The translations under genes were made by a program, and so were the position numbers. Shown in pieces: positions 1-64,000 of a DNA stretch of 64,000 nucleotides. Every line of letters starts with the position of its first letter. The stretch's first letter is position 1. The notes below the pieces were generated by a model. The model was not told the DNA's origin. It made no database searches and saw only the letters and a program-made list of their open reading frames with translations. The stretch comes from an uncultured Oxalobacteraceae bacterium (lineage in GTDB: Bacteria; Pseudomonadota; Gammaproteobacteria; Burkholderiales; Burkholderiaceae_D), in contig CBINHE010000002.1 in NCBI GenBank assembly GCA_966250375.1, forward strand, positions 7,961-71,960, given 5' to 3'.

Positions 1-432
1 ACTGTTCGCCCGATCCAGATCCTGATGGTGGAAGATAACCCGGGTGATGTACGGCTGACCAAGGAAGCGCTGAAGGATGCGAAGGTGTCGAACACGCTCT
101 ATGTGGTGGAGGACGGCGTGGCGGCGCTGGATTTTCTGTATCGGCGCGGCGAATATAGCGATGCGCCGCGCCCGGACTTGATCTTGCTGGACCTGAACTT
201 GCCCAAGAAGAACGGGCGGGAGGTGCTGGGAGAGATCAAGCAGGATGAGCAACTGAAGATGATACCGGTAGTCATCTTGACCACGTCGCAGGCGGAAGAA
301 GACGTGGTGCGCGCGTACCGCCTCCATGCAAACTGCTATATCGTCAAGCCGGTCGATTTTGTGCAATTCACCAAGATCGTATGGACGATTGAGGACTTCT
401 GGCTCAGCATTGTTACCTTGCCAACAAAATGA
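1..432 (+). CDS. Receiver-only CheY-like response regulator (5' end probably outside window)
   Basis: Frame is open from nt 1. Receiver motifs present: [23 protein letters not shown] (phospho-Asp), VVILTTS, CYIVKP. No output domain. Confidence 0.85.
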
Positions 433-685
433 TGGCTGAGTGCTGCAATTTCCCTGGTCGAACTGCTGTTCCAGGACTTCCAGGCGCACAACATGGCAGC
501 AGATGGAGGGAACTCCATCCAGGATACGCAATCTTCTTGAATGCGACTTTCAGGATCGCTGTCATGAGACCGGGAAAGTTCAGCTATGGGGTGTTCCGCA
601 AGGATATCAATAAGCCACAGTCGGCCACCTGTCACATTTTCATTTATCACGATGTGCCGGTAAATGATGCCACCTCCAGAATAAC

Positions 686-2497
686 GTGATGAACGATACC
701 CGAATCAATATATTGTTGATCGAAGATAGTCCTGGCGACGCGCGGTTGATCGAGCATATGCTGGAGCAGGCACAAGGATTGCCATTTGAATTGACTTGGA
801 TCGACAACCTGCCTGACGGAATTACACACTTGCAAACCAAACGGACGGATGTGCTATTGCTCGATCTTGGCCTGCCGGGAAGCACTGGATTGGATACCTT
901 GCAAAGATTGTTGAGACGTGTGTCGATAGTGCCGACACTAGTTGTATTGAGTGGTCTGAGTGATGAGGATGTTGCCGTTCAGGCTGTGCAGTGTGGCGCG
1001 CAGGACTATCTGGTTAAAGGGCAGGTGGACACACCACTATTGGTGCGCTCGATCCGTTACGCCATCGAGCGCAGCCAAGCCAAGAAAGCATTGCGGCAGG
1101 CGTATGACGAATTGGAGCACCGAGTCGTGGAGCGCACGGCTGAATTGGCGAACACGATCAAGGCCTTGCACGCAGAAATCGCGGAACGCAAGCAAGCGGA
1201 AGAGCGAATCCGCTACATGGCGCACTATGATGCGCTGACCGGCTTACCCAATCGCGAACTATTGCAAGATCGCATAACGCAGGCGATCGCATACGCCCAC
1301 CGTAATCGTACGCAGGTGGCGGTAATTTTCGTTGACCTGGATTATTTCAAACATATCAACGATTCCCTGGGACACAAAATCGGTGATCGCCTTTTGCAAA
1401 TGGTTGCGGCCCGCTTGCAGGAATGTCTGCGTGAAGGAGATAGCGTGGCCCGCCCCGGCGGAGATGAGTACGTGTTATGCCTCCCCTTGCTGACCGGCGT
1501 TGGTGATGCCGTGCGCGTGGCGCAAAAGGCGCTGGATGCCGTGGGCCACCCTTTCGTTGTGGAAGGAAACGAATTGCATGCAAGCGCCAGTATCGGCATC
1601 AGCATCTACCCGGACGATGGCTGTGATGTCGGAACCTTGATGCGCGCTGCCGACACGGCGATGAATCATGCCAAGGAACGCGGGCGGGGAAACTACCAAT
1701 TTTTCACGCAAGCACTCAACAATGCGGCGCAGCAGCGGCGGACTTTGGAAAACAAATTGCGGCAGGCATTAGCGAAAGGCGAATTCGAGCTGCACTATCA
1801 GCCGCAGGTAAACATGGCGAACGGCGTCATATTTTCAGGGGAAGCCTTGCTGCGCTGGCGTCAACCGGGAACAGAGCCGATTTCATGCGGGAGTCTCATT
1901 TCCATCGCTGAAGAAACCGGCCTGATACTATCCATCGGTGAGTGGGTATTGCGCAAGGCGTGCCGTCAGCTCAAACAATGGCAAGATGCCGGTCATCCGG
2001 AATTGCGCATCGCGGTCAATTTGTCGCCGCGTCAGTTTTACCAGCCGCACTTCCTCGACATGATCGTAGATACCCTTCATGAAACGGGATTGGCTGCGAC
2101 CGCTCTTGACCTGGAAATCACCGAGGGCCTCTTGCTGCAACGCAACGATGACATTGTCGACATGCTGAATCAGCTCAGCGGCATGGGGATACAACTGTCG
2201 GTGGATGATTTCGGGACCGGATATTCCAGCCTTGCGTATTTGCAGCGCTTTCCTGTGCATGCGCTCAAGATCGACCAGTCATTTGTACGCGACATTGGTC
2301 GTGACCGGAATGCCACCGCACTGGTCACCGCCATCATCGCCATGGCGAACAGTCTGCACATGAAGGTGCTGGCGGAAGGCGTGGAAACCTCGCAGCAAAT
2401 TGCCTTCCTGATGTCTCGTGGCTGCTCCTCCGCCCAAGGTTTTTATTACAGCGAAGCGGTACCGGCGGATGCATTTATCAAGTTGCTGGATAAATAG
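686..2497 (+). CDS. Response regulator with REC-GGDEF-EAL domains (c-di-GMP turnover)
   Basis: Receiver domain (ILLIEDSPGD, VLLLDLGLPG). GGDEF domain has variant site GGDEY preceded by RxxD (REGD). EAL domain motifs EALLRW, DDFGTGYSSL, KIDQSF, EGVET. Start is GTG 686 or ATG 689. Confidence 0.9.
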   Translation: MMNDTRINILLIEDSPGDARLIEHMLEQAQGLPFELTWIDNLPDGITHLQTKRTDVLLLDLGLPGSTGLDTLQRLLRRVSIVPTLVVLSGLSDEDVAVQAVQCGAQDYLVKGQVDTPLLVRSIRYAIERSQAKKALRQAYDELEHRVVERTAELANTIKALHAEIAERKQAEERIRYMAHYDALTGLPNRELLQDRITQAIAYAHRNRTQVAVIFVDLDYFKHINDSLGHKIGDRLLQMVAARLQECLREGDSVARPGGDEYVLCLPLLTGVGDAVRVAQKALDAVGHPFVVEGNELHASASIGISIYPDDGCDVGTLMRAADTAMNHAKERGRGNYQFFTQALNNAAQQRRTLENKLRQALAKGEFELHYQPQVNMANGVIFSGEALLRWRQPGTEPISCGSLISIAEETGLILSIGEWVLRKACRQLKQWQDAGHPELRIAVNLSPRQFYQPHFLDMIVDTLHETGLAATALDLEITEGLLLQRNDDIVDMLNQLSGMGIQLSVDDFGTGYSSLAYLQRFPVHALKIDQSFVRDIGRDRNATALVTAIIAMANSLHMKVLAEGVETSQQIAFLMSRGCSSAQGFYYSEAVPADAFIKLLDK

Positions 2498-2583
2498 GAT
2501 GAAGTGAGTGGATGGTTCTGCGACACTAGCGGATTGCCGATGACTGTAAAGTGCACCCCATCATTGATTCACAAATAGTGGAT

Positions 2584-3240
2584 TTATGTGCCAAGCATGA
2601 AACTGCGTACGCCCGAACCGACCAGTTGGACGCCGATGCAGACCATCACAAAACCCATGAGCCGGCTCAAGACATCCATGCCATCCTTTCCTACCCAACG
2701 TGACAAGAGTTGCGAGAATCGCAGCGTGATCCAGATGAGTATGCACGTCAGCAAGATGCTGGCCACCGTTGCACCATAGGCAGCAGCTTCTCGCATGCCA
2801 ATCTTCAATTCGGCGATCTCGGTCGAAATGCCGATGACCACCGCAATTGCGCCGGGTCCACTGATACCGGGCATGGCGAGCGGGAAAAAGGCAATGTTGC
2901 GGCCCGCGTGGCCACTCGTCGGGCGCGTATCGGGATCTTGAAACAACATGCGATAGCCGAGCAGGGCGACAGTCAATCCACCGGCGATACGTAAGGCGCC
3001 GTAGGAGATACCGAAGCCTTTCAGGATTAATACGCCGCCGAACAGGCTCACGGTCAGAATCGCGAAGGCGTATATGCATGCTTTCTTTGCCTGCTGGTGG
3101 CGCATCACATCATCCATTTCACTGGTCAGCGCCAGGAACAAGGGAATCTTCGACGCTGGATTGGTGATGATCAAAAGGCTCACCAAGCCACCGAAAAAGT
3201 AGGAGGCAAGTGTCTGCCGGACAAGACTGTCAAATAGCAT
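2584..3240 (-). CDS. MarC-family (UPF0056) integral membrane protein
   Basis: 218 aa, about 6 hydrophobic segments, N-terminal pattern like MarC/NAAT family (ITNPASKIPLFLALT). Confidence 0.75.
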   Translation of the reverse strand: MLFDSLVRQTLASYFFGGLVSLLIITNPASKIPLFLALTSEMDDVMRHQQAKKACIYAFAILTVSLFGGVLILKGFGISYGALRIAGGLTVALLGYRMLFQDPDTRPTSGHAGRNIAFFPLAMPGISGPGAIAVVIGISTEIAELKIGMREAAAYGATVASILLTCILIWITLRFSQLLSRWVGKDGMDVLSRLMGFVMVCIGVQLVGSGVRSFMLGT

Positions 3241-3524
3241 AAGTAGAGGGAGATGCAGACATTATTAATAACCTTGCGCCGGTCAACAAAGGGCACGCAA
3301 TATATCGATTCAAACCGTTTAGCTGAGCGGCGATTTCGTATTGCGTTTCATCATTATGGTAATACAGTAATAGCAAATAAGGTTGCTTATCTTATGGGAG
3401 GTATTGCAGATACCTAATGCAAATTTTTCATGAAATAATGTTATTTATGCATGGCATTTAATTGGCATTTTGATTCACTGATGTTGTTCTTGCCGAGTAC
3501 TTGGGCGCACCTCCAAAAAAAAAA

Positions 3525-3562
3525 GCCCGCTGCCTGTGCAGGGGGCTTTATTTATCTGTTGT
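3525..3562 (-). terminator. Rho-independent terminator of sodB
   Basis: On the minus strand: GC-rich hairpin (gccccctgc/gcagcgggc) followed by a run of 10 T. Confidence 0.6.
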
Positions 3563-3602
3563 TCCGAACTGTATTTATTCCGAACAAACACAAGTAGAGT
3601 TA

Positions 3603-4181
3603 CTACGCAAAATTCTTCGCCACAAAATCCCAGTTCACCAGATTCCAGAATGTTTCGACATACTTTGCGCGTAAGTTGCGATAGTCGATGTAGTACGCAT
3701 GTTCCCACACATCGCAGGTCATCAGCGGCTTGTCGGTACCGGTCAGCGGTGTGCCGGCATTGGAGGTGTTGGCGATATCGACCGAACCGTCCGCTTTCTT
3801 GACCAGCCAAGTCCAGCCGGAACCGAAATTACCTACGCAAGACTTCGTGAATTCTTCCTTGAACTTGTCGAACGAACTCCATTTGGCGCCGATTGCATCG
3901 GCCAGTGCGCCAGTCGGAGCACCGCCGCCGTTCGGCTTCATGCAGTTCCAGTAGAACGTATGGTTCCATACCTGCGCCGCATTGTTGAACACGCCGCCGG
4001 ATGATTTCTTGATGATGTCTTCTAGCGAGGCGCTTTCGAATTCAGTGCCTTTGATCAGGTTGTTCAGGTTGGTCACGTAGGCTTGATGGTGTTTGCCGTA
4101 GTGGTATTCGAGCGTTTCTTTGGAAATGTGCGGCTGCAGAGCATCCATTGCGTAAGGCAGGGGAGGGAGGGTATGTTCCAT
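3603..4181 (-). CDS. sodB: Iron superoxide dismutase
   Basis: [10 protein letters not shown]...HHQAYV...[16 protein letters not shown]...[16 protein letters not shown] at 4181 chosen; the ORF-track extension to 4346 has no SOD-like sequence. Confidence 0.95.
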
Positions 4182-4317
4182 GGTGCATCCTTTCAGTTGT
4201 TGGATAGATAGATGGTATTTTTGAAAGACCTCAATTGTATGTCGGATGTCGATTGCCTGCAGTAGCCAACCAATTTGCAATTTGATGATCCACAAAACGC
4301 CGCCCTTTAATGCAAGG

Positions 4318-5679
4318 TCATTCCAGCGTTTCCTGCACACTCGCAATGCCTACCTCCGCACATCCTTCCGCCAGACGGATATTGACGAGGCCGCGCGGAT
4401 GCAGTTCTTTCGGCCCGCGTATGACCTTGCCTTTGGCATCGGTAACAATCGCATAACCGCGCTCCAGTGTGCGCTGCGGATTGAGTAATTCCAGTTGCGC
4501 AGCAAGTGCGGAAAGCCCTTGTCGCTGCCTGGATGAAAACGTGGCGAGCGCGGTATTCAGGCGTCGCGTGTTGTCGTTCAGACGTATCCGATGCGGTGCG
4601 ACGTCGGGGAGTTGGGCCTTCAAGCGCGTACCCAACTGCATTGCCGCAAACCGGGCACGGGTCAACGGCGTACGCGTGGCATGCGCCAGGCGGCTTTGCA
4701 AGCCTTGCAGCTTCAAGCGCTCGTGCGCGATGGTGGCGGCCGGACTTGCCAATCTGTGCGATAGCCAATCCAGCGTTTGCGCCGCATTGGCCAACTGTCG
4801 CCGCATGGCACGGGTCAGATCGTCGGCATGCGTATCCAGCGTTGCGATCCAGTCCGCGTGTGGCGTTGCGGCCATTTCTGCGGCAGCAGTCGGCGTCGGT
4901 GCCCGCAGGTCGGCGGCGAAGTCGGCGATCGTGAAATCGGTCTCATGTCCGACGCCAGAGATGACAGGCATCGCGCACGCGGCAACCGTTCGGGCAACGA
5001 CTTCTTCATTGAACGACCACAGGTCTTCGATACTGCCGCCGCCGCGGCATACCAGCAGCACATCGCATTCGGCGCGGGCCGAGGCGGTGGCAATCGCTTG
5101 CGCGATTTTCTGTCCCGCGCCTTCTCCTTGCACCGGTGTCGGATACAGGATGACGTGGACATGCGGCGCGCGCCGCCGCAGCGTGGTCAGGATGTCGCGC
5201 AGTGCGGCTGCTTGCAGACTGGTAACGATGCCGATGATTTTGCAAAATACAGGCAGCGGCCGCTTGCGATCGGGATCGAATAAACCTTCCGCATTCAATT
5301 TTTCTTTCAGCCGCAGGAATGCTTCATACAGATTGCCGACGCCGGCGCGGCGGATTGCCTCGACACTGAGCTGATAATCACCGCGCGGCGCGTACAGCGT
5401 CACCAGTGCCCGGACTTCCACCTTGTCGCCTTCGCGCGGCGCGAAATCCGCATATTGTGCACGGCCGCGAAACATCACTGCCCGCACTTGGGCCCCGTCG
5501 TCCTTGAGCGTGAAGTACCAGTGACCCGATGCGGCTCGCGTGAAATTGGAAATTTCCCCCGTGACCCATGCCAACGGGAAGTTGCGCTCCAGCATCCGCG
5601 CCACTGCCTGGTTCAGCGCCGATACTGTTAGCACAGAGGGCTTGGAATATGTGTTCTCTGAAACGTTGTCAAAATTCAT
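4318..5679 (-). CDS. xseA: Exodeoxyribonuclease VII large subunit
   Basis: 453 aa with N-terminal OB fold pattern (VSALN..V...LE..F..VWV.GEISNF...[10 protein letters not shown]) and a long C-terminal helical region. Confidence 0.9.
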
Positions 5680-6082
5680 GTTGTGTCCGGCAGTAAAACC
5701 TGTCCACAGGCACGTCGAACGGGCATATTTTTTTCATAAGCATTTGAAAATATAGGGAGTTTTCTCTAAGTAATTGATTTTTATAGGGAAATAAAAAGTG
5801 CCTCATTTCCAAGCAGCAAACTAAATCTCTTTGAAATCAAGTATTTAAGAAATATCTGGGAAGTTACTCACAAAGTTATCCACAGTAAATGTGAAGAACT
5901 TTGGAAATAATTTATAGCATGTCGAGACTTGCTCACAATGGCGCAACACGTTACATTCTGCATCCAGACAACCGAACCGAATTATTGGTCCGGCCAAGAC
6001 ATGAAAATTCAGATCGAATCAAACCCTCATTTCCAGTGCGCGTATCCGCTTGCGTGCCGATTTCTTTAAGAAGGAGCTTCTT

Positions 6083-6688
6083 TTGCTCGCCATTATTCAA
6101 GCTGCAGGATGGCCGATCTGGCTGCTGCTGATCGCCTCTGTGATTGCACTCGCATTGATCATCGAGCGAATATTGTACCTGCGCCGTAGCCGCATTTTGC
6201 CCTCAAATTTGCTCCAGGAAGTCATCCGCGTTTATCACAACGGCAAGATCAACGCCGAAGTTGTTTCCAATCTCGAACAGAATTCGTCGTTGGGCCGGGT
6301 GCTGGCCGCCGGCCTGCGCAATGTCGATGCGCCGCGCGACGAGATGAAAGAATCGATCGAAGAGGCCGGGCGCGGAGCCGCCCATGAGCTGGAGCGTTTC
6401 CTGACGACACTGGGCACGATCGCCACCTTGGCACCGCTGATGGGCCTGTTCGGCACCGTGGTCGGCATGATCGAAATTTTCGGTGCGCAAAATGCCACCG
6501 GCGCTAACCCGGCACAACTGGCGCATGGCATCTCGGTGGCGCTCTACAATACCGGTTTCGGCTTGGCGATTGCGATGCCGACCCTGGTGTTTTACCGTCA
6601 TTTTCGCGCTCTGGTCGATAGCTTCATCATCGATATGGAGCAACAGGCGGTGAAGTTCGTTGATACCGTGCACGGCAAGCGCAAATAG
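6083..6688 (+). CDS. exbB: MotA/TolQ/ExbB-family proton channel
   Basis: Three TM segments and a conserved C-terminal LGLFGTV.GMI / ALYNTGFGL pattern. TTG 6083 lies 6 nt after AAGGAG; the ORF track starts at 6050. Confidence 0.85.
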   Translation: MLAIIQAAGWPIWLLLIASVIALALIIERILYLRRSRILPSNLLQEVIRVYHNGKINAEVVSNLEQNSSLGRVLAAGLRNVDAPRDEMKESIEEAGRGAAHELERFLTTLGTIATLAPLMGLFGTVVGMIEIFGAQNATGANPAQLAHGISVALYNTGFGLAIAMPTLVFYRHFRALVDSFIIDMEQQAVKFVDTVHGKRK

Positions 6689-6700
6689 CAAGGTGCATCC

Positions 6701-7135
6701 ATGAACTTCCGCAAAGGCAAAGGCCGCGAAGACCCGGAAATCAACCTGATTCCGTTCATCGATGTACTGCTGGTGATCCTGATTTTCCTGATGGTCACGA
6801 CCACCTACAGCAAACTCACCGCGCTGCAAATCACCTTGCCCACAGCCGATGCGGAAAAGGCGATGGAGCGCCCGTTCGAGATCAATGTCGGCGTGGACGC
6901 CGAAGGGCACTATGCGGTGAACAATACGCAAGTCGCCGTACGCGATGCGACGGGACTGGCCGACGAACTGAAGACTGCGGCGAATGGCAAGGGCGAGTCG
7001 TCCAAGGACCCGGTCGTCATTATCAATGCCGATGCGGCCACATCCCACCAGTCAGTGATCAACGTGCTGGAAGCGGCACGCTTGGCTGGTTTTGACAAAG
7101 TGACGTTTACAGCGCAGACCGGCGGCAAGAAATAG
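6701..7135 (+). CDS. exbD: ExbD/TolR-family biopolymer transport protein
   Basis: EINLIPFIDVLLVILIFLMV N-terminal TM signature, 144 aa, immediately after exbB. Confidence 0.85.
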   Translation: MNFRKGKGREDPEINLIPFIDVLLVILIFLMVTTTYSKLTALQITLPTADAEKAMERPFEINVGVDAEGHYAVNNTQVAVRDATGLADELKTAANGKGESSKDPVVIINADAATSHQSVINVLEAARLAGFDKVTFTAQTGGKK

Positions 7136-7226
7136 ACATACCTCGGTTTCTCATCCAGCAGGCCATGAATGGAAAACGCGTAGCGGAAATTTAGCTGCGC
7201 ATTACTCACCTTACGGAATTATCGGC

Positions 7227-8276
7227 TTGTCCTCTGCGCGCTCCCGATTCGAATCAATCCTGACGCGTAGCTGGGCACGACGCGGATTGTTGGCGCGGCT
7301 CTTGTGGCCGGTTTCCTTGCTGTTTCAAATGCTGACAGCGCTGCGGCGCGGCCTGTACCAAGCCGGCGTACTGCCGTCGACTCGCTTGCCGGTGCCGGTC
7401 ATTATCGTTGGCAACGTGTTTGTCGGTGGTACCGGCAAGACGCCTTTCACGATATGGCTGATTGATGCATTACGGCACGCAGGATATGTGCCTGGCGTTA
7501 TTTCACGCGGCTATGGCGCACAAGGCGATGCGCCGCGGCCAGTGACTTCGGCTTCACGGATGCAGGAGGCGGGCGATGAACCTTTGTTGATTGCTCAGCG
7601 TACACAAGCCGCCGTGATGGTCGGACGCAGCCGGGCGGCAACGGCACGCGCGCTATTGGCGGCGCATCCCGAGGTCAATGTGATCGTGTCGGACGATGGT
7701 TTGCAACATTATGCATTGCAGCGAGATATTGAAATCGTGCTGTTCGATGCGCGCGGTGCCGGCAATGGTTGGTTGTTGCCTGCTGGACCTTTACGTGAAT
7801 CAGCATCGCGGCGGCGCGACTTCACTGTATTAAATGCGCAGCAAATGCCGGACGATATTTCCGGCAATCCTGTTCGCATGATCCTGGAAGGTGAGTACGC
7901 CGAGCGTTTATCGGATCGATCGCAACGCATTGCATTGCGATCGCTGCAGTCATTCCAAACCCCAGGTCGTGTCGTCCCCCGTATTGTCGCCGCCGCCGGA
8001 ATCGGCAACCCTGAACGTTTTTTCGCCATGCTGCGCGTGGCCGATCTCTCTTTTGATGCGCTTCCGCTGCCGGACCATCACGATTTTGCCGATCATCCTT
8101 TTGGCAATGTACAAGCCGATATCATCCTGATTACCGAGAAGGATGCAGTAAAATGTAGCCAAATTGATGCAATCAAAAACGACCCGAGACTGTGGGTCGT
8201 GCCCGTTACAGCGCGCATCGACCGTGCGCTGGCAGAACAAATAGTGGAGAAACTGCGTGGACACCCGACTGCTTGA
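7227..8276 (+). CDS. lpxK: Tetraacyldisaccharide 4'-kinase
   Basis: [17 protein letters not shown]-loop, 349 aa, followed by ycaR-kdsB as in many proteobacteria. TTG start. Confidence 0.9.
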
Positions 8277-8454
8277 TATCCTGGTTTGCCCAATCTGCAA
8301 GGGGCCGCTTACATACGACAAGAAAGCGCAAGAACTGATCTGCAATGGCGACAAGCTTGCCTATCCGATCCGCGACGGCATTCCGGTCATGTGGGCGGAC
8401 GAAGCGCGTGAGTTGAATGCAGCGTCGGGTGGTGGTGTGCAGTCCGGTAAATAA
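8257..8454 (+). CDS. Trm112/YcaR-family small zinc-ribbon-like protein
   Basis: [18 protein letters not shown]...[10 protein letters not shown]. Overlaps the lpxK end by 20 nt. Confidence 0.85.
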
Positions 8455-8502
8455 GCGGGGCAACCTATCCTCCGCACTACAAATAAAAAACGATCGTCTC
8501 CG

Positions 8503-9255
8503 ATGTCCTTCACCGTCATTATTCCAGCCCGTCTCGCATCGACCCGCCTGCCGAACAAGCCATTGGCGGACTTGGGCGGCAAACCCATGGTCGTGCGCGT
8601 GGCCGAGCGCGCCGCACAGTCCGGCGCTGCGCAAGTCGTCGTCGCAACCGACCATGCGGACATATTTGCGGCCTGTCAGGCGCATCGGGTAACGGTGCAC
8701 ATGACGCGCGCCGACCATCCGTCCGGCACCGACCGCATTGCGGAAGTGGCAGCGGCCATGGAGCTGGCGGCCGATGCGGTGGTGGTCAACGTGCAGGGCG
8801 ATGAACCCATGATCGATCCCGCACTGATTGCCGCCACCGCAGCGAAGATTGATGCCGATGTTCCGATGTCGACCGCCGCCCATGCGATTGACGATGTGGC
8901 CGATGTCTTCAATCCCAATGTCGTGAAAATCGTGCTGGATAAGGCGGGGCGGGCGCTTTATTTTTCGCGGGCCACGATCCCTTGGCATCGCGACGGCTTC
9001 GCGCAATCTAAAGAAGCGATGCCGACAGGCTACGCTCCGTTGCGCCATATCGGCCTCTATGCATACAGCAATGCATTTTTGCAGACTTACCCAAAGCTCG
9101 CTGCGTCACCACTGGAGCACGTCGAAGCCTTGGAGCAATTACGGGTGCTGTGGCATGGTTTCTCGATTGCGGTGCATATAACACAAAACAACCCTGCAGC
9201 CGGTGTCGATACGCCGGAAGACCTGGTGCGCGTCAGACGGCATTTCGGGCAATGA
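8503..9255 (+). CDS. kdsB: 3-deoxy-manno-octulosonate cytidylyltransferase
   Basis: [25 protein letters not shown]...VNVQGDEP...HIGLYAY motifs. Confidence 0.95.
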
Positions 9256-9399
9256 ATTTGCGGAAATCGGCGGCAAAGCACCGATTTGGTGAATTTTTGT
9301 GGTAAGTTTCGTGCAAAGTTCGTGTGGTAAAAAGCATATCTCAGGGTGGTAATGGCTTAGAGCCACCGTAAGGAATTCAAAACTCGTTTAGGAAATTAA

Positions 9400-10059
<660 letters not shown>

Positions 10060-10062
10060 ATG

Positions 10063-10090
10063 AAGCGGACCATGTGTCCGCTTTTTTTTC
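10063..10090 (+). terminator. Rho-independent terminator after adk
   Basis: aagcggac-catgt-gtccgctt hairpin followed by T8. Confidence 0.7.
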
Positions 10091-10276
10091 GTGCGCTTGA
10101 TCGTGATCAAATCACAAGCATCGCAGCACCAGACTCAGCGGAAAGTTTTGCAGTATGCAGTATTGCGGAATGACGATAGCCGATATCGATTGCAGCAACG
10201 ATACCTGCCGCCGCCGTTCTCCGAAATGTCTAATTTTGTCGTGGCAATATCGTGACAATAACGAGGAGGAGTCAAT

Positions 10277-12415
10277 ATGGCAGCAGGCTTGTGGTTCCCT
10301 GTAGTGTGCGGCATTATCGCCGTTATCTACGGTTTGATGTCTCGCAGTTGGATTCTGAAACAGGACGCCGGCAATGCACGGATGCGGGAAATTGCCGCGG
10401 CAATTCAACAGGGTGCGGCAGCCTATCTGGCGCGCCAGTACCGCACCATCGCCATCGTCGGTGCGGCACTATTCGTCATTATTGCGATTCTCCCTGGTTT
10501 GGGTTTGATCACGGCACTGGGCTTCCTGGTCGGCGCGGTGTTGTCAGGCGCTTGCGGTTTCATTGGCATGAATGTATCGGTGCGCGCCAATGTCCGTACT
10601 GCACAGGCAGCGACCCAAGGCATGAATGAAGCGCTCAATGTTGCCTTCAAGGGCGGCGCGATCACCGGCATGCTGGTGGTGGGCTTGGGCCTCTTGGGCG
10701 TCACAATTTTTTACTGGTACCTGATATCTTCTGGTCAAGCTGGCGCAGCGTCGCTGCACGACATCATCAAGCCTCTGATTGGTCTGGCGTTCGGCGCTTC
10801 ACTGATTTCGATTTTTGCGCGTCTGGGCGGCGGCATTTTCACCAAGGGTGCGGACGTCGGCGCCGATCTGGTCGGTAAAGTCGAAGCCGGCATTCCGGAA
10901 GATGATCCGCGTAATCCTGCAGTGATCGCCGATAACGTCGGCGACAACGTTGGCGACTGTGCCGGTATGGCGGCCGACTTGTTCGAGACTTATGTTGTTA
11001 CGTTGATCGCGACGATGCTGCTCGGCACATTGATGATCCAAGGCGCGGAACTGCAGGCTGCGCTGTATCCGTTGCTGCTGGGCGGTGTGTCGATCCTCGC
11101 ATCGATCGTCGGCTGCTCGATGGTCAAGGCTAAGCCGGGCAAGAAAATCATGTGGGCGCTATATACCGGGCTGTGGTGGGCAGCCGGCCTGTCACTGATC
11201 GGTTTTGCCGTTGTCACGTGGCAATTGATGCCGGAAGCGATGCGCATGCCGATGATGGGCTCCGCCGTCGTGGGTATCGTGTTGACCGGCTTGATGGTCT
11301 ATATCACCGAGTACTACACTGGTACCGACTTCAAACCCGTGCAACACGTCGCGCAAGCTTCGACCACGGGTCATGGCACCAATATCATCGCGGGTCTCGG
11401 CGTGTCGATGAAAGCGACCGCCTACCCGGTGCTGGCGGTGTGTATCGCGATCCTGGTTGCCTATTGGCTGGGTGGACTGTACGGCATTGCGATCGCCGCG
11501 ACATCGATGCTGTCGATGGCAGGCATTATTGTCGCGCTCGACGCATACGGCCCGATCACCGATAACGCCGGCGGCATCGCCGAAATGTCGCACATGCCGG
11601 ACTCGGTGCGCGCGATCACCGATCCTCTCGATGCAGTCGGTAACACAACCAAGGCCGTCACGAAAGGTTATGCGATCGGCTCGGCCGGCTTGGCGGCGCT
11701 GGTTCTGTTTGCTGATTACACGCATGCGCTGGATTCGGTTGGCAAAAGCACGTCCTTCGATCTGTCGAACCCGATGGTCATCGTCGGCCTCTTCATCGGT
11801 GGCTTGATTCCTTATCTGTTCGGTGCGATGGCAATGGAGGCAGTGGGACGCGCGGCCGGTGCAGTTGTGGTTGAGGTACGGCGTCAGTTTCGTGACATCA
11901 AGGGCATCATGGATGGCAGTGGCAAGCCAGAGTACGACAAGGCGGTCGATATGCTGACCACCGCAGCGATCAAGGAAATGGTCATCCCTTCACTGTTGCC
12001 GGTTGTGGTGCCGATTCTGGTGGGCATGATTCTCGGACCAGCCGCGTTGGGCGGCTTGCTTATGGGCGCCATTGTCACGGGCCTGTTCGTCGCGATTTCA
12101 ATGACTACCGGCGGCGGTGCATGGGATAACGCGAAAAAGTACATTGAAGACGGTCATCACGGAGGCAAAGGTTCGGAAGCGCACAAGGCAGCCGTGACCG
12201 GGGATACCGTCGGAGATCCGTACAAGGACACTGCCGGGCCTGCGGTCAATCCGCTGATCAAGATCATTAACATCGTGGCATTGCTGCTGGTACCTTTGTT
12301 GCCTGCGACCGGCATGCAACTAGGGGCAATGCATGGCGCACCGGTGACTACGGTCAGCATGCCGGCGGCCATTGGGCCAGCCACCGCTGCTATGCCGGTG
12401 CCAGCCAAACCGTAG
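10277..12415 (+). CDS. hppA: Membrane-bound H+-translocating pyrophosphatase (K+-independent type)
   Basis: 712 aa polytopic protein. Motifs [34 protein letters not shown] carries the Lys that marks the K+-independent subclass. Confidence 0.95.
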
Positions 12416-12435
12416 CAATTGCATTGCGTAGAAAA

Positions 12436-12466
12436 AAGGCAGCTTCGGCTGCCTTTTTTCTTTTTC
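12436..12466 (+). terminator. Rho-independent terminator after hppA
   Basis: aaggcagc-ttcg-gctgcctt hairpin followed by a T-run. Confidence 0.7.
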
Positions 12467-12496
12467 GCGCAAAAATTCGCTACAATGAATATCATC

Positions 12497-12516
12497 TGAC
12501 GTTTACGTAAACGTCA
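12497..12516. promoter_or_regulatory. Perfect 20-bp palindrome, candidate operator
   Basis: TGACGTTTAC/GTAAACGTCA begins 11 nt after a TACAAT -10-like hexamer (12481-12486) and ends 30 nt before the SDR gene start. Confidence 0.5.
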
Positions 12517-12546
12517 TGCAAATTCTCAATTTTCAAAGAGGAAAGA

Positions 12547-13305
12547 ATGCAAATCGAAAACAGCGTATTCATTATCACCGGTGGCGCGTCCGGGTTGGGT
12601 GCCGCGACCGCGCGCATGATCGTCGACAGCGGCGGCAAAGTAGTATTGGCCGATGTGCAAGTTGACGCCGGCGAGAAACTCGCTGATGAATTGAAAGGCA
12701 AGTTCATCAAATGCGATGTCACCTCCGAAGCCGATGGTAAAGCGGTGGTCGATGCCGCGACCTCGATGGGCACTTTGCGCGGTCTGGTCAATTGCGCCGG
12801 TGTGGCGCCCGCGATAAAAACGGTCGGCAAAGACGGCCCGCATCCGCTGGATGCATTTCAGCGCACGATCAATATCAATCTGGTGGGCACCTTCAACATG
12901 GCGCGTCTGGCCGCCGATGCGATGGCCAAGACCGACGCCACCAACCAGGGCGAGCGCGGCGTAATCATCAATACCGCATCGGTTGCTGCGTTCGACGGCC
13001 AGATCGGGCAAGCCGCGTATGCATCATCGAAAGCCGCGGTGGCCGGCATGACGCTGCCGATGGCGCGCGATCTGTCACGCAACGGTATTCGCGTGATGAC
13101 GATTGCTCCCGGCATCTTCGAGACGCCAATGCTGCTTGGTATGCCGCAAGAAGTGCAGGATGCGTTGGGCCGCATGGTGCCGTTCCCGCCGCGTCTGGGT
13201 CGCCCGGCGGAATATGCGCATCTGGCCAAGACGATTATCGAGAACGTGATGTTGAATGGTGAAACGATCCGTCTCGATGGCGCGATCCGCATGCAACCGA
13301 AGTAA
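12547..13305 (+). CDS. Short-chain dehydrogenase, 3-hydroxyacyl-CoA / 3-hydroxy-2-methylbutyryl-CoA dehydrogenase type
   Basis: ITGGASGLG cofactor motif, YASSKAAV catalytic motif, overall similarity to type II HADH. Confidence 0.85.
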
Positions 13306-13441
13306 TCGCGATAAGAACAATTCATCTGCGGTATTTTTTTCGTCAAAAAAGACACCGAGACTGCAGGCGTAATCGATTGCTGTCGATTGCAAGGATTGAA
13401 ATGTGCAATGACAGTCGCAGCCAAGTTGGCTATACGCACTA

Positions 13442-13470
13442 GGCAAGCTTCGCGCTTGCCTTTTTATTTT
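13442..13470 (+). terminator. Hairpin plus T-run directly upstream of ggt
   Basis: ggcaagc-ttcgc-gcttgcc followed by tttttatttt. Confidence 0.55.
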
Positions 13471-13481
13471 CAGAGGCGCTA

Positions 13482-15275
13482 ATGATCAGAGCCAGATTGA
13501 TTTCCATCGCGTTTGCCGCAGCGCTGTCAAGTGCATGCACGACTGCGCCGACTTTCCAGCACAAGGTACCCGAAACCGGCATGCAGGCACCGGAGGCGGC
13601 GAGCGGCTATGCCGAGAAAGCCGGCGTGGTGTCGAAAAAATTCATGGTCGCCGCGGCCAGTCCACTGGCGACCGATGCCGGCTATCAGATCCTGAAGGCG
13701 GGCGGCTCTGCGATCGATGCGGCAATTGCAACACAGATGGTACTGACGTTGGTGGAACCGCAGTCGTCCGGCATTGGCGGTGGCGCTTTCCTGATGCATT
13801 TCGATGGCAGCACAGTCAAGGCGTTTGATGGGCGCGAGACTGCGCCTGCTACCGCCACTGAAAAACTATTTCAGACGGCGGACGGCAAGGCCATGAGCTT
13901 TTACGATGGCGTGGTCGGCGGCCGTTCGACCGGCGTGCCCGGCGTGTTACGCATGCTGGAATTGGCGCACAAGCAGTATGGAAAGCTGCCTTGGGCGACA
14001 TTGTTTGTGCCGGCGATCAAACTGGCCAATGACGGCTTTGCGGTCAGCCCGCGTTTGCATACCTTGCTCAAGTCCGAAAAATACCTGAAAAACGATGCAG
14101 AGGCTGCCGCGTATTTTTACGATCAGGAAGGCAATCCGCGATCGGTCGGTCATGTACTGAAAAATCCTGAACTGGCGAACGTACTGCGCGAAATCGCTAC
14201 CGGCGGCGCCGACGCTTTTTATAAAGGCTACATTGCGCAAGACATCGAAGCCAAAGTCAAAAGCCATCCGGCCAATCCGGGCGGCTTGAGCGCTGCCGAT
14301 ATTGCCGGCTACCAGGCGAAAGTGCGCGAGCCGGTCTGCACCGATTACAAAAAATGGATCGTGTGCGGCATGCCGCCGCCATCATCCGGCGGCATCGCGA
14401 TTGCGCAAATGCTGGGTATGCTGGAGACCCGGGATATCAGCGGTTTTGCGCCGAAAGAGGGGAGGCCGAATGCGGATGCGATTCACCTGTTTTCGGAAGC
14501 GGGACGTCTTGCCTATGCAGATCGCGGCCGCTATGTGGCCGATACCGATTTTGTGCCGCTGCCGGGCAACAGCATCAAGCCATTGTTGGATAAAAAGTAC
14601 TTGGCCGAGCGCGCTGCATTTATCACCGACAAATCGATGGGGCCAGCCAAGTTCGGTACGCCGCCCGCAATGAGTGTTGCATGGGGTTTGGACACCTCGC
14701 CCGAATTGCCTTCGACATCGCACATTTCGATCGTCGACGCCAACGGTAATGCGATCTCGATGACGACCACGATCGAAGATGCATTTGGCTCGCGCCAGAT
14801 GGTCGACGGTTTTTTACTCAACAACCAGTTGACCGATTTCTCCTTCGATGTCGCCGATGCGAATGGCCCGATCGCGAATCGGGTACAGCCCGGCAAGCGG
14901 CCGCGCAGTTCGATGGCGCCGACTTTCGTGTTCGACAAGGACAGCAAGAAGCTGCTGTTGTCGACCGGTTCGCCGGGCGGTTCCGCGATCATCAATTACA
15001 TCGGCAAGGTATTGGTCGGCACGATGGATTGGGGATTGAATGTGCAGCAGGCAATCAGCTTGCCGAACTTCGGTAGTCGCAACGGTCCTACCGAGCTGGA
15101 GCAGGGGCGCGTATCGGATGCCTTGGTCGAGGCGCTGAAGGCCAAAGGCCATAACGTGCGGGTGATGGAACAAACCTCCGGCTTGCAAGGCATCATGCGT
15201 GTGAATATCCATGGTGAAGAGATGTGGTTCGGCGGCGCCGACCCGCGGCGCGAGGGTATCGTGAAAGGCGATTGA
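13482..15275 (+). CDS. ggt: Gamma-glutamyltransferase (periplasmic/lipoprotein precursor)
   Basis: Signal/lipobox-like N-terminus (AAALSSAC). GGGAF, the autoprocessing site PSTSHISIVD and GSPGGSAI motifs. Confidence 0.95.
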   Translation: MIRARLISIAFAAALSSACTTAPTFQHKVPETGMQAPEAASGYAEKAGVVSKKFMVAAASPLATDAGYQILKAGGSAIDAAIATQMVLTLVEPQSSGIGGGAFLMHFDGSTVKAFDGRETAPATATEKLFQTADGKAMSFYDGVVGGRSTGVPGVLRMLELAHKQYGKLPWATLFVPAIKLANDGFAVSPRLHTLLKSEKYLKNDAEAAAYFYDQEGNPRSVGHVLKNPELANVLREIATGGADAFYKGYIAQDIEAKVKSHPANPGGLSAADIAGYQAKVREPVCTDYKKWIVCGMPPPSSGGIAIAQMLGMLETRDISGFAPKEGRPNADAIHLFSEAGRLAYADRGRYVADTDFVPLPGNSIKPLLDKKYLAERAAFITDKSMGPAKFGTPPAMSVAWGLDTSPELPSTSHISIVDANGNAISMTTTIEDAFGSRQMVDGFLLNNQLTDFSFDVADANGPIANRVQPGKRPRSSMAPTFVFDKDSKKLLLSTGSPGGSAIINYIGKVLVGTMDWGLNVQQAISLPNFGSRNGPTELEQGRVSDALVEALKAKGHNVRVMEQTSGLQGIMRVNIHGEEMWFGGADPRREGIVKGD

Positions 15276-15299
15276 CTTTCCGCTTGAACGCACATCAAT

Positions 15300-15328
15300 A
15301 CGCCGGGTTTGACCGGCGTTGTTTTTTT
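15300..15328 (+). terminator. Rho-independent terminator after ggt
   Basis: cgccggg-tttga-ccggcg followed by a T-run. Confidence 0.6.
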
Positions 15329-15385
15329 AATGCAGCAATGGCCTCTGTTCTCCACAAACAATAAACTCCCTGCTAATCTCTTGCT

Positions 15386-16612
15386 ATGGGAGACAAAAAG
15401 AAAACAGGACTTGTTTTGACCGGAGGCGGTGCGCGAGCAGCGTACCAAGTCGGTGTTTTGCAAGCTATTTCTTCCATTCTGCAGGAAGCCGGTTGGGCAC
15501 CGGATCGCAATCCCTACGATATCATTTGCGGTACCTCCGCTGGCGCCATCAATGCGACCGCGCTTGCGTGCCATGCCGACAATTTCGGCGAGGGGCTGGA
15601 AAAGGTTGTGCGTATCTGGGAACACTTCACGGTCGAGCAGGTATACCGCGCCGACTCGCTGGGTGTAATGCGTTCAAGTGCGAAATGGCTGTCACTGTTG
15701 TCGTTCGGCTGGCTACTGCGCAAATGGCATGCGCATCCGCCGAGCTCGCTGCTGGATAATACGCCCCTGGTCACGTTGTTGAACCGGATGCTGAATTTTC
15801 CGCGGCTCGATGCCGCGCTGCTGGACGGCTCATTGCATGCGCTGGCAGTGACCGCATCGTCGTACACGGCTGGGCAGCACATCACTTTTTATCAGACCGA
15901 GGCGGATATCGAGCCGTGGATACGCATGCAGCGTATTGCCATGCGCAGCCAGATCGGCCTTGAACATTTACTGGCCTCTTCCGCTATTCCGCTGATTTTT
16001 CCGGCGACACCGATTTACTGCGACGGCCGTCGCGAATACTTCGGCGATGGATCGATGCGCCAACTGGCGCCGATTTCCCCTGCAATTCATTTGGGCGCCG
16101 AAAAGGTGCTGGTGATCGGCGCGGGACGACTGGTCGAACCGGCGCGCGATACGTCGCAATTTGCGCAGTATCCCAGTCTGGCGCAAATTGCCGGTCATGC
16201 GATGTCCAGCATCTTCCTCGATAGTCTGGCGATCGATATCGAGCGGATGAATCGTATTAATTTGACACTCTCATTCTTAACGGAAGAGCAAAAAGCCAAG
16301 ACGCCGTTGCGGCCGATCGAGATGCTGATCATTGCGCCGTCCGAGCGCCTGGACGAAATAGCGAGCCGCTACGTCGGCAGCTTGCCCGGCCCGATCAGAA
16401 TGATGCTGGCAGGGATCGGAGCGACCGAGGTGCGGGGCTCGGCGCTGGCATCGTATCTGTTATTTGAATCCAGCTATACCTGTGAACTCATCCGACTGGG
16501 GCAGCGCGACGTATTTGCGCGCCGCGCGGATGTGCTGACATTTTTCGGTGCAGAAAACGGCGCCAACACTTCTCTCGGTGGCATCGTAACGAATTCGAGT
16601 GTAAGTGCGTAG
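15386..16612 (+). CDS. Patatin-like phospholipase
   Basis: [13 protein letters not shown] oxyanion motif, GTSAGA (GxSxG), DGS Asp dyad region. Confidence 0.85.
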
Positions 16613-16673
16613 GATACGGAAGCTTCGAAAATCAAAAAGACCAATCATGCCGTTCAAGGCGTGAATGAAGCGA

Positions 16674-17021
16674 TCAATCGTCATTGTGATAGCGGTGGTG
16701 CCTCCAGGGATGGTGTTTTTTGTAACGTACTTCTTCAACATAGTACGGTTGCGGGTAGTAACCGCGGTATTGCACAACCGGCGCGCGCTCCACATACACG
16801 GGTTGCGGCCGCACATACACGCGTTGCGGTTGCACATATACAGGCTGCGGCTGCACATAAACGACCGGCGGGTCATAAACTGGTGCTGGATAGGGAGTGC
16901 CGACACTAACCGACCAATTCACGCGGGCGTGATCATGTGCCATTGCCAATGGGGTGCTTAACATCAAGACTGCACCTGCGATTGATGCTGTGATTGCTAT
17001 TCTAGAAACGTTTTTCATCAT
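16674..17021 (-). CDS. Small secreted His/Pro-rich repeat protein (PxPV-type heptad repeats)
   Basis: Signal peptide ending AMA-HD. Four tandem VYV[QR]PQ[PR]-like heptads. His-rich termini (HDHARV, HHPWRHHRYH). Confidence 0.6.
   Translation of the reverse strand: MMKNVSRIAITASIAGAVLMLSTPLAMAHDHARVNWSVSVGTPYPAPVYDPPVVYVQPQPVYVQPQRVYVRPQPVYVERAPVVQYRGYYPQPYYVEEVRYKKHHPWRHHRYHNDD
16791..16874. repeat. Four imperfect in-frame 21-bp tandem repeats
   Basis: cacatacacgggttgcggccg / cacatacacgcgttgcggttg / cacatatacaggctgcggctg / cacataaacgaccggcgggtc. Confidence 0.85.
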
Positions 17022-17229
17022 GGTCCTCCTTCAATATTGCGGCACATAACCCATCTCTATTTAACGCCAGAATCGTGGCAAAGGACTACAGAGGATTGGC
17101 AAGATCGCGGTAATTATTGAAACAATTTGTATCCATACAGGTTGATTCGTTTAGTACAACACGTTACCCTACGGTATCTAAGTTTTTAATTATTGTCTTA
17201 TTTGCAATGAAAGACATAAGGAAGCAACT

Positions 17230-17604
17230 GTGAATGCCAATGCACTGAGAAGTGGCTTACTTTATCTCGTTGCGTTATTTTTGTCTTTTCAGGTTTTTGC
17301 AAGAGATGCGGTATCGATCGGGACGATTTCATGGGCTGGTTTGCCGGTCGAAGCGAGGAAGACGCTGGTATTGATCAAGCAGGGTGGGCCTTTTCCATAT
17401 GCCAAGGACGGTGCCGTATTTGGCAATTATGAGGGGATTTTACCCAAGCAGAAGCGCGGGTATTATCACGAGTTTACGGTCAAGACCGCGGGAGCGCACA
17501 ACCGTGGCGCACGACGCATTATTGTCGGCGGCGAGCCGGTGGCGTCACAGGATTTTTATTTTACCGACGATCATTATGCGACGTTCAAGCGAATAAAAGA
17601 GTAA
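17230..17604 (+). CDS. Secreted guanyl-specific ribonuclease (barnase/RNase Sa/N1-T1 family)
   Basis: Signal peptide. GGPFPY..DG..F.N.EG.LP, GYYHEFTV (catalytic Glu), ARRIIVGG, YFTDDHYATF (catalytic His). GTG start. Confidence 0.85.
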   Translation: MNANALRSGLLYLVALFLSFQVFARDAVSIGTISWAGLPVEARKTLVLIKQGGPFPYAKDGAVFGNYEGILPKQKRGYYHEFTVKTAGAHNRGARRIIVGGEPVASQDFYFTDDHYATFKRIKE

Positions 17605-17608
17605 TGGC

Positions 17609-18067
17609 ATGCGAACAGAGTCACTGCACAGAATAAATGCAACTATGACCACACGAGTTGAGGGAGAAATGAACCTGTTGACAACCGTGCCACCCAATGT
17701 GGTGCAGTCCATCCGTGCATTCCGCGTGACTGATTTGCAGGAAGAGGCAGCTCGACTTGGACACCATTTCCTGTACGCATACTGTGCAGAAGCGACAACC
17801 AAGCAGCAAGTTCTGGCTATCATCGCTGACGCGTTTCATTTTCCGAAACACTTCGGCAAGAATTTCGACGCGCTGGGTGATTGCCTGACGGATTTGGCGC
17901 ATAAAGCGGGACCGCAGCCCGGTTTCCTGGTGGTTTTGGAACAATTGCCGAATACCCCGAAGTTCGATAAGGAAGCACGCGAAACGCTGCTGGACGTGTT
18001 CCGCGATGCGGCCGATTTTTGGGCTGATAAAAAGGTCTCGTTTCGCGTGTTTTATTCCTTCCAATAA
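17609..18067 (+). CDS. Barstar-family ribonuclease inhibitor
   Basis: Starts 4 nt after the RNase stop. FHFPKHFGKNFDALGDCLTDL barstar signature. True start could be the internal MNLL. Confidence 0.8.
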   Translation: MRTESLHRINATMTTRVEGEMNLLTTVPPNVVQSIRAFRVTDLQEEAARLGHHFLYAYCAEATTKQQVLAIIADAFHFPKHFGKNFDALGDCLTDLAHKAGPQPGFLVVLEQLPNTPKFDKEARETLLDVFRDAADFWADKKVSFRVFYSFQ

Positions 18068-18159
18068 ACACCACGCTGTCACGAAGCGCTAAAACGCCGA
18101 CCTTTTTTATTGGCTTGACGCCGGCATCCGGACCGCAACGGTACGGTACAATGCGCGCC

Positions 18160-18774
18160 ATGAGAAATATCGTTATTTTGATTTCAGGGCGTGGCAGCAA
18201 TATGCAAGCCATCGTCCGTGCTGCGCAGGCGGAACAATGGCCGGCCAGGATCGCTGCGGTGATCAGCAATAAGGCCGATGCTGAAGGATTAGTGTTCGCT
18301 GCGGAACAAGGCATCCCGACCGCAGTCGTAGCCAATAAGAATTTCCCCACGCGTGAGGCATTCGATGCTGCACTCCAAGTCGCGATTGACCGGTTCGCGC
18401 CCGATCTGGTGGTGCTCGCAGGCTTTATGCGCATTCTTACGGCGCCGTTCGTCGAACATTACGCCGGCCGCATGCTCAATATTCATCCATCATTGTTGCC
18501 GAGTTTTCCCGGCCTCTCAACGCATCGCCAGGCGTTGGCAGCAGGCGTCAAGGTACATGGCGCCACAGTGCATTTTGTCACGGCGGACCTTGACCATGGG
18601 CCGGTTGTGGCGCAAGCGGTAGTGCCAGTACTGGCCGGCGACACGGAAGAGATGCTGTCCTCACGCGTGCTGGTTCAGGAACATGTGATTTATCCGCGCG
18701 CTGTTCGCTCGTTCATCGAGGGCAAGCTGACTCTCGAAAACAGCCACGTGCATGTCGTCACAGACCTGCAGTAG
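18160..18774 (+). CDS. purN: Phosphoribosylglycinamide formyltransferase
   Basis: VILISGRGSNMQAI, LAGFMRIL, NIHPSLLP, HGATVHFV motifs. ATG 18160 chosen over the ORF-track start 18115. Confidence 0.93.
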   Translation: MRNIVILISGRGSNMQAIVRAAQAEQWPARIAAVISNKADAEGLVFAAEQGIPTAVVANKNFPTREAFDAALQVAIDRFAPDLVVLAGFMRILTAPFVEHYAGRMLNIHPSLLPSFPGLSTHRQALAAGVKVHGATVHFVTADLDHGPVVAQAVVPVLAGDTEEMLSSRVLVQEHVIYPRAVRSFIEGKLTLENSHVHVVTDLQ

Positions 18775-18809
18775 CACGGCAGCAAACAAGATTATTAGAA
18801 GGATTCTGT

Positions 18810-20066
18810 ATGAGATTGCCACCAGCCGTCGTTGGCTTCACGGAAGAAGTGCTACGCGAGATTTTGCGTTTTACCGGCCCGGCGGACGTTACCTTGTCAC
18901 GTTATTTTAAAGATCACCCCAAGATCGGTTCCCGCGAACGGGGTGCAATCGCCGAGGGCGTGTATGGCCTTTTGCGCAACAAATCCGTATACGCGAGTTT
19001 CTCCGAATCCGGAGCCGGCCCGACAATGCGACGCTTGACCTTGCTCGGTTTGGCCGATGCCGTCGGTGTTGATGCACTCGGTGGATTGTCGGTTGAAGAA
19101 ACCGACTGGCTGAACCGCGTGATGCAAATCGACCGTGCTACCTTGCCCGCCGCGTTGCGTGCGAACTTTCCGCAATGGTTGTTCGACAAGCTGGTTGCAC
19201 GGCATGGCGAGGAAAAAATGCTGCAACTGGCTGAGGCATTGAACCGGCCAGCGCCGCTAGATCTGCGTGTCAACGCACTGAAATCCACGCGTGATGACGT
19301 GATCGCTGAACTGGCGACAGCACCGATCCTGTGCGAGCCGACGCCTTATGCGCCGTTGGGTATCCGGATACTGAAAAAGCCCGCGCTGCAGAATCTTCCA
19401 TTGTTCAAAAACGGTTCGATCGAAGTGCAGGACGAGGGCAGTCAATTATTGTCCCAGGTAGTTGGTGCCAGACGCGGCGAGATGGTCGTCGATTTCTGCG
19501 CCGGTGCCGGCGGCAAGACCTTGGCCCTGGGTGCAGCGATGCGCAACACAGGACGCCTGTACGCATTTGACGTATCGGAAAAGCGTTTGGGTAAACTGAA
19601 ACCGCGCCTGGCCAGAAGCGGCCTGTCGAATGTGCATCCAGTGTTGATCGCGCATGAAAATGATGCAAAAATCAAGCGTTTGGCCGGAAAAATCGACCGT
19701 GTATTGGTCGATGCGCCGTGCAGCGGTTTGGGCACCTTGCGCCGCAATCCCGACGTCAAATGGCGCCAGACATCGGTGTCCCTGGTCGAATTGAATGCCA
19801 AGCAGATTGCCATCTTGTCCGGCGCCGCGCGCTTGGTGAAGCCAGGTGGGCGGCTAGTCTATGCGACTTGCAGTTTGCTCGACGAAGAGAATGAGGCGAT
19901 CGTCACGCAGTTCATGTCTTTTCATGAGGATTTTGTGCTGGTGCCGATGAAAGACGTGTTGGCCGAACAAAAAATAGTGCTGGACATGCAGGACTACTTG
20001 ACGCTTGTGCCGCATGAGCATCAAACAGACGGTTTTTTTGCCGCGGTACTTGAACGTAAAAAATGA
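18810..20066 (+). CDS. NOL1/NOP2/Sun-family RNA m5C methyltransferase (RsmB/RsmF-like)
   Basis: VDFCAGAGGKT SAM motif, DAPCSGLGTLRRNPD and YATCS catalytic Cys motifs. Confidence 0.85.
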   Translation: MRLPPAVVGFTEEVLREILRFTGPADVTLSRYFKDHPKIGSRERGAIAEGVYGLLRNKSVYASFSESGAGPTMRRLTLLGLADAVGVDALGGLSVEETDWLNRVMQIDRATLPAALRANFPQWLFDKLVARHGEEKMLQLAEALNRPAPLDLRVNALKSTRDDVIAELATAPILCEPTPYAPLGIRILKKPALQNLPLFKNGSIEVQDEGSQLLSQVVGARRGEMVVDFCAGAGGKTLALGAAMRNTGRLYAFDVSEKRLGKLKPRLARSGLSNVHPVLIAHENDAKIKRLAGKIDRVLVDAPCSGLGTLRRNPDVKWRQTSVSLVELNAKQIAILSGAARLVKPGGRLVYATCSLLDEENEAIVTQFMSFHEDFVLVPMKDVLAEQKIVLDMQDYLTLVPHEHQTDGFFAAVLERKK

Positions 20067-20626
20067 GGCAATGGCTCGCCATTGGCGTAACATGCATTTG
20101 CACCGGCATCGTTGCGCCCCATGCCATCGCACGAGACGCCGCCCCGGCGATGGCCGCACAAGGCACGCTGCAAGCCGCATTTGCGCCATGGGATGATGTT
20201 GAAGGCGTGATCATCGATGAAATCGCTGGCGCACGCAGGCAAGTGCTGGTGCAGGCCTATTTATTGACCAGCAAGAAGATCGCGAATGCGCTGATCGCTG
20301 CATACCGACGTGGTGTTGACGTGCGCGTATTGGCCGATGCGGAACAACTCTCCAAAACCGAATCGTCAATGCTGCCGGACTTGGCAGCTACCGGCATTCC
20401 AGTGTGGCTGGAGACGAAATATCAAAATGCCCACAACAAGATTGTCGTGATTGATGCTGCGACGCCGGACGCCACTGTGATCACCGGCAGTTTCAATTTC
20501 ACTTGGAACGCGCAGCACAAGAATGCCGAAAATATCATCATCGTGCGCAGAAACCCCTCGCTCGCATCCCAATACACGTTGAATTGGGAGCGGCATCGAC
20601 AAGACGCAATGCAATATAAAAAATGA
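20063..20626 (+). CDS. Secreted single-HKD phospholipase D-family protein (Nuc-like endonuclease)
   Basis: Signal peptide (..PHAIA-RD). HNKIVVID....GSFNFT..A...N.EN HKD motif. ATGA overlap with the upstream gene. Confidence 0.85.
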   Translation: MRQWLAIGVTCICTGIVAPHAIARDAAPAMAAQGTLQAAFAPWDDVEGVIIDEIAGARRQVLVQAYLLTSKKIANALIAAYRRGVDVRVLADAEQLSKTESSMLPDLAATGIPVWLETKYQNAHNKIVVIDAATPDATVITGSFNFTWNAQHKNAENIIIVRRNPSLASQYTLNWERHRQDAMQYKK

Positions 20627-21915
20627 CGACAGCTCCGCTCTCCAGTCTCTGGCTCGATCTTTGGTCCGATTTGCAGGATCCCGGCATGCTGTGGCAAATC
20701 GGTGCTCTGGTTATTTGCGTTGTGGCCGGGTGGGGATTAGCGCGGGCATTGCGGGCGACGGTTGCCGTGAAGGATGTGCAATTGGGGGTGATGCGTGTGG
20801 GAGTCGAGAGTTTTTCTCGCGTTCTTTCTCCGCTCTTGGCGTTGACCTTGATCGTAATTGCAAAACCGCTGCTCGCGAAATGGCATCATATCAATCTGCT
20901 GCGCGTCGCCATACCGTTGGTCGCATCATTCGCGCTGATTCGTCTGGCGTTCTATGTACTGCGACGGATTTTTGTCCGAGGCGGCCAAGTCGGCAGTTTT
21001 ATGCTGTTGTTTGAAAAGGTCTTTGCTGCCCTAGTCTGGGCCTGTGTTGCCCTTTATATCACGGGATTGTGGCCCGAGCTCATACGGTATCTCGAAGAGG
21101 TCGTGATTCCGGTCGGGCGTAACAAGATACCTCTATTGGTTATTTGGCAAGCCGCGGTGTCAGTTATCGTAACGTTGCTGCTCGCGCTTTGGGCCGGTGC
21201 GGCGCTCGAAGACCGCCTGATGCAATTGGACACCGTGCATTCGTCATTGCGGGCAGCAATGGCGCGCATGGGGCGTGCATTGTTGGTCGTCGTCGCAGTG
21301 TTGTTGAGCCTGTCATCGGTCGGTATCGATTTAACGGTCTTGTCCGTTTTTGGCGGCGCGTTGGGGGTCGGTATCGGCCTCGGATTGCAGAAAATTGTGA
21401 GCAGCTATGTATCGGGCTTCGTGATTCTGCTGGAACGCAGTTTGGCGGTGGGCGACATGGTCGCAGTTGATAAGTACTACGGCAAGGTGACGCAAATTAA
21501 TACCCGCTATACCATCGTGCAAGGCTTGGATGGCATCGAATCTGTCGTGCCCAACGATATGCTGATATTGAGCCCGGTACAGAATTATTCGCTGACCGAT
21601 AGGACATTACGGCTGGCGACGCATGTCAGCGTAAGTTATCAAACAAATATTGATGATGCCATACGATGGTTGGAAGAAGCGACTGCAAGCGTCGCTCGGG
21701 TCTTGAAAAAACCGGCGCCGCAAGCAATGCTGATCAAGTTTGGTGCGGACGGGCTGGAACTGGAAATCGGCTTCTGGATTGCGGACCCCGAAAATGGGCG
21801 CCTTAATGTGCTGTCCGACGTCAATCGCGCAATCTGGGCAGCCCTGCAAAATCATCAAATCACAGAACCGTATCTGCAACGTGAAATGAGGCTGATTGGC
21901 GAAGTAAAGGCATGA
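20623..21915 (+). CDS. MscS-family mechanosensitive channel
   Basis: Several N-terminal TM segments, then SVFGGALGVGIGLGLQ pore helix and beta-domain (GDMV.V....G.V..I..R.T). ATGA overlap with the PLD gene. Confidence 0.85.
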   Translation: MTTAPLSSLWLDLWSDLQDPGMLWQIGALVICVVAGWGLARALRATVAVKDVQLGVMRVGVESFSRVLSPLLALTLIVIAKPLLAKWHHINLLRVAIPLVASFALIRLAFYVLRRIFVRGGQVGSFMLLFEKVFAALVWACVALYITGLWPELIRYLEEVVIPVGRNKIPLLVIWQAAVSVIVTLLLALWAGAALEDRLMQLDTVHSSLRAAMARMGRALLVVVAVLLSLSSVGIDLTVLSVFGGALGVGIGLGLQKIVSSYVSGFVILLERSLAVGDMVAVDKYYGKVTQINTRYTIVQGLDGIESVVPNDMLILSPVQNYSLTDRTLRLATHVSVSYQTNIDDAIRWLEEATASVARVLKKPAPQAMLIKFGADGLELEIGFWIADPENGRLNVLSDVNRAIWAALQNHQITEPYLQREMRLIGEVKA

Positions 21916-22036
21916 CCCTTTTGGTAATAGGCCTTAACCTGTAAAAAGCGTACAATGCGGAACAAAAATCAATGTGCGTTCCCTATTGGCGTTCAACAGG
22001 CGAATCGCGACGATGGAGTTAGCTTAGGAGTGGGAA

Positions 22037-23245
22037 TTGATTTTATCAACAATGTTTGATGCAGTACTGAATTTTTTATCGAATGGTCTTACGAGTGCGA
22101 CGAGCTGGGAAGTCGTTATTTATACGCTCGTTGTCACGCACATCACGATTGCGGCTGTCACGATTTTCCTGCATCGCAGTCAGGCGCATCGTGCGCTCGA
22201 TTTGCATGCCATTCCGAGTCATTTCTTCCGCTTTTGGCTGTGGTTGACAACCGGTATGGTCACCAAGGAGTGGGCGGCCATCCACCGCAAGCACCACGCC
22301 AAGTGCGAAACCGAAGAAGACCCGCATAGCCCGGTAACACGAGGCATCAAGAAGGTGCTGCTGGAAGGTTCGGAGCTTTATCGCACCGAATCGAAAAATC
22401 TCGAGACGATCGAAAAGTATGGTCATGGCACGCCCGATGACTGGATCGAACGCAATCTGTATACCAAATACAGCTGGCAGGGTGTCGCCCTGATGATGAT
22501 TATCAACGTGTTGCTGTTCGGTGTGATCGGTGTGACGGTATGGGCGATACAGATGTTGTGGATTCCGATTTTTGCAGCCGGCGTGATCAACGGTATCGGC
22601 CATTTTTGGGGTTATCGCAATTATGAAAGCACCGATGCAGCAACCAATATCGTCCCGTGGGGTATCCTCATCGGCGGCGAAGAACTGCACAACAATCATC
22701 ACACGTTCGGAACCTCGGCCAAACTGTCGTCCAAGTGGTATGAATTCGATATCGGCTGGATGTACATTCGCATCCTCGAAATCGCGGGTTTGGCGAAAGT
22801 GAAAAAAGTAGCGCCGGCGCCGAAATTCGACCGTGAAAAACTGGTTGCTGATTTCGAAACGCTGCAATCGGTCATCGCCAACCGCTATGACGTGACTGCG
22901 AAATATGCGAAATCCTTGAAGCAGGCATGGCACGATGAGCTTGAGGTATTGAAAGACAAAGCCAAGCTGGAAGCCGCTTTTCTGAGGTCGTCCAAAAAGT
23001 TGCTGCAGCGTGAGCCTGCCAAATTGGAGGCGCCGCAAAAGCAGCAGCTTACGGAATTGTTTGCGCACAGCAAGGCGTTGCAAACGATGCACGAAATGCG
23101 CGTCGAACTTGGTGCAATCTGGGAGCGTTCGCATGCCAGTCGCGACCAACTGCTGCAGCAGTTGCAAGACTGGTGTGCAAGAGCGGAAGCGTCCGGTATC
23201 CAAGCTTTGCGCGACTTCTCCATGCGTTTGCGTAGTTATGCATAA
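22037..23245 (+). CDS. Membrane acyl-CoA/acyl-lipid delta-9-type fatty acid desaturase
   Basis: Three His boxes: HRSQAH, HRKHH, HNNHH. TTG 22037 or ATG 22052 start. Confidence 0.9.
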   Translation: MILSTMFDAVLNFLSNGLTSATSWEVVIYTLVVTHITIAAVTIFLHRSQAHRALDLHAIPSHFFRFWLWLTTGMVTKEWAAIHRKHHAKCETEEDPHSPVTRGIKKVLLEGSELYRTESKNLETIEKYGHGTPDDWIERNLYTKYSWQGVALMMIINVLLFGVIGVTVWAIQMLWIPIFAAGVINGIGHFWGYRNYESTDAATNIVPWGILIGGEELHNNHHTFGTSAKLSSKWYEFDIGWMYIRILEIAGLAKVKKVAPAPKFDREKLVADFETLQSVIANRYDVTAKYAKSLKQAWHDELEVLKDKAKLEAAFLRSSKKLLQREPAKLEAPQKQQLTELFAHSKALQTMHEMRVELGAIWERSHASRDQLLQQLQDWCARAEASGIQALRDFSMRLRSYA

Positions 23246-23313
23246 ACGACGAGCAGTCATGATGCGCCCAAGGGGGCGCTAGCACTCCCGCCCACTGCTG
23301 ACGTCATTCCACT

Positions 23314-23352
23314 AAACGCGATCACGATTTACTGGTCGCGTTTTTGTTTTTT
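23314..23352 (+). terminator. Hairpin plus T-run after the desaturase gene
   Basis: acgcgatca...tggtcgcgt (1 mismatch) followed by tttttgtttttttt. Confidence 0.5.
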
Positions 23353-23404
23353 TTGCGTTTGGAAAAAGTAGGCTGTTCCGGATTTTTGAACTGAAGGACC
23401 TAAC

Positions 23405-23441
23405 AAAAAGCCCCGCATGATTGGATCATGCGGGGCTTTTT
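23405..23441. terminator. Bidirectional terminator (A-run, hairpin, T-run)
   Basis: aaaaa-gccccgcatga-ttgg-atcatgcggggc-ttttt. Lies just downstream of rpmG (minus) and the desaturase gene (plus). Confidence 0.7.
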
Positions 23442-23457
23442 GCCGAACCGGGATCGA

Positions 23458-23625
23458 TTATTTGATCTTGGTTTCTTTGTATGCCACGTGCTTGCGTGCC
23501 TTGGGATCGAACTTCATGATCTCCATTTTTTCAGGCGTGGTGCGCTTGTTTTTTGTGGTGGTGTAGAAATGACCCGTGCCTGCGGTCGATTCCAGCTTGA
23601 TTTTGTCGCGGCCGGATTTAGCCAT
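23458..23625 (-). CDS. rpmG: 50S ribosomal protein L33
   Basis: Below the ORF-track cutoff. My translation: [55 protein letters not shown] (55 aa). Confidence 0.95.
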
Positions 23626-23656
23626 GATTTTTCCTTTTATCTTGTCAGTCGGGAAC

Positions 23657-23697
23657 AGAGCGGGCCGCGTAGGCGAGGACGCCTAGGTTGCCGCTCT
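23657..23697. repeat. Inverted repeat / nested hairpin in the rpmB-rpmG spacer
   Basis: AGAGCGG...taggcg-agga-cgccta...CCGCTCT. Outer arms match the termini of the TAGAGCGG repeat family. Confidence 0.4.
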
Positions 23698-23719
23698 ATG
23701 CCGCAATTTCTAAAATTCG

Positions 23720-23956
23720 TTAGACTTTTTCGCCGCGGGCGCGCATATCGGCCAGCACGGCATCAATGCCGATTTTATCGATGACACGCAAGCCAGCGTT
23801 GGACAAGCGCAGCGATACCCAGCGATTTTCAGATTCAACGAAAAAACGGCGGTTTTGCAGGTTAGGCAAAAAGCGGCGTTTCGTTTTGTTATTTGCATGG
23901 GAAACGTTGTTGCCGACCATCGGCCCCTTCCCGGTGACTTGGCAGACACGTGCCAT
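23720..23956 (-). CDS. rpmB: 50S ribosomal protein L28
   Basis: [34 protein letters not shown]... Confidence 0.97.
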
Positions 23957-24095
23957 GTTTTACTCCTCAAAGATTTCCGAAATTGGAAAAAACAAGAGTA
24001 TAGCGAAAAAAATCAGATATTTCAATGACTTGCGGAAAACAAGTGTGTCATGAAAAATCAATTGATTTAACAATTTTGTCGTGGGTTTGCCTTTG

Positions 24096-24770
24096 CTACA
24101 AATGTCCATGTTCCGCAAATGAGTAGACCTGCCGTCCAGCCACCACGAAGTGATCGAGTACCCGCACATCTACCAGCGCAAGGGCCTGCTTCAACGCTTG
24201 CGTCAATGTATGGTCGGCCGCACTGGGTTCGGCACTGCCGGATGGATGATTGTGGGCCATGATGATACTGGCTGCGTTATGCGCTAGCGACACCTTGACG
24301 ACTTCACGCGGATAGACGCTGGTGTGCGTCAGGGTGCCACGAAACATCTCTTCGCTGGCAATCAGGCGGTTTTTTACGTCCAGGAACAGCACGGCAAACG
24401 ATTCATATGGTTTGCTGCCTAACAGAAGCTGCAGATAATGTTTTACCGCCTGCGGCGAACTGAGGGTGACGCCGGCTTTCAACTCTTCTCCCAGCGCTCG
24501 CCGCGCCAGTTCCAGCACCGCCTGTAATTGCGCGAATTTGGCCGGCCCAAGTCCATTGATCTGCGAAAAATCGGTGAGCGTCGCGGAAAACAAGCCATTG
24601 AGCGAACCAAAATGGCCCACCATGTCGCGCCCGAGATCCACCGCACTCTTGCCTGTTACGCCAACCCGCAGGAATACCGCCAGCAATTCCGCGTCGGACA
24701 GGCTTTGCGGGCCATGTTTAATGAGTCGCTCGCGCGGACGTTGTTCTTGTGGCCAGTCGGTGATTGCCAT
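24096..24770 (-). CDS. radC: RadC-family (UPF0758, JAMM-like) protein
   Basis: N-terminal HhH region ([14 protein letters not shown]) and C-terminal HNHPSG..PS..D motif. Adjacent to rpmBG as in enterobacteria. Confidence 0.9.
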
Positions 24771-24844
24771 TATCTGTTTGAGAGGGGGAGTTTAGAAGGA
24801 ACGTGGCTTAAAATAGCGAGCTATCATGCCACCCCGGATTTTCA

Positions 24845-25300
24845 ATGTCAAATTCACAATACATCGTTGTTGGCGAAAACGCCTATCTCACACTGCACTA
24901 CCGCCTCTCATCCATGGATGGTGCGGATATCGTCAGCACTTTTCAGGATAATCCAGCGACGCTTCAGCTCGGCACGGGCCAGCTCGCGCCGTTTCTCGAG
25001 GCGTGTTTGATCGGGTTGCCGGAAGGCGCGTGCGAAACTTTCGAACTGCAGCCGGAAAAAGCATTCGGTCCGCGCAATCCCGATCTAATACAAAAAGTGT
25101 CGCGTGCCACGCTGGACGAAAATTCGCCTGCGGATGCGGATTATGCGATTGGCGATGTGGTGGAGTTTGCGGCGCCTTCAGGTGGCCGGTTTGCCGGCGT
25201 GTTGCGTGAAATCGATGCAGAAGATGCATTGTTCGATTTTAATCACCCTTTGGCTGGACAGACGCTGAAATTCGAAGTGAAAATTATCGGCATATTGTGA
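24845..25300 (+). CDS. fkpB: FKBP-type peptidyl-prolyl cis-trans isomerase (SlpA/FkpB type)
   Basis: 151 aa with FKBP fold and insert-in-flap pattern (LHYRL...G.LI.GLE..L.G...G....DFNHPLAG..L.F.V.I). Directly upstream of ispH. Confidence 0.85.
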   Translation: MSNSQYIVVGENAYLTLHYRLSSMDGADIVSTFQDNPATLQLGTGQLAPFLEACLIGLPEGACETFELQPEKAFGPRNPDLIQKVSRATLDENSPADADYAIGDVVEFAAPSGGRFAGVLREIDAEDALFDFNHPLAGQTLKFEVKIIGIL

Positions 25301-25357
25301 GAATGAATGATCGCCTCGCTGGTCTTGATCAAGATTTCGTAGTTCTTAGGATTAAAA

Positions 25358-26305
25358 ATGGATAAAGAAATTTTACTCGCGCAGCCGCGCGGTTTCTGTG
25401 CCGGGGTCGACCGTGCGATCGAAATCGTTGAACGCGCGTTGCAGCAGTTCGGCGCGCCGATCTATGTGCGCCATGAAATCGTGCATAACGCCTATGTGGT
25501 TGATGATCTGCGCACCAAAGGTGCGATTTTTATTGAAGAACTGGCGGACGTCCCGGCCGGCAATACTGTCGTGTTTTCTGCGCATGGCGTGTCCAAGGCG
25601 GTGCAGGTCGAGGCTGACGCGCGCGGCTTGCGTGTATTCGATGCGACTTGTCCTTTGGTGACCAAGGTCCATATCGAGGTCGCCAAGATGCGTCGTGAAG
25701 GTCGTGAAATCATCATGATTGGTCATGACGGACATCCGGAAGTGGAAGGCACGATGGGACAGGCGGAAGAGGGCATGTACCTGGTTGAAAATGTTGCCGA
25801 TGTGGAAAAGCTCATTGTGGCCAACGCCGACATGTTGGCCTATGTGTCGCAGACGACGTTGTCCGTTGACGATACTGCGGACGTGATTGCGGCGCTGAAG
25901 CATAAATTTCCCAATATCACGGCGCCGAAAAGAGGCGATATTTGTTATGCGACGACTAACCGGCAGGAGGCAGTCAAATTCATGGCGCCACAGGTTGAGG
26001 TGGTGATCGTGGTGGGTAGTCCGAATAGCTCCAACTCCAATCGCTTGCGTGAAGTTGCTGAAAAGAAGGGCGTAACCGCCTACATGGTGGACAACGCTTC
26101 GCAAATCGACTCCGCTTGGCTGAACGGGAAAACACGCATTGGCGTGACAGCCGGCGCCTCAGCACCAGAGATATTGGTGCAAGCGGTCATCAACCGATTG
26201 AAAGAATGCGGTGCCAAGAGCGTACGGCCATTGGCAGGGGTCGAGGAGCATGTTACTTTCCCTCTGCCAAAGGGGCTGAATGGCGTTCCACTAGTGCGAA
26301 ATTAA
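25358..26305 (+). CDS. ispH: 4-hydroxy-3-methylbut-2-enyl diphosphate reductase
   Basis: [41 protein letters not shown] motifs including the three cluster cysteines. Confidence 0.97.
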
Positions 26306-26507
26306 ATTTAGAGCATTCAGTCAATTTCTACAAGAAAGTTCATTTTTTAAAGTGGCGATTTTGCAGAATGCAATATCACGGTCACTACTGCAATGCGGGT
26401 TTGGGAAAAAGCTTTTTTGCTTTACACAAAAATTGTGATGTGGCACAAAGAGCTCAACTTATCGCGCTGTCCGGTCACCGCGAGTGCAATATCATCGGCC
26501 TCGGTAT

Positions 26508-26631
26508 TAGAGCGGTTTGCGAATCAGTGTAAGGGGCCAATCTCGGGCCTGCGGTGCTCGGTGTACATCACGTACACGTGCGCTCCTCGGCCCGACCTCG
26601 GCTCCCTTGCACAGACCCGCAAACCGCTCTA
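26508..26631. mobile_element. MITE-like hairpin repeat, TAGAGCGG family, copy A1 (124 bp)
   Basis: Termini TAGAGCGGTTTGCG / CGCAAACCGCTCTA (14 bp perfect, imperfect out to about 27 bp). Internal gcggtgctcg-hairpin-gcgctcctcg...ccttgc module shared with the other copies. Confidence 0.65.
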
Positions 26632-26907
26632 GTGACAGTGCATAAGCAAGGGCCAAAAATATGATAAAAATTTCCATCGAAAGCCATTTAGGAAAGACAA
26701 GATCATGAGCAGTAGTCACACCATCAATAATCCGCAAGTCCGGACTCATCTTTTCCTATAACCAATACTCAAGCATAAGCGACGCGCAGGCAATTTTTGC
26801 TGAATGTGATTTTTTTGCCTGGAATGATTTCTGCTTATCAACATAATGCATTGCGCTGGCGTCGTCACAGCTTTTTTCGATCCGATTTTTTAGAGAGCAA
26901 GAAAATT

Positions 26908-27837
26908 ATGGATACACTTATCCAACAGATTATCAACGGGCTCGTTCTCGGCAGCATGTATGCCTTGGTCGCGCTCGGCTACACGATGGTGTACGGCGTC
27001 CTGAATCTGATCAACTTTGCACATGGCGATGTGCTGATGGTAGGGGCAATGGTCGGTATCACGATCCTGAAAATAGTGCAAACTGCGGCGCCGGATTTGC
27101 CCGGTGTCGTCAAGCTGATCATTGCGATCATTGGTGCGATTCCGGTGTGCATCGCCGTCAATGTGTTGATCGAACGTATCGCCTACCGGAGACTGCGCAA
27201 TGCGCCGCGATTGGCGCCGCTGATCACCGCAATCGGCGTATCAATTCTGTTGCAAACTTTTGCGATGATGATATGGGGCCGCAACCCGGTAACCTTTCCG
27301 CAAGTCATGCCGTCCGAATCGCTCCATTTCTTCGGTGCTCTCATTTCGCCAACCCAGGTGATGCTGCTGATACTGGCGACATTGTCGATGATGGGCTTGT
27401 TATTGCTGGTTGAAAAAACAAAAATGGGGCGCGCGATGCGCGCAACTGCCGAAAATCCCCGTGTAGCCGGCTTGATGGGTGTGGATTCCAATAAAGTCGT
27501 CGTGCTGACGTTTGCCATCGGTGCAGCTCTCGCCGCGGTCGCGGGCGTGATGTGGGGGGCAACTTATGCATCAGCGCAGTTTGCCATGGGTTTCCTGCCG
27601 GGCCTGAAGGCTTTCTCCGCTGCGGTTCTGGGTGGCATTGGCAACATCTACGGCGCCATGTTAGGCGGTATCCTGCTGGGCTTGATCGAGAGTCTCGGCG
27701 CCGGTTACATCGGTGACCTGACCGGTAACTTCCTGGGCAGCCAGTATCAAGATATCTTTGCATTTGTTGTGCTTATTATTGTCCTCACATTACGGCCGTC
27801 CGGCATCATGGGCGAGCGTGTGGCGGATCGCGCATAA
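26908..27837 (+). CDS. livH: Branched-chain amino acid ABC transporter permease
   Basis: MDTLIQQIINGLVLGSMYALVALGYTMVYG typical LivH N-terminus. ATG 26908 chosen over the ORF-track start 26797. Confidence 0.9.
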   Translation: MDTLIQQIINGLVLGSMYALVALGYTMVYGVLNLINFAHGDVLMVGAMVGITILKIVQTAAPDLPGVVKLIIAIIGAIPVCIAVNVLIERIAYRRLRNAPRLAPLITAIGVSILLQTFAMMIWGRNPVTFPQVMPSESLHFFGALISPTQVMLLILATLSMMGLLLLVEKTKMGRAMRATAENPRVAGLMGVDSNKVVVLTFAIGAALAAVAGVMWGATYASAQFAMGFLPGLKAFSAAVLGGIGNIYGAMLGGILLGLIESLGAGYIGDLTGNFLGSQYQDIFAFVVLIIVLTLRPSGIMGERVADRA

Positions 27838-27848
27838 AGGGGATATTC

Positions 27849-29069
27849 ATGGCTAATTATTTTGGCATCAAACGCAATCCGCGCAAGGCCTATACAGACT
27901 GGATCCTGATCGGCATCGCGGTTGTGATTTTCCCTTTCATTGCCATGCACTTTGGTAACTCCTGGGTGCGGATCATGGACTTCGCCCTGCTGTACATCAT
28001 GCTCGCCCTTGGTCTCAATATCGTGGTCGGTTTTGCCGGGTTGCTGGACTTGGGTTATATCGCATTCTATGCGTTGGGCGCCTACATGACCGGCATCCTG
28101 GCATCGCCGCAATTCGCGACGATATTGGAATCCTTTGTGAACGAATATCCGATGATCGGACATGCGCTGTTGTGGATTTTCGGGCCGGAGATTGCGCAAA
28201 ACGGCATTCATCTGTCGCTATGGTTCATCGTGCCGTTGAGTGCCGCGCTGGCTGCATTTTTTGGCGCGTTGCTGGGTGCACCGACACTGAAACTGCGTGG
28301 CGACTACCTCGCGATCGTGACGCTCGGTTTCGGCGAAATCATCCGCATTTTCATGAATAACCTGAATGCACCGGTCAACATCACGAACGGACCGCAGGGC
28401 ATCAACATGATCGACCCGATCCGGATTTTCGGCGTGTCACTGGCAGGTGAACCCGGATCGCAGGCGACTGTCCATCTCGGCAGTTTTTCGATGCCGTCCG
28501 TGAATGCCTATTACTTCCTGTTTTTGGCATTGTGTGTTGCGATCATTTTTATTACGTTTCGCCTGCAGCACTCCCGCCTGGGGCGCGCATGGGTGGCGAT
28601 TCGTGAAGATGAAATTGCGGCCAAAGCGATGGGTATCAACACACGCAATGTCAAATTGCTCGCGTTCTCGATGGGGGCATCCTTCGGTGGCATCGCCGGC
28701 GCGATGTTCGCGTCGTTCCAGGGCTTCGTGTCGCCCGAATCTTTTTCGTTGATGGAGTCGATCAGCGTATTGGCGATGGTGGTGCTGGGTGGTATCGGAC
28801 ATATCCCGGGCGTCATCCTGGGCGGTGTGATTCTGGCGGCATTGCCGGAAATCCTGCGCCACGTGGTGGAACCGCTGCAACGGAATTTGTTTGGCACCGT
28901 ATTGATCGAAGCCGAAGTGTTGCGCCAATTGCTGTACGGCTTGGCGATGGTCGTCATCATGCTCAATCGTCCATCCGGATTATGGCCGGCGCCCAAGTCC
29001 GAGGATCGTCCCGATCTGGATATCGACGTGGACAAGCCTGCACGCGCAACCGGCGTAGTTGCTGCATAA
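27849..29069 (+). CDS. livM: Branched-chain amino acid ABC transporter permease
   Basis: LDLGYIAFYALGAY, GDYLAIVTLGFGEI, INTR..KLLAF motifs. Confidence 0.9.
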   Translation: MANYFGIKRNPRKAYTDWILIGIAVVIFPFIAMHFGNSWVRIMDFALLYIMLALGLNIVVGFAGLLDLGYIAFYALGAYMTGILASPQFATILESFVNEYPMIGHALLWIFGPEIAQNGIHLSLWFIVPLSAALAAFFGALLGAPTLKLRGDYLAIVTLGFGEIIRIFMNNLNAPVNITNGPQGINMIDPIRIFGVSLAGEPGSQATVHLGSFSMPSVNAYYFLFLALCVAIIFITFRLQHSRLGRAWVAIREDEIAAKAMGINTRNVKLLAFSMGASFGGIAGAMFASFQGFVSPESFSLMESISVLAMVVLGGIGHIPGVILGGVILAALPEILRHVVEPLQRNLFGTVLIEAEVLRQLLYGLAMVVIMLNRPSGLWPAPKSEDRPDLDIDVDKPARATGVVAA

Positions 29070-29079
29070 GGAGAACAAT

Positions 29080-29850
29080 ATGCACGAACAAATTATTCTG
29101 AATATCGCCGGTGTCAGCAAGCGGTTCGGCGGCCTGCAAGCACTGTCCGAAGTCGGCGTCAAGATCATCAAGGGCCAGATTTATGGCTTGATAGGCCCCA
29201 ATGGCGCGGGCAAGACGACGTTCTTCAATGTGCTCACAGGCTTGTATCAGCCGGATACCGGTACCTTCGAACTCGCCGGCAAACCGTATTCACCGTCAGC
29301 ACCGCATGAAGTTGCGAAAGCAGGAATCGCCCGAACGTTCCAGAACATTCGCCTGTTTAGCGAGATGACCGCGCTGGAAAACGTGATGGTCGGCCGTCAC
29401 GTCCGCACCCGTCAGGGCGTGCTCGGTGCGATCCTGCGCCACCGTGCCGCGCGAGAAGAAGAGGCGGCGATCCGCATACGTGCGATGGAATTGCTGGATT
29501 TCGTCGGTATCGCGAAATTCGCGGAGCGCACTTCCAGGCATCTATCCTATGGCGATCAGCGCCGTCTGGAAATTGCCCGTGCACTGGCGACCGATCCCCA
29601 GTTGCTGGCGCTCGATGAACCGGCGGCAGGCATGAATGCGACTGAAAAATTGGGATTGCGCGAGCTTCTCGTCAAGATCAAGGCGGAAGGCAAAACCATC
29701 CTGCTGATCGAACACGACGTGAAATTGATGATGGGACTGTGCGACCGAATCACTGTTCTCGATTACGGCAGGCCGATTGCGGAAGGCGTACCCGCTGACA
29801 TACAAAAAAATCCGGCTGTCATCGCGGCATATTTGGGAGGGGCTCATTAA
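29080..29850 (+). CDS. livG: Branched-chain amino acid ABC transporter ATP-binding protein
   Basis: GPNGAGKTT, LSYGDQRRLEIARAL, LLALDEPAAG. AAGGAGA ribosome-binding site upstream of ATG 29080. Confidence 0.92.
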   Translation: MHEQIILNIAGVSKRFGGLQALSEVGVKIIKGQIYGLIGPNGAGKTTFFNVLTGLYQPDTGTFELAGKPYSPSAPHEVAKAGIARTFQNIRLFSEMTALENVMVGRHVRTRQGVLGAILRHRAAREEEAAIRIRAMELLDFVGIAKFAERTSRHLSYGDQRRLEIARALATDPQLLALDEPAAGMNATEKLGLRELLVKIKAEGKTILLIEHDVKLMMGLCDRITVLDYGRPIAEGVPADIQKNPAVIAAYLGGAH

Positions 29851-30575
29851 TGGTTGAAAACATATTAAAAGTCAGCGGCCTGAAAATTGCATACGGCGGG
29901 ATACAGGCTGTCAAAGGCGTCGATCTTGAAGTCAATAAAGGCGAACTGATTACCTTGATTGGCGCAAACGGCGCCGGCAAGACCACGACGCTGAAGGCGA
30001 TTACCGGTACGCTGCCGGATTGCAAGGTGGAAGGCCATATCGAATACGCTGGCCGGCCGATCAACGGCCGCTCTTCTTTCCAGCTGGTCAAAGAAAATCT
30101 GGCGATGGTACCGGAAGGACGAGGTGTGTTCACTCGCATGTCGGTCCACGAAAACATGCAAATGGGCGCCTATACCCGTAACGATAAAGCAGGCATCAAA
30201 GCGGATATCGAGAAATGGTTCGCGGTTTTCCCGCGTTTGAAAGAGCGTTCAGCGCAGATGGCAGGCACTCTGTCGGGCGGCGAGCAGCAAATGCTGGCGA
30301 TGGCGCGCGCGTTGATGAGCCATCCGAAGCTGCTGTTGCTGGATGAGCCCTCAATGGGATTGTCGCCGATCATGGTCGAAAAGATCTTTGAAGTCGTGCA
30401 CAATGTCTCGGCGCAGGGCGTGACGATTCTGCTGGTCGAGCAAAACGCAAAGCTCGCACTGCAAGCGGCGCACCGGGGCTATGTGATGGAGTCCGGATTG
30501 ATTACGATGACGGGCATTGGAAAAGACATGCTGAATGATCCGAAAGTGCAGGAAGCTTATCTGGGTGAAGGCTGA
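29850..30575 (+). CDS. livF: Branched-chain amino acid ABC transporter ATP-binding protein
   Basis: GANGAGKTT, LSGGEQQMLAMARAL, LLLDEPS. TAATG overlap with livG. Confidence 0.92.
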   Translation: MVENILKVSGLKIAYGGIQAVKGVDLEVNKGELITLIGANGAGKTTTLKAITGTLPDCKVEGHIEYAGRPINGRSSFQLVKENLAMVPEGRGVFTRMSVHENMQMGAYTRNDKAGIKADIEKWFAVFPRLKERSAQMAGTLSGGEQQMLAMARALMSHPKLLLLDEPSMGLSPIMVEKIFEVVHNVSAQGVTILLVEQNAKLALQAAHRGYVMESGLITMTGIGKDMLNDPKVQEAYLGEG

Positions 30576-30630
30576 TCAAGCCTGACCGGTCAGCGACTGG
30601 TCAGAACAATAGATAAGCAACAGATCAAAC

Positions 30631-30670
30631 ACCGCCTTGCAGAGAAATCCGCAAGGCGGTTTTGTTTTGC
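30631..30670 (+). terminator. Rho-independent terminator after livF
   Basis: accgccttgc-agagaaatcc-gcaaggcggt followed by ttttgtttt. Confidence 0.7.
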
Positions 30671-30755
30671 CGGACGGAATATTGCTACTGTCGGCATCGC
30701 ATGCGAGAGGTGCCAGGCAATGGCATAATCAAGCCGTTGTCAAGGAGCCCACACC

Positions 30756-31451
30756 ATGAATTTTGTCTTCCCTCCACGCACTCCCGCAGTCGTTCCTGTC
30801 GCAGGCCGCAATGCTTTTTTTCCTGTTCATCGCATCTATTGCGTTGGTCGCAATTACGTAGAACACGCCAAGGAAATGGGCGGCACCGGCCGCGAAGCGC
30901 CATTCTTTTTCATGAAACCGGCGGACGCTGTTTTGGCTGTGCCGCATGGCGCCGTGGGTGAAATGCCCTATCCTCCGATGACGAACGATTTGCACCACGA
31001 AATCGAGCTGGTCGTCGCGATTGGTAAGGACGGGAAAAACATTAAGGCAGCCGATGCGCGGCAGCATGTATGGGGCTATGCGGTAGGTCTGGACATGACT
31101 CGTCGCGATTTGCAAGGAGACGCAAAGAAGGCCGGCCGCCCGTGGAGTACGGGTAAGGGATTCGATTATTCTGCACCGATTGCGCCGATTCATCCGATGA
31201 ATGACACGGGTTGGATCACACAAGGTGCGATTCATTTGAACGTCAACGGCGCGTCACGTCAAAAGAGCGATATCTCGAAATTAATCTGGAATGTCGCGGA
31301 GACGATTGAGCACTTGTCGAAATACTTCACCTTGCAAGCAGGCGATTTGATTTTTACCGGCACACCGGAGGGCGTCGCCGCAGTCAAGCCCGGTGATTTG
31401 CTTGAGGGGGGAATAGACGGACTGGGCGAATTGCGTGTGAAGATAGTTTGA
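30756..31451 (+). CDS. Fumarylacetoacetate hydrolase-family protein (short form, fumarylpyruvate/acylpyruvate hydrolase-like)
   Basis: 231 aa. YCVGRNY..H..E, FFMKP, HHEIELVV.IG, GFD.S motifs. Confidence 0.85.
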   Translation: MNFVFPPRTPAVVPVAGRNAFFPVHRIYCVGRNYVEHAKEMGGTGREAPFFFMKPADAVLAVPHGAVGEMPYPPMTNDLHHEIELVVAIGKDGKNIKAADARQHVWGYAVGLDMTRRDLQGDAKKAGRPWSTGKGFDYSAPIAPIHPMNDTGWITQGAIHLNVNGASRQKSDISKLIWNVAETIEHLSKYFTLQAGDLIFTGTPEGVAAVKPGDLLEGGIDGLGELRVKIV

Positions 31452-31546
31452 TTTCCTGACCAGCGCATTCTTCGTGTGCATCGTTTTGGCTGGCGCAATG
31501 GGTACCAATCCTTCCATAAGTGCAGTGGACACAGAAGGAGCAAGAC

Positions 31547-32203
31547 ATGAAGCTTTATAGTTATTTTCGCAGTTCGGCTTCGTATCGGGTGAGGATTGCG
31601 CTCAACCTGAAAGGGCTGGCCTACGAGACGGTGCCTGTTCACCTGACCAAAAACGGCGGCGAACAGTTTTCGCCGGAATATCGCAAGCTCAATCCGGATG
31701 CACTGGTCCCCGCATTGATCGATGACTCAGCAGAGCATAGTGCGCTCTTGACGCAATCGCTGGCCATGATCGAGTATCTGGAGGAGATGTATCCCGAGCC
31801 GCCGCTCCTGCCCAAAGCACCGGCCGACCGCGCCTACGTACGCAGCATCGGATTATCGATCGCGTGTGAAATCCATCCGCTGAATAACTTGCGTGTGCTG
31901 CGCTATCTGGTGCGCGACTTGAAAGTAAGCGAAGACGACAAAGATGTGTGGTATCGCCATTGGTGCGAGCATGGGTTGGCTGCGGTCGAAACGGTGCTTG
32001 CAAATGATAGCCGGGTTGGAAAGTTTTGTTACGGCGACTCACCTACGCTGGCTGATTGCTTATTGATCCCGCAAATTGCGAATGCGCAGCGCTTCAATTG
32101 CAACTTGTCGGCGATGCCTACCATCATGCGTATCAATCAAACCTGTCTCGCCCTTGCGCCATTTGCCAATGCCGCGCCGGCCATGCAACCTGATGCAGAA
32201 TAA
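31547..32203 (+). CDS. maiA: Maleylacetoacetate/maleylpyruvate isomerase (zeta-class GST)
   Basis: MKLYSYFRSSASYRVRIALNLKG zeta-GST signature (SSxSxRVRIAL). Confidence 0.85.
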   Translation: MKLYSYFRSSASYRVRIALNLKGLAYETVPVHLTKNGGEQFSPEYRKLNPDALVPALIDDSAEHSALLTQSLAMIEYLEEMYPEPPLLPKAPADRAYVRSIGLSIACEIHPLNNLRVLRYLVRDLKVSEDDKDVWYRHWCEHGLAAVETVLANDSRVGKFCYGDSPTLADCLLIPQIANAQRFNCNLSAMPTIMRINQTCLALAPFANAAPAMQPDAE

Positions 32204-32276
32204 AATCCATGGCGAATTGATTGTCCTGGATTGTTGAGCCATATCAATGGACTGCAACAGAGCTTGCTTGCTCAGC

Positions 32277-32305
32277 TTGCCAGATTTTTTGTCGGCGCAT
32301 ATACT
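32277..32305 (+). promoter_or_regulatory. Candidate sigma70 promoter of the cobalamin operon
   Basis: TTGCCA - 17 nt - TATACT, about 40 nt upstream of the riboswitch core. Confidence 0.45.
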
Positions 32306-32344
32306 CGCCCGGTAGCATTGCTTCAGGTATTCCACAAACAGTCG

Positions 32345-32540
32345 TTTATGGAATGAAATGGGAAGTCGGTGAGTTTTCTGAATAAGCGAACAAAACCGAC
32401 GCTGCCCCCGCAACGGTAATCGAGTAAAAAGGTTTGCAGTATGCCACTGTGCAATTCAATGCATGGGAAGGCGCAGACCCAGGGAAGCCCCGCAAGGGAA
32501 TCCCGCTCGTAAGCCCGGAGACCAGCCTGAAGCCATCGTA
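32345..32540 (+). promoter_or_regulatory. Cobalamin (AdoCbl) riboswitch
   Basis: GGGAAgtcGGTG...GCTGCCCCCGCAACGGTAA...GCCACTG...GGGAAGGC and B12 box AGCCCGGAGACCAGCCT (32512-32528). Located 5' of cbtB. Confidence 0.85.
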
Positions 32541-32717
32541 GAGTTTGTATCGCGGAGGGCGATTCAGACGGATTGCTATGCTACGCACCCGTCTTTTACT
32601 TCCTTCTTCCATGCAGGCTTGTTCACGCGTTTTGCGCGGTGATCGGCAATGGAGACGTCATCTCATTCCTGTTGTCATCGTGCCTTGAGTACTCTCTTCT
32701 TTCAGGAGGAATATCAC

Positions 32718-32915
32718 ATGTCGTCAATACCTGGTTTGCTCGATAACGTTGATTCACAGTCCCATTCGGCCACGTGGAAAGACAAAATACTGCCGGTAAT
32801 GCTTGCTACAAGCCTTGGGCTGGTGCTGCTTTATGGCGCGGCTTTCGCCGAGACGGCGGCGTTGCATAATGCCGCACATGATGGCCGTCATTCTGCCGGT
32901 TTTCCGTGCCACTGA
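32718..32915 (+). CDS. cbtB: Cobalt transporter subunit CbtB
   Basis: 65 aa, one TM segment, C-terminal HNAAHDGRHSAGFPCH signature. AGGAGGA ribosome-binding site before ATG 32718. Confidence 0.85.
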   Translation: MSSIPGLLDNVDSQSHSATWKDKILPVMLATSLGLVLLYGAAFAETAALHNAAHDGRHSAGFPCH

Positions 32916-32920
32916 CCCGC

Positions 32921-33646
32921 ATGGCAGGGATGTTTAATCTGGCGACATTCAGGCGGATTGTGTCCGCAGCGGCATTGGCGGGTATGTTGGCGGGCTTGTT
33001 GTTGACCGTTGTTCAGCAACTTCAGGTGAGCCAGATCATACTCAAGGCTGAAGTGTATGAGAACGCAGCGGCTGCCTCGCAACCTGCCCATGTCCATGCT
33101 TCTGTCGAGCAGGAGCATCACGAACATGAGCATCACGAGCATGAGGTCTGGCAACCTGCCAACGGTGTAGAGCGGACTTTGTTCACGGCCTTGGCGAATA
33201 TCAGTCTGGCCGTTGGCTTCGGTTTGCTGCTGGGAGCCGCCATCTGTCTGCGTGGTGAAGTCAGCGGATGGCGTGCCGGGCTGTTGTGGGGCGTGGCAGG
33301 GTACACGGTTTTTTTTGTGGCCCCTTCCTTGGGTTTATCCCCGGAAGTTCCTGGCACCGAAGCGGCTCCACTGGCTGACCGACAACTATGGTGGCTCATC
33401 ACTGTGGGCATGACGGCAAGTGGACTATCACTGCTGATTTTTGCTCGAACCTGGCAGGTCAAAATACTGGGAGCAATCTTGCTCGGCGTTCCACACCTGA
33501 TCGGTGCGCCGCAGCTGCAAGTTCACACTAACGCACCGCCTGTCGAATTGGCCCGCGCTTTCATCTATGCCACGGCTATTGCCAATGCGGTGTTCTGGCT
33601 CGCGCTTGGCAGTTTGATGGGATTCTTTTACAAGAAATTCGCCTAG
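32921..33646 (+). CDS. cbtA: Cobalt transporter subunit CbtA
   Basis: Polytopic protein with His-rich loop EQEHHEHEHHEHE. Follows cbtB. The start is uncertain (GTG 32906, ATG 32921 or ATG 32930). Stop TAG 33644-33646 lies inside the repeat terminus. Confidence 0.85.
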   Translation: MAGMFNLATFRRIVSAAALAGMLAGLLLTVVQQLQVSQIILKAEVYENAAAASQPAHVHASVEQEHHEHEHHEHEVWQPANGVERTLFTALANISLAVGFGLLLGAAICLRGEVSGWRAGLLWGVAGYTVFFVAPSLGLSPEVPGTEAAPLADRQLWWLITVGMTASGLSLLIFARTWQVKILGAILLGVPHLIGAPQLQVHTNAPPVELARAFIYATAIANAVFWLALGSLMGFFYKKFA

Positions 33647-33881
33647 TGGTCAGTCAGGTTGAAACGGCGGGAAAGAAATCGATGGATTTTTTCGTCTGGC
33701 AAGGGTGTAGCAGGGGTTTCGCGCAGCATGCTGCGCGCCTGCGGAACAGTATCGGCTTGCAAGCCGATACGCGCCCTGCAAGGGCGAGGAGGCGCATAGC
33801 GAGCTATGCAACGACGAGCAACGCAGCCAGGCGGAAAAAGACGCGATTTATTCCCGTCGTTTCAGCCTGACTGACCACTAG
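33643..33881. mobile_element. MITE-like hairpin repeat, copy B1 (239 bp)
   Basis: 31-nt terminal inverted repeats (33643-33673 / 33851-33881, 2 mismatches). About 174-nt core that is about 88% identical (hand alignment) to the reverse complement of 55236-55411. Confidence 0.7.
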
Positions 33882-33980
33882 TCATCGTACTTGGCAGGGA
33901 GGGGCGTGGGGGCGTTACACGGGCAGTTTACGTGGCTCCATTCGCTTAAGTTGATCGCTCCGGCGTGAATAAAAAATATT

Positions 33981-34319
33981 ATGAGAACTCACACCAGACA
34001 CGTATTCATGTGCGTCGGCCCGCGCTGCACCGAAGATGGCATAAAGGCGCAAGCCATGTTCGAATTGATGGGAGAGAAGATCGATGCCCGTCCAGAGCTG
34101 CGGATCAAACGCACCAGAACCCATTGCATGGTCGCATGCCGGAATCAAGGGCCGATTCTCGTGGTGTATCCCGAAGGCGTATGGTATCGCTGCGATAACG
34201 AAACAGCATTGGAGCGGATCGTCGTCGAACATCTGGTCGGTGGGCGTGAAGTGGGCGAATTGATTTTCCATCGTCTGGGTGAAGGCGACATCTGCGCAGT
34301 GGAAAACGGCGATGCGTGA
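33981..34319 (+). CDS. Thioredoxin-like [2Fe-2S] ferredoxin-domain protein
   Basis: Cys pattern CVGPRC...C..C(R)NQGP, then VVYPEGVWY. Stop overlaps the cobN start (ATGCGTGA). No obvious SD, so the start is uncertain. Confidence 0.7.
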
Positions 34320-37300
34320 AATGAACGCGGCGGGTGCGCGCATCGCGCTGTTGACGCATGCCCCGAATGACCTGACGGTGCTGCACAGCGCGCTGGCCCA
34401 ACTGCCGCAAGAATTCCCGCCGGTGACCGGCGTCAACCTGCAGGCACTTGAAAGTGAAGTGCAGATGGCGGCGCTGCTGGCACATGAACTCGCTGCGGCC
34501 CGGATCATCATCTTGCGCGTATTGGGACGCCTCGGCAGCGTGCCGGGTTTTGCCGAGTTAATAGGCCAAGCCCGGAAGCAGGGACGGCATTTGATCGTCA
34601 TCAGCGGTACCGGAGAACCCGATCCGGAATTGGTGGCGGTGTCCACCGTTTCCTCCGGCGTGCTGCAGCAGGCTCTGACCTATTTTCAGGCCGGCGGCAG
34701 CATCAATCTGGCACAACTGTTGCGCTATTTGTCCGACCATCTTTTGCTGACCGGCTTCGGCTTCGAGCCGGCGCTGGCTTTGCCCGAGCATGGACTGTAT
34801 CACCCCGACTTGCCCCAAGGCGCCGGCATCGACGACTGGCTGGATCAGCGCGTGCCGCAGCAGCCGAGTGTCGGTATCGTTTTCTACCGGGCTCACTGGA
34901 TGAGCGGCAATACGCGCTTCGTTGATGCGCTGGTTGATGCACTGGAAAAGCGCGGCATGAATGTGCTGCCGGTATTCACCTCGTCACTCCGTGCCGGAGG
35001 CGATGGCGGCGCGCAATTGCCGACGGCGCTGCGCCATTTCAGCGAGGAAGTCAACGGCAAAACGCGCGCGCTTATCGATGTGCTTATCAACACGACTTCG
35101 TTTGCCATGGGTGAAATCACGCCTGGCGGGCCGACCCCGGCAGGCTGGTCAGTCGGTGTGCTGGAGCGACTCAATGTGCCGGTGCTGCAAGCCATGACCA
35201 GCGGCATGATGCTGGGGCAGTGGCAGCAATCGGCGCGCGGCATGAACCCGCTCGACGCCGCGATGAACGTGGTGTTGCCGGAGTTCGACGGGCGCATCAT
35301 CACCGTCCCTGTGTCGTTCAAGACGCGGGCCGCCGGCATGTCTAACGAGACGGTCGAATACGAGCCGCTGTCCGATCGCGTGGCGCGCGTGGCAGGTCTC
35401 GCGGCGCGTTTCGCGCGGCTGAAACGGCTGCCCAATGCGGACAAGCGCGTGGCCTTTATTTTTACCAATTCCAACAGCAAGGCATCGCAAATCGGCAATG
35501 CAGTTGGCCTCGACGCGCCGGCATCGCTGATGCGCATCCTGTGCGCGATGCGCGACGCCGGTTATCGCATCGACCAGTTGCCCGAAGACGGCACCGCGCT
35601 GATTCATGCGTTGATTGACCGCTGCGCCTACGACAATACCTGGCTTAGCGCCGAGCAGTTGACGCACGCGGTCGGACGCGTGCCGGCGGCGCAGTACGCG
35701 GCGTGGTTTGACGATTTGCCGCTGGAGATGCAGGAGAAAATGGCGGCGCAATGGGGGCCGCCGCCGGGCGTAGCCTATGTGCATGATGATCATCTGGCGC
35801 TGGCTGGCATTGAGCTGGGCAATGCCTTCGTTGCGCTGCAACCACCGCGCGGTTACGGCATGGACCCGGATGCGATCTATCACCAGCCCGATCTGCCGCC
35901 GACCCACCATTATTACGCGCTATATCGCTGGTTACGGGATGAGTGGCGCGCTGACGCCATCGTTCATGTCGGCAAGCACGGCACGCTCGAATGGCTGCCA
36001 GGCAAGGGCGTGGGCCTGTCGGGAAACTGTTTTCCGGATGCGCTGCTGGCGGATATGCCTCTGTTTTATCCCTTCATCATCAATGACCCTGGCGAGGGTG
36101 CGCAGGCCAAGCGCCGCGCCCATGCCGTCGTCGTCGATCACCTGACGCCGCCGATGACCACCGCCGACACCTATGGCGCGCTGGCCCAGTTGACTCAACT
36201 GGTGGACGAGTACTATCAGGTGGAAGTGCTCGATCCGGCCAAGCTGCCGTTGTTGCAGCAGCAGATATGGGAGCTGGTGAAGGAGACCAATCTGGATGCG
36301 GATCTGCAGGCCAGACTGCTGCATCATGACCATGATCACCATGATCATCACGACCACCACGATCATGACCACGATGATCACGCCCATTTCCATGGCCACG
36401 ATCACAAACACGATCACGATCATCAGCATGGCCACGACCACGACGATCATGACCATGACGACGAAATTCCCGCCGCACTGGCAAACATGGACGGAGCCGA
36501 TGTCGCCCATCTGATCGAGGATCTCGACGGTTATTTGTGCGAGTTAGGCGCGGCGCAGATCCGCGACGGCTTGCACATTCTTGGCCAAGCGCCCGAAAAC
36601 GAGCAACTGGTTGACATGCTGGTGTCCCTTACGCGTCTGCCGAATCAGGATATCCCTGGTTTGCAGGCGGAAGTAGCCCGGCTGTTCGGGTTGAAAATCG
36701 ACATGCTGCTGGAGCACAAGGGCCGTCGTTTGAATGTTGTCAGTGCTCTGGCTCGCCTGGCTGAACGACCGGTCGTGACACGAGCCGATGCGCTGGAGGC
36801 GATCGATGTGTTGTGCCGCAAACTGTTCGTCGAACTGCATGCGCGCGGTCATCTTGCATCATGTATAGACGAGGTGCTGGATCTGGTTTTTGGCGGACTT
36901 GACGCCGATGGTAGTGCAGTCAACCAGCCGCTTTTACAACCTGCGCTTCGTGCGCGCAGTAGCGTATTTTCGCAAGTGAAAAAGCCGCGTGTACAAGAGA
37001 GTGCCGTCCGCACGATGCCGGTCAAGGCCGTCCATCAAGATGCGTCGGCAGATACCGAAATTTGCTATGACGGTTTGCGTCGCATACTCGGTTTTGCCTG
37101 CCGCGAGCTGGCGCCGAATCTGGCGCGCGCTTCGGACGAGATTGACAACCTGTTGAGCGGGCTGGCCGGCGGTTATGTGCCGGCGGGACCGAGCGGCTCG
37201 CCGACGCGCGGCATGGCGCATATCCTGCCGACCGGGCGCAATTTCTACTCGGTCGATCCGCGCAGCGTGCCGTCGCAGTCGGCCTGGCGCGTCGGATCGC

Positions 37301-38514
37301 AATTGTCGCATGAAGTGCTGGCGCGCCATGTGCGCGAAACCGACGACTATCCGGAAAGCGTCGCCATCAGTATCTGGGGCACCAGCGCGATGCGCACGCA
37401 TGGCGATGACGTGGCGCAGATTCTGGCGCTGCTCGGTGTGCGTCCGGTGTGGCGGCCGGAAAATAGACAACTGACCGGCGTCGAAGTGATTCCGCTTGCG
37501 GAACTGAAACGCCCGCGCATCGATGTAACAACGCGCATCAGCGGCTTTTTCCGCGATGCATTCCCGCAATTGATCGATTTGATCGATGACGCGGTCAATG
37601 CCGTCATCAAGTTGGACGAGCCGCTGTCGCAAAATTTCGTGCGCAAGCATTATCTCGCCGAATTGGGCGAATGGATCGGGAAGGGATTGCCGCAAGATGA
37701 GGCATCCCGTCGCGCCGGTTATCGCATCTTCGGCGCCAAGCCTGGCAGTTACGGTGCCGGCATTCTGCCGTTGATCCAGGAAAAGAATTGGCAAGCCGAT
37801 GCCGACTTCGCCGAGGCCTATGTCAACTGGGGCGGCTATGCGTATGCGCGCAATACGCAAGGCGTGGACGAACGCGATGCGTTCCGGGTACGCCTGTCGG
37901 GCGTACAGGTGGCGCTGCACAACCAGGACAATCGCGAGCACGACATTTTCGACAGCGATGATTACTTGCAATTCCACGGCGGCATGATCGCCACCATCCG
38001 TGCCCTGACCGGGCAGCAGCCCCGTCACTATTTCGGCGACAGCCATGATCCGGCGCGGGCTCAGGTGCGCGATCTCAAGGAAGAGACCTTACGGGTATTC
38101 CGCTCGCGCGTCGTCAATCCCAAGTGGCTGACAAGTATTCAGCGTCACGGTTACAAGGGTGGACTGGAATTGACGGCGACGGTTGATTACCTGTTCGGTT
38201 ACGACGCCACCGCCCAGGTGATGGACGACTGGATGTACGAGCAAGTGGCAAGTACCTATGCGTTCGATCCCGAGATGCAGCGCTTTCTGCAGGAAGCCAA
38301 TCCGTGGGCGCAGAACGCGATCGCCGAACGCTTGCTGGAAGCGGCCAGCCGCGGCATGTGGGCCGAGCCGCAGCCGCAGACGCTGGAGGCGCTGCGTGCG
38401 CTGTATCTACGCAGTGAAACCTTGCTAGAGGCGCGCGGCGAGACACCGCGCAATGCATCTCTGCCCAGTTGGGGACAGAGTACCGCTTCGCTTAACTCTT
38501 TCCCGCAAGATTGA
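34312..38514 (+). CDS. cobN: Cobaltochelatase large subunit CobN (with His/Asp-rich insert)
   Basis: About 1400 aa. CobN/Mg-chelatase H family blocks throughout (e.g. [51 protein letters not shown]). Confidence 0.95.
36322..36465 (+). repeat. CAY/GAY codon repeat encoding a 48-aa His/Asp tract within cobN
   Basis: [48 protein letters not shown] (24 His and 17 Asp by hand count). Confidence 0.9.
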
Positions 38515-38519
38515 CGACT

Positions 38520-40424
38520 ATGAATTTTCCATTTTCCGCCATCGTCGGACAGCCGCAGTTGAAATCCGCGCTGCTGCTTTGCGCGGTCGATCCGACGCTG
38601 GGTGGCGTGCTGATTCGGGGCGACAAGGGAACGGCCAAAAGCACGGCGGCGCGGGCGTTGACAGATATCCTGCCGCTGATTGAACGTGTCGCCGGCTGTG
38701 CGTTCAACTGTTCGCCCGGCACGCCCTGTGGACATTGCGAGATCTGTAGCGACGCGAGTGCGACGGCGCAGGTTGCTACGGTGCCTTTTGTCACGCTGCC
38801 GCTCGGTGCGACCGAGGATCGAGTGCTCGGCACCCTCGATCTGGAGCGCGCGCTGCAGGGCGCCAAGCGTGCTTTTCAACCCGGCTTGCTGGCGGCAGCG
38901 CACCGCGGCATTCTCTACATCGATGAAGTTAACCTGTTGCCCGATCACCTGGTGGATGTCCTGCTGGACGTGGCAGCGATGGGTATTAACTCCGTGCAGC
39001 GCGAAGGCTTGTCGATCACGCATCCGGCACGCTTCACGCTGATCGGCACGATGAATCTGGAAGAGGGCGACTTGCGCCCGCAACTGCTCGACCGCTTCGG
39101 CCTGATGGTCGAAGTGACGGCGCCGCGTGAAAAAGCCTTGCGCGCCGAGGTGGTGCGCCGCCGTATCGCATTCGAGGCAAATCCTGCCGGTTACGCCACC
39201 GGCTGGGATCAGCAGCAGGATGCGCTACGTCACCAGCTTGCCACCGCGCAGCGCTTGTTGCCGGAGGTGGTGCTGGATGATGCGTTGCTCGACCTGATCA
39301 GTCATCTGTGCTGCGAATTCGACGTCGCCAGCCTGCGTGCCGACATCGTGATGCACAAGGCATCGCGCGCATTGGCGGCACTTGAGGGGCGGATGCGGGT
39401 GACGCCTGAAGACGTGCGTTGCGCGGCGGAATTGGTGCTGCCGCATCGCCGCCGCCGCAAACCGTTCGAACAGCCGGGCCTGGATCGCGAGCGTCTCGAC
39501 GAATTGATGCAGCAAGCCGCTCAGCCACCGGAATCGAACGATGAATCAAATGCTGCCTCACAGGACGAAGGCGCAGAGAATGCGGAGGGCGACGCTGGAC
39601 AGGAGAATCAGCAACAGGTGTTCGCTGCCGCATCCACCGGCACCGCGCGCCGGCTCGCGGTCGATGCCGCCTCGGCTCGCAGCACTGTGGGCCGGCGCAG
39701 CGAGGCACTGGATGCGTCGCGTGGCCGCGTGGTGCGCGCAGTCCAGCATGACAATCCGAGCAGCCTTGCGGTCGGTGCGACACTGCGTAGCGCAGCGCTG
39801 CGCGATCCGAAGGAATTTCAAGTAACTAAAAGCGATCTGCACCAGCAGATTCGCATCGGCAAGAGCGCCAACCTCATCCTGTTCGTGGTGGATGCCTCCG
39901 GCTCCATGGCGGCGCAGCGGCGCATGGAAGCGGTCAAGGGGGCGGTACTGGCGCTGCTGACCGATGCCTACCAGCGGCGCGACGAAGTGGCTGTCATCTC
40001 CTTTCGCGGCGAAGCGGCGGCGCTGCTGCTGGCGCCCACTCGCAGCGTCGATCGCGCCGAGCAGGGATTGCGCGAGCTGCCCACCGGTGGCCGCACGCCA
40101 TTGCCGCACGCGCTGCAGTTGGCGTTGCAAACCCTGGAGCAGGCGGGTGCAAGCAGCGCACCGCCGCTGCTGGTCTTGCTGAGCGACGGCAGGGCGAACG
40201 TTGCATTAAGCGATGGCGGCGACCCATGGCGCGAGACGCTGGCGCTGGCGGAGCTGCTGGCCGGACGCGGTGTGCCGGCATTGGTGCTCGATACCGAAAG
40301 CGGTTACCTGCGTCTGGGCCGGGCTGGACAACTGGCGCAAGCGCTGGGTGCCGAATGCCTGACGCTGGAGCAGTTATCGGTAGAGAACTTGGCGCTCACG
40401 ATACGTGGTCGCATGAAATTTTAA
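38520..40424 (+). CDS. Fused ChlI-like AAA+ / ChlD-like vWA chelatase subunit (ChlID type)
   Basis: N-terminus FPFSAIVGQ, GDKGTAKST Walker A, LYIDEVNLL Walker B. Acidic linker (ESNDESNAASQDEGAENAEGD). C-terminal vWA domain (LILFVVDASGSM). TTG 38511 or ATG 38520 start, overlapping or abutting the cobN stop. Confidence 0.88.
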   Translation: MNFPFSAIVGQPQLKSALLLCAVDPTLGGVLIRGDKGTAKSTAARALTDILPLIERVAGCAFNCSPGTPCGHCEICSDASATAQVATVPFVTLPLGATEDRVLGTLDLERALQGAKRAFQPGLLAAAHRGILYIDEVNLLPDHLVDVLLDVAAMGINSVQREGLSITHPARFTLIGTMNLEEGDLRPQLLDRFGLMVEVTAPREKALRAEVVRRRIAFEANPAGYATGWDQQQDALRHQLATAQRLLPEVVLDDALLDLISHLCCEFDVASLRADIVMHKASRALAALEGRMRVTPEDVRCAAELVLPHRRRRKPFEQPGLDRERLDELMQQAAQPPESNDESNAASQDEGAENAEGDAGQENQQQVFAAASTGTARRLAVDAASARSTVGRRSEALDASRGRVVRAVQHDNPSSLAVGATLRSAALRDPKEFQVTKSDLHQQIRIGKSANLILFVVDASGSMAAQRRMEAVKGAVLALLTDAYQRRDEVAVISFRGEAAALLLAPTRSVDRAEQGLRELPTGGRTPLPHALQLALQTLEQAGASSAPPLLVLLSDGRANVALSDGGDPWRETLALAELLAGRGVPALVLDTESGYLRLGRAGQLAQALGAECLTLEQLSVENLALTIRGRMKF

Positions 40425-40433
40425 GGAGTAGTG

Positions 40434-41138
40434 ATGATCATCTGTATCGGTGCAGGGCCGGGCGACGTTGGTTACTTGACGCAGCGCGGGGCGGAATTGA
40501 TCCGCGATGCCGACGTGGTAGCCGGATTCGATGCGGTAGTGAATGTCGTGCGCAGCTTGATCGCGCCGGCAGCAGAAGTGGTGACGATGGGTTATCGCGA
40601 TCAGGTCGAAAAACTGGCGCAGGTGGCGTTGGCGCACCATGCCGGCAAGCGTTGCGTCGTGGTATTCATGGGTGATATTCACTTCAGCGGCTTCCAGTAC
40701 CTGGAGCGGGTCGAGCGCGCGTGCGGTCACGCGGTAGAAACGCTGCCGGGAATATCCTCCGCGCAAATTCTCGCGTCGCGTGCCAAAGTATGTTTCGACG
40801 AAACCACGTTCATCACTTTTCACCGTCGTGGCGATCTCGGTCCTTTCAAACGTCATCTGGTGCATGTGCTGCAAGACGAGCGCAATGCGATCGTGATCCC
40901 GTGCCCGTGGGACGCGGCACGCTCCTTCATGCCACGCCACATCGCCGCTTACCTGCTGGAGAATGGCGTGTCGCCTGAGCATCCAACCGAAGTGTGGGAG
41001 AACCTGACGCGCGGCGAAGCAGAATGGCATGGCACGCTTGCCGAATGCGTCGATCGCGATTTTACAGACATGAGCATCATGCTGATCCGTACGCGCAAGC
41101 CAATGGACAGCCAGATCGAGCCGCCGGAGGGCAAATGA
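40434..41138 (+). CDS. cbiE: Tetrapyrrole methylase, CbiE-like (precorrin-6Y / cobalt-precorrin-7 C5-methyltransferase)
   Basis: [11 protein letters not shown]...ADVVAG...PGISSAQ methylase fold, about 235 aa. No fused CbiT/CobL C-terminal half. The subfamily assignment is tentative. Confidence 0.6.
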
Positions 41139-42733
41139 CGCAGGCCGATCAGTGCGACCCGTTCGGTATCGTGATTGCCGGTCACGGCAGCCGCGATCCC
41201 GACGCTGTTCGCGAGTTCGAGGCGCTGATCGAGTTGGTTCGGGCGCGCGCCCCGCAGCATGTGGTCAGCCACGGCTATCTGGAGTTCGCCAGCCCGACCA
41301 TCGAGCAGGGAGTGGCAGCGAATCTCGCCGCCGGTGCACGGCAAGTGGCCGTGGTGCCGGGCGTGCTGCTGGCAGCGCGTCACGCCAAGAACGACATGCC
41401 GAGCGAGCTACTGGCGTTGGCGCGCGAGCATCCTGCCATCGATTTTCATTTTGGTGCACCGCTCAACATGCATCCGCTGCTGTTGCAGCTCGCGCAGGAG
41501 CGTATCGTCGCCGCCGAGTCGACATCCCCGAACACGGTGCGACGCGCTGACACTTGCCTGGTGCTGGTCGGGCGCGGCACCACCGATCCGGATGCCAATG
41601 GCGACGTCGCCAAGCTGGCGCGCATGCTGGAAGAGGGCATGGGTTTCGGCGGGGCGTACGTCTGTTATTCGGGCAGCGCCAAGCCGCTGGTCGCCGATGG
41701 CTTGCGCGCTGCGGCGCGGCTTGGATTTTCGAGGCTCATCGTGTTGCCGTTCTTTTTATTCGACGGCGTGCTGGTCAAGCGCATCTATGCGGCGGCCGAC
41801 GCATTGCAGGCGCGTGAGCCGGCGCTGGAAGTGCTCAAGGCCGGTTATCTCGGCGTGCATCCGCACGTGGCCGACGTCATGATCGAACGCGCGCGCGAAG
41901 CGGTAGCCGGGCGCGCTGCGATGAACTGTTCGCTGTGTAAATACCGGGTGCAGATCGTCGGCTTCGAGGAGCAAGTGGGTGAACCGCAGCGGGCGCACCA
42001 TCTGCGGGTGCGAGGCTTGCTGGAGAAAGAGAGTGCGGGCACGTTGCAGCCGCCTGAAATCAAACCAGAATTTACACCCTACGAGCCGCATCCGATAGAA
42101 GCCGAGAGCTTCCGCATCATTGCCGCCGGACGCGACTGGTCGGGCTTCCCCGCAGCGCATTTGACAGTGCTGCAACGGCTGGTGCATACCAGCGGCGACT
42201 TCGATGCGGTTGACGATATCTACTTTTCGCCGGGGGCGGTCGAGATAGGCATCCGCGCACTATTGCGCTGCAAGCGCGTAGTGGCCGACGTCACCATGGT
42301 GCAAACCGGTTTGAAGCGCGCGCTGCTCGAGCAACTCGACATCGAAACCTGGTGCGGGGTGCACGACCGCGAGACGCACTTGATGGCACAGACGCAGGGC
42401 ATCACGCGCTCTGCGGCCGGTATCCGGCGCGCCTGGGAAAAATTCGGCAATGACATCGTACTCGCGATTGGCGATGCGCCGACGGCGATCGTCGAGGCGA
42501 CACGCCTGATCCGCGAGCACGGCTGGCGGCCGCAACTGGTGATCGGCTTGCCGGTCGGCTTCGTCGGCACCCGTGAAAGCAAGGATGAGTTGCGCCGTTG
42601 CCTGCAAGTGCCGCGCATTACCAATAGCGGCACGCGCGGTGGTTCACCGTGGGCGGCGAGTGTGGTCAATGCGCTGATGATCGATGCGGTTAATCAGATA
42701 ACTGTGCAGCTTGCATGGTATGGCCGAGCTTGA
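41135..42733 (+). CDS. Fusion of long CbiX-type chelatase (two CbiX halves plus MXCXXC motif) with precorrin-8X methylmutase CobH/CbiC
   Basis: Two GHGSRD / GRGTTD CbiX repeats. MNCSLC at 41921-41938. C-terminal CobH signature ([22 protein letters not shown]). ATGA overlap with cbiE; the ORF-track start 40994 is rejected. Confidence 0.85.
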
Positions 42734-43868
42734 ACGGACAGAATTCGATTTGCTCGTGCCGGCAGGAAACGGTCTGCGGCGCGGGCGCACGACGGGCAGT
42801 TGCGCCACGGCGGCGGTCAAGGCAGCGCTTTACTTGCTATTGCGCGGGGAGCGATGTGAGCGTGTAGAGGTAACACTGCCGGACGGCGCGCATTATCTGG
42901 TGGTGCCGATTCAGGATTTGTGTCGGCTCGATCAACACACTGTGCGTGCAGAGGTGCAGAAGGATGGCGGCGACGATCCGGACAGCACCCATGGCGCGAC
43001 CATTTTCGCCGAGGTGCGGCGCAACGACACGGGGCAGATTCGCTTCTTCGCCGGCCGCGGTGTCGGCACCGCGACCCAGCCCGGTTTGCGGGTAGCGGTG
43101 GGTGAGCCGGCGATTAATCCGGCGCCGCGCCAGATGATGCGGCAGGCGGTTGCTGAAGTGCTGGAAGAATCATTGCCGGAGGAACGGAAAGCAGGCTTTG
43201 ATCTGACGATCGGCTGCGAAAATGGTGAAGTGATCGCGCGGAAAACATTTAATCCCCGGCTCGGCATTCTCGGCGGCATTTCGATCCTCGGCACGTCGGG
43301 CATCGTCGAGCCGATGTCGATGGCATCCTGGATTGCGTCGATTGAAGTGTATGTGCGCGTCGCGCTCGGCGGCGGTGCGCAGAGTGTGGCTTACCTGCCG
43401 GGCAAGATCGGTCGTGATTACGCGAAGGATGTGTTGCAGTTGCCCGAAAAGCGCACGGTGCAGATCGCCAATTTTTTGGGCGATGCGCTCGACTTCACGC
43501 AGAAGGCGCTGAGTGAGGAGCAACGCCGCCTCGAGGTGCTGTGGCTGGCCGGCCATCCAGGCAAACTGGCAAAATTGCTCGACGGCGCATGGGACACGCA
43601 TTCGAGCAAGAGCAACATGGCGATGGGCTGCGTGGCGCGAGTGGCGGCAGAACGCGGGTTTGCGCCGGACTTGGTACAGGAAATAGAAAAGGCAAATACA
43701 GTGGAAGCAGCGATGGAAAGATTAAAGAGCGAACCCGGGGCGCAGGCGTTGTGGGTCGACATCGAGCAGCGCATCGGCGTGCTGGCACATGCGCGCGTGC
43801 CGGCGGTGAATAAGGTTGAAGTGCGCTTGTTTGACTTGCACGGCAATGCGCTAGGAGAGGATGCGTGA
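42720..43868 (+). CDS. cbiD: Cobalt-precorrin-5B (C1)-methyltransferase CbiD
   Basis: [27 protein letters not shown] motifs. Confidence 0.9.
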
Positions 43869-44620
43869 GCATGAGATCAAAACCCGGCACCGCAGTTGGC
43901 ACATTCTGGGGCATCGGCGTTGGCCCGGGACCAGCCGGCTATCTGCCGCTCGCGGCGCTCGAGGCGCTACGGCAAGCCGACGTCGTACTCGTGCCGCGGG
44001 CGCGCAGCGCGGAAACGTCGGTCGCACTGCAATGCCTGACCGGTATCGACATCCGGTCGCAACGACTACGGGAAATCGAATTCAACATGGATCCGGACCG
44101 GTCGGTATTGCGCGAGCATTATGCGCAGTTGGCCGACACGATTGCAGTCGATCTGTGCGCCGGACGCAATGTGGCTTACCTGACGATCGGCGATACGCTG
44201 ACGTACTCCACCTACGGCTATGTGCTGGCCGCGTTGCGCGAGCGGCTGCCCGAATTGCCACACCGTACTTTTCCCGGCATCACCAGCTACGCAGCCGCCG
44301 CATCGGCCCTGAGCTGGCCGCTGGGCGAGGGCAAGGAACGAATACTGATCTTGCCGTGTCCTGACGATCCTCTGGCGCTGCGGCGCGATATCGAAACGCA
44401 TGACATCGTGGTGTTGATGAAGGTCGGCGCACGCCTGGCTTGGGTACTCGACCTGTTGCGCGACATGGGCATCGCCGAATATTGCGCATTTGCGCGCCGC
44501 ATCGGCTTGCCAGGTGAAATGCTGGCGACCGATGTCGAGAATTTATGTGCGACCGAGGCAATGGGGTATCTTGCGACGCTGCTGATCCGTAAAACCCCGA
44601 GAGAAAAAAGACACACATGA
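43865..44620 (+). CDS. cobI: Precorrin-2 / cobalt-factor II C20-methyltransferase
   Basis: GTFWGIGVGPGPAGYL...ADVV, TIGDTLTYSTY, PGITS. GTG 43865 or ATG 43871 start. Confidence 0.88.
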   Translation: MSMRSKPGTAVGTFWGIGVGPGPAGYLPLAALEALRQADVVLVPRARSAETSVALQCLTGIDIRSQRLREIEFNMDPDRSVLREHYAQLADTIAVDLCAGRNVAYLTIGDTLTYSTYGYVLAALRERLPELPHRTFPGITSYAAAASALSWPLGEGKERILILPCPDDPLALRRDIETHDIVVLMKVGARLAWVLDLLRDMGIAEYCAFARRIGLPGEMLATDVENLCATEAMGYLATLLIRKTPREKRHT

Positions 44621-45417
44621 AGGTATATTTCATCGGTGCCGGTCCCGGCGCTTCCGACCTGATCACGCTGCGTGGCGCCAACATACTGGGCCGCGTCAAC
44701 ATGGTGCTGTACGCCGGTTCGTTGGTACCGACCGACATGCTGCAGCATTGTCGCCCAGATGCCGAGCTGATCGATACCGCCAAGCTCGACCTCGAACAGC
44801 AGGAGGCGTGTTACCGCCGTGCCCAGACAGCCGGCTGCGACGTGGCGCGCCTGCACTCGGGCGATCCGGCAATCTACGGCGCGACCGCCGAGCAAATGCG
44901 GCGGCTCGATGCGCTGGGCATCGAATACGAGATAGTGCCGGGGGTGTCGTCGTTCAGCGCCGCCGCCGCCGCAGTCAAGGCCGAATTGACCAAGCCGGAA
45001 GTGTCGCAGACCATCATCCTGACCCGCGTTTCCGGTCGTGCATCGGCGGTGCCGGAAGCAGAAGCGATCGCCAAATTGGCCGAGCATCGCGCGACCATGT
45101 GCATTTTCCTGTCGGGGCCGCATCTGAAAAAAATCGTGACCGACCTGCGTCTGCATTATCCGGAGGACACGCCGGTGACACTGGTTTATCGGGCTAGCTG
45201 GCCCGAGCAACGCATCTATCAGGGAAGCCTTGGCACGGTGTTGAAAGAAACCAAGCGCGGCGCCTGGAACCTGACCACCATGCTGCTGGTCGGCGCAGCG
45301 CTGGGGGATGGCGCGCAGGTGGAGTCAAGCTTGTACTCGAAGGATTTCAAGCATCTGTTTCGGGCCGTGAAAAAGACCAAGCCAAAGGTCGAAAAGATCG
45401 AAAAGGCAATAGCGTGA
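44617..45417 (+). CDS. cobM: Precorrin-4 / cobalt-precorrin-4 C11-methyltransferase
   Basis: VYFIGAGPGASDLIT.RG, LHSGDPAIYGA, VPGVSS. ATGA overlap. Confidence 0.92.
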   Translation: MKVYFIGAGPGASDLITLRGANILGRVNMVLYAGSLVPTDMLQHCRPDAELIDTAKLDLEQQEACYRRAQTAGCDVARLHSGDPAIYGATAEQMRRLDALGIEYEIVPGVSSFSAAAAAVKAELTKPEVSQTIILTRVSGRASAVPEAEAIAKLAEHRATMCIFLSGPHLKKIVTDLRLHYPEDTPVTLVYRASWPEQRIYQGSLGTVLKETKRGAWNLTTMLLVGAALGDGAQVESSLYSKDFKHLFRAVKKTKPKVEKIEKAIA

Positions 45418-46190
45418 GCGGGGACGTAAATGCATCACTCGGCATCTGGCTGGTGCGCGCAGAAAGCGAAGCACTCGCCGCTGCTCTGCAAGCGCAGCTC
45501 GGCGGCACGATGTACCGCCCCTGGTTGAATCCGTCCGTGACACAGAAGCAGCAGTTCGCTGCCGTGTATCGACAGCATGCACAGTGGGTGATGGTGGCAG
45601 CCAGTGGCATCGCGGTGCGCTTTCTCGATGGCTTGGCGCAGGATAAGCACAGCGATCCGGCGCTGGTGGTGCTGGACGAAGCGGGCTGTTATGCGGTATC
45701 GCTGCTGGCCGGGCACGAGGGCGGCGCCAACCGTCTGGCTTATCGCGTGGCTAACGCAGTCGGCGCGGTGCCGGTGGTCACCACGGCGACCGAGGCCTTG
45801 AAGTCGCTCGTGGTTGGCATTGGTTGCCGCAAGGGCGTGTCGGCCGAGCGAATCGACGCGGCGGTGCAGCAGGCGCTTGATGGGCTTGCTGGGCGCCGTT
45901 TAAACGAAGTGCGCGAGGTTGCGACGATCGACCTGAAGGCGGACGAGCCGGGATTGATCGAATTCTGCGCGCGGCATGACTTGCCGCTGCGGATCTTTGC
46001 GCGTGACACGGTAGCGGCACGGGCATGGGTGACGCAGCCCTCGGATTGGGTACGTCAAAACGTGGGGCTCGATGGCGTATGCGAACCATGCGCTTTGATC
46101 GCCTGCACGCGCGGCAAACTGGCGGTGCCGAAAATGGCTTTGGACGGCGTGGCCGTGGCAGTAGTAGAAGATAAATGGATGGAAGCATGA
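45414..46190 (+). CDS. cbiG: CbiG-family protein (cobalt-precorrin-5A hydrolase / CobE-like C-terminal domain)
   Basis: N-terminal CbiG region plus C-terminal VVGIGCRKG....I...V........L....V..ATID.K..E. Confidence 0.8.
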   Translation: MSGDVNASLGIWLVRAESEALAAALQAQLGGTMYRPWLNPSVTQKQQFAAVYRQHAQWVMVAASGIAVRFLDGLAQDKHSDPALVVLDEAGCYAVSLLAGHEGGANRLAYRVANAVGAVPVVTTATEALKSLVVGIGCRKGVSAERIDAAVQQALDGLAGRRLNEVREVATIDLKADEPGLIEFCARHDLPLRIFARDTVAARAWVTQPSDWVRQNVGLDGVCEPCALIACTRGKLAVPKMALDGVAVAVVEDKWMEA

Positions 46191-47746
46191 CTGGGGTACT
46201 GAATTTGGTGTCGGTCGGACCGGGCTTTAACGACTTGATCATTCCGCGTGCCGAAGCGGCGTTGCGCGACAGCGACGTGATCGTGGCCTACGAGTTGTAT
46301 TTGCGCTGGATCGAACCGTGGCTGGAAGGCAAGGAAATTCACACGCCGCCGCTGACGCAAGAGCGCGAGCGCGCTTTGCTGGCGATCGACAAAGCCCGCA
46401 GCGGCGCCAAAGTCGCCTTGATTTCCAGCGGCGACATCGGTATTTACGCAATGGCGGCACTGGCGTTCGAGGAGATGCAGGAAGACGATACCTACGAGGT
46501 GAATGTCGTGCCGGGGATTACTTCGGCCAATGCCTGCGCGTCGTTGCTGGGCTCGCCCTTATCGCATGACTTCGCCACCCTCAGCCTGTCCGATTTGCTA
46601 TGTCCTTGGGAATGGATCGAAAACCGCGCACGGCACATCGCGCAAGCCGACTTGGCTTGCGTGTTGTACAACGTGCAGAGCGCCGGCCGGCAGCAGGGTG
46701 TCTATCGCATCCTGAATCTCATGCTGGAATCCAAGGCGCCGCATACCTTGTGCGGCGTGGTGAAAAATGCTTATCGGCCCGGTCAGCAAGTCAGCATCCA
46801 TCGCCTGGAAGAATTGCCGGCATTGCAGTTCGATATGCTCACCACCATCGTGATCGGCAACCGGTTTACCCGGCGCAAGCGCGGCCGCATTTTTACGCCG
46901 CGCGGCTACAACGACTGGGCTTCGCCGGATGTTGCGCCAGCCATGCAGCAGGAACAGCATGCATTACCCGATCATGCAGTCTGGGTTTTTTCCGGTACCA
47001 GCGACGGCAATGCACTGGCGACGCAGTTGGCAGCAGCGCAGGACTGCCCGGTGATCGTATCCGCAGCTACTGAATACGGTGGCGAGGTGGCCATCAAGGA
47101 CTGTCCGGGCGTGTCGGTCTGGGCCGGTCGTCAAGGCATCGAAGCACGCCGGCAGGCCCTGACGCGCAGCCATGCGCGCGCGCTGGTCGATGCGACGCAT
47201 CCCTATGCCACGATCATTTCCGAACAGTTGATTGGTTTATCGCGTGAACTCGGCATCCCGTATTTGCGCTATGAGCGGCCCAGTGCGCTTGCGCCGGCGT
47301 ACGGTGATTTGTGCGAATCGATGGCGCAGGCAGCCGAACGCGCCATCGCGCTCGGCCGACGTATTTTTCTGGCGACCGGCTCCAAGGATCTGGCGACGTT
47401 TCTGCAAGCGCCCGGTGCAAATGCGCGAGAGTGGTTTGTGCGTGTCACGGCAGAGCCGGAATTCATTCAGCGCGCGATCGATCTGGGCGTGCCGCGCAGC
47501 CACCTGTGCGCGATGCAAGGACCCTTCTCGGAGGCGTTCAATACGGCATTGTGGCGCGATTGGCAAATCGATTGTGTGGTGACCAAGGATTCCGGCGACG
47601 CCGGCGGCTATCGCGCCAAAGCGGCAGCGGCGCAGGCGCTGGATATTCCATTGCTCGTGATTCAACGGCCGAATCTGGCGTATCCGCTGTTCACCTCGAC
47701 GTTCGATGCTGTGTTACAGCAACTGGCGACGTGGAAAATAGCATGA
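46187..47746 (+). CDS. Fusion of precorrin-3B C17-methyltransferase (CobJ/CbiH) with precorrin-6A reductase (CobK/CbiJ)
   Basis: N-terminus LVSVGPG...SSGDIGIYAMA...VPGITS. C-terminus VWVFSGTSDG...VDATHPYA...LRYERP...KDSG. ATGA overlap with cbiG. Confidence 0.88.
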   Translation: MTGVLNLVSVGPGFNDLIIPRAEAALRDSDVIVAYELYLRWIEPWLEGKEIHTPPLTQERERALLAIDKARSGAKVALISSGDIGIYAMAALAFEEMQEDDTYEVNVVPGITSANACASLLGSPLSHDFATLSLSDLLCPWEWIENRARHIAQADLACVLYNVQSAGRQQGVYRILNLMLESKAPHTLCGVVKNAYRPGQQVSIHRLEELPALQFDMLTTIVIGNRFTRRKRGRIFTPRGYNDWASPDVAPAMQQEQHALPDHAVWVFSGTSDGNALATQLAAAQDCPVIVSAATEYGGEVAIKDCPGVSVWAGRQGIEARRQALTRSHARALVDATHPYATIISEQLIGLSRELGIPYLRYERPSALAPAYGDLCESMAQAAERAIALGRRIFLATGSKDLATFLQAPGANAREWFVRVTAEPEFIQRAIDLGVPRSHLCAMQGPFSEAFNTALWRDWQIDCVVTKDSGDAGGYRAKAAAAQALDIPLLVIQRPNLAYPLFTSTFDAVLQQLATWKIA

Positions 47747-48867
47747 ATCAGCTGATTCCCGTCACCATCGTCACCGGTTTTTTGGGCTCGGGCAAAACCA
47801 CCTTGCTGCGCAGCTTGATTCAACGCAGGCAAACCCGCCGCCTTGCGCTGTTGATCAATGAGTTCGGCGAAGTCTCGATCGACGGGGAGTTGATCCGCGA
47901 CAGTGCCGATAATAATAACGATGGTGATCAGATCCGGATTCACGATTTTTCACACGGCCTGATCGCCTATGGCGACGATGAACTTTTTATTCCTGTCATG
48001 CGCGCGATCGCTGAACGCCGCGCCAATGTCGATCATGTGCTGATCGAAACCTCCGGCCTGGCGCTGCCGACGGCGGTAATGGAAATGCTGCAGAGCCCCG
48101 AACTGGCCGCAGATTTTATTCTGGATGCGACACTGGCCGTGGTGGATACGCCCTTGTTATTGTCCGATCAGTTCGAGCGCGGTAATGAGGCCGATGGCCC
48201 GCAAGCGGCGGTCGCCGGCATGTTTGAACAGCAGCTCGAATACGCCGATGTCGTGGTGTTGAATAAAATCGATCTGCTCGATGAAAATGCGCTGCTACTG
48301 GCCGAGACCCGCGTGCGGCAACGCGCGCCGAATGTGCGCTTCCTTGAACTGGCCTATCACGCACAGCTTGATATCCGCCTTGCTCTGGGACTGCGCTTGC
48401 ATCAGCCAACATTGGTTGCGCACAACCACCGTTACACGCCGCTGGCGTCGATGCCGGGCGCCGATGCTTCTCTACTCGGCAATCAAGATCGCTTGAACGG
48501 TCACGCTCATTCCGGCTTGAGTGCCCACAGCCATGGCCTCGCGACGCACAAGCATTTTCATGAGCAGGACCCGGGCTGGCTGTCGTTTGTCCTGCGCAGC
48601 CAGGCGCCGCAGCAAACAGAAACATTGAAATTCGCGTTGATCGAAGCGGCCAAGGCGGAACCGATCTTGCGCAGTAAAGGTTTTATTCGTACCAACGATT
48701 CGGAACGTGCGGTGCTGGTGCAGGGCGTGCGCTCACGGGTGGCGATCAGTGTCGATGCAGAAAAATCGGCCCCACAAAAATCGGAACTGGTGTTCATCGG
48801 TTACCATCCGAGCCGCACCAAAGTGGCGACACTGTTATCCGACTTGACCGGAACTACCTGGAGATAA
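47743..48867 (+). CDS. cobW: CobW (COG0523 metallochaperone GTPase)
   Basis: PVTIVTGFLGSGKTTLL, ETSGLA, LNKIDL. His-rich stretch NGHAHSGLSAHSHGLATHKHFHE. ATGA overlap; the ORF-track start 47311 is rejected. Confidence 0.9.
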   Translation: MNQLIPVTIVTGFLGSGKTTLLRSLIQRRQTRRLALLINEFGEVSIDGELIRDSADNNNDGDQIRIHDFSHGLIAYGDDELFIPVMRAIAERRANVDHVLIETSGLALPTAVMEMLQSPELAADFILDATLAVVDTPLLLSDQFERGNEADGPQAAVAGMFEQQLEYADVVVLNKIDLLDENALLLAETRVRQRAPNVRFLELAYHAQLDIRLALGLRLHQPTLVAHNHRYTPLASMPGADASLLGNQDRLNGHAHSGLSAHSHGLATHKHFHEQDPGWLSFVLRSQAPQQTETLKFALIEAAKAEPILRSKGFIRTNDSERAVLVQGVRSRVAISVDAEKSAPQKSELVFIGYHPSRTKVATLLSDLTGTTWR

Positions 48868-48872
48868 TTTTA

Positions 48873-49475
48873 ATGAAAACCGATCCTGAATCACATAAAC
48901 GGATGACCCAGCGTCATAAAGAAGGCTTCGAAAAAAAGAAGGCCGCTGCGCAAAAAGAAAAAGGCTTGCTGATTGTGTACACCGGCACCGGCAAAGGCAA
49001 ATCCACCGCCGCATTCGGCATGGGCATGCGCATACTCGGCCATCAGATGAAACTGGGTGTGGTGCAATTCATCAAGGGCGCATTACACAGCGCCGAACGC
49101 CAGGTGCTCGGCAGTAACCCCAATTGCGATTTTCATGTCGTCGGCGCCGGTTATACCTGGGATACGCAGGATCGCGCAGCCGACATGCAAACGGCCGCCA
49201 ACGGTTGGGCCGAAGCGGTCAGGATGATCACCGATCCTTCCTACGATATGGTGATTCTCGATGAACTCAATATCGTGCTTAAGTATCAATACCTCGACTT
49301 GGCCGAAGTCCTTGAGGTATTCGGCAAGCGGCGCGAGATGCTGCACATCGTTGTCACCGGCCGTCATGCACCGGAGGGATTGATCGAACTGGCCGATCTC
49401 GTCAGCGATATTCGCCCGGTAAAACACCCGTATCAGGAGCAGGGCATCAAGGCGCAAAAAGGGGTGGAGTTTTAA
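48873..49475 (+). CDS. cobO: Cob(I)yrinic acid a,c-diamide adenosyltransferase
   Basis: GLLIVYTGTGKGKSTAAFG, VQFIKG, LDELN, TGR motifs. Confidence 0.93.
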   Translation: MKTDPESHKRMTQRHKEGFEKKKAAAQKEKGLLIVYTGTGKGKSTAAFGMGMRILGHQMKLGVVQFIKGALHSAERQVLGSNPNCDFHVVGAGYTWDTQDRAADMQTAANGWAEAVRMITDPSYDMVILDELNIVLKYQYLDLAEVLEVFGKRREMLHIVVTGRHAPEGLIELADLVSDIRPVKHPYQEQGIKAQKGVEF

Positions 49476-49476
49476 G

Positions 49477-50769
49477 GTGCAAACGCAACGCTGCCCCGCG
49501 CTCTTCATCAGCGCACCCGGCTCCAATCACGGCAAGACGACCGTCACTGCCGCGCTCGCCCGCTTCCATGCCAACCAAGGTCGTAAAGTCAGGGTATTCA
49601 AGACCGGGCCGGATTTTCTTGATCCGATGATACTTGAGCGCGCTTGCGGCCAGCCGGTGTACCAACTGGATCTTTGGCTGGCAGGTGAAGCAGAATGTCG
49701 GCGCCTGGTCTACGAGGCGGCGCAAACGGCGGATCTGATCCTGATCGAGGGCGTGATGGGTTTGTTCGACGGTAGCCCTTGCAGCGCTGATCTCGCCGAA
49801 AAATCAGGGGTGCCGGTGCTGGCGGTAATCGACGCATCCGGAGTAGCGCAAACGTTGGGCGCAATCGCGTATGGACTTGCCCATTATCGTTCAGGACTGC
49901 CGTTCGCCGGCGCGCTGGCCAATGCGGTCGCCAGCAGCCGTCATGAAGAAATGATCGTGCAGGGCATGCCCCCGGGAATGCGCTACTTCGGCGGGCTGCC
50001 GCGCAATACGCAATTTACTTTGCCGGAGCGGCATCTGGGTCTGGTGCAGGCCGAAGAGGTTATCGATCTCGAATCCCGCCTGTCGGCAGCCGCAGCGTCG
50101 ATTGCCTTGACAAGCTTGGCAGAATTGCCGGCAGCAGTGGAGTTCACCTGTACCGCCGTTGAACCGTTGCAGCAACTGCTGGCTGGTATGCGCATCGGCA
50201 TTGCGCGTGATCCGGCATTTTCATTTATTTATCCGGCCAATCTGGATTTGTTGGAGGCGCTGGGCGCCGAGCTTGTTTTCTTTTCGCCGCTCGCCGACCA
50301 GGCGCTACCAGAGGTGGACAGCCTTTACCTGCCGGGCGGATATCCGGAACTGCATCTTCAGCAATTGCAGGATAACGCAGCGCTGAAAGCCGCGCTGCAC
50401 AGCCACTTCCAGCGAGGAAAACCGATTTACGCAGAGTGCGGCGGGATGCTGTATTTGCTCGAATCGCTCACCGACAAAGCTGGAAAGCGCGGCGCAATGA
50501 CGGGGATTTTGCCAGGACACGCCCTCATGCAGGCGCGTTTGCAAGGCTTGGGTTATCAATCGGCGCCGATGCCGGGCGGCGTGCTGCGTAGCCATACTTT
50601 TCACCACTCGGTGATCGACACGCCGCTGACCCCGATCGCATCCGGTGAGCGTTTATACAATACCTCGCAAGGAGAGAGGATTTTTCAATTGGAGCGACTG
50701 ACAGCAAGTTACCTGCACTGTTACTTTCCTTCCAATCCAAGCGCGGCTGCCCGGCTGTTTCTGCCATGA
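49477..50769 (+). CDS. cobB: Cobyrinic / hydrogenobyrinic acid a,c-diamide synthase
   Basis: GSNHGKTTVT, FKTGPDFLDP, amidotransferase half with YAECGGMLYL. GTG start 1 nt after the cobO stop. Confidence 0.9.
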   Translation: MQTQRCPALFISAPGSNHGKTTVTAALARFHANQGRKVRVFKTGPDFLDPMILERACGQPVYQLDLWLAGEAECRRLVYEAAQTADLILIEGVMGLFDGSPCSADLAEKSGVPVLAVIDASGVAQTLGAIAYGLAHYRSGLPFAGALANAVASSRHEEMIVQGMPPGMRYFGGLPRNTQFTLPERHLGLVQAEEVIDLESRLSAAAASIALTSLAELPAAVEFTCTAVEPLQQLLAGMRIGIARDPAFSFIYPANLDLLEALGAELVFFSPLADQALPEVDSLYLPGGYPELHLQQLQDNAALKAALHSHFQRGKPIYAECGGMLYLLESLTDKAGKRGAMTGILPGHALMQARLQGLGYQSAPMPGGVLRSHTFHHSVIDTPLTPIASGERLYNTSQGERIFQLERLTASYLHCYFPSNPSAAARLFLP

Positions 50770-51431
50770 ACCGATTCAGCAACGAAGAGGTCGCCGCAGT
50801 ATACAAAGTGATCGCCGAACGGCGCGATATCCGCCACTTTCTGCCGGACCCACTCTCGCCGGAACTGCTGGCCCGCCTGTTGAACGCCGCGCATCTGGCT
50901 CCCAGCGTCGGCTTCATGCAGCCGTGGCGGTTTATCCGGATTTCGGACCCCAGCCTGCGCACCACCATTCACCAGATGGTAGAACAAGAGCGCATCAACA
51001 CCGCCCATGCCTTGCATGAGCGCGAGGACGAATTCATGCGGCTGAAAGTGGAGGGTGTGCGCGAGTGCGGCGAATTGCTGGTGGTGGCGTTGATGGATCG
51101 GCGCGAGGAGCATATTTTCGGACGTCGCACGCTGCCGGAAATGGACCTCGCCTCGGTTGCTTGCGCGATCCAAAACATCTGGCTGGCAGCTCGCGCCGAA
51201 GGTGTCGGCATGGGCTGGGTTTCGCTGTTCGATCCGGAGCAACTGCGTCTTGTACTGGGCATGCCCGCCGGCGCCAAGCCGATTGCGATCCTGTGTCTGG
51301 GTCATGTGGCAGCCTTTTATCCGAAGCCGATGCTCGAACTTGAAGGCTGGGCGGTGCGGCAGAAGCTGCAAGACATGGTGTACGAGAATGCCTGGCGCGA
51401 TCATGCCGAGACCAATAGTGAACCAGAATAA
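50766..51431 (+). CDS. bluB: 5,6-dimethylbenzimidazole synthase (BluB, nitroreductase fold)
   Basis: FSNEEVAAVYKVIAERRDIRHFLPDPL, APSVGFMQPWRF motifs. ATGA overlap. Confidence 0.88.
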   Translation: MNRFSNEEVAAVYKVIAERRDIRHFLPDPLSPELLARLLNAAHLAPSVGFMQPWRFIRISDPSLRTTIHQMVEQERINTAHALHEREDEFMRLKVEGVRECGELLVVALMDRREEHIFGRRTLPEMDLASVACAIQNIWLAARAEGVGMGWVSLFDPEQLRLVLGMPAGAKPIAILCLGHVAAFYPKPMLELEGWAVRQKLQDMVYENAWRDHAETNSEPE

Positions 51432-51471
51432 ACCTGAATCATCACCCCAATTTTTATTTAAGGAGAATCAT

Positions 51472-51996
51472 ATGCGTACCAAATTTATCCGCTGGTGTAT
51501 CACCCTGATGCCGATCGCTTTCTGCAGTATGGCCTATGCGCATCCTGGCCATACGAATGGCACCATGGCCGGCATTCTCCATCCGCTTCTCGGCCTCGAT
51601 CATTTGTTCGCCATGCTTGCGGTCGGCGTATGGGCAGCTCAGTTAGGAGGACGTGCAAAGTGGCTGCTGCCAACCAGTTTCGTTACGCTCATGGCGCTGG
51701 CCGGCAGCATGGGCATGGCCGGTATCGCGTTGCCCATGGTGGAAAGCGGTATCGCCACTTCGGTGCTGCTGCTGGGCTTGCTGATTGCTTTTTCGGTGAA
51801 AGTGACGCCCGCTCTTGGCGCCGGCATCGTCGGTTTATTTGCCGTTTTTCACGGCTATGCGCATGGTGTAGAAATGCCCCTGCTGGGCTCGCCATGGCAG
51901 TATGGTTTCGGTTTTGTTGTGTCCACCATCGTATTGCATGGTCTGGGCCTGTTGCTTGGCGGGCGCTTGCAAACTCGAGCGTGCGCCATCAATTGA
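51472..51996 (+). CDS. hupE: HupE/UreJ-family Ni/Co transporter
   Basis: Signal peptide then AHPGH, HPLLGLDHLFAML, FHGYAHG motifs. AAGGAGA ribosome-binding site. The ORF-track start 51157 is rejected. Confidence 0.85.
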   Translation: MRTKFIRWCITLMPIAFCSMAYAHPGHTNGTMAGILHPLLGLDHLFAMLAVGVWAAQLGGRAKWLLPTSFVTLMALAGSMGMAGIALPMVESGIATSVLLLGLLIAFSVKVTPALGAGIVGLFAVFHGYAHGVEMPLLGSPWQYGFGFVVSTIVLHGLGLLLGGRLQTRACAIN

Positions 51997-52052
51997 CGCA
52001 ACGCTCGTATTCCAGGCTGCCAAGCCTACCGCAGATTACAAATGCGGACTGA

Positions 52053-52553
52053 TCAGTACGGTGTGAGAGACACGCGCAATTTCAATCTGTCGCCCGGTTC
52101 ATAGGGCATTACGCTGCTATAGGTATGGCCGCGATATTCGTACACTACGTTGTATCCGACAGTCCGCGATTCCCAGCGGTCGACAGTGTGGCACTGCCGT
52201 ACCGGTTGTTCCGTGACGACCGACTCGTTGTTGTTTTCTATCCGGTCTCCGACGATCGCACCGGTAATCGCGCCAACTGCGGTCGCGGCAGTGCGACCAT
52301 TGCCGCCACCGATCTGGTTGCCGAGAATCCCTCCGGCCAAGCCGCCAATGATGGAGCCGCCGACACCGCGTTGTTGCGGACGCTGCGCCTGTTGTACGTA
52401 TTCGGTCCTGCATTCCTGACGCGGCTGATTGAATTGCTCGACTTGCGGCGACACGCTCACCACGCGAGCATAGTCGTCAAAATCGGCTGCCTGTGCGGAT
52501 GAGGCGATGCCCCAAAACATAAGCGGAATACTTGCGTAAATTGATTTTTTCAT
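52053..52553 (-). CDS. Secreted glycine-zipper (2TM) domain protein
   Basis: Signal peptide (SSAQA-AD). GGSIIGGLAGGILGNQIGGG..TAATAVGAITGAIVGD glycine zipper. Confidence 0.75.
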   Translation of the reverse strand: MKKSIYASIPLMFWGIASSAQAADFDDYARVVSVSPQVEQFNQPRQECRTEYVQQAQRPQQRGVGGSIIGGLAGGILGNQIGGGNGRTAATAVGAITGAIVGDRIENNNESVVTEQPVRQCHTVDRWESRTVGYNVVYEYRGHTYSSVMPYEPGDRLKLRVSLTPY

Positions 52554-52894
52554 GGAACGCCCCCTTTTTTGTTTGTAGATAAGCTAGTAAACGCCGAAAT
52601 GCATGGATGGACTACAAGAATTGTGTAAGAGAATGTTTCTGAGACAACGTGGAAGAGAATGGCCGGTATGTTCCTCCGTTTATATCTTAAGCGACTGAAG
52701 TCATACGTGGTTGATTATGCTGTTGCGGTTCCTGATGTAAGCGCAGGCAGCAGCAATTCTATTTCAATGTCCCCCTCCCACGTTGACAGATAACCGCGTG
52801 GGCACATAAAGCCGTGCTCACCCTACATGGCTCACTCGTAAATGCGAGCAGAAAATAGAGTTATTTAATGTTGTTTGTAGTTGTCAGCGGACGT

Positions 52895-52935
52895 TAAAAA
52901 AGGCTGCAAACCTTTGGTTATGCGGTTTGCAGCCT
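52895..52935 (-). terminator. Rho-independent terminator downstream of tRNA-Arg
   Basis: aggctgcaaacc / ggtttgcagcct 12-bp stem with a T-run on the minus strand. Confidence 0.65.
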
Positions 52936-52963
52936 TATATCGGTGTTTTCGATTTGGTGGGGG

Positions 52964-53038
52964 TGGTCCCGCCGACAGGAATCGAACCTGTATCTAGCGC
53001 TTAGGAGGCACTTGTTCTATCCATTGAACTACGGCGAG
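52964..53038 (-). tRNA. tRNA-Arg (anticodon CCU)
   Basis: Hand-folded 75-nt cloverleaf: CTCGCCG-TA-GTTC-AATGGATA-GAAC-A-AGTGC-CTCCTAA-GCGCT-AGAT-ACAGG-TTCGATT-CCTGT-CGGCGGG-A-CCA. CCA is encoded. Confidence 0.9.
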
Positions 53039-53197
53039 ACGCTGGCAACTTGATGGTTATTTTTAAATTACACCCGGGATTATAGCCGACACATACGCCA
53101 AGAATCACGGTTAGTACATGCAAATCGGTACAATGCTGGCTTCATTCATTCAATTGGTCACACTTTTCAGTGTATCGGCCATATCAATCAGGCATTT

Positions 53198-55111
53198 ATG
53201 GCAGTCATTTCTCTCTCCAATGCGCAACTCGCATTTGGCCATGTCGCATTGCTGGATCATGCGGAATTTTCTCTTGAGTCGGCTGAACGTGTCGGTTTGA
53301 TTGGACGCAACGGCACCGGCAAATCGTCGTTGCTCAAAATCCTTGCAGGGAGATCCAAACTGGACGACGGTTTGCTGGTCATGCAGCAGGGCCTCAAGAT
53401 TGCGTATGTAGAACAGGAGCCGCATTTTGCGTCCGACATGACAGTATTCGATGCGGTCGCGTCCGGCTTGGGCGAGCTGCCGGCATTGCTGGCGGAATAT
53501 GAGGCATTGACCGGGCAATTCGGCGGCGACAATGACGATGCGCTGATGGAGCGGATGCACGATATCCAGGTCAAACTCGATGCGGGAGACGCGTGGAATT
53601 TGAACAATCGTGTAGAGACTACGCTTGACCGCTTGAATCTTGCCAAGGATTCGCTGATGGGGACCTTATCGGGCGGGATGCAAAAGCGCGTGGCGTTGGC
53701 ATGCGCGTTGGTCAGTGCGCCGGATGTGTTGCTGTTGGATGAACCGACCAACCATCTCGACTTTACATCGATTCTGTGGCTGGAGGGCTTGCTGCGCGAC
53801 TACAAGGGTAGCGTGCTGTTCATCACACATGATCGCAGCTTTCTGGATAATGTCGCTACCCGCATCATCGAACTGGATCGGGGGCGCCTGGTTTCTTTTC
53901 CCGGTAATTTCAGTACTTATCAAACGCGCAAGGCCGAGCAGCTTGAGGTGGAGGAGGTCGAAAATGCCAAGTTCGACAAATTTCTCGCGCAGGAAGAAGT
54001 CTGGATACGCAAGGGCGTACAGGCGCGCCGCACACGAGACGAAGGCCGGGTGCGACGACTGGAGGCATTGCGGCTGCAGCGCAGCGCACGGCGCGAGCAG
54101 CAAGGACAGGTCAAGCTGGATGTATCGACCGGCGATCGGTCGGGCAAGATCGTTGCCGAACTGACCGACGTCAACAAGAGTTACGGCGGCAAAGTGATCG
54201 TGCGTGACTTTAGCGCGACGATCCTGCGCGGCGATAAGGTGGGCTTGATCGGGCCGAATGGTGCCGGCAAAACCACGCTGCTGAAACTTATTTTAGGTGA
54301 AGAGAAAGCGGATGCCGGCACGATCCGTCAAGGCACTAAATTGCAAGTCGCCTATTTCGATCAGATGCGCGCGCAATTGAACGAGGAAGCCAGTTTGGCC
54401 GATACGATTGCGCCGGGTAGCGACTGGGTTGAAATCAATGGCCAGCGCAAGCACGTGATGACCTATCTGAACGATTTCCTGTTTGCGCCGGAACGCGCAC
54501 GTTCACCGGTCAAGTCCTTGTCGGGCGGCGAACGCAATCGCCTGTTGTTGGCACGTTTGTTCGCCAAACCGGCTAATGTGTTGGTATTGGACGAGCCGAC
54601 CAATGACCTCGATATCGACACGCTGGAGCTATTGGAAGAACTGTTGGAAGACTATAGCGGCACGGTGTTTTTGGTCAGTCACGATCGGACCTTCCTTGAC
54701 AATGTCGTCACGCAAGTGATTGCTTCCGAAGGAAACGGACTGTGGCGCGAATACATTGGCGGCTACAGTGATTGGGAGCGGGTTCGTCCGACAAGCGCGT
54801 CGTCAGGGGCGGCAAAGGGTGCCGCCAGGATCGATGTGAAAATCGAGGCCAAAGAAGCTCCCCAGACAGTCGCTGTCAAGAAAAAGAAACTCAGCTACAA
54901 AGAGCAGCGTGATCTGGAAGCATTGCCGGTTTTGATCGCGCAGTTGGAGGCAGAACAGAAAGCTATTTCAGAAAAGTTGGCCGATCCTGATTTATACAAG
55001 CAAGAGGCAGGAGCACTGCAACAGCTCAATCAGCGTTTCGCCGAAATCGATACGCTGCTGCTGGAAAATCTGGAGAAGTGGGAGGCGATCGAAGCGCGTA
55101 GCAAAGAGTGA
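53198..55111 (+). CDS. uup: ABC-F family ATPase (Uup-like)
   Basis: Two ABC cassettes (GRNGTGKSS, GPNGAGKTT; LSGGMQKR, LSGGERNR), no TM domain, C-terminal coiled coil. Confidence 0.9.
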   Translation: MAVISLSNAQLAFGHVALLDHAEFSLESAERVGLIGRNGTGKSSLLKILAGRSKLDDGLLVMQQGLKIAYVEQEPHFASDMTVFDAVASGLGELPALLAEYEALTGQFGGDNDDALMERMHDIQVKLDAGDAWNLNNRVETTLDRLNLAKDSLMGTLSGGMQKRVALACALVSAPDVLLLDEPTNHLDFTSILWLEGLLRDYKGSVLFITHDRSFLDNVATRIIELDRGRLVSFPGNFSTYQTRKAEQLEVEEVENAKFDKFLAQEEVWIRKGVQARRTRDEGRVRRLEALRLQRSARREQQGQVKLDVSTGDRSGKIVAELTDVNKSYGGKVIVRDFSATILRGDKVGLIGPNGAGKTTLLKLILGEEKADAGTIRQGTKLQVAYFDQMRAQLNEEASLADTIAPGSDWVEINGQRKHVMTYLNDFLFAPERARSPVKSLSGGERNRLLLARLFAKPANVLVLDEPTNDLDIDTLELLEELLEDYSGTVFLVSHDRTFLDNVVTQVIASEGNGLWREYIGGYSDWERVRPTSASSGAAKGAARIDVKIEAKEAPQTVAVKKKKLSYKEQRDLEALPVLIAQLEAEQKAISEKLADPDLYKQEAGALQQLNQRFAEIDTLLLENLEKWEAIEARSKE

Positions 55112-55139
55112 TATTTCACAACGCTTGGTATCGGACCTC

Positions 55140-55465
55140 TAGAGCGGATTGCAAATCACAGTAGGCTGCGCCCCGCGCACCGATACCGTCGCAAGAGCAC
55201 TACCTTATACCAATCTGCAGCCATAACGTGACATTAAATCGCGTCTTTTTTCGCCTGGCTGCGTTGCTCGTCGTTGCCATAGCTCGCTATGGCGCGTCCT
55301 CTCCCTTGCAGGGCGCGTCTGCGCTTGCAAGCGCAGACCGTTACGCAGGCGGACAGTATGCTGTCCGAATTCCCTGCTACACCCTTGCCAGCCGAAAAAA
55401 TCCATCGATTTCATTGTCACGTTATGGCTGCAGATTGGTATTACATCGGAGCGCAAACCGCTCTA
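55140..55465. mobile_element. Composite repeat: TAGAGCGG-family copy A3 interrupted by copy B2
   Basis: Outer termini TAGAGCGGATTGC / GCAAACCGCTCTA. The inner element occupies 55207-55441. Confidence 0.6.
55207..55441. mobile_element. MITE-like hairpin repeat, copy B2 (235 bp, inverted relative to B1)
   Basis: 27-bp perfect terminal inverted repeat ATACCAATCTGCAGCCATAACGTGACA. Core 55236-55411 is homologous to 33676-33849. Confidence 0.7.
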
Positions 55466-56332
55466 ATTCAAGCGCTTGATTGCATCGCGCAACTCCGGCA
55501 ATTTGTCGCGCAACGCCGCCGCATCCGCCGCATACGGCCGCTCTGACAGGTAATCCTCGAGATCCTGCAAGGCGGCTTGCGGGCATTCCATATTTGCATA
55601 CGCCAGTCCGCGGTCGCGTCGCTCGATGATTTCATCCGGCAGCAGAATGACCATCCGCTCTTGCACGCTTAGCAAGTGCTCCCATTGATGGCGTTCCTGG
55701 AACAGCGCTTTCAGGTTGCGCAGCATGCGCACCAGAATTTCACGCGGTTGCGCTTCCTGCAAATAGGCCGCCAGCATTGCTTCCGCCGGGTACTCCTGCT
55801 GCTCAAGAAAAGACCCCAGACGTTCTTCCAGATCCTCACGCGACAAACTCGCGCCATTGAATGGGTCCAGAATGATATCGCCGGATTGCACGGACAATTT
55901 CATCAGAAAGTGGCCGGGAAAAGAAACGCCTTTGATGTTCAAGCCTATTTGTTCCGCCAGCTCCATGTACACGACAGCAAGTGAAATGGGGATGCCGCGC
56001 CGCGTGCTGATTACGCAATGCAGGTAGCTGTTGTCGGGCGTGTAGTAGTCGTTGATGTTGCCTGCGAAACCGAGCTCACGGTAAAAGAAATGATTCAGCA
56101 TCCGCAATTTTTGGATCGATGATGCATCGGATGGCAAGCGGCGCAGCAGTCGCGCTGCCAGAATATCGATTTCGGCTTGCGGTGCGCCCATGTCGAGTTG
56201 CGGGTTGCTACCTTGCGCAATAGCCAATGCGGCTTCAAACAACGGGATGCAATCATCCTGTTGCACCAGCGAAGTGAAATAGTCAAGGGAATTAATCATC
56301 ATATCGTGTTCATCATATAACCATGATGTCAC
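55463..56332 (-). CDS. SirB1/YchA-like protein (transglutaminase-like N-terminal domain plus TPR)
   Basis: 289 aa with the domain pattern of the SirB1 family. Stop codon TAG (55465-55463) coincides with the repeat terminus. Confidence 0.7.
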   Translation of the reverse strand: MTSWLYDEHDMMINSLDYFTSLVQQDDCIPLFEAALAIAQGSNPQLDMGAPQAEIDILAARLLRRLPSDASSIQKLRMLNHFFYRELGFAGNINDYYTPDNSYLHCVISTRRGIPISLAVVYMELAEQIGLNIKGVSFPGHFLMKLSVQSGDIILDPFNGASLSREDLEERLGSFLEQQEYPAEAMLAAYLQEAQPREILVRMLRNLKALFQERHQWEHLLSVQERMVILLPDEIIERRDRGLAYANMECPQAALQDLEDYLSERPYAADAAALRDKLPELRDAIKRLN

Positions 56333-56381
56333 TAAAGGAAAAACAGCCTGCTATCGGCGTTGCCGATAGCTTGGCCGTCAT

Positions 56382-57926
56382 TCAGTCCGAAATACGCTTG
56401 AAGTCCTGCACACGAAATCCCATTGCAAGTAATGCGCCAAAATAGGTAACGATGCAGACTGCGATCACTATTGTCAGCGCGATAATGCGTTTGAGCGGAT
56501 GCAGCGCCATCCAGTCGAAGTGGCCGGCAGCCCATAATGCCATGCCGCCCATCAGAAACAATGCCCCCGCGAGGCGGACGAAAAACAATCCCCAGCCGTG
56601 CCGTGCAGTATAAATCCCGGCTCGCCGCAAGCCGAAATACAGAAAAAGTGCATTCAAACATGCACCCAGCCCAACAGAAAGCGCCAAGCCGGCATGCGCT
56701 ATCCAAGGTACGAAAATCAAGTTCATGATTTGTGATGCAATCAACACGCTAATCGCAATTTTGACAGGCGTTCTGATGTTTTGTTTTGCATAAAAACCGG
56801 GGGCGAGAATTTTGACGACAATCAACCCGATCAGCCCGACACCGTAGGCGACCAACGCTTTGCCGGTCATATTGACCGCTTGCGCATCAAATTTACCATA
56901 GTAGTAGAGCGTGGTCGTCAACGGTTCCGACAGTGTCGCAAGCGCCACCGCACACGGCAACGCCAGTAAAAACGTCAAGCGCAGGCCCCAGTCGAGTAGT
57001 GCAGAATATTCGGTTTTGTCGCCGTCCGAATTCGCCTTCGAAAGACTGGGGAGCAAAATGGTGCCAAGCGCAACGCCGAGCAATGCTGTCGGGAATTCCA
57101 TCAAGCGGTCTGCATAGCCAAGCCAGGATACGCTGCCGTGTTCAAGACGAGATGCAATATTGGTATTGATCATGATGCTGATTTGAGCTGCGGAAACAGC
57201 GAAAACGGCAGGCCCCATTTTTTTTAATATACGCCGTACGCCAGGGTCATTCAACGCGAACAATGGATTGAAAGTCAGGCGCGGTAACATGCCGATCTTG
57301 ATCAGGGCAGGGATTTGAACGGCCAACTGCAAGATGCCGCCGACAAATACCGCGATTGCCAATGCATATACCGGTTGTTTCAAATACGGCGCCAGAAAAA
57401 GAGACGCTGCGATGGACGATAAATTCAGCAGGACGGGTGTAAAGGCCGGGATCTTGAATTCGCGCCAAGTATTCAGAATGCCGCCGGACAGCGCAACCAG
57501 GGACATGAACCCGATATACGGAAACATGATCCGAGTCATCACTACGGAGGCCTCGAATACGCCGGGCGTGGATTGGAGTCCGGTTGCAATCAAATAGACA
57601 ATGACCGGCGCGGCTATGATGCCAAGAACGCAGGTAAACAAAAGTACGCAGACCAGGATCGTTGCTACATGATCTACCAGATTTTTGGTGGCGGCATGCC
57701 CTTTCTGGATTTTATATTCGGCCAGAATCGGCACAAATGCTTGTGAAAATGCGCCTTCCGCAAATAACCGGCGCAGCAGGTTAGGAATGCGAAAGGCGAT
57801 GTTATACGCGTCTGTGTAAGCCGTCGCGCCGAATGCGCGTGCAATCAGTATGTCGCGAACCATTCCGGTCACGCGAGAAAGCATCGTCATGCCGGAAATG
57901 GTTGCGAGCGTTTTAAGCAAGTTCAT
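56382..57926 (-). CDS. murJ: Lipid II flippase MurJ (MviN)
   Basis: 514 aa polytopic protein. N-terminus LSRVTGMVRDILIARAFGA...DAYNIAFRIPNLLRRLFAEGAFSQAFVP. Confidence 0.95.
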   Translation of the reverse strand: MNLLKTLATISGMTMLSRVTGMVRDILIARAFGATAYTDAYNIAFRIPNLLRRLFAEGAFSQAFVPILAEYKIQKGHAATKNLVDHVATILVCVLLFTCVLGIIAAPVIVYLIATGLQSTPGVFEASVVMTRIMFPYIGFMSLVALSGGILNTWREFKIPAFTPVLLNLSSIAASLFLAPYLKQPVYALAIAVFVGGILQLAVQIPALIKIGMLPRLTFNPLFALNDPGVRRILKKMGPAVFAVSAAQISIMINTNIASRLEHGSVSWLGYADRLMEFPTALLGVALGTILLPSLSKANSDGDKTEYSALLDWGLRLTFLLALPCAVALATLSEPLTTTLYYYGKFDAQAVNMTGKALVAYGVGLIGLIVVKILAPGFYAKQNIRTPVKIAISVLIASQIMNLIFVPWIAHAGLALSVGLGACLNALFLYFGLRRAGIYTARHGWGLFFVRLAGALFLMGGMALWAAGHFDWMALHPLKRIIALTIVIAVCIVTYFGALLAMGFRVQDFKRISD

Positions 57927-58207
57927 GGAGCGGGATGATGGTAGCTGTTCGGGTTATTGCGATAGGCACCGCACAAGTGCTGGTGCAAGGGGGAAGGCGG
58001 CAGAATCTTCATGTGGAGTATATAGAAAAACCTTTGTTTTTCCCTCTGAGGTCATGTGAAAATTTAAAATGCTCTTGAGGAGTATTTGATTTTCAACTCG
58101 GCGGAGAGAGGTAAATTGCCAGATGCGCGGCATTTTCATCACAAATTTGGCACAACGCGAAACGCGATAATGCGGCCAACGCGAACGCACGCGAGGGCGG
58201 GACATAA

Positions 58208-58369
58208 TAGAGCGGTTTTCGTATGAGTGTGCGGGTGCTGCGGGCCGCTTTGGAGCGCATTGCGGCGTTGCTCGTCGCTTGTGTGGCTCGCCACACGGCG
58301 CTCCTCGCGCCTTGCCCTGGACCCCAAATCAACCCGCAGCACCCGCACACTCATACGAAAACCGCTCTA
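58208..58369. mobile_element. MITE-like hairpin repeat, TAGAGCGG family, copy A2 (162 bp)
   Basis: Perfect 37-bp terminal inverted repeat (58208-58244 / 58333-58369). Internal gcgttgctcgtcg-hairpin-ggcgctcctcgcgccttgc module. Confidence 0.7.
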
Positions 58370-58385
58370 GGTTCGTAAAGGGTAT

Positions 58386-59279
58386 TCAATACAATTTTTG
58401 CGACGCTTCATGCACTAGTTGCTGATACAGCGCATGCCGCATCACGGCGATCTGCTCCGATTCAACTGCCGAGAGGATGGCGCAAGAGGGTTCGTTCAGG
58501 TGGTGGCAATTATAAAATTTGCAGTGCCCCAGATGCGGTGCAAATTCGGGAAATGCACGCTCTAGCATTCCTTCAGAGAGATGATACAGGCCGAATTCCT
58601 GAAAGCCGGGCGAATCGATGATCGCCGTCTCTTTGTCGACTGCATACAGCCGGGTAAAGGTGGTGGTGTGCTTGCCGGTGTCGAGTGCAGCGGAAATTTC
58701 GCGCGTCGCAATGTCGGCATCCGGCACCAGCAGATTAATCAGCGACGATTTCCCCATGCCGGATTGGCCGATCAGGATCGATGATTCTCCTCGCATTAAA
58801 GGCATCAGCGCAGCGCACGTCGCTTCCGCTGCAGTGCGGGCGGATACTTCATGCACCGGATAACCGAGTCTTGCATACAAGGCCAGGCGCTCGCGTGTCC
58901 TGGGCAAGGATGCGGTGACATCGATTTTGTTGAGCACGATGTGGGCAGTGATGCCGGCCGCGTCCGCTGCAACCAGTGAGCGCGACACCAGGTCGTCGGA
59001 AAAGCTCGGTTCGGTTGCAACCACGATGAATAGTTGCGTGACGTTGGCGGCCAATAGCTTCGACTTGTATTGATCGGAGCGGTACAGCAATGTCTTGCGA
59101 TCAGTGATCGATTCGATGACACCCTGATTCGGTGAGGTCAATTTGAGATTGACGATGTCGCCGACCGTCACATCGCTTTTCTTGCCGCGGGTGACGCATT
59201 GCAGGCGCGCGGTATCGGTCTGCGCAAGGTAGTGCCGGCCATGCGCGGCGATGATGGTGCCGGTAAGATTCTCCATCAA
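58386..59279 (-). CDS. rsgA: Ribosome small-subunit-dependent GTPase A
   Basis: Circularly permuted GTPase: [18 protein letters not shown], zinc motif C.F..C.H..EP.C. Confidence 0.92.
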
Positions 59280-59630
59280 TCAAGCGAACGATTGTTGAAA
59301 AATCGCGTCCACCTTGGCAGCGCAAATGAAGTCGTTTTCCGAAATGCCGCCGCGTCCGTCATTGACCGAATGGGTATCGAATTTAATGATGCACCGGTTG
59401 TAGGCCACCACCAGTTCCGGATGATGGTCTTCCGCATGGATCACGTAAGCAATCGCATTGATGAAGGCCAGGGTTTCATAGTAATTCTTGAATCCGAAGG
59501 TTTTGACGATCTTGCCTCCTTGCAGGGCCCAGCCTTCTACCGCAGACAGGTAGTCTTTGATTTCCGTGTCTGTCAAACCTGTGTCCAGGTGATGGCATTT
59601 TTTTTCGAGCAGGTCGGCAGCTTTTATCAT
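59280..59630 (-). CDS. phhB: Pterin-4a-carbinolamine dehydratase
   Basis: HHPE...Y..V.....TH motif (AEDHHPELVVAYNRCIIKFDTHS). ATG 59630 chosen. Confidence 0.88.
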   Translation of the reverse strand: MIKAADLLEKKCHHLDTGLTDTEIKDYLSAVEGWALQGGKIVKTFGFKNYYETLAFINAIAYVIHAEDHHPELVVAYNRCIIKFDTHSVNDGRGGISENDFICAAKVDAIFQQSFA

Positions 59631-59646
59631 GGGGATTACCTTGTTT

Positions 59647-60903
59647 TTAACTGGCGAGCAGTTTGTTGATTCGGACTGTTGCAGGCGGGTGCGAATCATA
59701 GAAAGCCGAATGCAGCGGATCAGGCGTGAGCGTGGATGCATTATCCTCATACAGTTTTACCAATGCAGCAACCAGATCCTGCGCATTGGTGTATTGAGCG
59801 GCGAATGCATCGGCTTCGAATTCATGCTTGCGCGACGTAATCGAGTTCAGCGGCGAAAACAGGAAGGTAAATACCGGCAGCACCAGCATGAACAGAATCA
59901 GTGCCATCGCATCGTTGCTCGCGCCCAGCATCGGATTGACGCCCAGTCCCGTATAGAACCAGGCTTGCGTCTTCAGATAACCCAATAACGCAAGAAACCC
60001 GAGCGACACGGCGAACATCACGGCAATGCGTTTGACAATGTGTTTCAGTTTGAAATGGCCGAGTTCATGCGCCAGCACCGCTTCGATTTCCTGCGGCGCG
60101 AGGCGTGACAGCAGCGTGTCGAAAAACACAATGCGCTTGGCCGCGCCGAAGCCGGAAAAATACGCATTGCCATGCGCACTGCGTTTGGACCCATCCATCA
60201 CGAACAAGCCGCTGGAGGCAAAACCAACGCGCTTCATCAGGTTCTCGATGCGTGTGCGCAGGCTATCATCTGCCAATGGCGTGAACTTGTTGAACAGCGG
60301 CGCGATCACGGTAGGGTAGAGCACCAGCATCAGCAACTGGAAGCCGCTCCACACGATCCATGCGTAGAACCACCATAAATCGCCGGCCTTTTCCATCAAG
60401 GTCAACATCACCCATATCAGCGGCAAACCGATCGCGGCGCCCAACAGTACGCCTTTTACCATGTCGGCAATGAACAGACCCAATGTCATTTTGTTGAAAC
60501 CGAATTTGGCTTCCAGCACAAATTGTTTGTAGTATTCAAAAGGCAAGTCGATCACTCCGGAAATAGTCACGAATGCGACCAGCAGGCCGATTTGATACGT
60601 CATGCCGGGGCCGGTGAGTTTGAGCATCGCGACCGATAGCCATTGCAATCCGCCCAACAGCGTGAAACCGATCAGGACTGCGGTGCTGATCAGCATCATC
60701 AGCAAGCCCATCTTGGTTTTCGCGATGGTGTAATCGGCCGCTTTTTGATGCGCGGCGAGCGGGATTTTTTCGGCGAATTGCGGCGGAACTGCGCTGCGAT
60801 GGGCGAGAATATGGCGGATATGACGTGAACTCAACCAGAAGCGAACAGCCAAGGTAATGAGAAGAAAGCTGACAAACAAAACTGAAAACGCGAGTGAATA
60901 CAT
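59647..60903 (-). CDS. M48-family (Ste24/HtpX-like) zinc metalloprotease
   Basis: Multi-TM N-terminal half, [10 protein letters not shown] zinc motif, downstream EFEADAFA. Confidence 0.88.
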
Positions 60904-60947
60904 TCTTTGCCTGTGCGAAAATGGCGAATTACCTAGGAATACAAATT

Positions 60948-61535
60948 ATGTCACAAGCTACGGACGCTAACACAGCACCAACCATACCCGCCCGCCCGAA
61001 CGAGTTCAATCTGGTGTGGGTCGACATGGAAATGACCGGTCTGGACCCGGACAACGACCGCATTATCGAGGTCGCGGTCGTGGTCACCGATGCCAATCTG
61101 AATACGCTTGCCGAAGGCCCAGTGTTCGCAATTCACCAGTCGGATGCGATGCTGGATGGCATGGATGCGTGGAATAAGGGCACGCATGGTCGATCCGGCT
61201 TGATCGAACGTGTGAAAGCCTCGACGGTTACCGAAGCCGATGCCGAAAAGACGCTGATCGATTTTCTGAAACATTTCGTGCCGGCCGGCAAATCGCCGAT
61301 GTGCGGCAATACAATTTGCCAAGACCGCCGTTTCATGGCGCGCGGCATGCCGAAGCTGGAAGCGTTTTTCCACTATCGCAATCTCGACGTATCCACGCTG
61401 AAAGAGTTATGCAAGCGCTGGAAGCCGGAATTGGCCAGCGGCTTCAAAAAACATCAAAAGCACACGGCGCTGGCGGATATTATCGAATCGATCGACGAGC
61501 TGAAGTATTACCGCGAGCATTTCATCAAGCTTTGA
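60948..61535 (+). CDS. orn: Oligoribonuclease
   Basis: [17 protein letters not shown] motif, [24 protein letters not shown]. Confidence 0.95.
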
Positions 61536-61565
61536 ATTTGTCGATCCGGCCCGAATTGCGTTCCT

Positions 61566-61631
61566 GTAGGAGTGGGTCTTGCCCGCGATAAGCACCACTT
61601 GTAACGCAATCACGGGCAAGGCCCACTCTAC
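61566..61631. repeat. REP-like imperfect palindrome between convergent genes
   Basis: GTAGGAGTGGGTCTTGCCCGCGAT - 19 nt - ATCACGGGCAAGGCCCACTCTAC. Confidence 0.6.
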
Positions 61632-61642
61632 AAATTCATTCT

Positions 61643-62356
61643 CTACGTATTATCGGCGCCGCAGCATTTTTTGAATTTCTTGCCGCTGCCACAAGGGCAA
61701 TCATCATTGCGTCCGACTTTGGGCGTGTCGCGTTGCACCTGCACCACCGCCGATTTGCGGTGCGGCAACCAGAATTTATAAACTTCCGGAATCGCCGCCT
61801 CCATTTCGACCGCGAGCTTGTGGCGCTTGACCGGATCGTCGACCAGGTGCATCTCGCTTTCTTCGACTTCTTCCGCGCCGAGCAGATAGATCGGCCGCAT
61901 GATTGGCGCCAGATTGGATGACCAGATCGGCGCCCATGCGTTTGCGCGCAGATTGATGCCTTCCCAGAAACCCCAGGCCCAGGCTTCGCCATCCAGCAAT
62001 GGACGGCCTTCCCATTCGTGTTCGCAAAACAGCGGTTCGTATTCTTTTGGCGCGACTTCAAACGTGATCGCGATTTCATTCATGAAGCGTGCAATCAGGC
62101 CGACGATGCGCTCGTATTCCTTGTCGTTCTTGAATTTCGGCGCCTGTTCGGCGTCAGCGCCCCATACGCGCGGCAGCCATTCGGTCAGTACTACTTCCTG
62201 CGGGCCGATCGCAAGCGCGGTCAGATAGCCGTGCAAGGCGTCCATGGTCATGCCGTCTTCGGCGCAGCGGTCGGAGAGCAGGAACTGGTCGAGTTCCTTG
62301 AATTCTTTGTCGGAGAGGGGGTGGTCGAGTTGCATCGGGATTTGCGCAAAAAGCAT
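61643..62356 (-). CDS. YgfB/UPF0149-family protein with C-terminal SEC-C metal-binding motif
   Basis: C-terminus [20 protein letters not shown]-terminal [12 protein letters not shown] pattern typical of UPF0149. Confidence 0.8.
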
Positions 62357-62403
62357 TCAATGATCGGACCGATAGTTTAACGCGTTACATTTGCAGGATG
62401 TGC

Positions 62404-62634
62404 TTATCGTTTTCCGGGAGTATCCAATTCCTCGCCGACGACGGTGATGTGCAATTTCGATTTCACCGCTTTGCGGTTGATTTCGCCGGGGGAAAAACGT
62501 GCGCCTTTAAAACGTGCTGCAACACGATCGGCGAACTCACGGGCGTTTTCTGTCTCTATCGACGAAATCACGTCCGCTACCGTGCCATCTGCGTTAATGA
62601 AAACGGTCCGCGTGATGTTTCCTGTAACCGCCAC
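62404..62634 (-). CDS. Orphan TonB C-terminal-domain-like ORF (possible gene remnant)
   Basis: 76 aa from GTG. G.I.R.VFI.ADG.V.DV........REFADRV....K.ARF.PG pattern resembles the TonB_C fold. An in-frame stop lies 34 nt upstream of the GTG, and there is no TM or Pro-rich part. Confidence 0.35.
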   Translation of the reverse strand: MAVTGNITRTVFINADGTVADVISSIETENAREFADRVAARFKGARFSPGEINRKAVKSKLHITVVGEELDTPGKR

Positions 62635-62702
62635 TTCGTCAATTGAAGGTATGTTTAGATCGATTTGTCAGATATTCATGTTTGGCTCGTACAATGGCGG
62701 GT

Positions 62703-63695
62703 ATGGACACATACACGCCGCCTTCCTTTTCCACGCTGACTCCCGATATTGTGCTTGACGCGCTTGACAGCGCCGGCTTGCATGGCGACGGCCGCCTGCT
62801 GGCGTTAAACAGCTATGAAAACCGCGTTTATCAAATCGGCATGGAGGAGGGGCCGCCGTTGGTGGCGAAGTTCTACCGCCCGGCGCGCTGGAGCGATGCC
62901 GCGATTCTTGAAGAACATGCCTTTGTAGCCGAACTGGTCGCGCACGAGATTCCGGTAGTGCCAGCGCTGGAGCTGGATGGCGGCAAGACGCTGCACCAAT
63001 TCAAGGGTTTTCATTTTTCCGTGTTTTCAAGGCACGGCGGTCGTGCACCTGAATTGGAAGACCCTGCAACACTGGAATGGATGGGGCGCTTTCTTGGGCG
63101 GATCCATGCGATTGGTGTACTGAAAACATTCAGCGAGCGTCCCACGTTCGATAGCGTAAATTTTGGCGAAGAGCCGCGCGATTATCTGTTGGCAAATGAT
63201 TTCATTCCAGCCGATCTTGACGATGCCTATCGCAGCGTGGTGACACAGGCGCTGGATGGCGTGCGCCATTGTTTCGAGCGCGCCGGATCGGTGCAACAGC
63301 TACGTTTGCACGGCGACTGCCATTGCGGCAATGTGCTGTGGACCGATGCCGGTCCCCACTTTGTCGATTTCGACGATAGCCGCATGGGTCCTGCGGTGCA
63401 GGATTTATGGATGCTGCTGTCGGGCGAGCGGGCCGACATGGTGCGTCAGTTGTCCGATTTACTGGCAGGGTATGAGGATTTTTTCGATTTCAATCCGCGC
63501 GAGTTGTATCTGATTGAAGCGCTGCGCACCTTGCGCCTGATTCATTATTCGGCGTGGCTGGCGCGGCGTTGGGACGATCCGGCATTTCCGGTCGCCTTCC
63601 CGTGGTTTAACACCCAGCGTTACTGGCAGGACCGCATTCTGGAATTGCGCGAACAGGTCGCGTTGATGGATGAGCCGCCGCTGTGGCCGGCGTGA
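62703..63695 (+). CDS. srkA: Stress-response Ser/Thr kinase SrkA (YihE/RdoA family)
   Basis: NSYENRVY, VAKFYRP.RWS, HGDCH.GN.LW, FVDFDD motifs. Confidence 0.85.
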   Translation: MDTYTPPSFSTLTPDIVLDALDSAGLHGDGRLLALNSYENRVYQIGMEEGPPLVAKFYRPARWSDAAILEEHAFVAELVAHEIPVVPALELDGGKTLHQFKGFHFSVFSRHGGRAPELEDPATLEWMGRFLGRIHAIGVLKTFSERPTFDSVNFGEEPRDYLLANDFIPADLDDAYRSVVTQALDGVRHCFERAGSVQQLRLHGDCHCGNVLWTDAGPHFVDFDDSRMGPAVQDLWMLLSGERADMVRQLSDLLAGYEDFFDFNPRELYLIEALRTLRLIHYSAWLARRWDDPAFPVAFPWFNTQRYWQDRILELREQVALMDEPPLWPA

Positions 63696-63705
63696 GCTGC
63701 GTCTT

Positions 63706-64000
63706 TCAAGAAGACGCGCGTGTGTATTCAATCGGGCTCCGATCAATCCGCTTGGTCAAAATGATCGAGGTCGCGGTTTGGCGCACACCTTCAATGGCGC
63801 CGATCTGGTCCAGCAGGCGATCAAGGTCACCGGTCGAGTGACAGCGCAAGGTCAACATATAGTCGATGGTGCCGCTGACCGCGCACAGGGTTTCGACTTC
63901 CGGCATCGTTTGCAGCACTTTGACAAAGCCGGCAGAGCTGCGAGGATCGATCGAAATACCGACGTAGGCGCGCACCGCAGGCTGATACAACTCCTGATTC
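63706..64000 (-). CDS. Lrp/AsnC-family transcriptional regulator (C-terminal part; N-terminus outside window)
   Basis: RAM/AsnC_trans_reg domain pattern (V.I........F...L...PEV.....V.G..DY.L...). Confidence 0.85.
   Translation of the reverse strand, partial: NQELYQPAVRAYVGISIDPRSSAGFVKVLQTMPEVETLCAVSGTIDYMLTLRCHSTGDLDRLLDQIGAIEGVRQTATSIILTKRIDRSPIEYTRASS

What the first reader, a model, noticed from the sequence alone, without database searches (positions are those of the whole stretch)
55140..55465. Nested repeat: one hairpin element inserted into another, and the outer one supplies a stop codon
The outer TAGAGCGG-type element spans 55140-55465. It is interrupted at a TA by the 235-bp element 55207-55441, whose 27-bp terminal inverted repeat is perfect. 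Nesting implies successive insertion events, that is real mobility rather than a static palindrome. The right terminus ...CCGCTCTA overlaps the stop codon (TAG, minus strand, 55465-55463) of the SirB1-like gene. This is the second case in the window, after cbtA, where the element terminus TAG is the stop codon of the adjacent gene. All five copies begin with TA and end with TA. That fits TA target duplication and a preference for TAA/TAG stop codons or their surroundings.
Basis: seen in the sequence. Interest (0 to 1): 0.6.

Follow-up and report, generated by a model that had tools for sequence, protein, structure and literature searches.

The report
Two small transposons nested at a stop codon
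Between two converging genes of a soil-type betaproteobacterium, a 233-base non-coding mini-transposon has jumped into an older, roughly 90-base one that had itself landed on the TA of a gene's stop codon and rebuilt it, which is ordinary behaviour for such selfish DNA.

Summary

**Outer element (55140-55465).** It is a damaged copy of a 109-bp "TAGAGCGG" mini-transposon (MITE). The family has about 100 termini in this genome.

**Inner element.** It spans 55208-55440 (233 bp), not 55207-55441. It duplicated the triplet TTA, not TA. Removing it together with one TTA restores the canonical outer sequence exactly.

**Source of the inner family.** It derives from an IS630-family insertion sequence in the same genome (contig C99, 1165 bp). 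22 of the MITE's 26 terminal bases match that IS. The IS, its Polaromonas homologue and ISAli3 all make 3-base T-N-A duplications.

**A second nesting.** An independent insertion at the same GATG-TAA-GG motif of another outer copy lies on contig C88.

**Outer family.** It most likely duplicates TA within Y-TA-R. No transposase was found for it.

**The stop codon.** The element starts with G after the duplicated TA, so landing on a TAA or TAG stop always rebuilds TAG. The SirB1-like protein ends at the same residue as 36 of 36 orthologues, so it is unchanged.

**Stop-codon association.** 18 of 118 outer termini and 4 of 18 inner copies lie exactly on stop codons. That is about twice the expectation, and target preference plus tolerance of such insertions largely explains it.

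The scan found the same IS630/T-N-A/stop-codon pattern earlier in other genomes. This is a new member of a known kind.

The parts
53198..55111 (+). ABC-F (Uup-like) ATPase gene, converging on the repeat block. Its stop lies 28 nt before the outer element.
   Evidence: ORF list. My codon-bias gene call. The orthologous gene lies next to sirB1 in relatives.
55140..55465 (.). Outer MITE of the 'TAGAGCGG' family (A subtype), including its two flanking TA copies (55140-41 and 55464-65). It is split into 55140-55207 and 55441-55465 by the inner element.
   Evidence: The joined halves align end to end with nine 98-112-bp copies, apart from a 19-bp deletion.
55205..55207 (.). Left copy of the TTA target duplication made by the inner element.
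   Evidence: Canonical outer copies carry a single TTA in CTACCTTACATCGG. 19 other family copies have identical T-N-A flanks.
55208..55440 (.). Inner MITE, 233 bp, derived from an IS630-family IS. Its perfect 26-nt terminal inverted repeats lie at 55208-55233 and 55415-55440.
   Evidence: Its terminus matches 22 of 26 bases of the left end of the IS630-family IS at G000:C99:10896-12060. A sister copy at C23:4153-4385 is 92% identical (215/233) and has its own TAA duplication.
55276..55293 (.). Small hairpin (GCCATAGC-TC-GCTATGGC) inside the conserved core GCGTTGCTCGTCG...CGCGTCCTC, which is shared with elements that have other termini.
   Evidence: Sequence. The same ordered core occurs in 58208-58369 and 26508-26631 with different, compensated stems.
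55310..55388 (.). Extra 78-79-bp multi-hairpin module, absent from the basic 155-156-bp form of the inner family. It is bracketed by CCCTTGC at 55303-55309 and 55382-55388. This is a third layer.
   Evidence: Alignment of the long and short forms. The same module sits inside 186-188-bp copies of the outer family. It gives 142 BLAST hits in the genome and is present in other genera.
55441..55443 (.). Right copy of the TTA target duplication made by the inner element.
55463..55465 (-). TAG stop codon of the SirB1-like gene. The TA is the target copy (55465-55464) and the G is the first base of the outer element (55463).
   Evidence: Orthologues end at the same Asn.
55463..56332 (-). SirB1-like gene (289 aa).
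   Evidence: 39 related loci at 62-80% identity.

Best explanation
Two unrelated families of non-autonomous cut-and-paste transposons (MITEs) inserted one after the other into the short spacer between the converging uup-like and sirB1-like genes.

**Step 1 (inferred).** A 109-bp element of the TAGAGCGG family inserted into the TA of the sirB1-like stop codon, in the context T-TA-G, and duplicated that TA.
- The element begins with G directly after the TA, so the gene-side junction reads TAG again. The protein is unchanged.
- Its transposase is unknown. The TA duplication in Y-TA-R points to the IS630/Tc1-mariner type or the IS5 (IS427/IS1301-like) type.

**Step 2 (shown).** A 233-bp MITE with TACCAATC...GATTGGTA ends inserted into the TAA/TTA of the conserved GATG-TAA-GG motif, 23 nt inside the outer element's right end, and duplicated TTA.
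- This family is cut down from an IS630-family IS of the TACC-ended subgroup, which makes 3-base T-N-A duplications. It is presumably moved in trans by that IS.
- One such IS lies on contig C99. It has HTH and DDE_3 reading frames in the overlapping, frameshift layout of its homologues.
- The 233-bp form already carried a 78-bp hairpin module when it moved.

**Step 3.** The outer copy also lost 19 bp.

**Stop codons.** Copies of both families sit on stop codons about twice as often as expected. Stop codons match their targets (Y-TA-R for the outer family; TAA and TGA for the inner). The insertion regenerates the stop, so such insertions are harmless and persist.

The whole block folds into a long nested hairpin on either strand and may act on the 3' ends of both transcripts. 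That was not tested.
For: **Nesting and the TTA duplication**
- The joined outer halves align exactly across the joint to nine intact copies.
- A second inner-type insertion sits at the homologous TAA of a D-subtype outer copy (C88:17404-17760), with a TAA duplication.

**The inner family**
- About 28 two-ended copies exist, 19 with identical T-N-A flanks.
- The parent IS at C99:10896-12060 is flanked by TAA/TAA and matches 22 of the MITE's 26 terminal bases.
- Its reading frames match HTH domains and DDE_3 in Pfam, and NCBIfam transpos_IS630 at 140.8 bits against a cut-off of 100.
- A Polaromonas JS666 homologue (76% aa) splits a TauD gene and is flanked by TCA/TCA. The 280-aa frame is restored only when a multiple of 3 bases is kept.
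- Two ISAli3 copies are flanked by TTA/TTA and TGA/TGA.

**The outer family**
- 97 exact 13-mer termini occur, against 2 in the control.
- The base before the TA is C or T in 94 of 118 termini.
- Two abutting pairs share a single TA: C126:6600/6601 and C32:16152/16153.
- SirB1-like orthologues end at the same Asn in 36 of 36 loci examined.
- SpoT-like and CheB-like proteins whose stops are also element termini end at the orthologous residue in 5 of 5 and 4 of 4 relatives.
- The closest relative, G002, has a 68-nt spacer with no element here.

**Stop codons**
- 18 of 118 outer termini and 4 of 18 inner copies lie on stops, against nulls of about 10% and about 7% (my estimate).

**Folding**
- z = -10.6 on the + strand and -9.4 on the - strand.
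Against: - No exact empty site was found for the outer element. The nearest genome is only about 78% identical in DNA and uses TGA for this stop. The 2-base TA duplication and the ancestral TAG are therefore inferred.
- No IS with TAGAGCGG-type ends was found in G000, G002, G003 or G028, nor in the plasmid collection.
- Whether the C99 IS is active is unknown. Only one full copy is assembled, plus a diverged partial copy on C71. The genome is a 202-contig draft that breaks at these repeats.
- The stop-codon excess depends on my home-made gene calls.
- One of four proteins tested (a glycosyltransferase-like one) has a variable tail, so no conclusion was possible for it.
Confidence: 0.85

Rival explanations
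1. One reading: both elements duplicate TA, and the inner element (55207-55441) inserted at a TA.
For: Every copy begins and ends with TA. Classical IS630 and Tc1/mariner elements duplicate TA (PMC2229807, on RUP and IS630-Spn1).
Against: - Canonical outer copies have one TTA at the site. A TA model predicts a different empty site.
- 19 copies have the same three bases on both sides, with the middle base varying among A, T, G and C.
- The Polaromonas TauD frame is broken if 2 bases are kept and restored with 3.
- ISAli3 copies show TTA/TTA and TGA/TGA.
Confidence: 0.03
2. The elements actively seek stop codons or gene 3' ends, for example through local DNA structure or transcription-coupled targeting, rather than being passively retained there.
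For: - Observed fractions on stops are 20-30% per element for the outer family and 22% for the inner. These exceed the Y-TA-R null of 10.3% and a T-N-A null of about 7%.
- Two inner insertions hit the very same motif in two outer copies, although the genome has only 72 ATGTAAGG sites.
Against: - The excess is only about two-fold. It loses significance (p = 0.13) if the true non-coding space is smaller than in my conservative gene set, which is 82% coding.
- Insertions elsewhere in intergenic DNA, such as promoters, are likely to be counter-selected, and that alone inflates the share at stops.
- The inner family shows a TAA-G context preference that fits GATGTAAGG.
Confidence: 0.15
3. The block is a static structured palindrome (REP/BIME-like, or a terminator or regulatory hairpin) built by local duplication or recombination, not by transposition.
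For: - Very stable nested folds on both strands.
- Arms co-vary between copies.
- The hairpin modules occur in tandem arrays in some copies.
- The genome has 3-4 Y1 (RAYT/IS200-like) transposase genes.
Against: - Precise target duplications at dozens of unrelated loci.
- An autonomous IS with matching ends.
- Exact restoration of the host sequence when the insert is removed.
- A patchy distribution across genomes.
- No module copy lies within 3 kb of any Y1 gene.
Confidence: 0.03
4. The outer insertion changed the SirB1-like protein: the element truncated or extended the gene and supplies a new stop.
For: The stop codon's third base is element DNA. MITEs that add C-terminal residues are known, for example QMITE2 in enhC (PMC5896051).
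Against: All 36 orthologues examined end ...(K/R)(R/K/G)(L/M/T)(N/H/D)* at the aligned position, the same length as here. The far flank reads TA-GAGG, so the inferred ancestral codon is also TAG.
Confidence: 0.03

Closest known systems
RUP (repeat unit of pneumococcus), proposed to be mobilised by IS630-Spn1 (PMC2229807)
   Same: A short non-coding element whose inverted ends resemble those of an IS630-family IS in the same genome. It has many intergenic copies and also inserts into other mobile elements.
   Different: RUP targets and duplicates TA. The inner element here duplicates three bases (T-N-A), and its terminal TA is part of the element. It also carries an internal hairpin core and an extra module.
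ISAli3 (IS630-like, Azospirillum lipoferum 4B) and unnamed homologues such as the Polaromonas sp. JS666 plasmid 2 copy
   Same: Ends beginning TACCA..., a length of about 1165 bp, HTH plus DDE_3 frames, and 3-base T-N-A duplications. The C99 IS shares 51% (ISAli3) and 76% (Polaromonas) amino-acid identity over the DDE part.
   Different: Those are autonomous ISs. The element in the window is a 233-bp non-coding derivative.
Correia repeat-enclosed elements (CREE/NEMIS) of Neisseria (PMC5039591, PMC2229807)
   Same: An orphan MITE with no known transposase, TA-bounded, 100-160 bp, with subtypes that differ in their interior, and a long hairpin transcript. 9 of the first 11 bases of the A-left arm match TATAGTGGATT.
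   Different: - Only one of six outer arm types scores above shuffles against Correia ends (6 of 2000 shuffles).
- The hosts belong to a different order.
- The first base after the TA is G here and T in Correia, so only the family here rebuilds a stop.
- The IHF site and RNase III processing were not tested.
IS1111 inserted into QMITE2 copies in Coxiella burnetii (PMC5896051)
   Same: One mobile element repeatedly uses a site inside another small repeat as its target, giving nested structures that date the events.
   Different: There a full IS is nested in a MITE. Here a MITE is nested in a MITE, and only two such events were seen.

Membership tests
MITE (bacterial miniature inverted-repeat transposable element): inner element | Short, non-coding, with terminal inverted repeats | tested here: met
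   233 bp with a perfect 26-nt TIR. No gene was called in it.
MITE: inner element | Target-site duplication shown against an empty site | tested here: met
   TTA is duplicated and nine uninterrupted host copies carry a single TTA. 19 copies have identical T-N-A flanks.
MITE: inner element | An autonomous IS with matching ends and the same duplication | tested here: met
   The IS at C99:10896-12060 matches 22 of 26 terminal bases and is flanked by TAA/TAA.
IS630 family (for the parent IS) | DDE_3 transposase with N-terminal HTH domains, above the curated cut-offs | tested here: met
   PF13358 at 88.6 bits (cut-off 28.6). HTH_33 and HTH_23. NF033545 at 140.8 bits (cut-off 100).
IS630 family (classical definition) | Duplication of the dinucleotide TA | tested here: not met
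   A three-base T-N-A duplication in the C99 IS, the Polaromonas copy, ISAli3 and the MITEs. This is a subgroup trait and does not exclude it from the protein family.
MITE: outer TAGAGCGG element | Short, non-coding, multi-copy, with inverted ends | tested here: met
   97 exact termini against 2 in the control. 26-27 two-ended copies of 44-326 bp.
MITE: outer TAGAGCGG element | Target-site duplication (TA) shown against an empty site | tested here: inconclusive
   No exact empty site was found. The support is indirect:
- a single shared TA between abutting copies;
- the Y-TA-R flank profile;
- unchanged protein ends;
- a 29-nt paralogue with one dinucleotide at the site.
MITE: outer TAGAGCGG element | A related autonomous IS | tested here: not met
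   None was found in G000, G002, G003 or G028, nor in the plasmid collection.
Correia elements (CREE/NEMIS) | The 26-bp Correia inverted repeat (tatagtggattaa...) | tested here: inconclusive
   The A-left arm scores above shuffles (6 of 2000). The five other arm types do not.
Correia elements (CREE/NEMIS) | IHF-binding core, RNase III processing, promoter creation | not testable with these tools
The promoter scan found none.
REP/BIME mobilised by RAYT | Short palindromes clustered around, or associated with, a Y1 transposase gene, with no target duplication | tested here: not met
   Both elements have target duplications. Y1 genes exist, but no module copy lies within 3 kb of them.

The most novel reading that the evidence does not exclude
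The TAGAGCGG elements would be a previously undescribed orphan MITE superfamily of Burkholderiales with three properties.
- Its bipartite ends (TAGAGCGG-WTTKC-N7-TGTARGGG) and its G-first terminus would make every insertion into a TAA or TAG stop self-repairing.
- The conserved TGTAAGG box in its ends would be a preferred landing pad for an unrelated IS630-type MITE.
- The shared hairpin core and 78-bp module, carried by at least three unrelated end types, would be the selected cargo: a structured RNA or DNA unit that moves between transposon backbones.
Probability: 0.15. Interest if true: 0.55.

Novelty: new member of a known kind. Interest (0 to 1): 0.3.

Why it matters
- **The nest is a natural experiment.** The intact 109-bp copies serve as the empty site. 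They fix the inner family's borders and its 3-base duplication without needing a sister strain.
- **It links about 28 anonymous repeats to a specific IS630-family transposase** that could be tested directly.
- **It explains why small transposons so often touch stop codons.** The targets Y-TA-R and T-N-A include stop codons, and the insertion rebuilds them.
- **It has practical consequences.** These repeats break the assembly, since many contigs end in them. They create spurious ORFs and false microRNA-like Rfam hits. Gene callers should expect stop codons that are partly transposon DNA.

Tried and rejected
- **Looser terminus search.** Allowing 2 mismatches over 13 nt gave as many hits in the reversed-genome control (439+480 against 394+359), so it was dropped.
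- **Parent IS for the outer family.** I looked for pairs up to 3 kb, GAGCGG-type ends around 26 DDE_Tnp_1 hits, inverted repeats around two further DDE_3 loci, termini maps of G002, G003 and G028, and the plasmid collection by BLAST. Nothing was found.
- **Paralogous empty sites for outer copies.** Only one 29-nt match turned up, with TG at the site. It is weak.
- **Close relatives for orthologous empty sites.** None exists in the same genus, and the best is about 78% identical in DNA.
- **Close homologues of the C99 transposase.** None in 30 relatives at E <= 1e-40.
- **IS5/Harbinger-type origin for the T-N-A duplication.** I considered this first and rejected it once the DDE_3/IS630 IS with matching ends was found.
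- **Rfam.** Only sub-threshold microRNA-like hits on the neighbouring hairpin at 58208-58369, which are spurious.
- **RAYT link to the hairpin module.** No proximity.
- **Literature on MITEs in Oxalobacteraceae.** Nothing relevant in the library.

Full report
**What is there**

The window is G000:C2:7961-71960 of a 4.45-Mb, 202-contig genome with 54.8% G+C. By its SirB1-like protein the organism belongs to the Oxalobacteraceae, near Noviherbaspirillum and Herminiimonas, with best matches at 62-80% identity.

Two genes converge on the repeat block. The ABC-F (Uup-like) gene occupies 53198-55111 (+). The SirB1-like gene occupies 55463-56332 (-). Between them lie 28 nt of ordinary spacer followed by 326 nt of repeat DNA.

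- TAGAGCGG occurs 8 times in the window against 1.1 expected.
- The 26-mer TACCAATCTGCAGCCATAACGTGACA occurs exactly twice, in inverted orientation, against 0 expected.

**The outer element**

Genome-wide, TAGAGCGG followed by WTTKY marks 97 termini, against 2 in a reversed-pattern control. 26-27 copies have both ends within 700 bp.

The copies fall into subtypes A to E. These share TAGAGCGG-WTTKC, a variable spacer of about 7 nt that is complementary between the two arms of a copy, and a TGT(A)RGGG box.

The copy at 55140-55465 is an A subtype. When 55140-55207 is joined to 55444-55465, the 90-nt product aligns end to end with nine 98-112-bp copies. It differs only by a 19-bp internal deletion and two substitutions.

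**The inner element and its duplication**

Across the joint the intact copies read CTACCTTACATCGG. The window reads CTACC-TTA-[TACCAATC...GATTGGTA]-TTA-CATCGG. From this:

- the insert is 55208-55440 (233 bp);
- it duplicated TTA;
- its terminal TA...TA belongs to the element.

About 28 other two-ended copies of 43-675 bp exist. 19 of them have the same three bases on both sides: TTA, TAA, TGA or TCA. Chance would give about 0.4 such copies.

The basic form of the family is 155-156 bp. The window copy and its 92%-identical sister at C23:4153-4385, which has its own TAA duplication, carry an additional 78-79-bp multi-hairpin module (55310-55388) bracketed by CCCTTGC. The module was therefore on board before these two copies moved.

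**Who moves the inner element**

A search of the genome with Pfam DDE_3 found a 1165-bp element at C99:10896-12060. Its properties are:

- its ends are TACCAATCTTCAGTCACAACGTTACA... and ...GATTGGTA, and it is flanked by TAA/TAA;
- its left end matches 22 of the 26 terminal bases of the MITE;
- its two overlapping frames match HTH_33/HTH_23 and DDE_3, and NCBIfam's IS630 model at 140.8 bits against a cut-off of 100.

Two sets of homologues show the same three-base duplication.

- The closest annotated homologue (76% aa) is on Polaromonas sp. JS666 plasmid 2 and has the same two-frame layout. It splits a TauD/TfdA gene and is flanked by TCA/TCA. Joining the flanks restores a 280-aa frame only if a multiple of three bases is kept.
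- Two copies of the named element ISAli3 are flanked by TTA/TTA and TGA/TGA.

The inner element is therefore a MITE of the TACC-ended IS630 subgroup, which makes T-N-A duplications. My first guess of an IS5/Harbinger-type parent was wrong. Earlier notes of this scan reached the same reading for other genomes. I treat those as leads only. The tests above are my own.

**A second nesting**

C88:17404-17760 is a D-subtype outer element. It carries a 273-bp inner-type element at TAGAGCGAATTTCCCCCGGATG-TAA-[...]-TAA-GGGG. Read on the other strand, the window insertion is TAGAGCGGTTTGCGCTCCGATG-TAA-[...]. The two events hit the homologous TAA in two different outer subtypes.

The inner family tends to insert at TAA followed by G, which fits this box. 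The genome has only 72 ATGTAAGG sites, so the coincidence is notable. With two events I do not build on it.

**The outer element's duplication and the stop codon**

No exact empty site exists. No genome of the same genus is held, and the nearest (G002) is about 78% identical in DNA. G002 has a 68-nt spacer without any element at this position and uses TGA as the stop. The evidence for a TA duplication is indirect:

- the base before the terminal TA is C or T in 94 of 118 termini, which gives a Y-TA-R target by symmetry;
- twice, two elements abut and share one TA (...CCGCTC-TA-GAGCGG...; C126:6600/6601 and C32:16152/16153). This is expected if the second element used the TA beside the first;
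- flanks beyond the TA show no repeat;
- a 4-base Y-TA-R duplication is excluded, because the outer base is C in only 44 of 118 termini.

On the minus strand the gene reads ...AAG CGC TTG AAT TAG-AGCGG. Beyond the element the sequence continues TA-GAGGTCC. The inferred ancestral sequence is therefore AAT TAG AGG, and the element contributes only the G.

All 36 orthologues for which I read the end stop directly after the aligned Asn (or His/Asp), with TGA, TAA or TAG. The protein is unchanged.

I tested three more of the 18 genes whose stop is an element terminus.

| Protein | Result |
|---|---|
| SpoT-like | ends at the orthologous residue in 5 of 5 relatives |
| CheB-like | ends at the orthologous residue in 4 of 4 relatives |
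| Glycosyltransferase-like | naturally variable tail, uninformative |

**Association with stop codons**

I built a codon-bias gene set of 3443 genes covering 82% of the genome. Against it, 18 of 118 outer termini are the TAG stop of a gene that reads into the element.

If insertions fell at random on Y-TA-R sites outside coding sequence, 10.3% would hit a stop codon. For any TA the figure is 5.3%.

- For 92 elements (26 pairs plus 66 single termini) the excess has p = 0.006.
- With a null of 14.8%, which allows for genes I missed, p = 0.13.

For the inner family, 4 of 18 copies with a clean duplication have that triplet as a stop codon. My rough null is about 7%.

The association is real but modest. 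The simplest account has three parts: stop codons match the targets, the insertion regenerates the stop (TA+G gives TAG, and T-N-A is duplicated whole), and insertions elsewhere are more often harmful.

**Distribution and relatives**

Among 30 relatives, the termini are abundant only in three genomes.

| Genome | Termini | Dominant subtype | Kinship to G000 |
|---|---|---|---|
| G002 | 66 | C | same family |
| G003 | 16 | not classified (all termini TAGAGCGGTTTG[C/T]) | same family |
| G028 | 70 | D | different family, same order |

All other relatives have 2 or fewer, which is at control level. None of these genomes shows IS-length pairs.

Only one arm type resembles the Correia inverted repeat of Neisseria (sequences from PMC5039591) better than shuffles do. 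The comparison with Correia is therefore one of architecture: an orphan, TA-bounded hairpin element. Homology is not demonstrated.

**Structure and function**

Both strands of 55100-55480 fold into a long nested hairpin (-169 and -183 kcal/mol; z = -10.6 and -9.4).

- The consensus scans found no promoter and only one weak terminator-like site, which is at the level seen in shuffles.
- Rfam has no family for it.
- Any effect on the two converging transcripts is untested.

**Verdict**

This is a well-supported nested pair of MITEs and a new member of a known kind. The stop-codon overlap is real and recurrent, and it is explained by target choice plus harmlessness.

Noticed in passing
G000:C88:17404-17760 (outside the window): A second nested case. 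A 273-bp inner-type MITE (17429-17701, TAA duplication) sits inside a D-subtype TAGAGCGG element, at the same GATG-TAA-GG box as in the window.
   Followed up: yes
G000:C126:6555-6646 and G000:C32:15952-16221: Two outer-family elements of different subtypes lie back to back and share a single TA (CCGCTC-TA-GAGCGG). The TA beside an inserted copy seems to be a good target for the next one.
   Followed up: partly
window 55310-55388; also G000:C20:22048-22235, C13:18831-19016, C134:8191-8377, C1:18078-18263: The same 78-bp multi-hairpin module sits inside the inner MITE and inside 186-188-bp copies of the outer A subtype. About ten termini carry it, so that composite has itself multiplied. In both hosts it is bracketed by ...AGGG/CCCT... 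repeats. Its stems differ between copies by compensated changes around a constant CTTGCAAG centre. It gives 142 BLAST hits in the genome.
   Followed up: partly
inner-family copies, e.g. window 55216-55223 with 55425-55432; G000:C57:768-923; C59:24828-24983: Positions 9-15 of the inner family's terminal repeat differ between copies (CTGCAGCC, CCTCACCC, CTTCCGTC, CTGAAGCC...), yet the two arms of each copy stay complementary. By contrast, the two ends of the parent IS differ from each other. This suggests arm-to-arm correction or selection for the hairpin.
   Followed up: no
window 33644-33881: The copy after the cbtA-like gene has the same interior as the inner element but different ends (C-TAGTGGTCAGTCAGG...). 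That family has about 30 termini, nearly always preceded by C (CTAG). One core is therefore carried by at least three end types.
   Followed up: partly
G000:C27:33573-33627, C67:9032-9074, C61:9348-9395; G028, several 30-bp pairs: Minimal versions made only of the two terminal repeats (30-55 bp) exist for both families.
   Followed up: no
G000:C1:63549-64290: A decayed IS5-family (DDE_Tnp_1) element with ends GAGCGTGTTCACGATC, flanked by TAA and TTA. Its first five bases match those of the outer family's end after the TA, but it is not a convincing parent.
   Followed up: partly
whole assembly G000: Many contigs begin or end inside these repeats (for example C98, C171, C54, C91, C11, C134). 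The draft assembly breaks at them, so copy counts are lower bounds.
   Followed up: no
window 58206-58368: Rfam gives sub-threshold matches to a plant microRNA precursor family (MIR1858, 46.5 bits against a gathering score of 137) on both strands of the 162-bp C-subtype copy. This is a false positive caused by the long perfect hairpin.
   Followed up: yes
G000:C3:63556-63879, C40:35773-36099, C74:7807-8148: Three apparently intact Y1 (RAYT/IS200-like) transposase genes. None has a copy of the hairpin module within 3 kb.
   Followed up: partly
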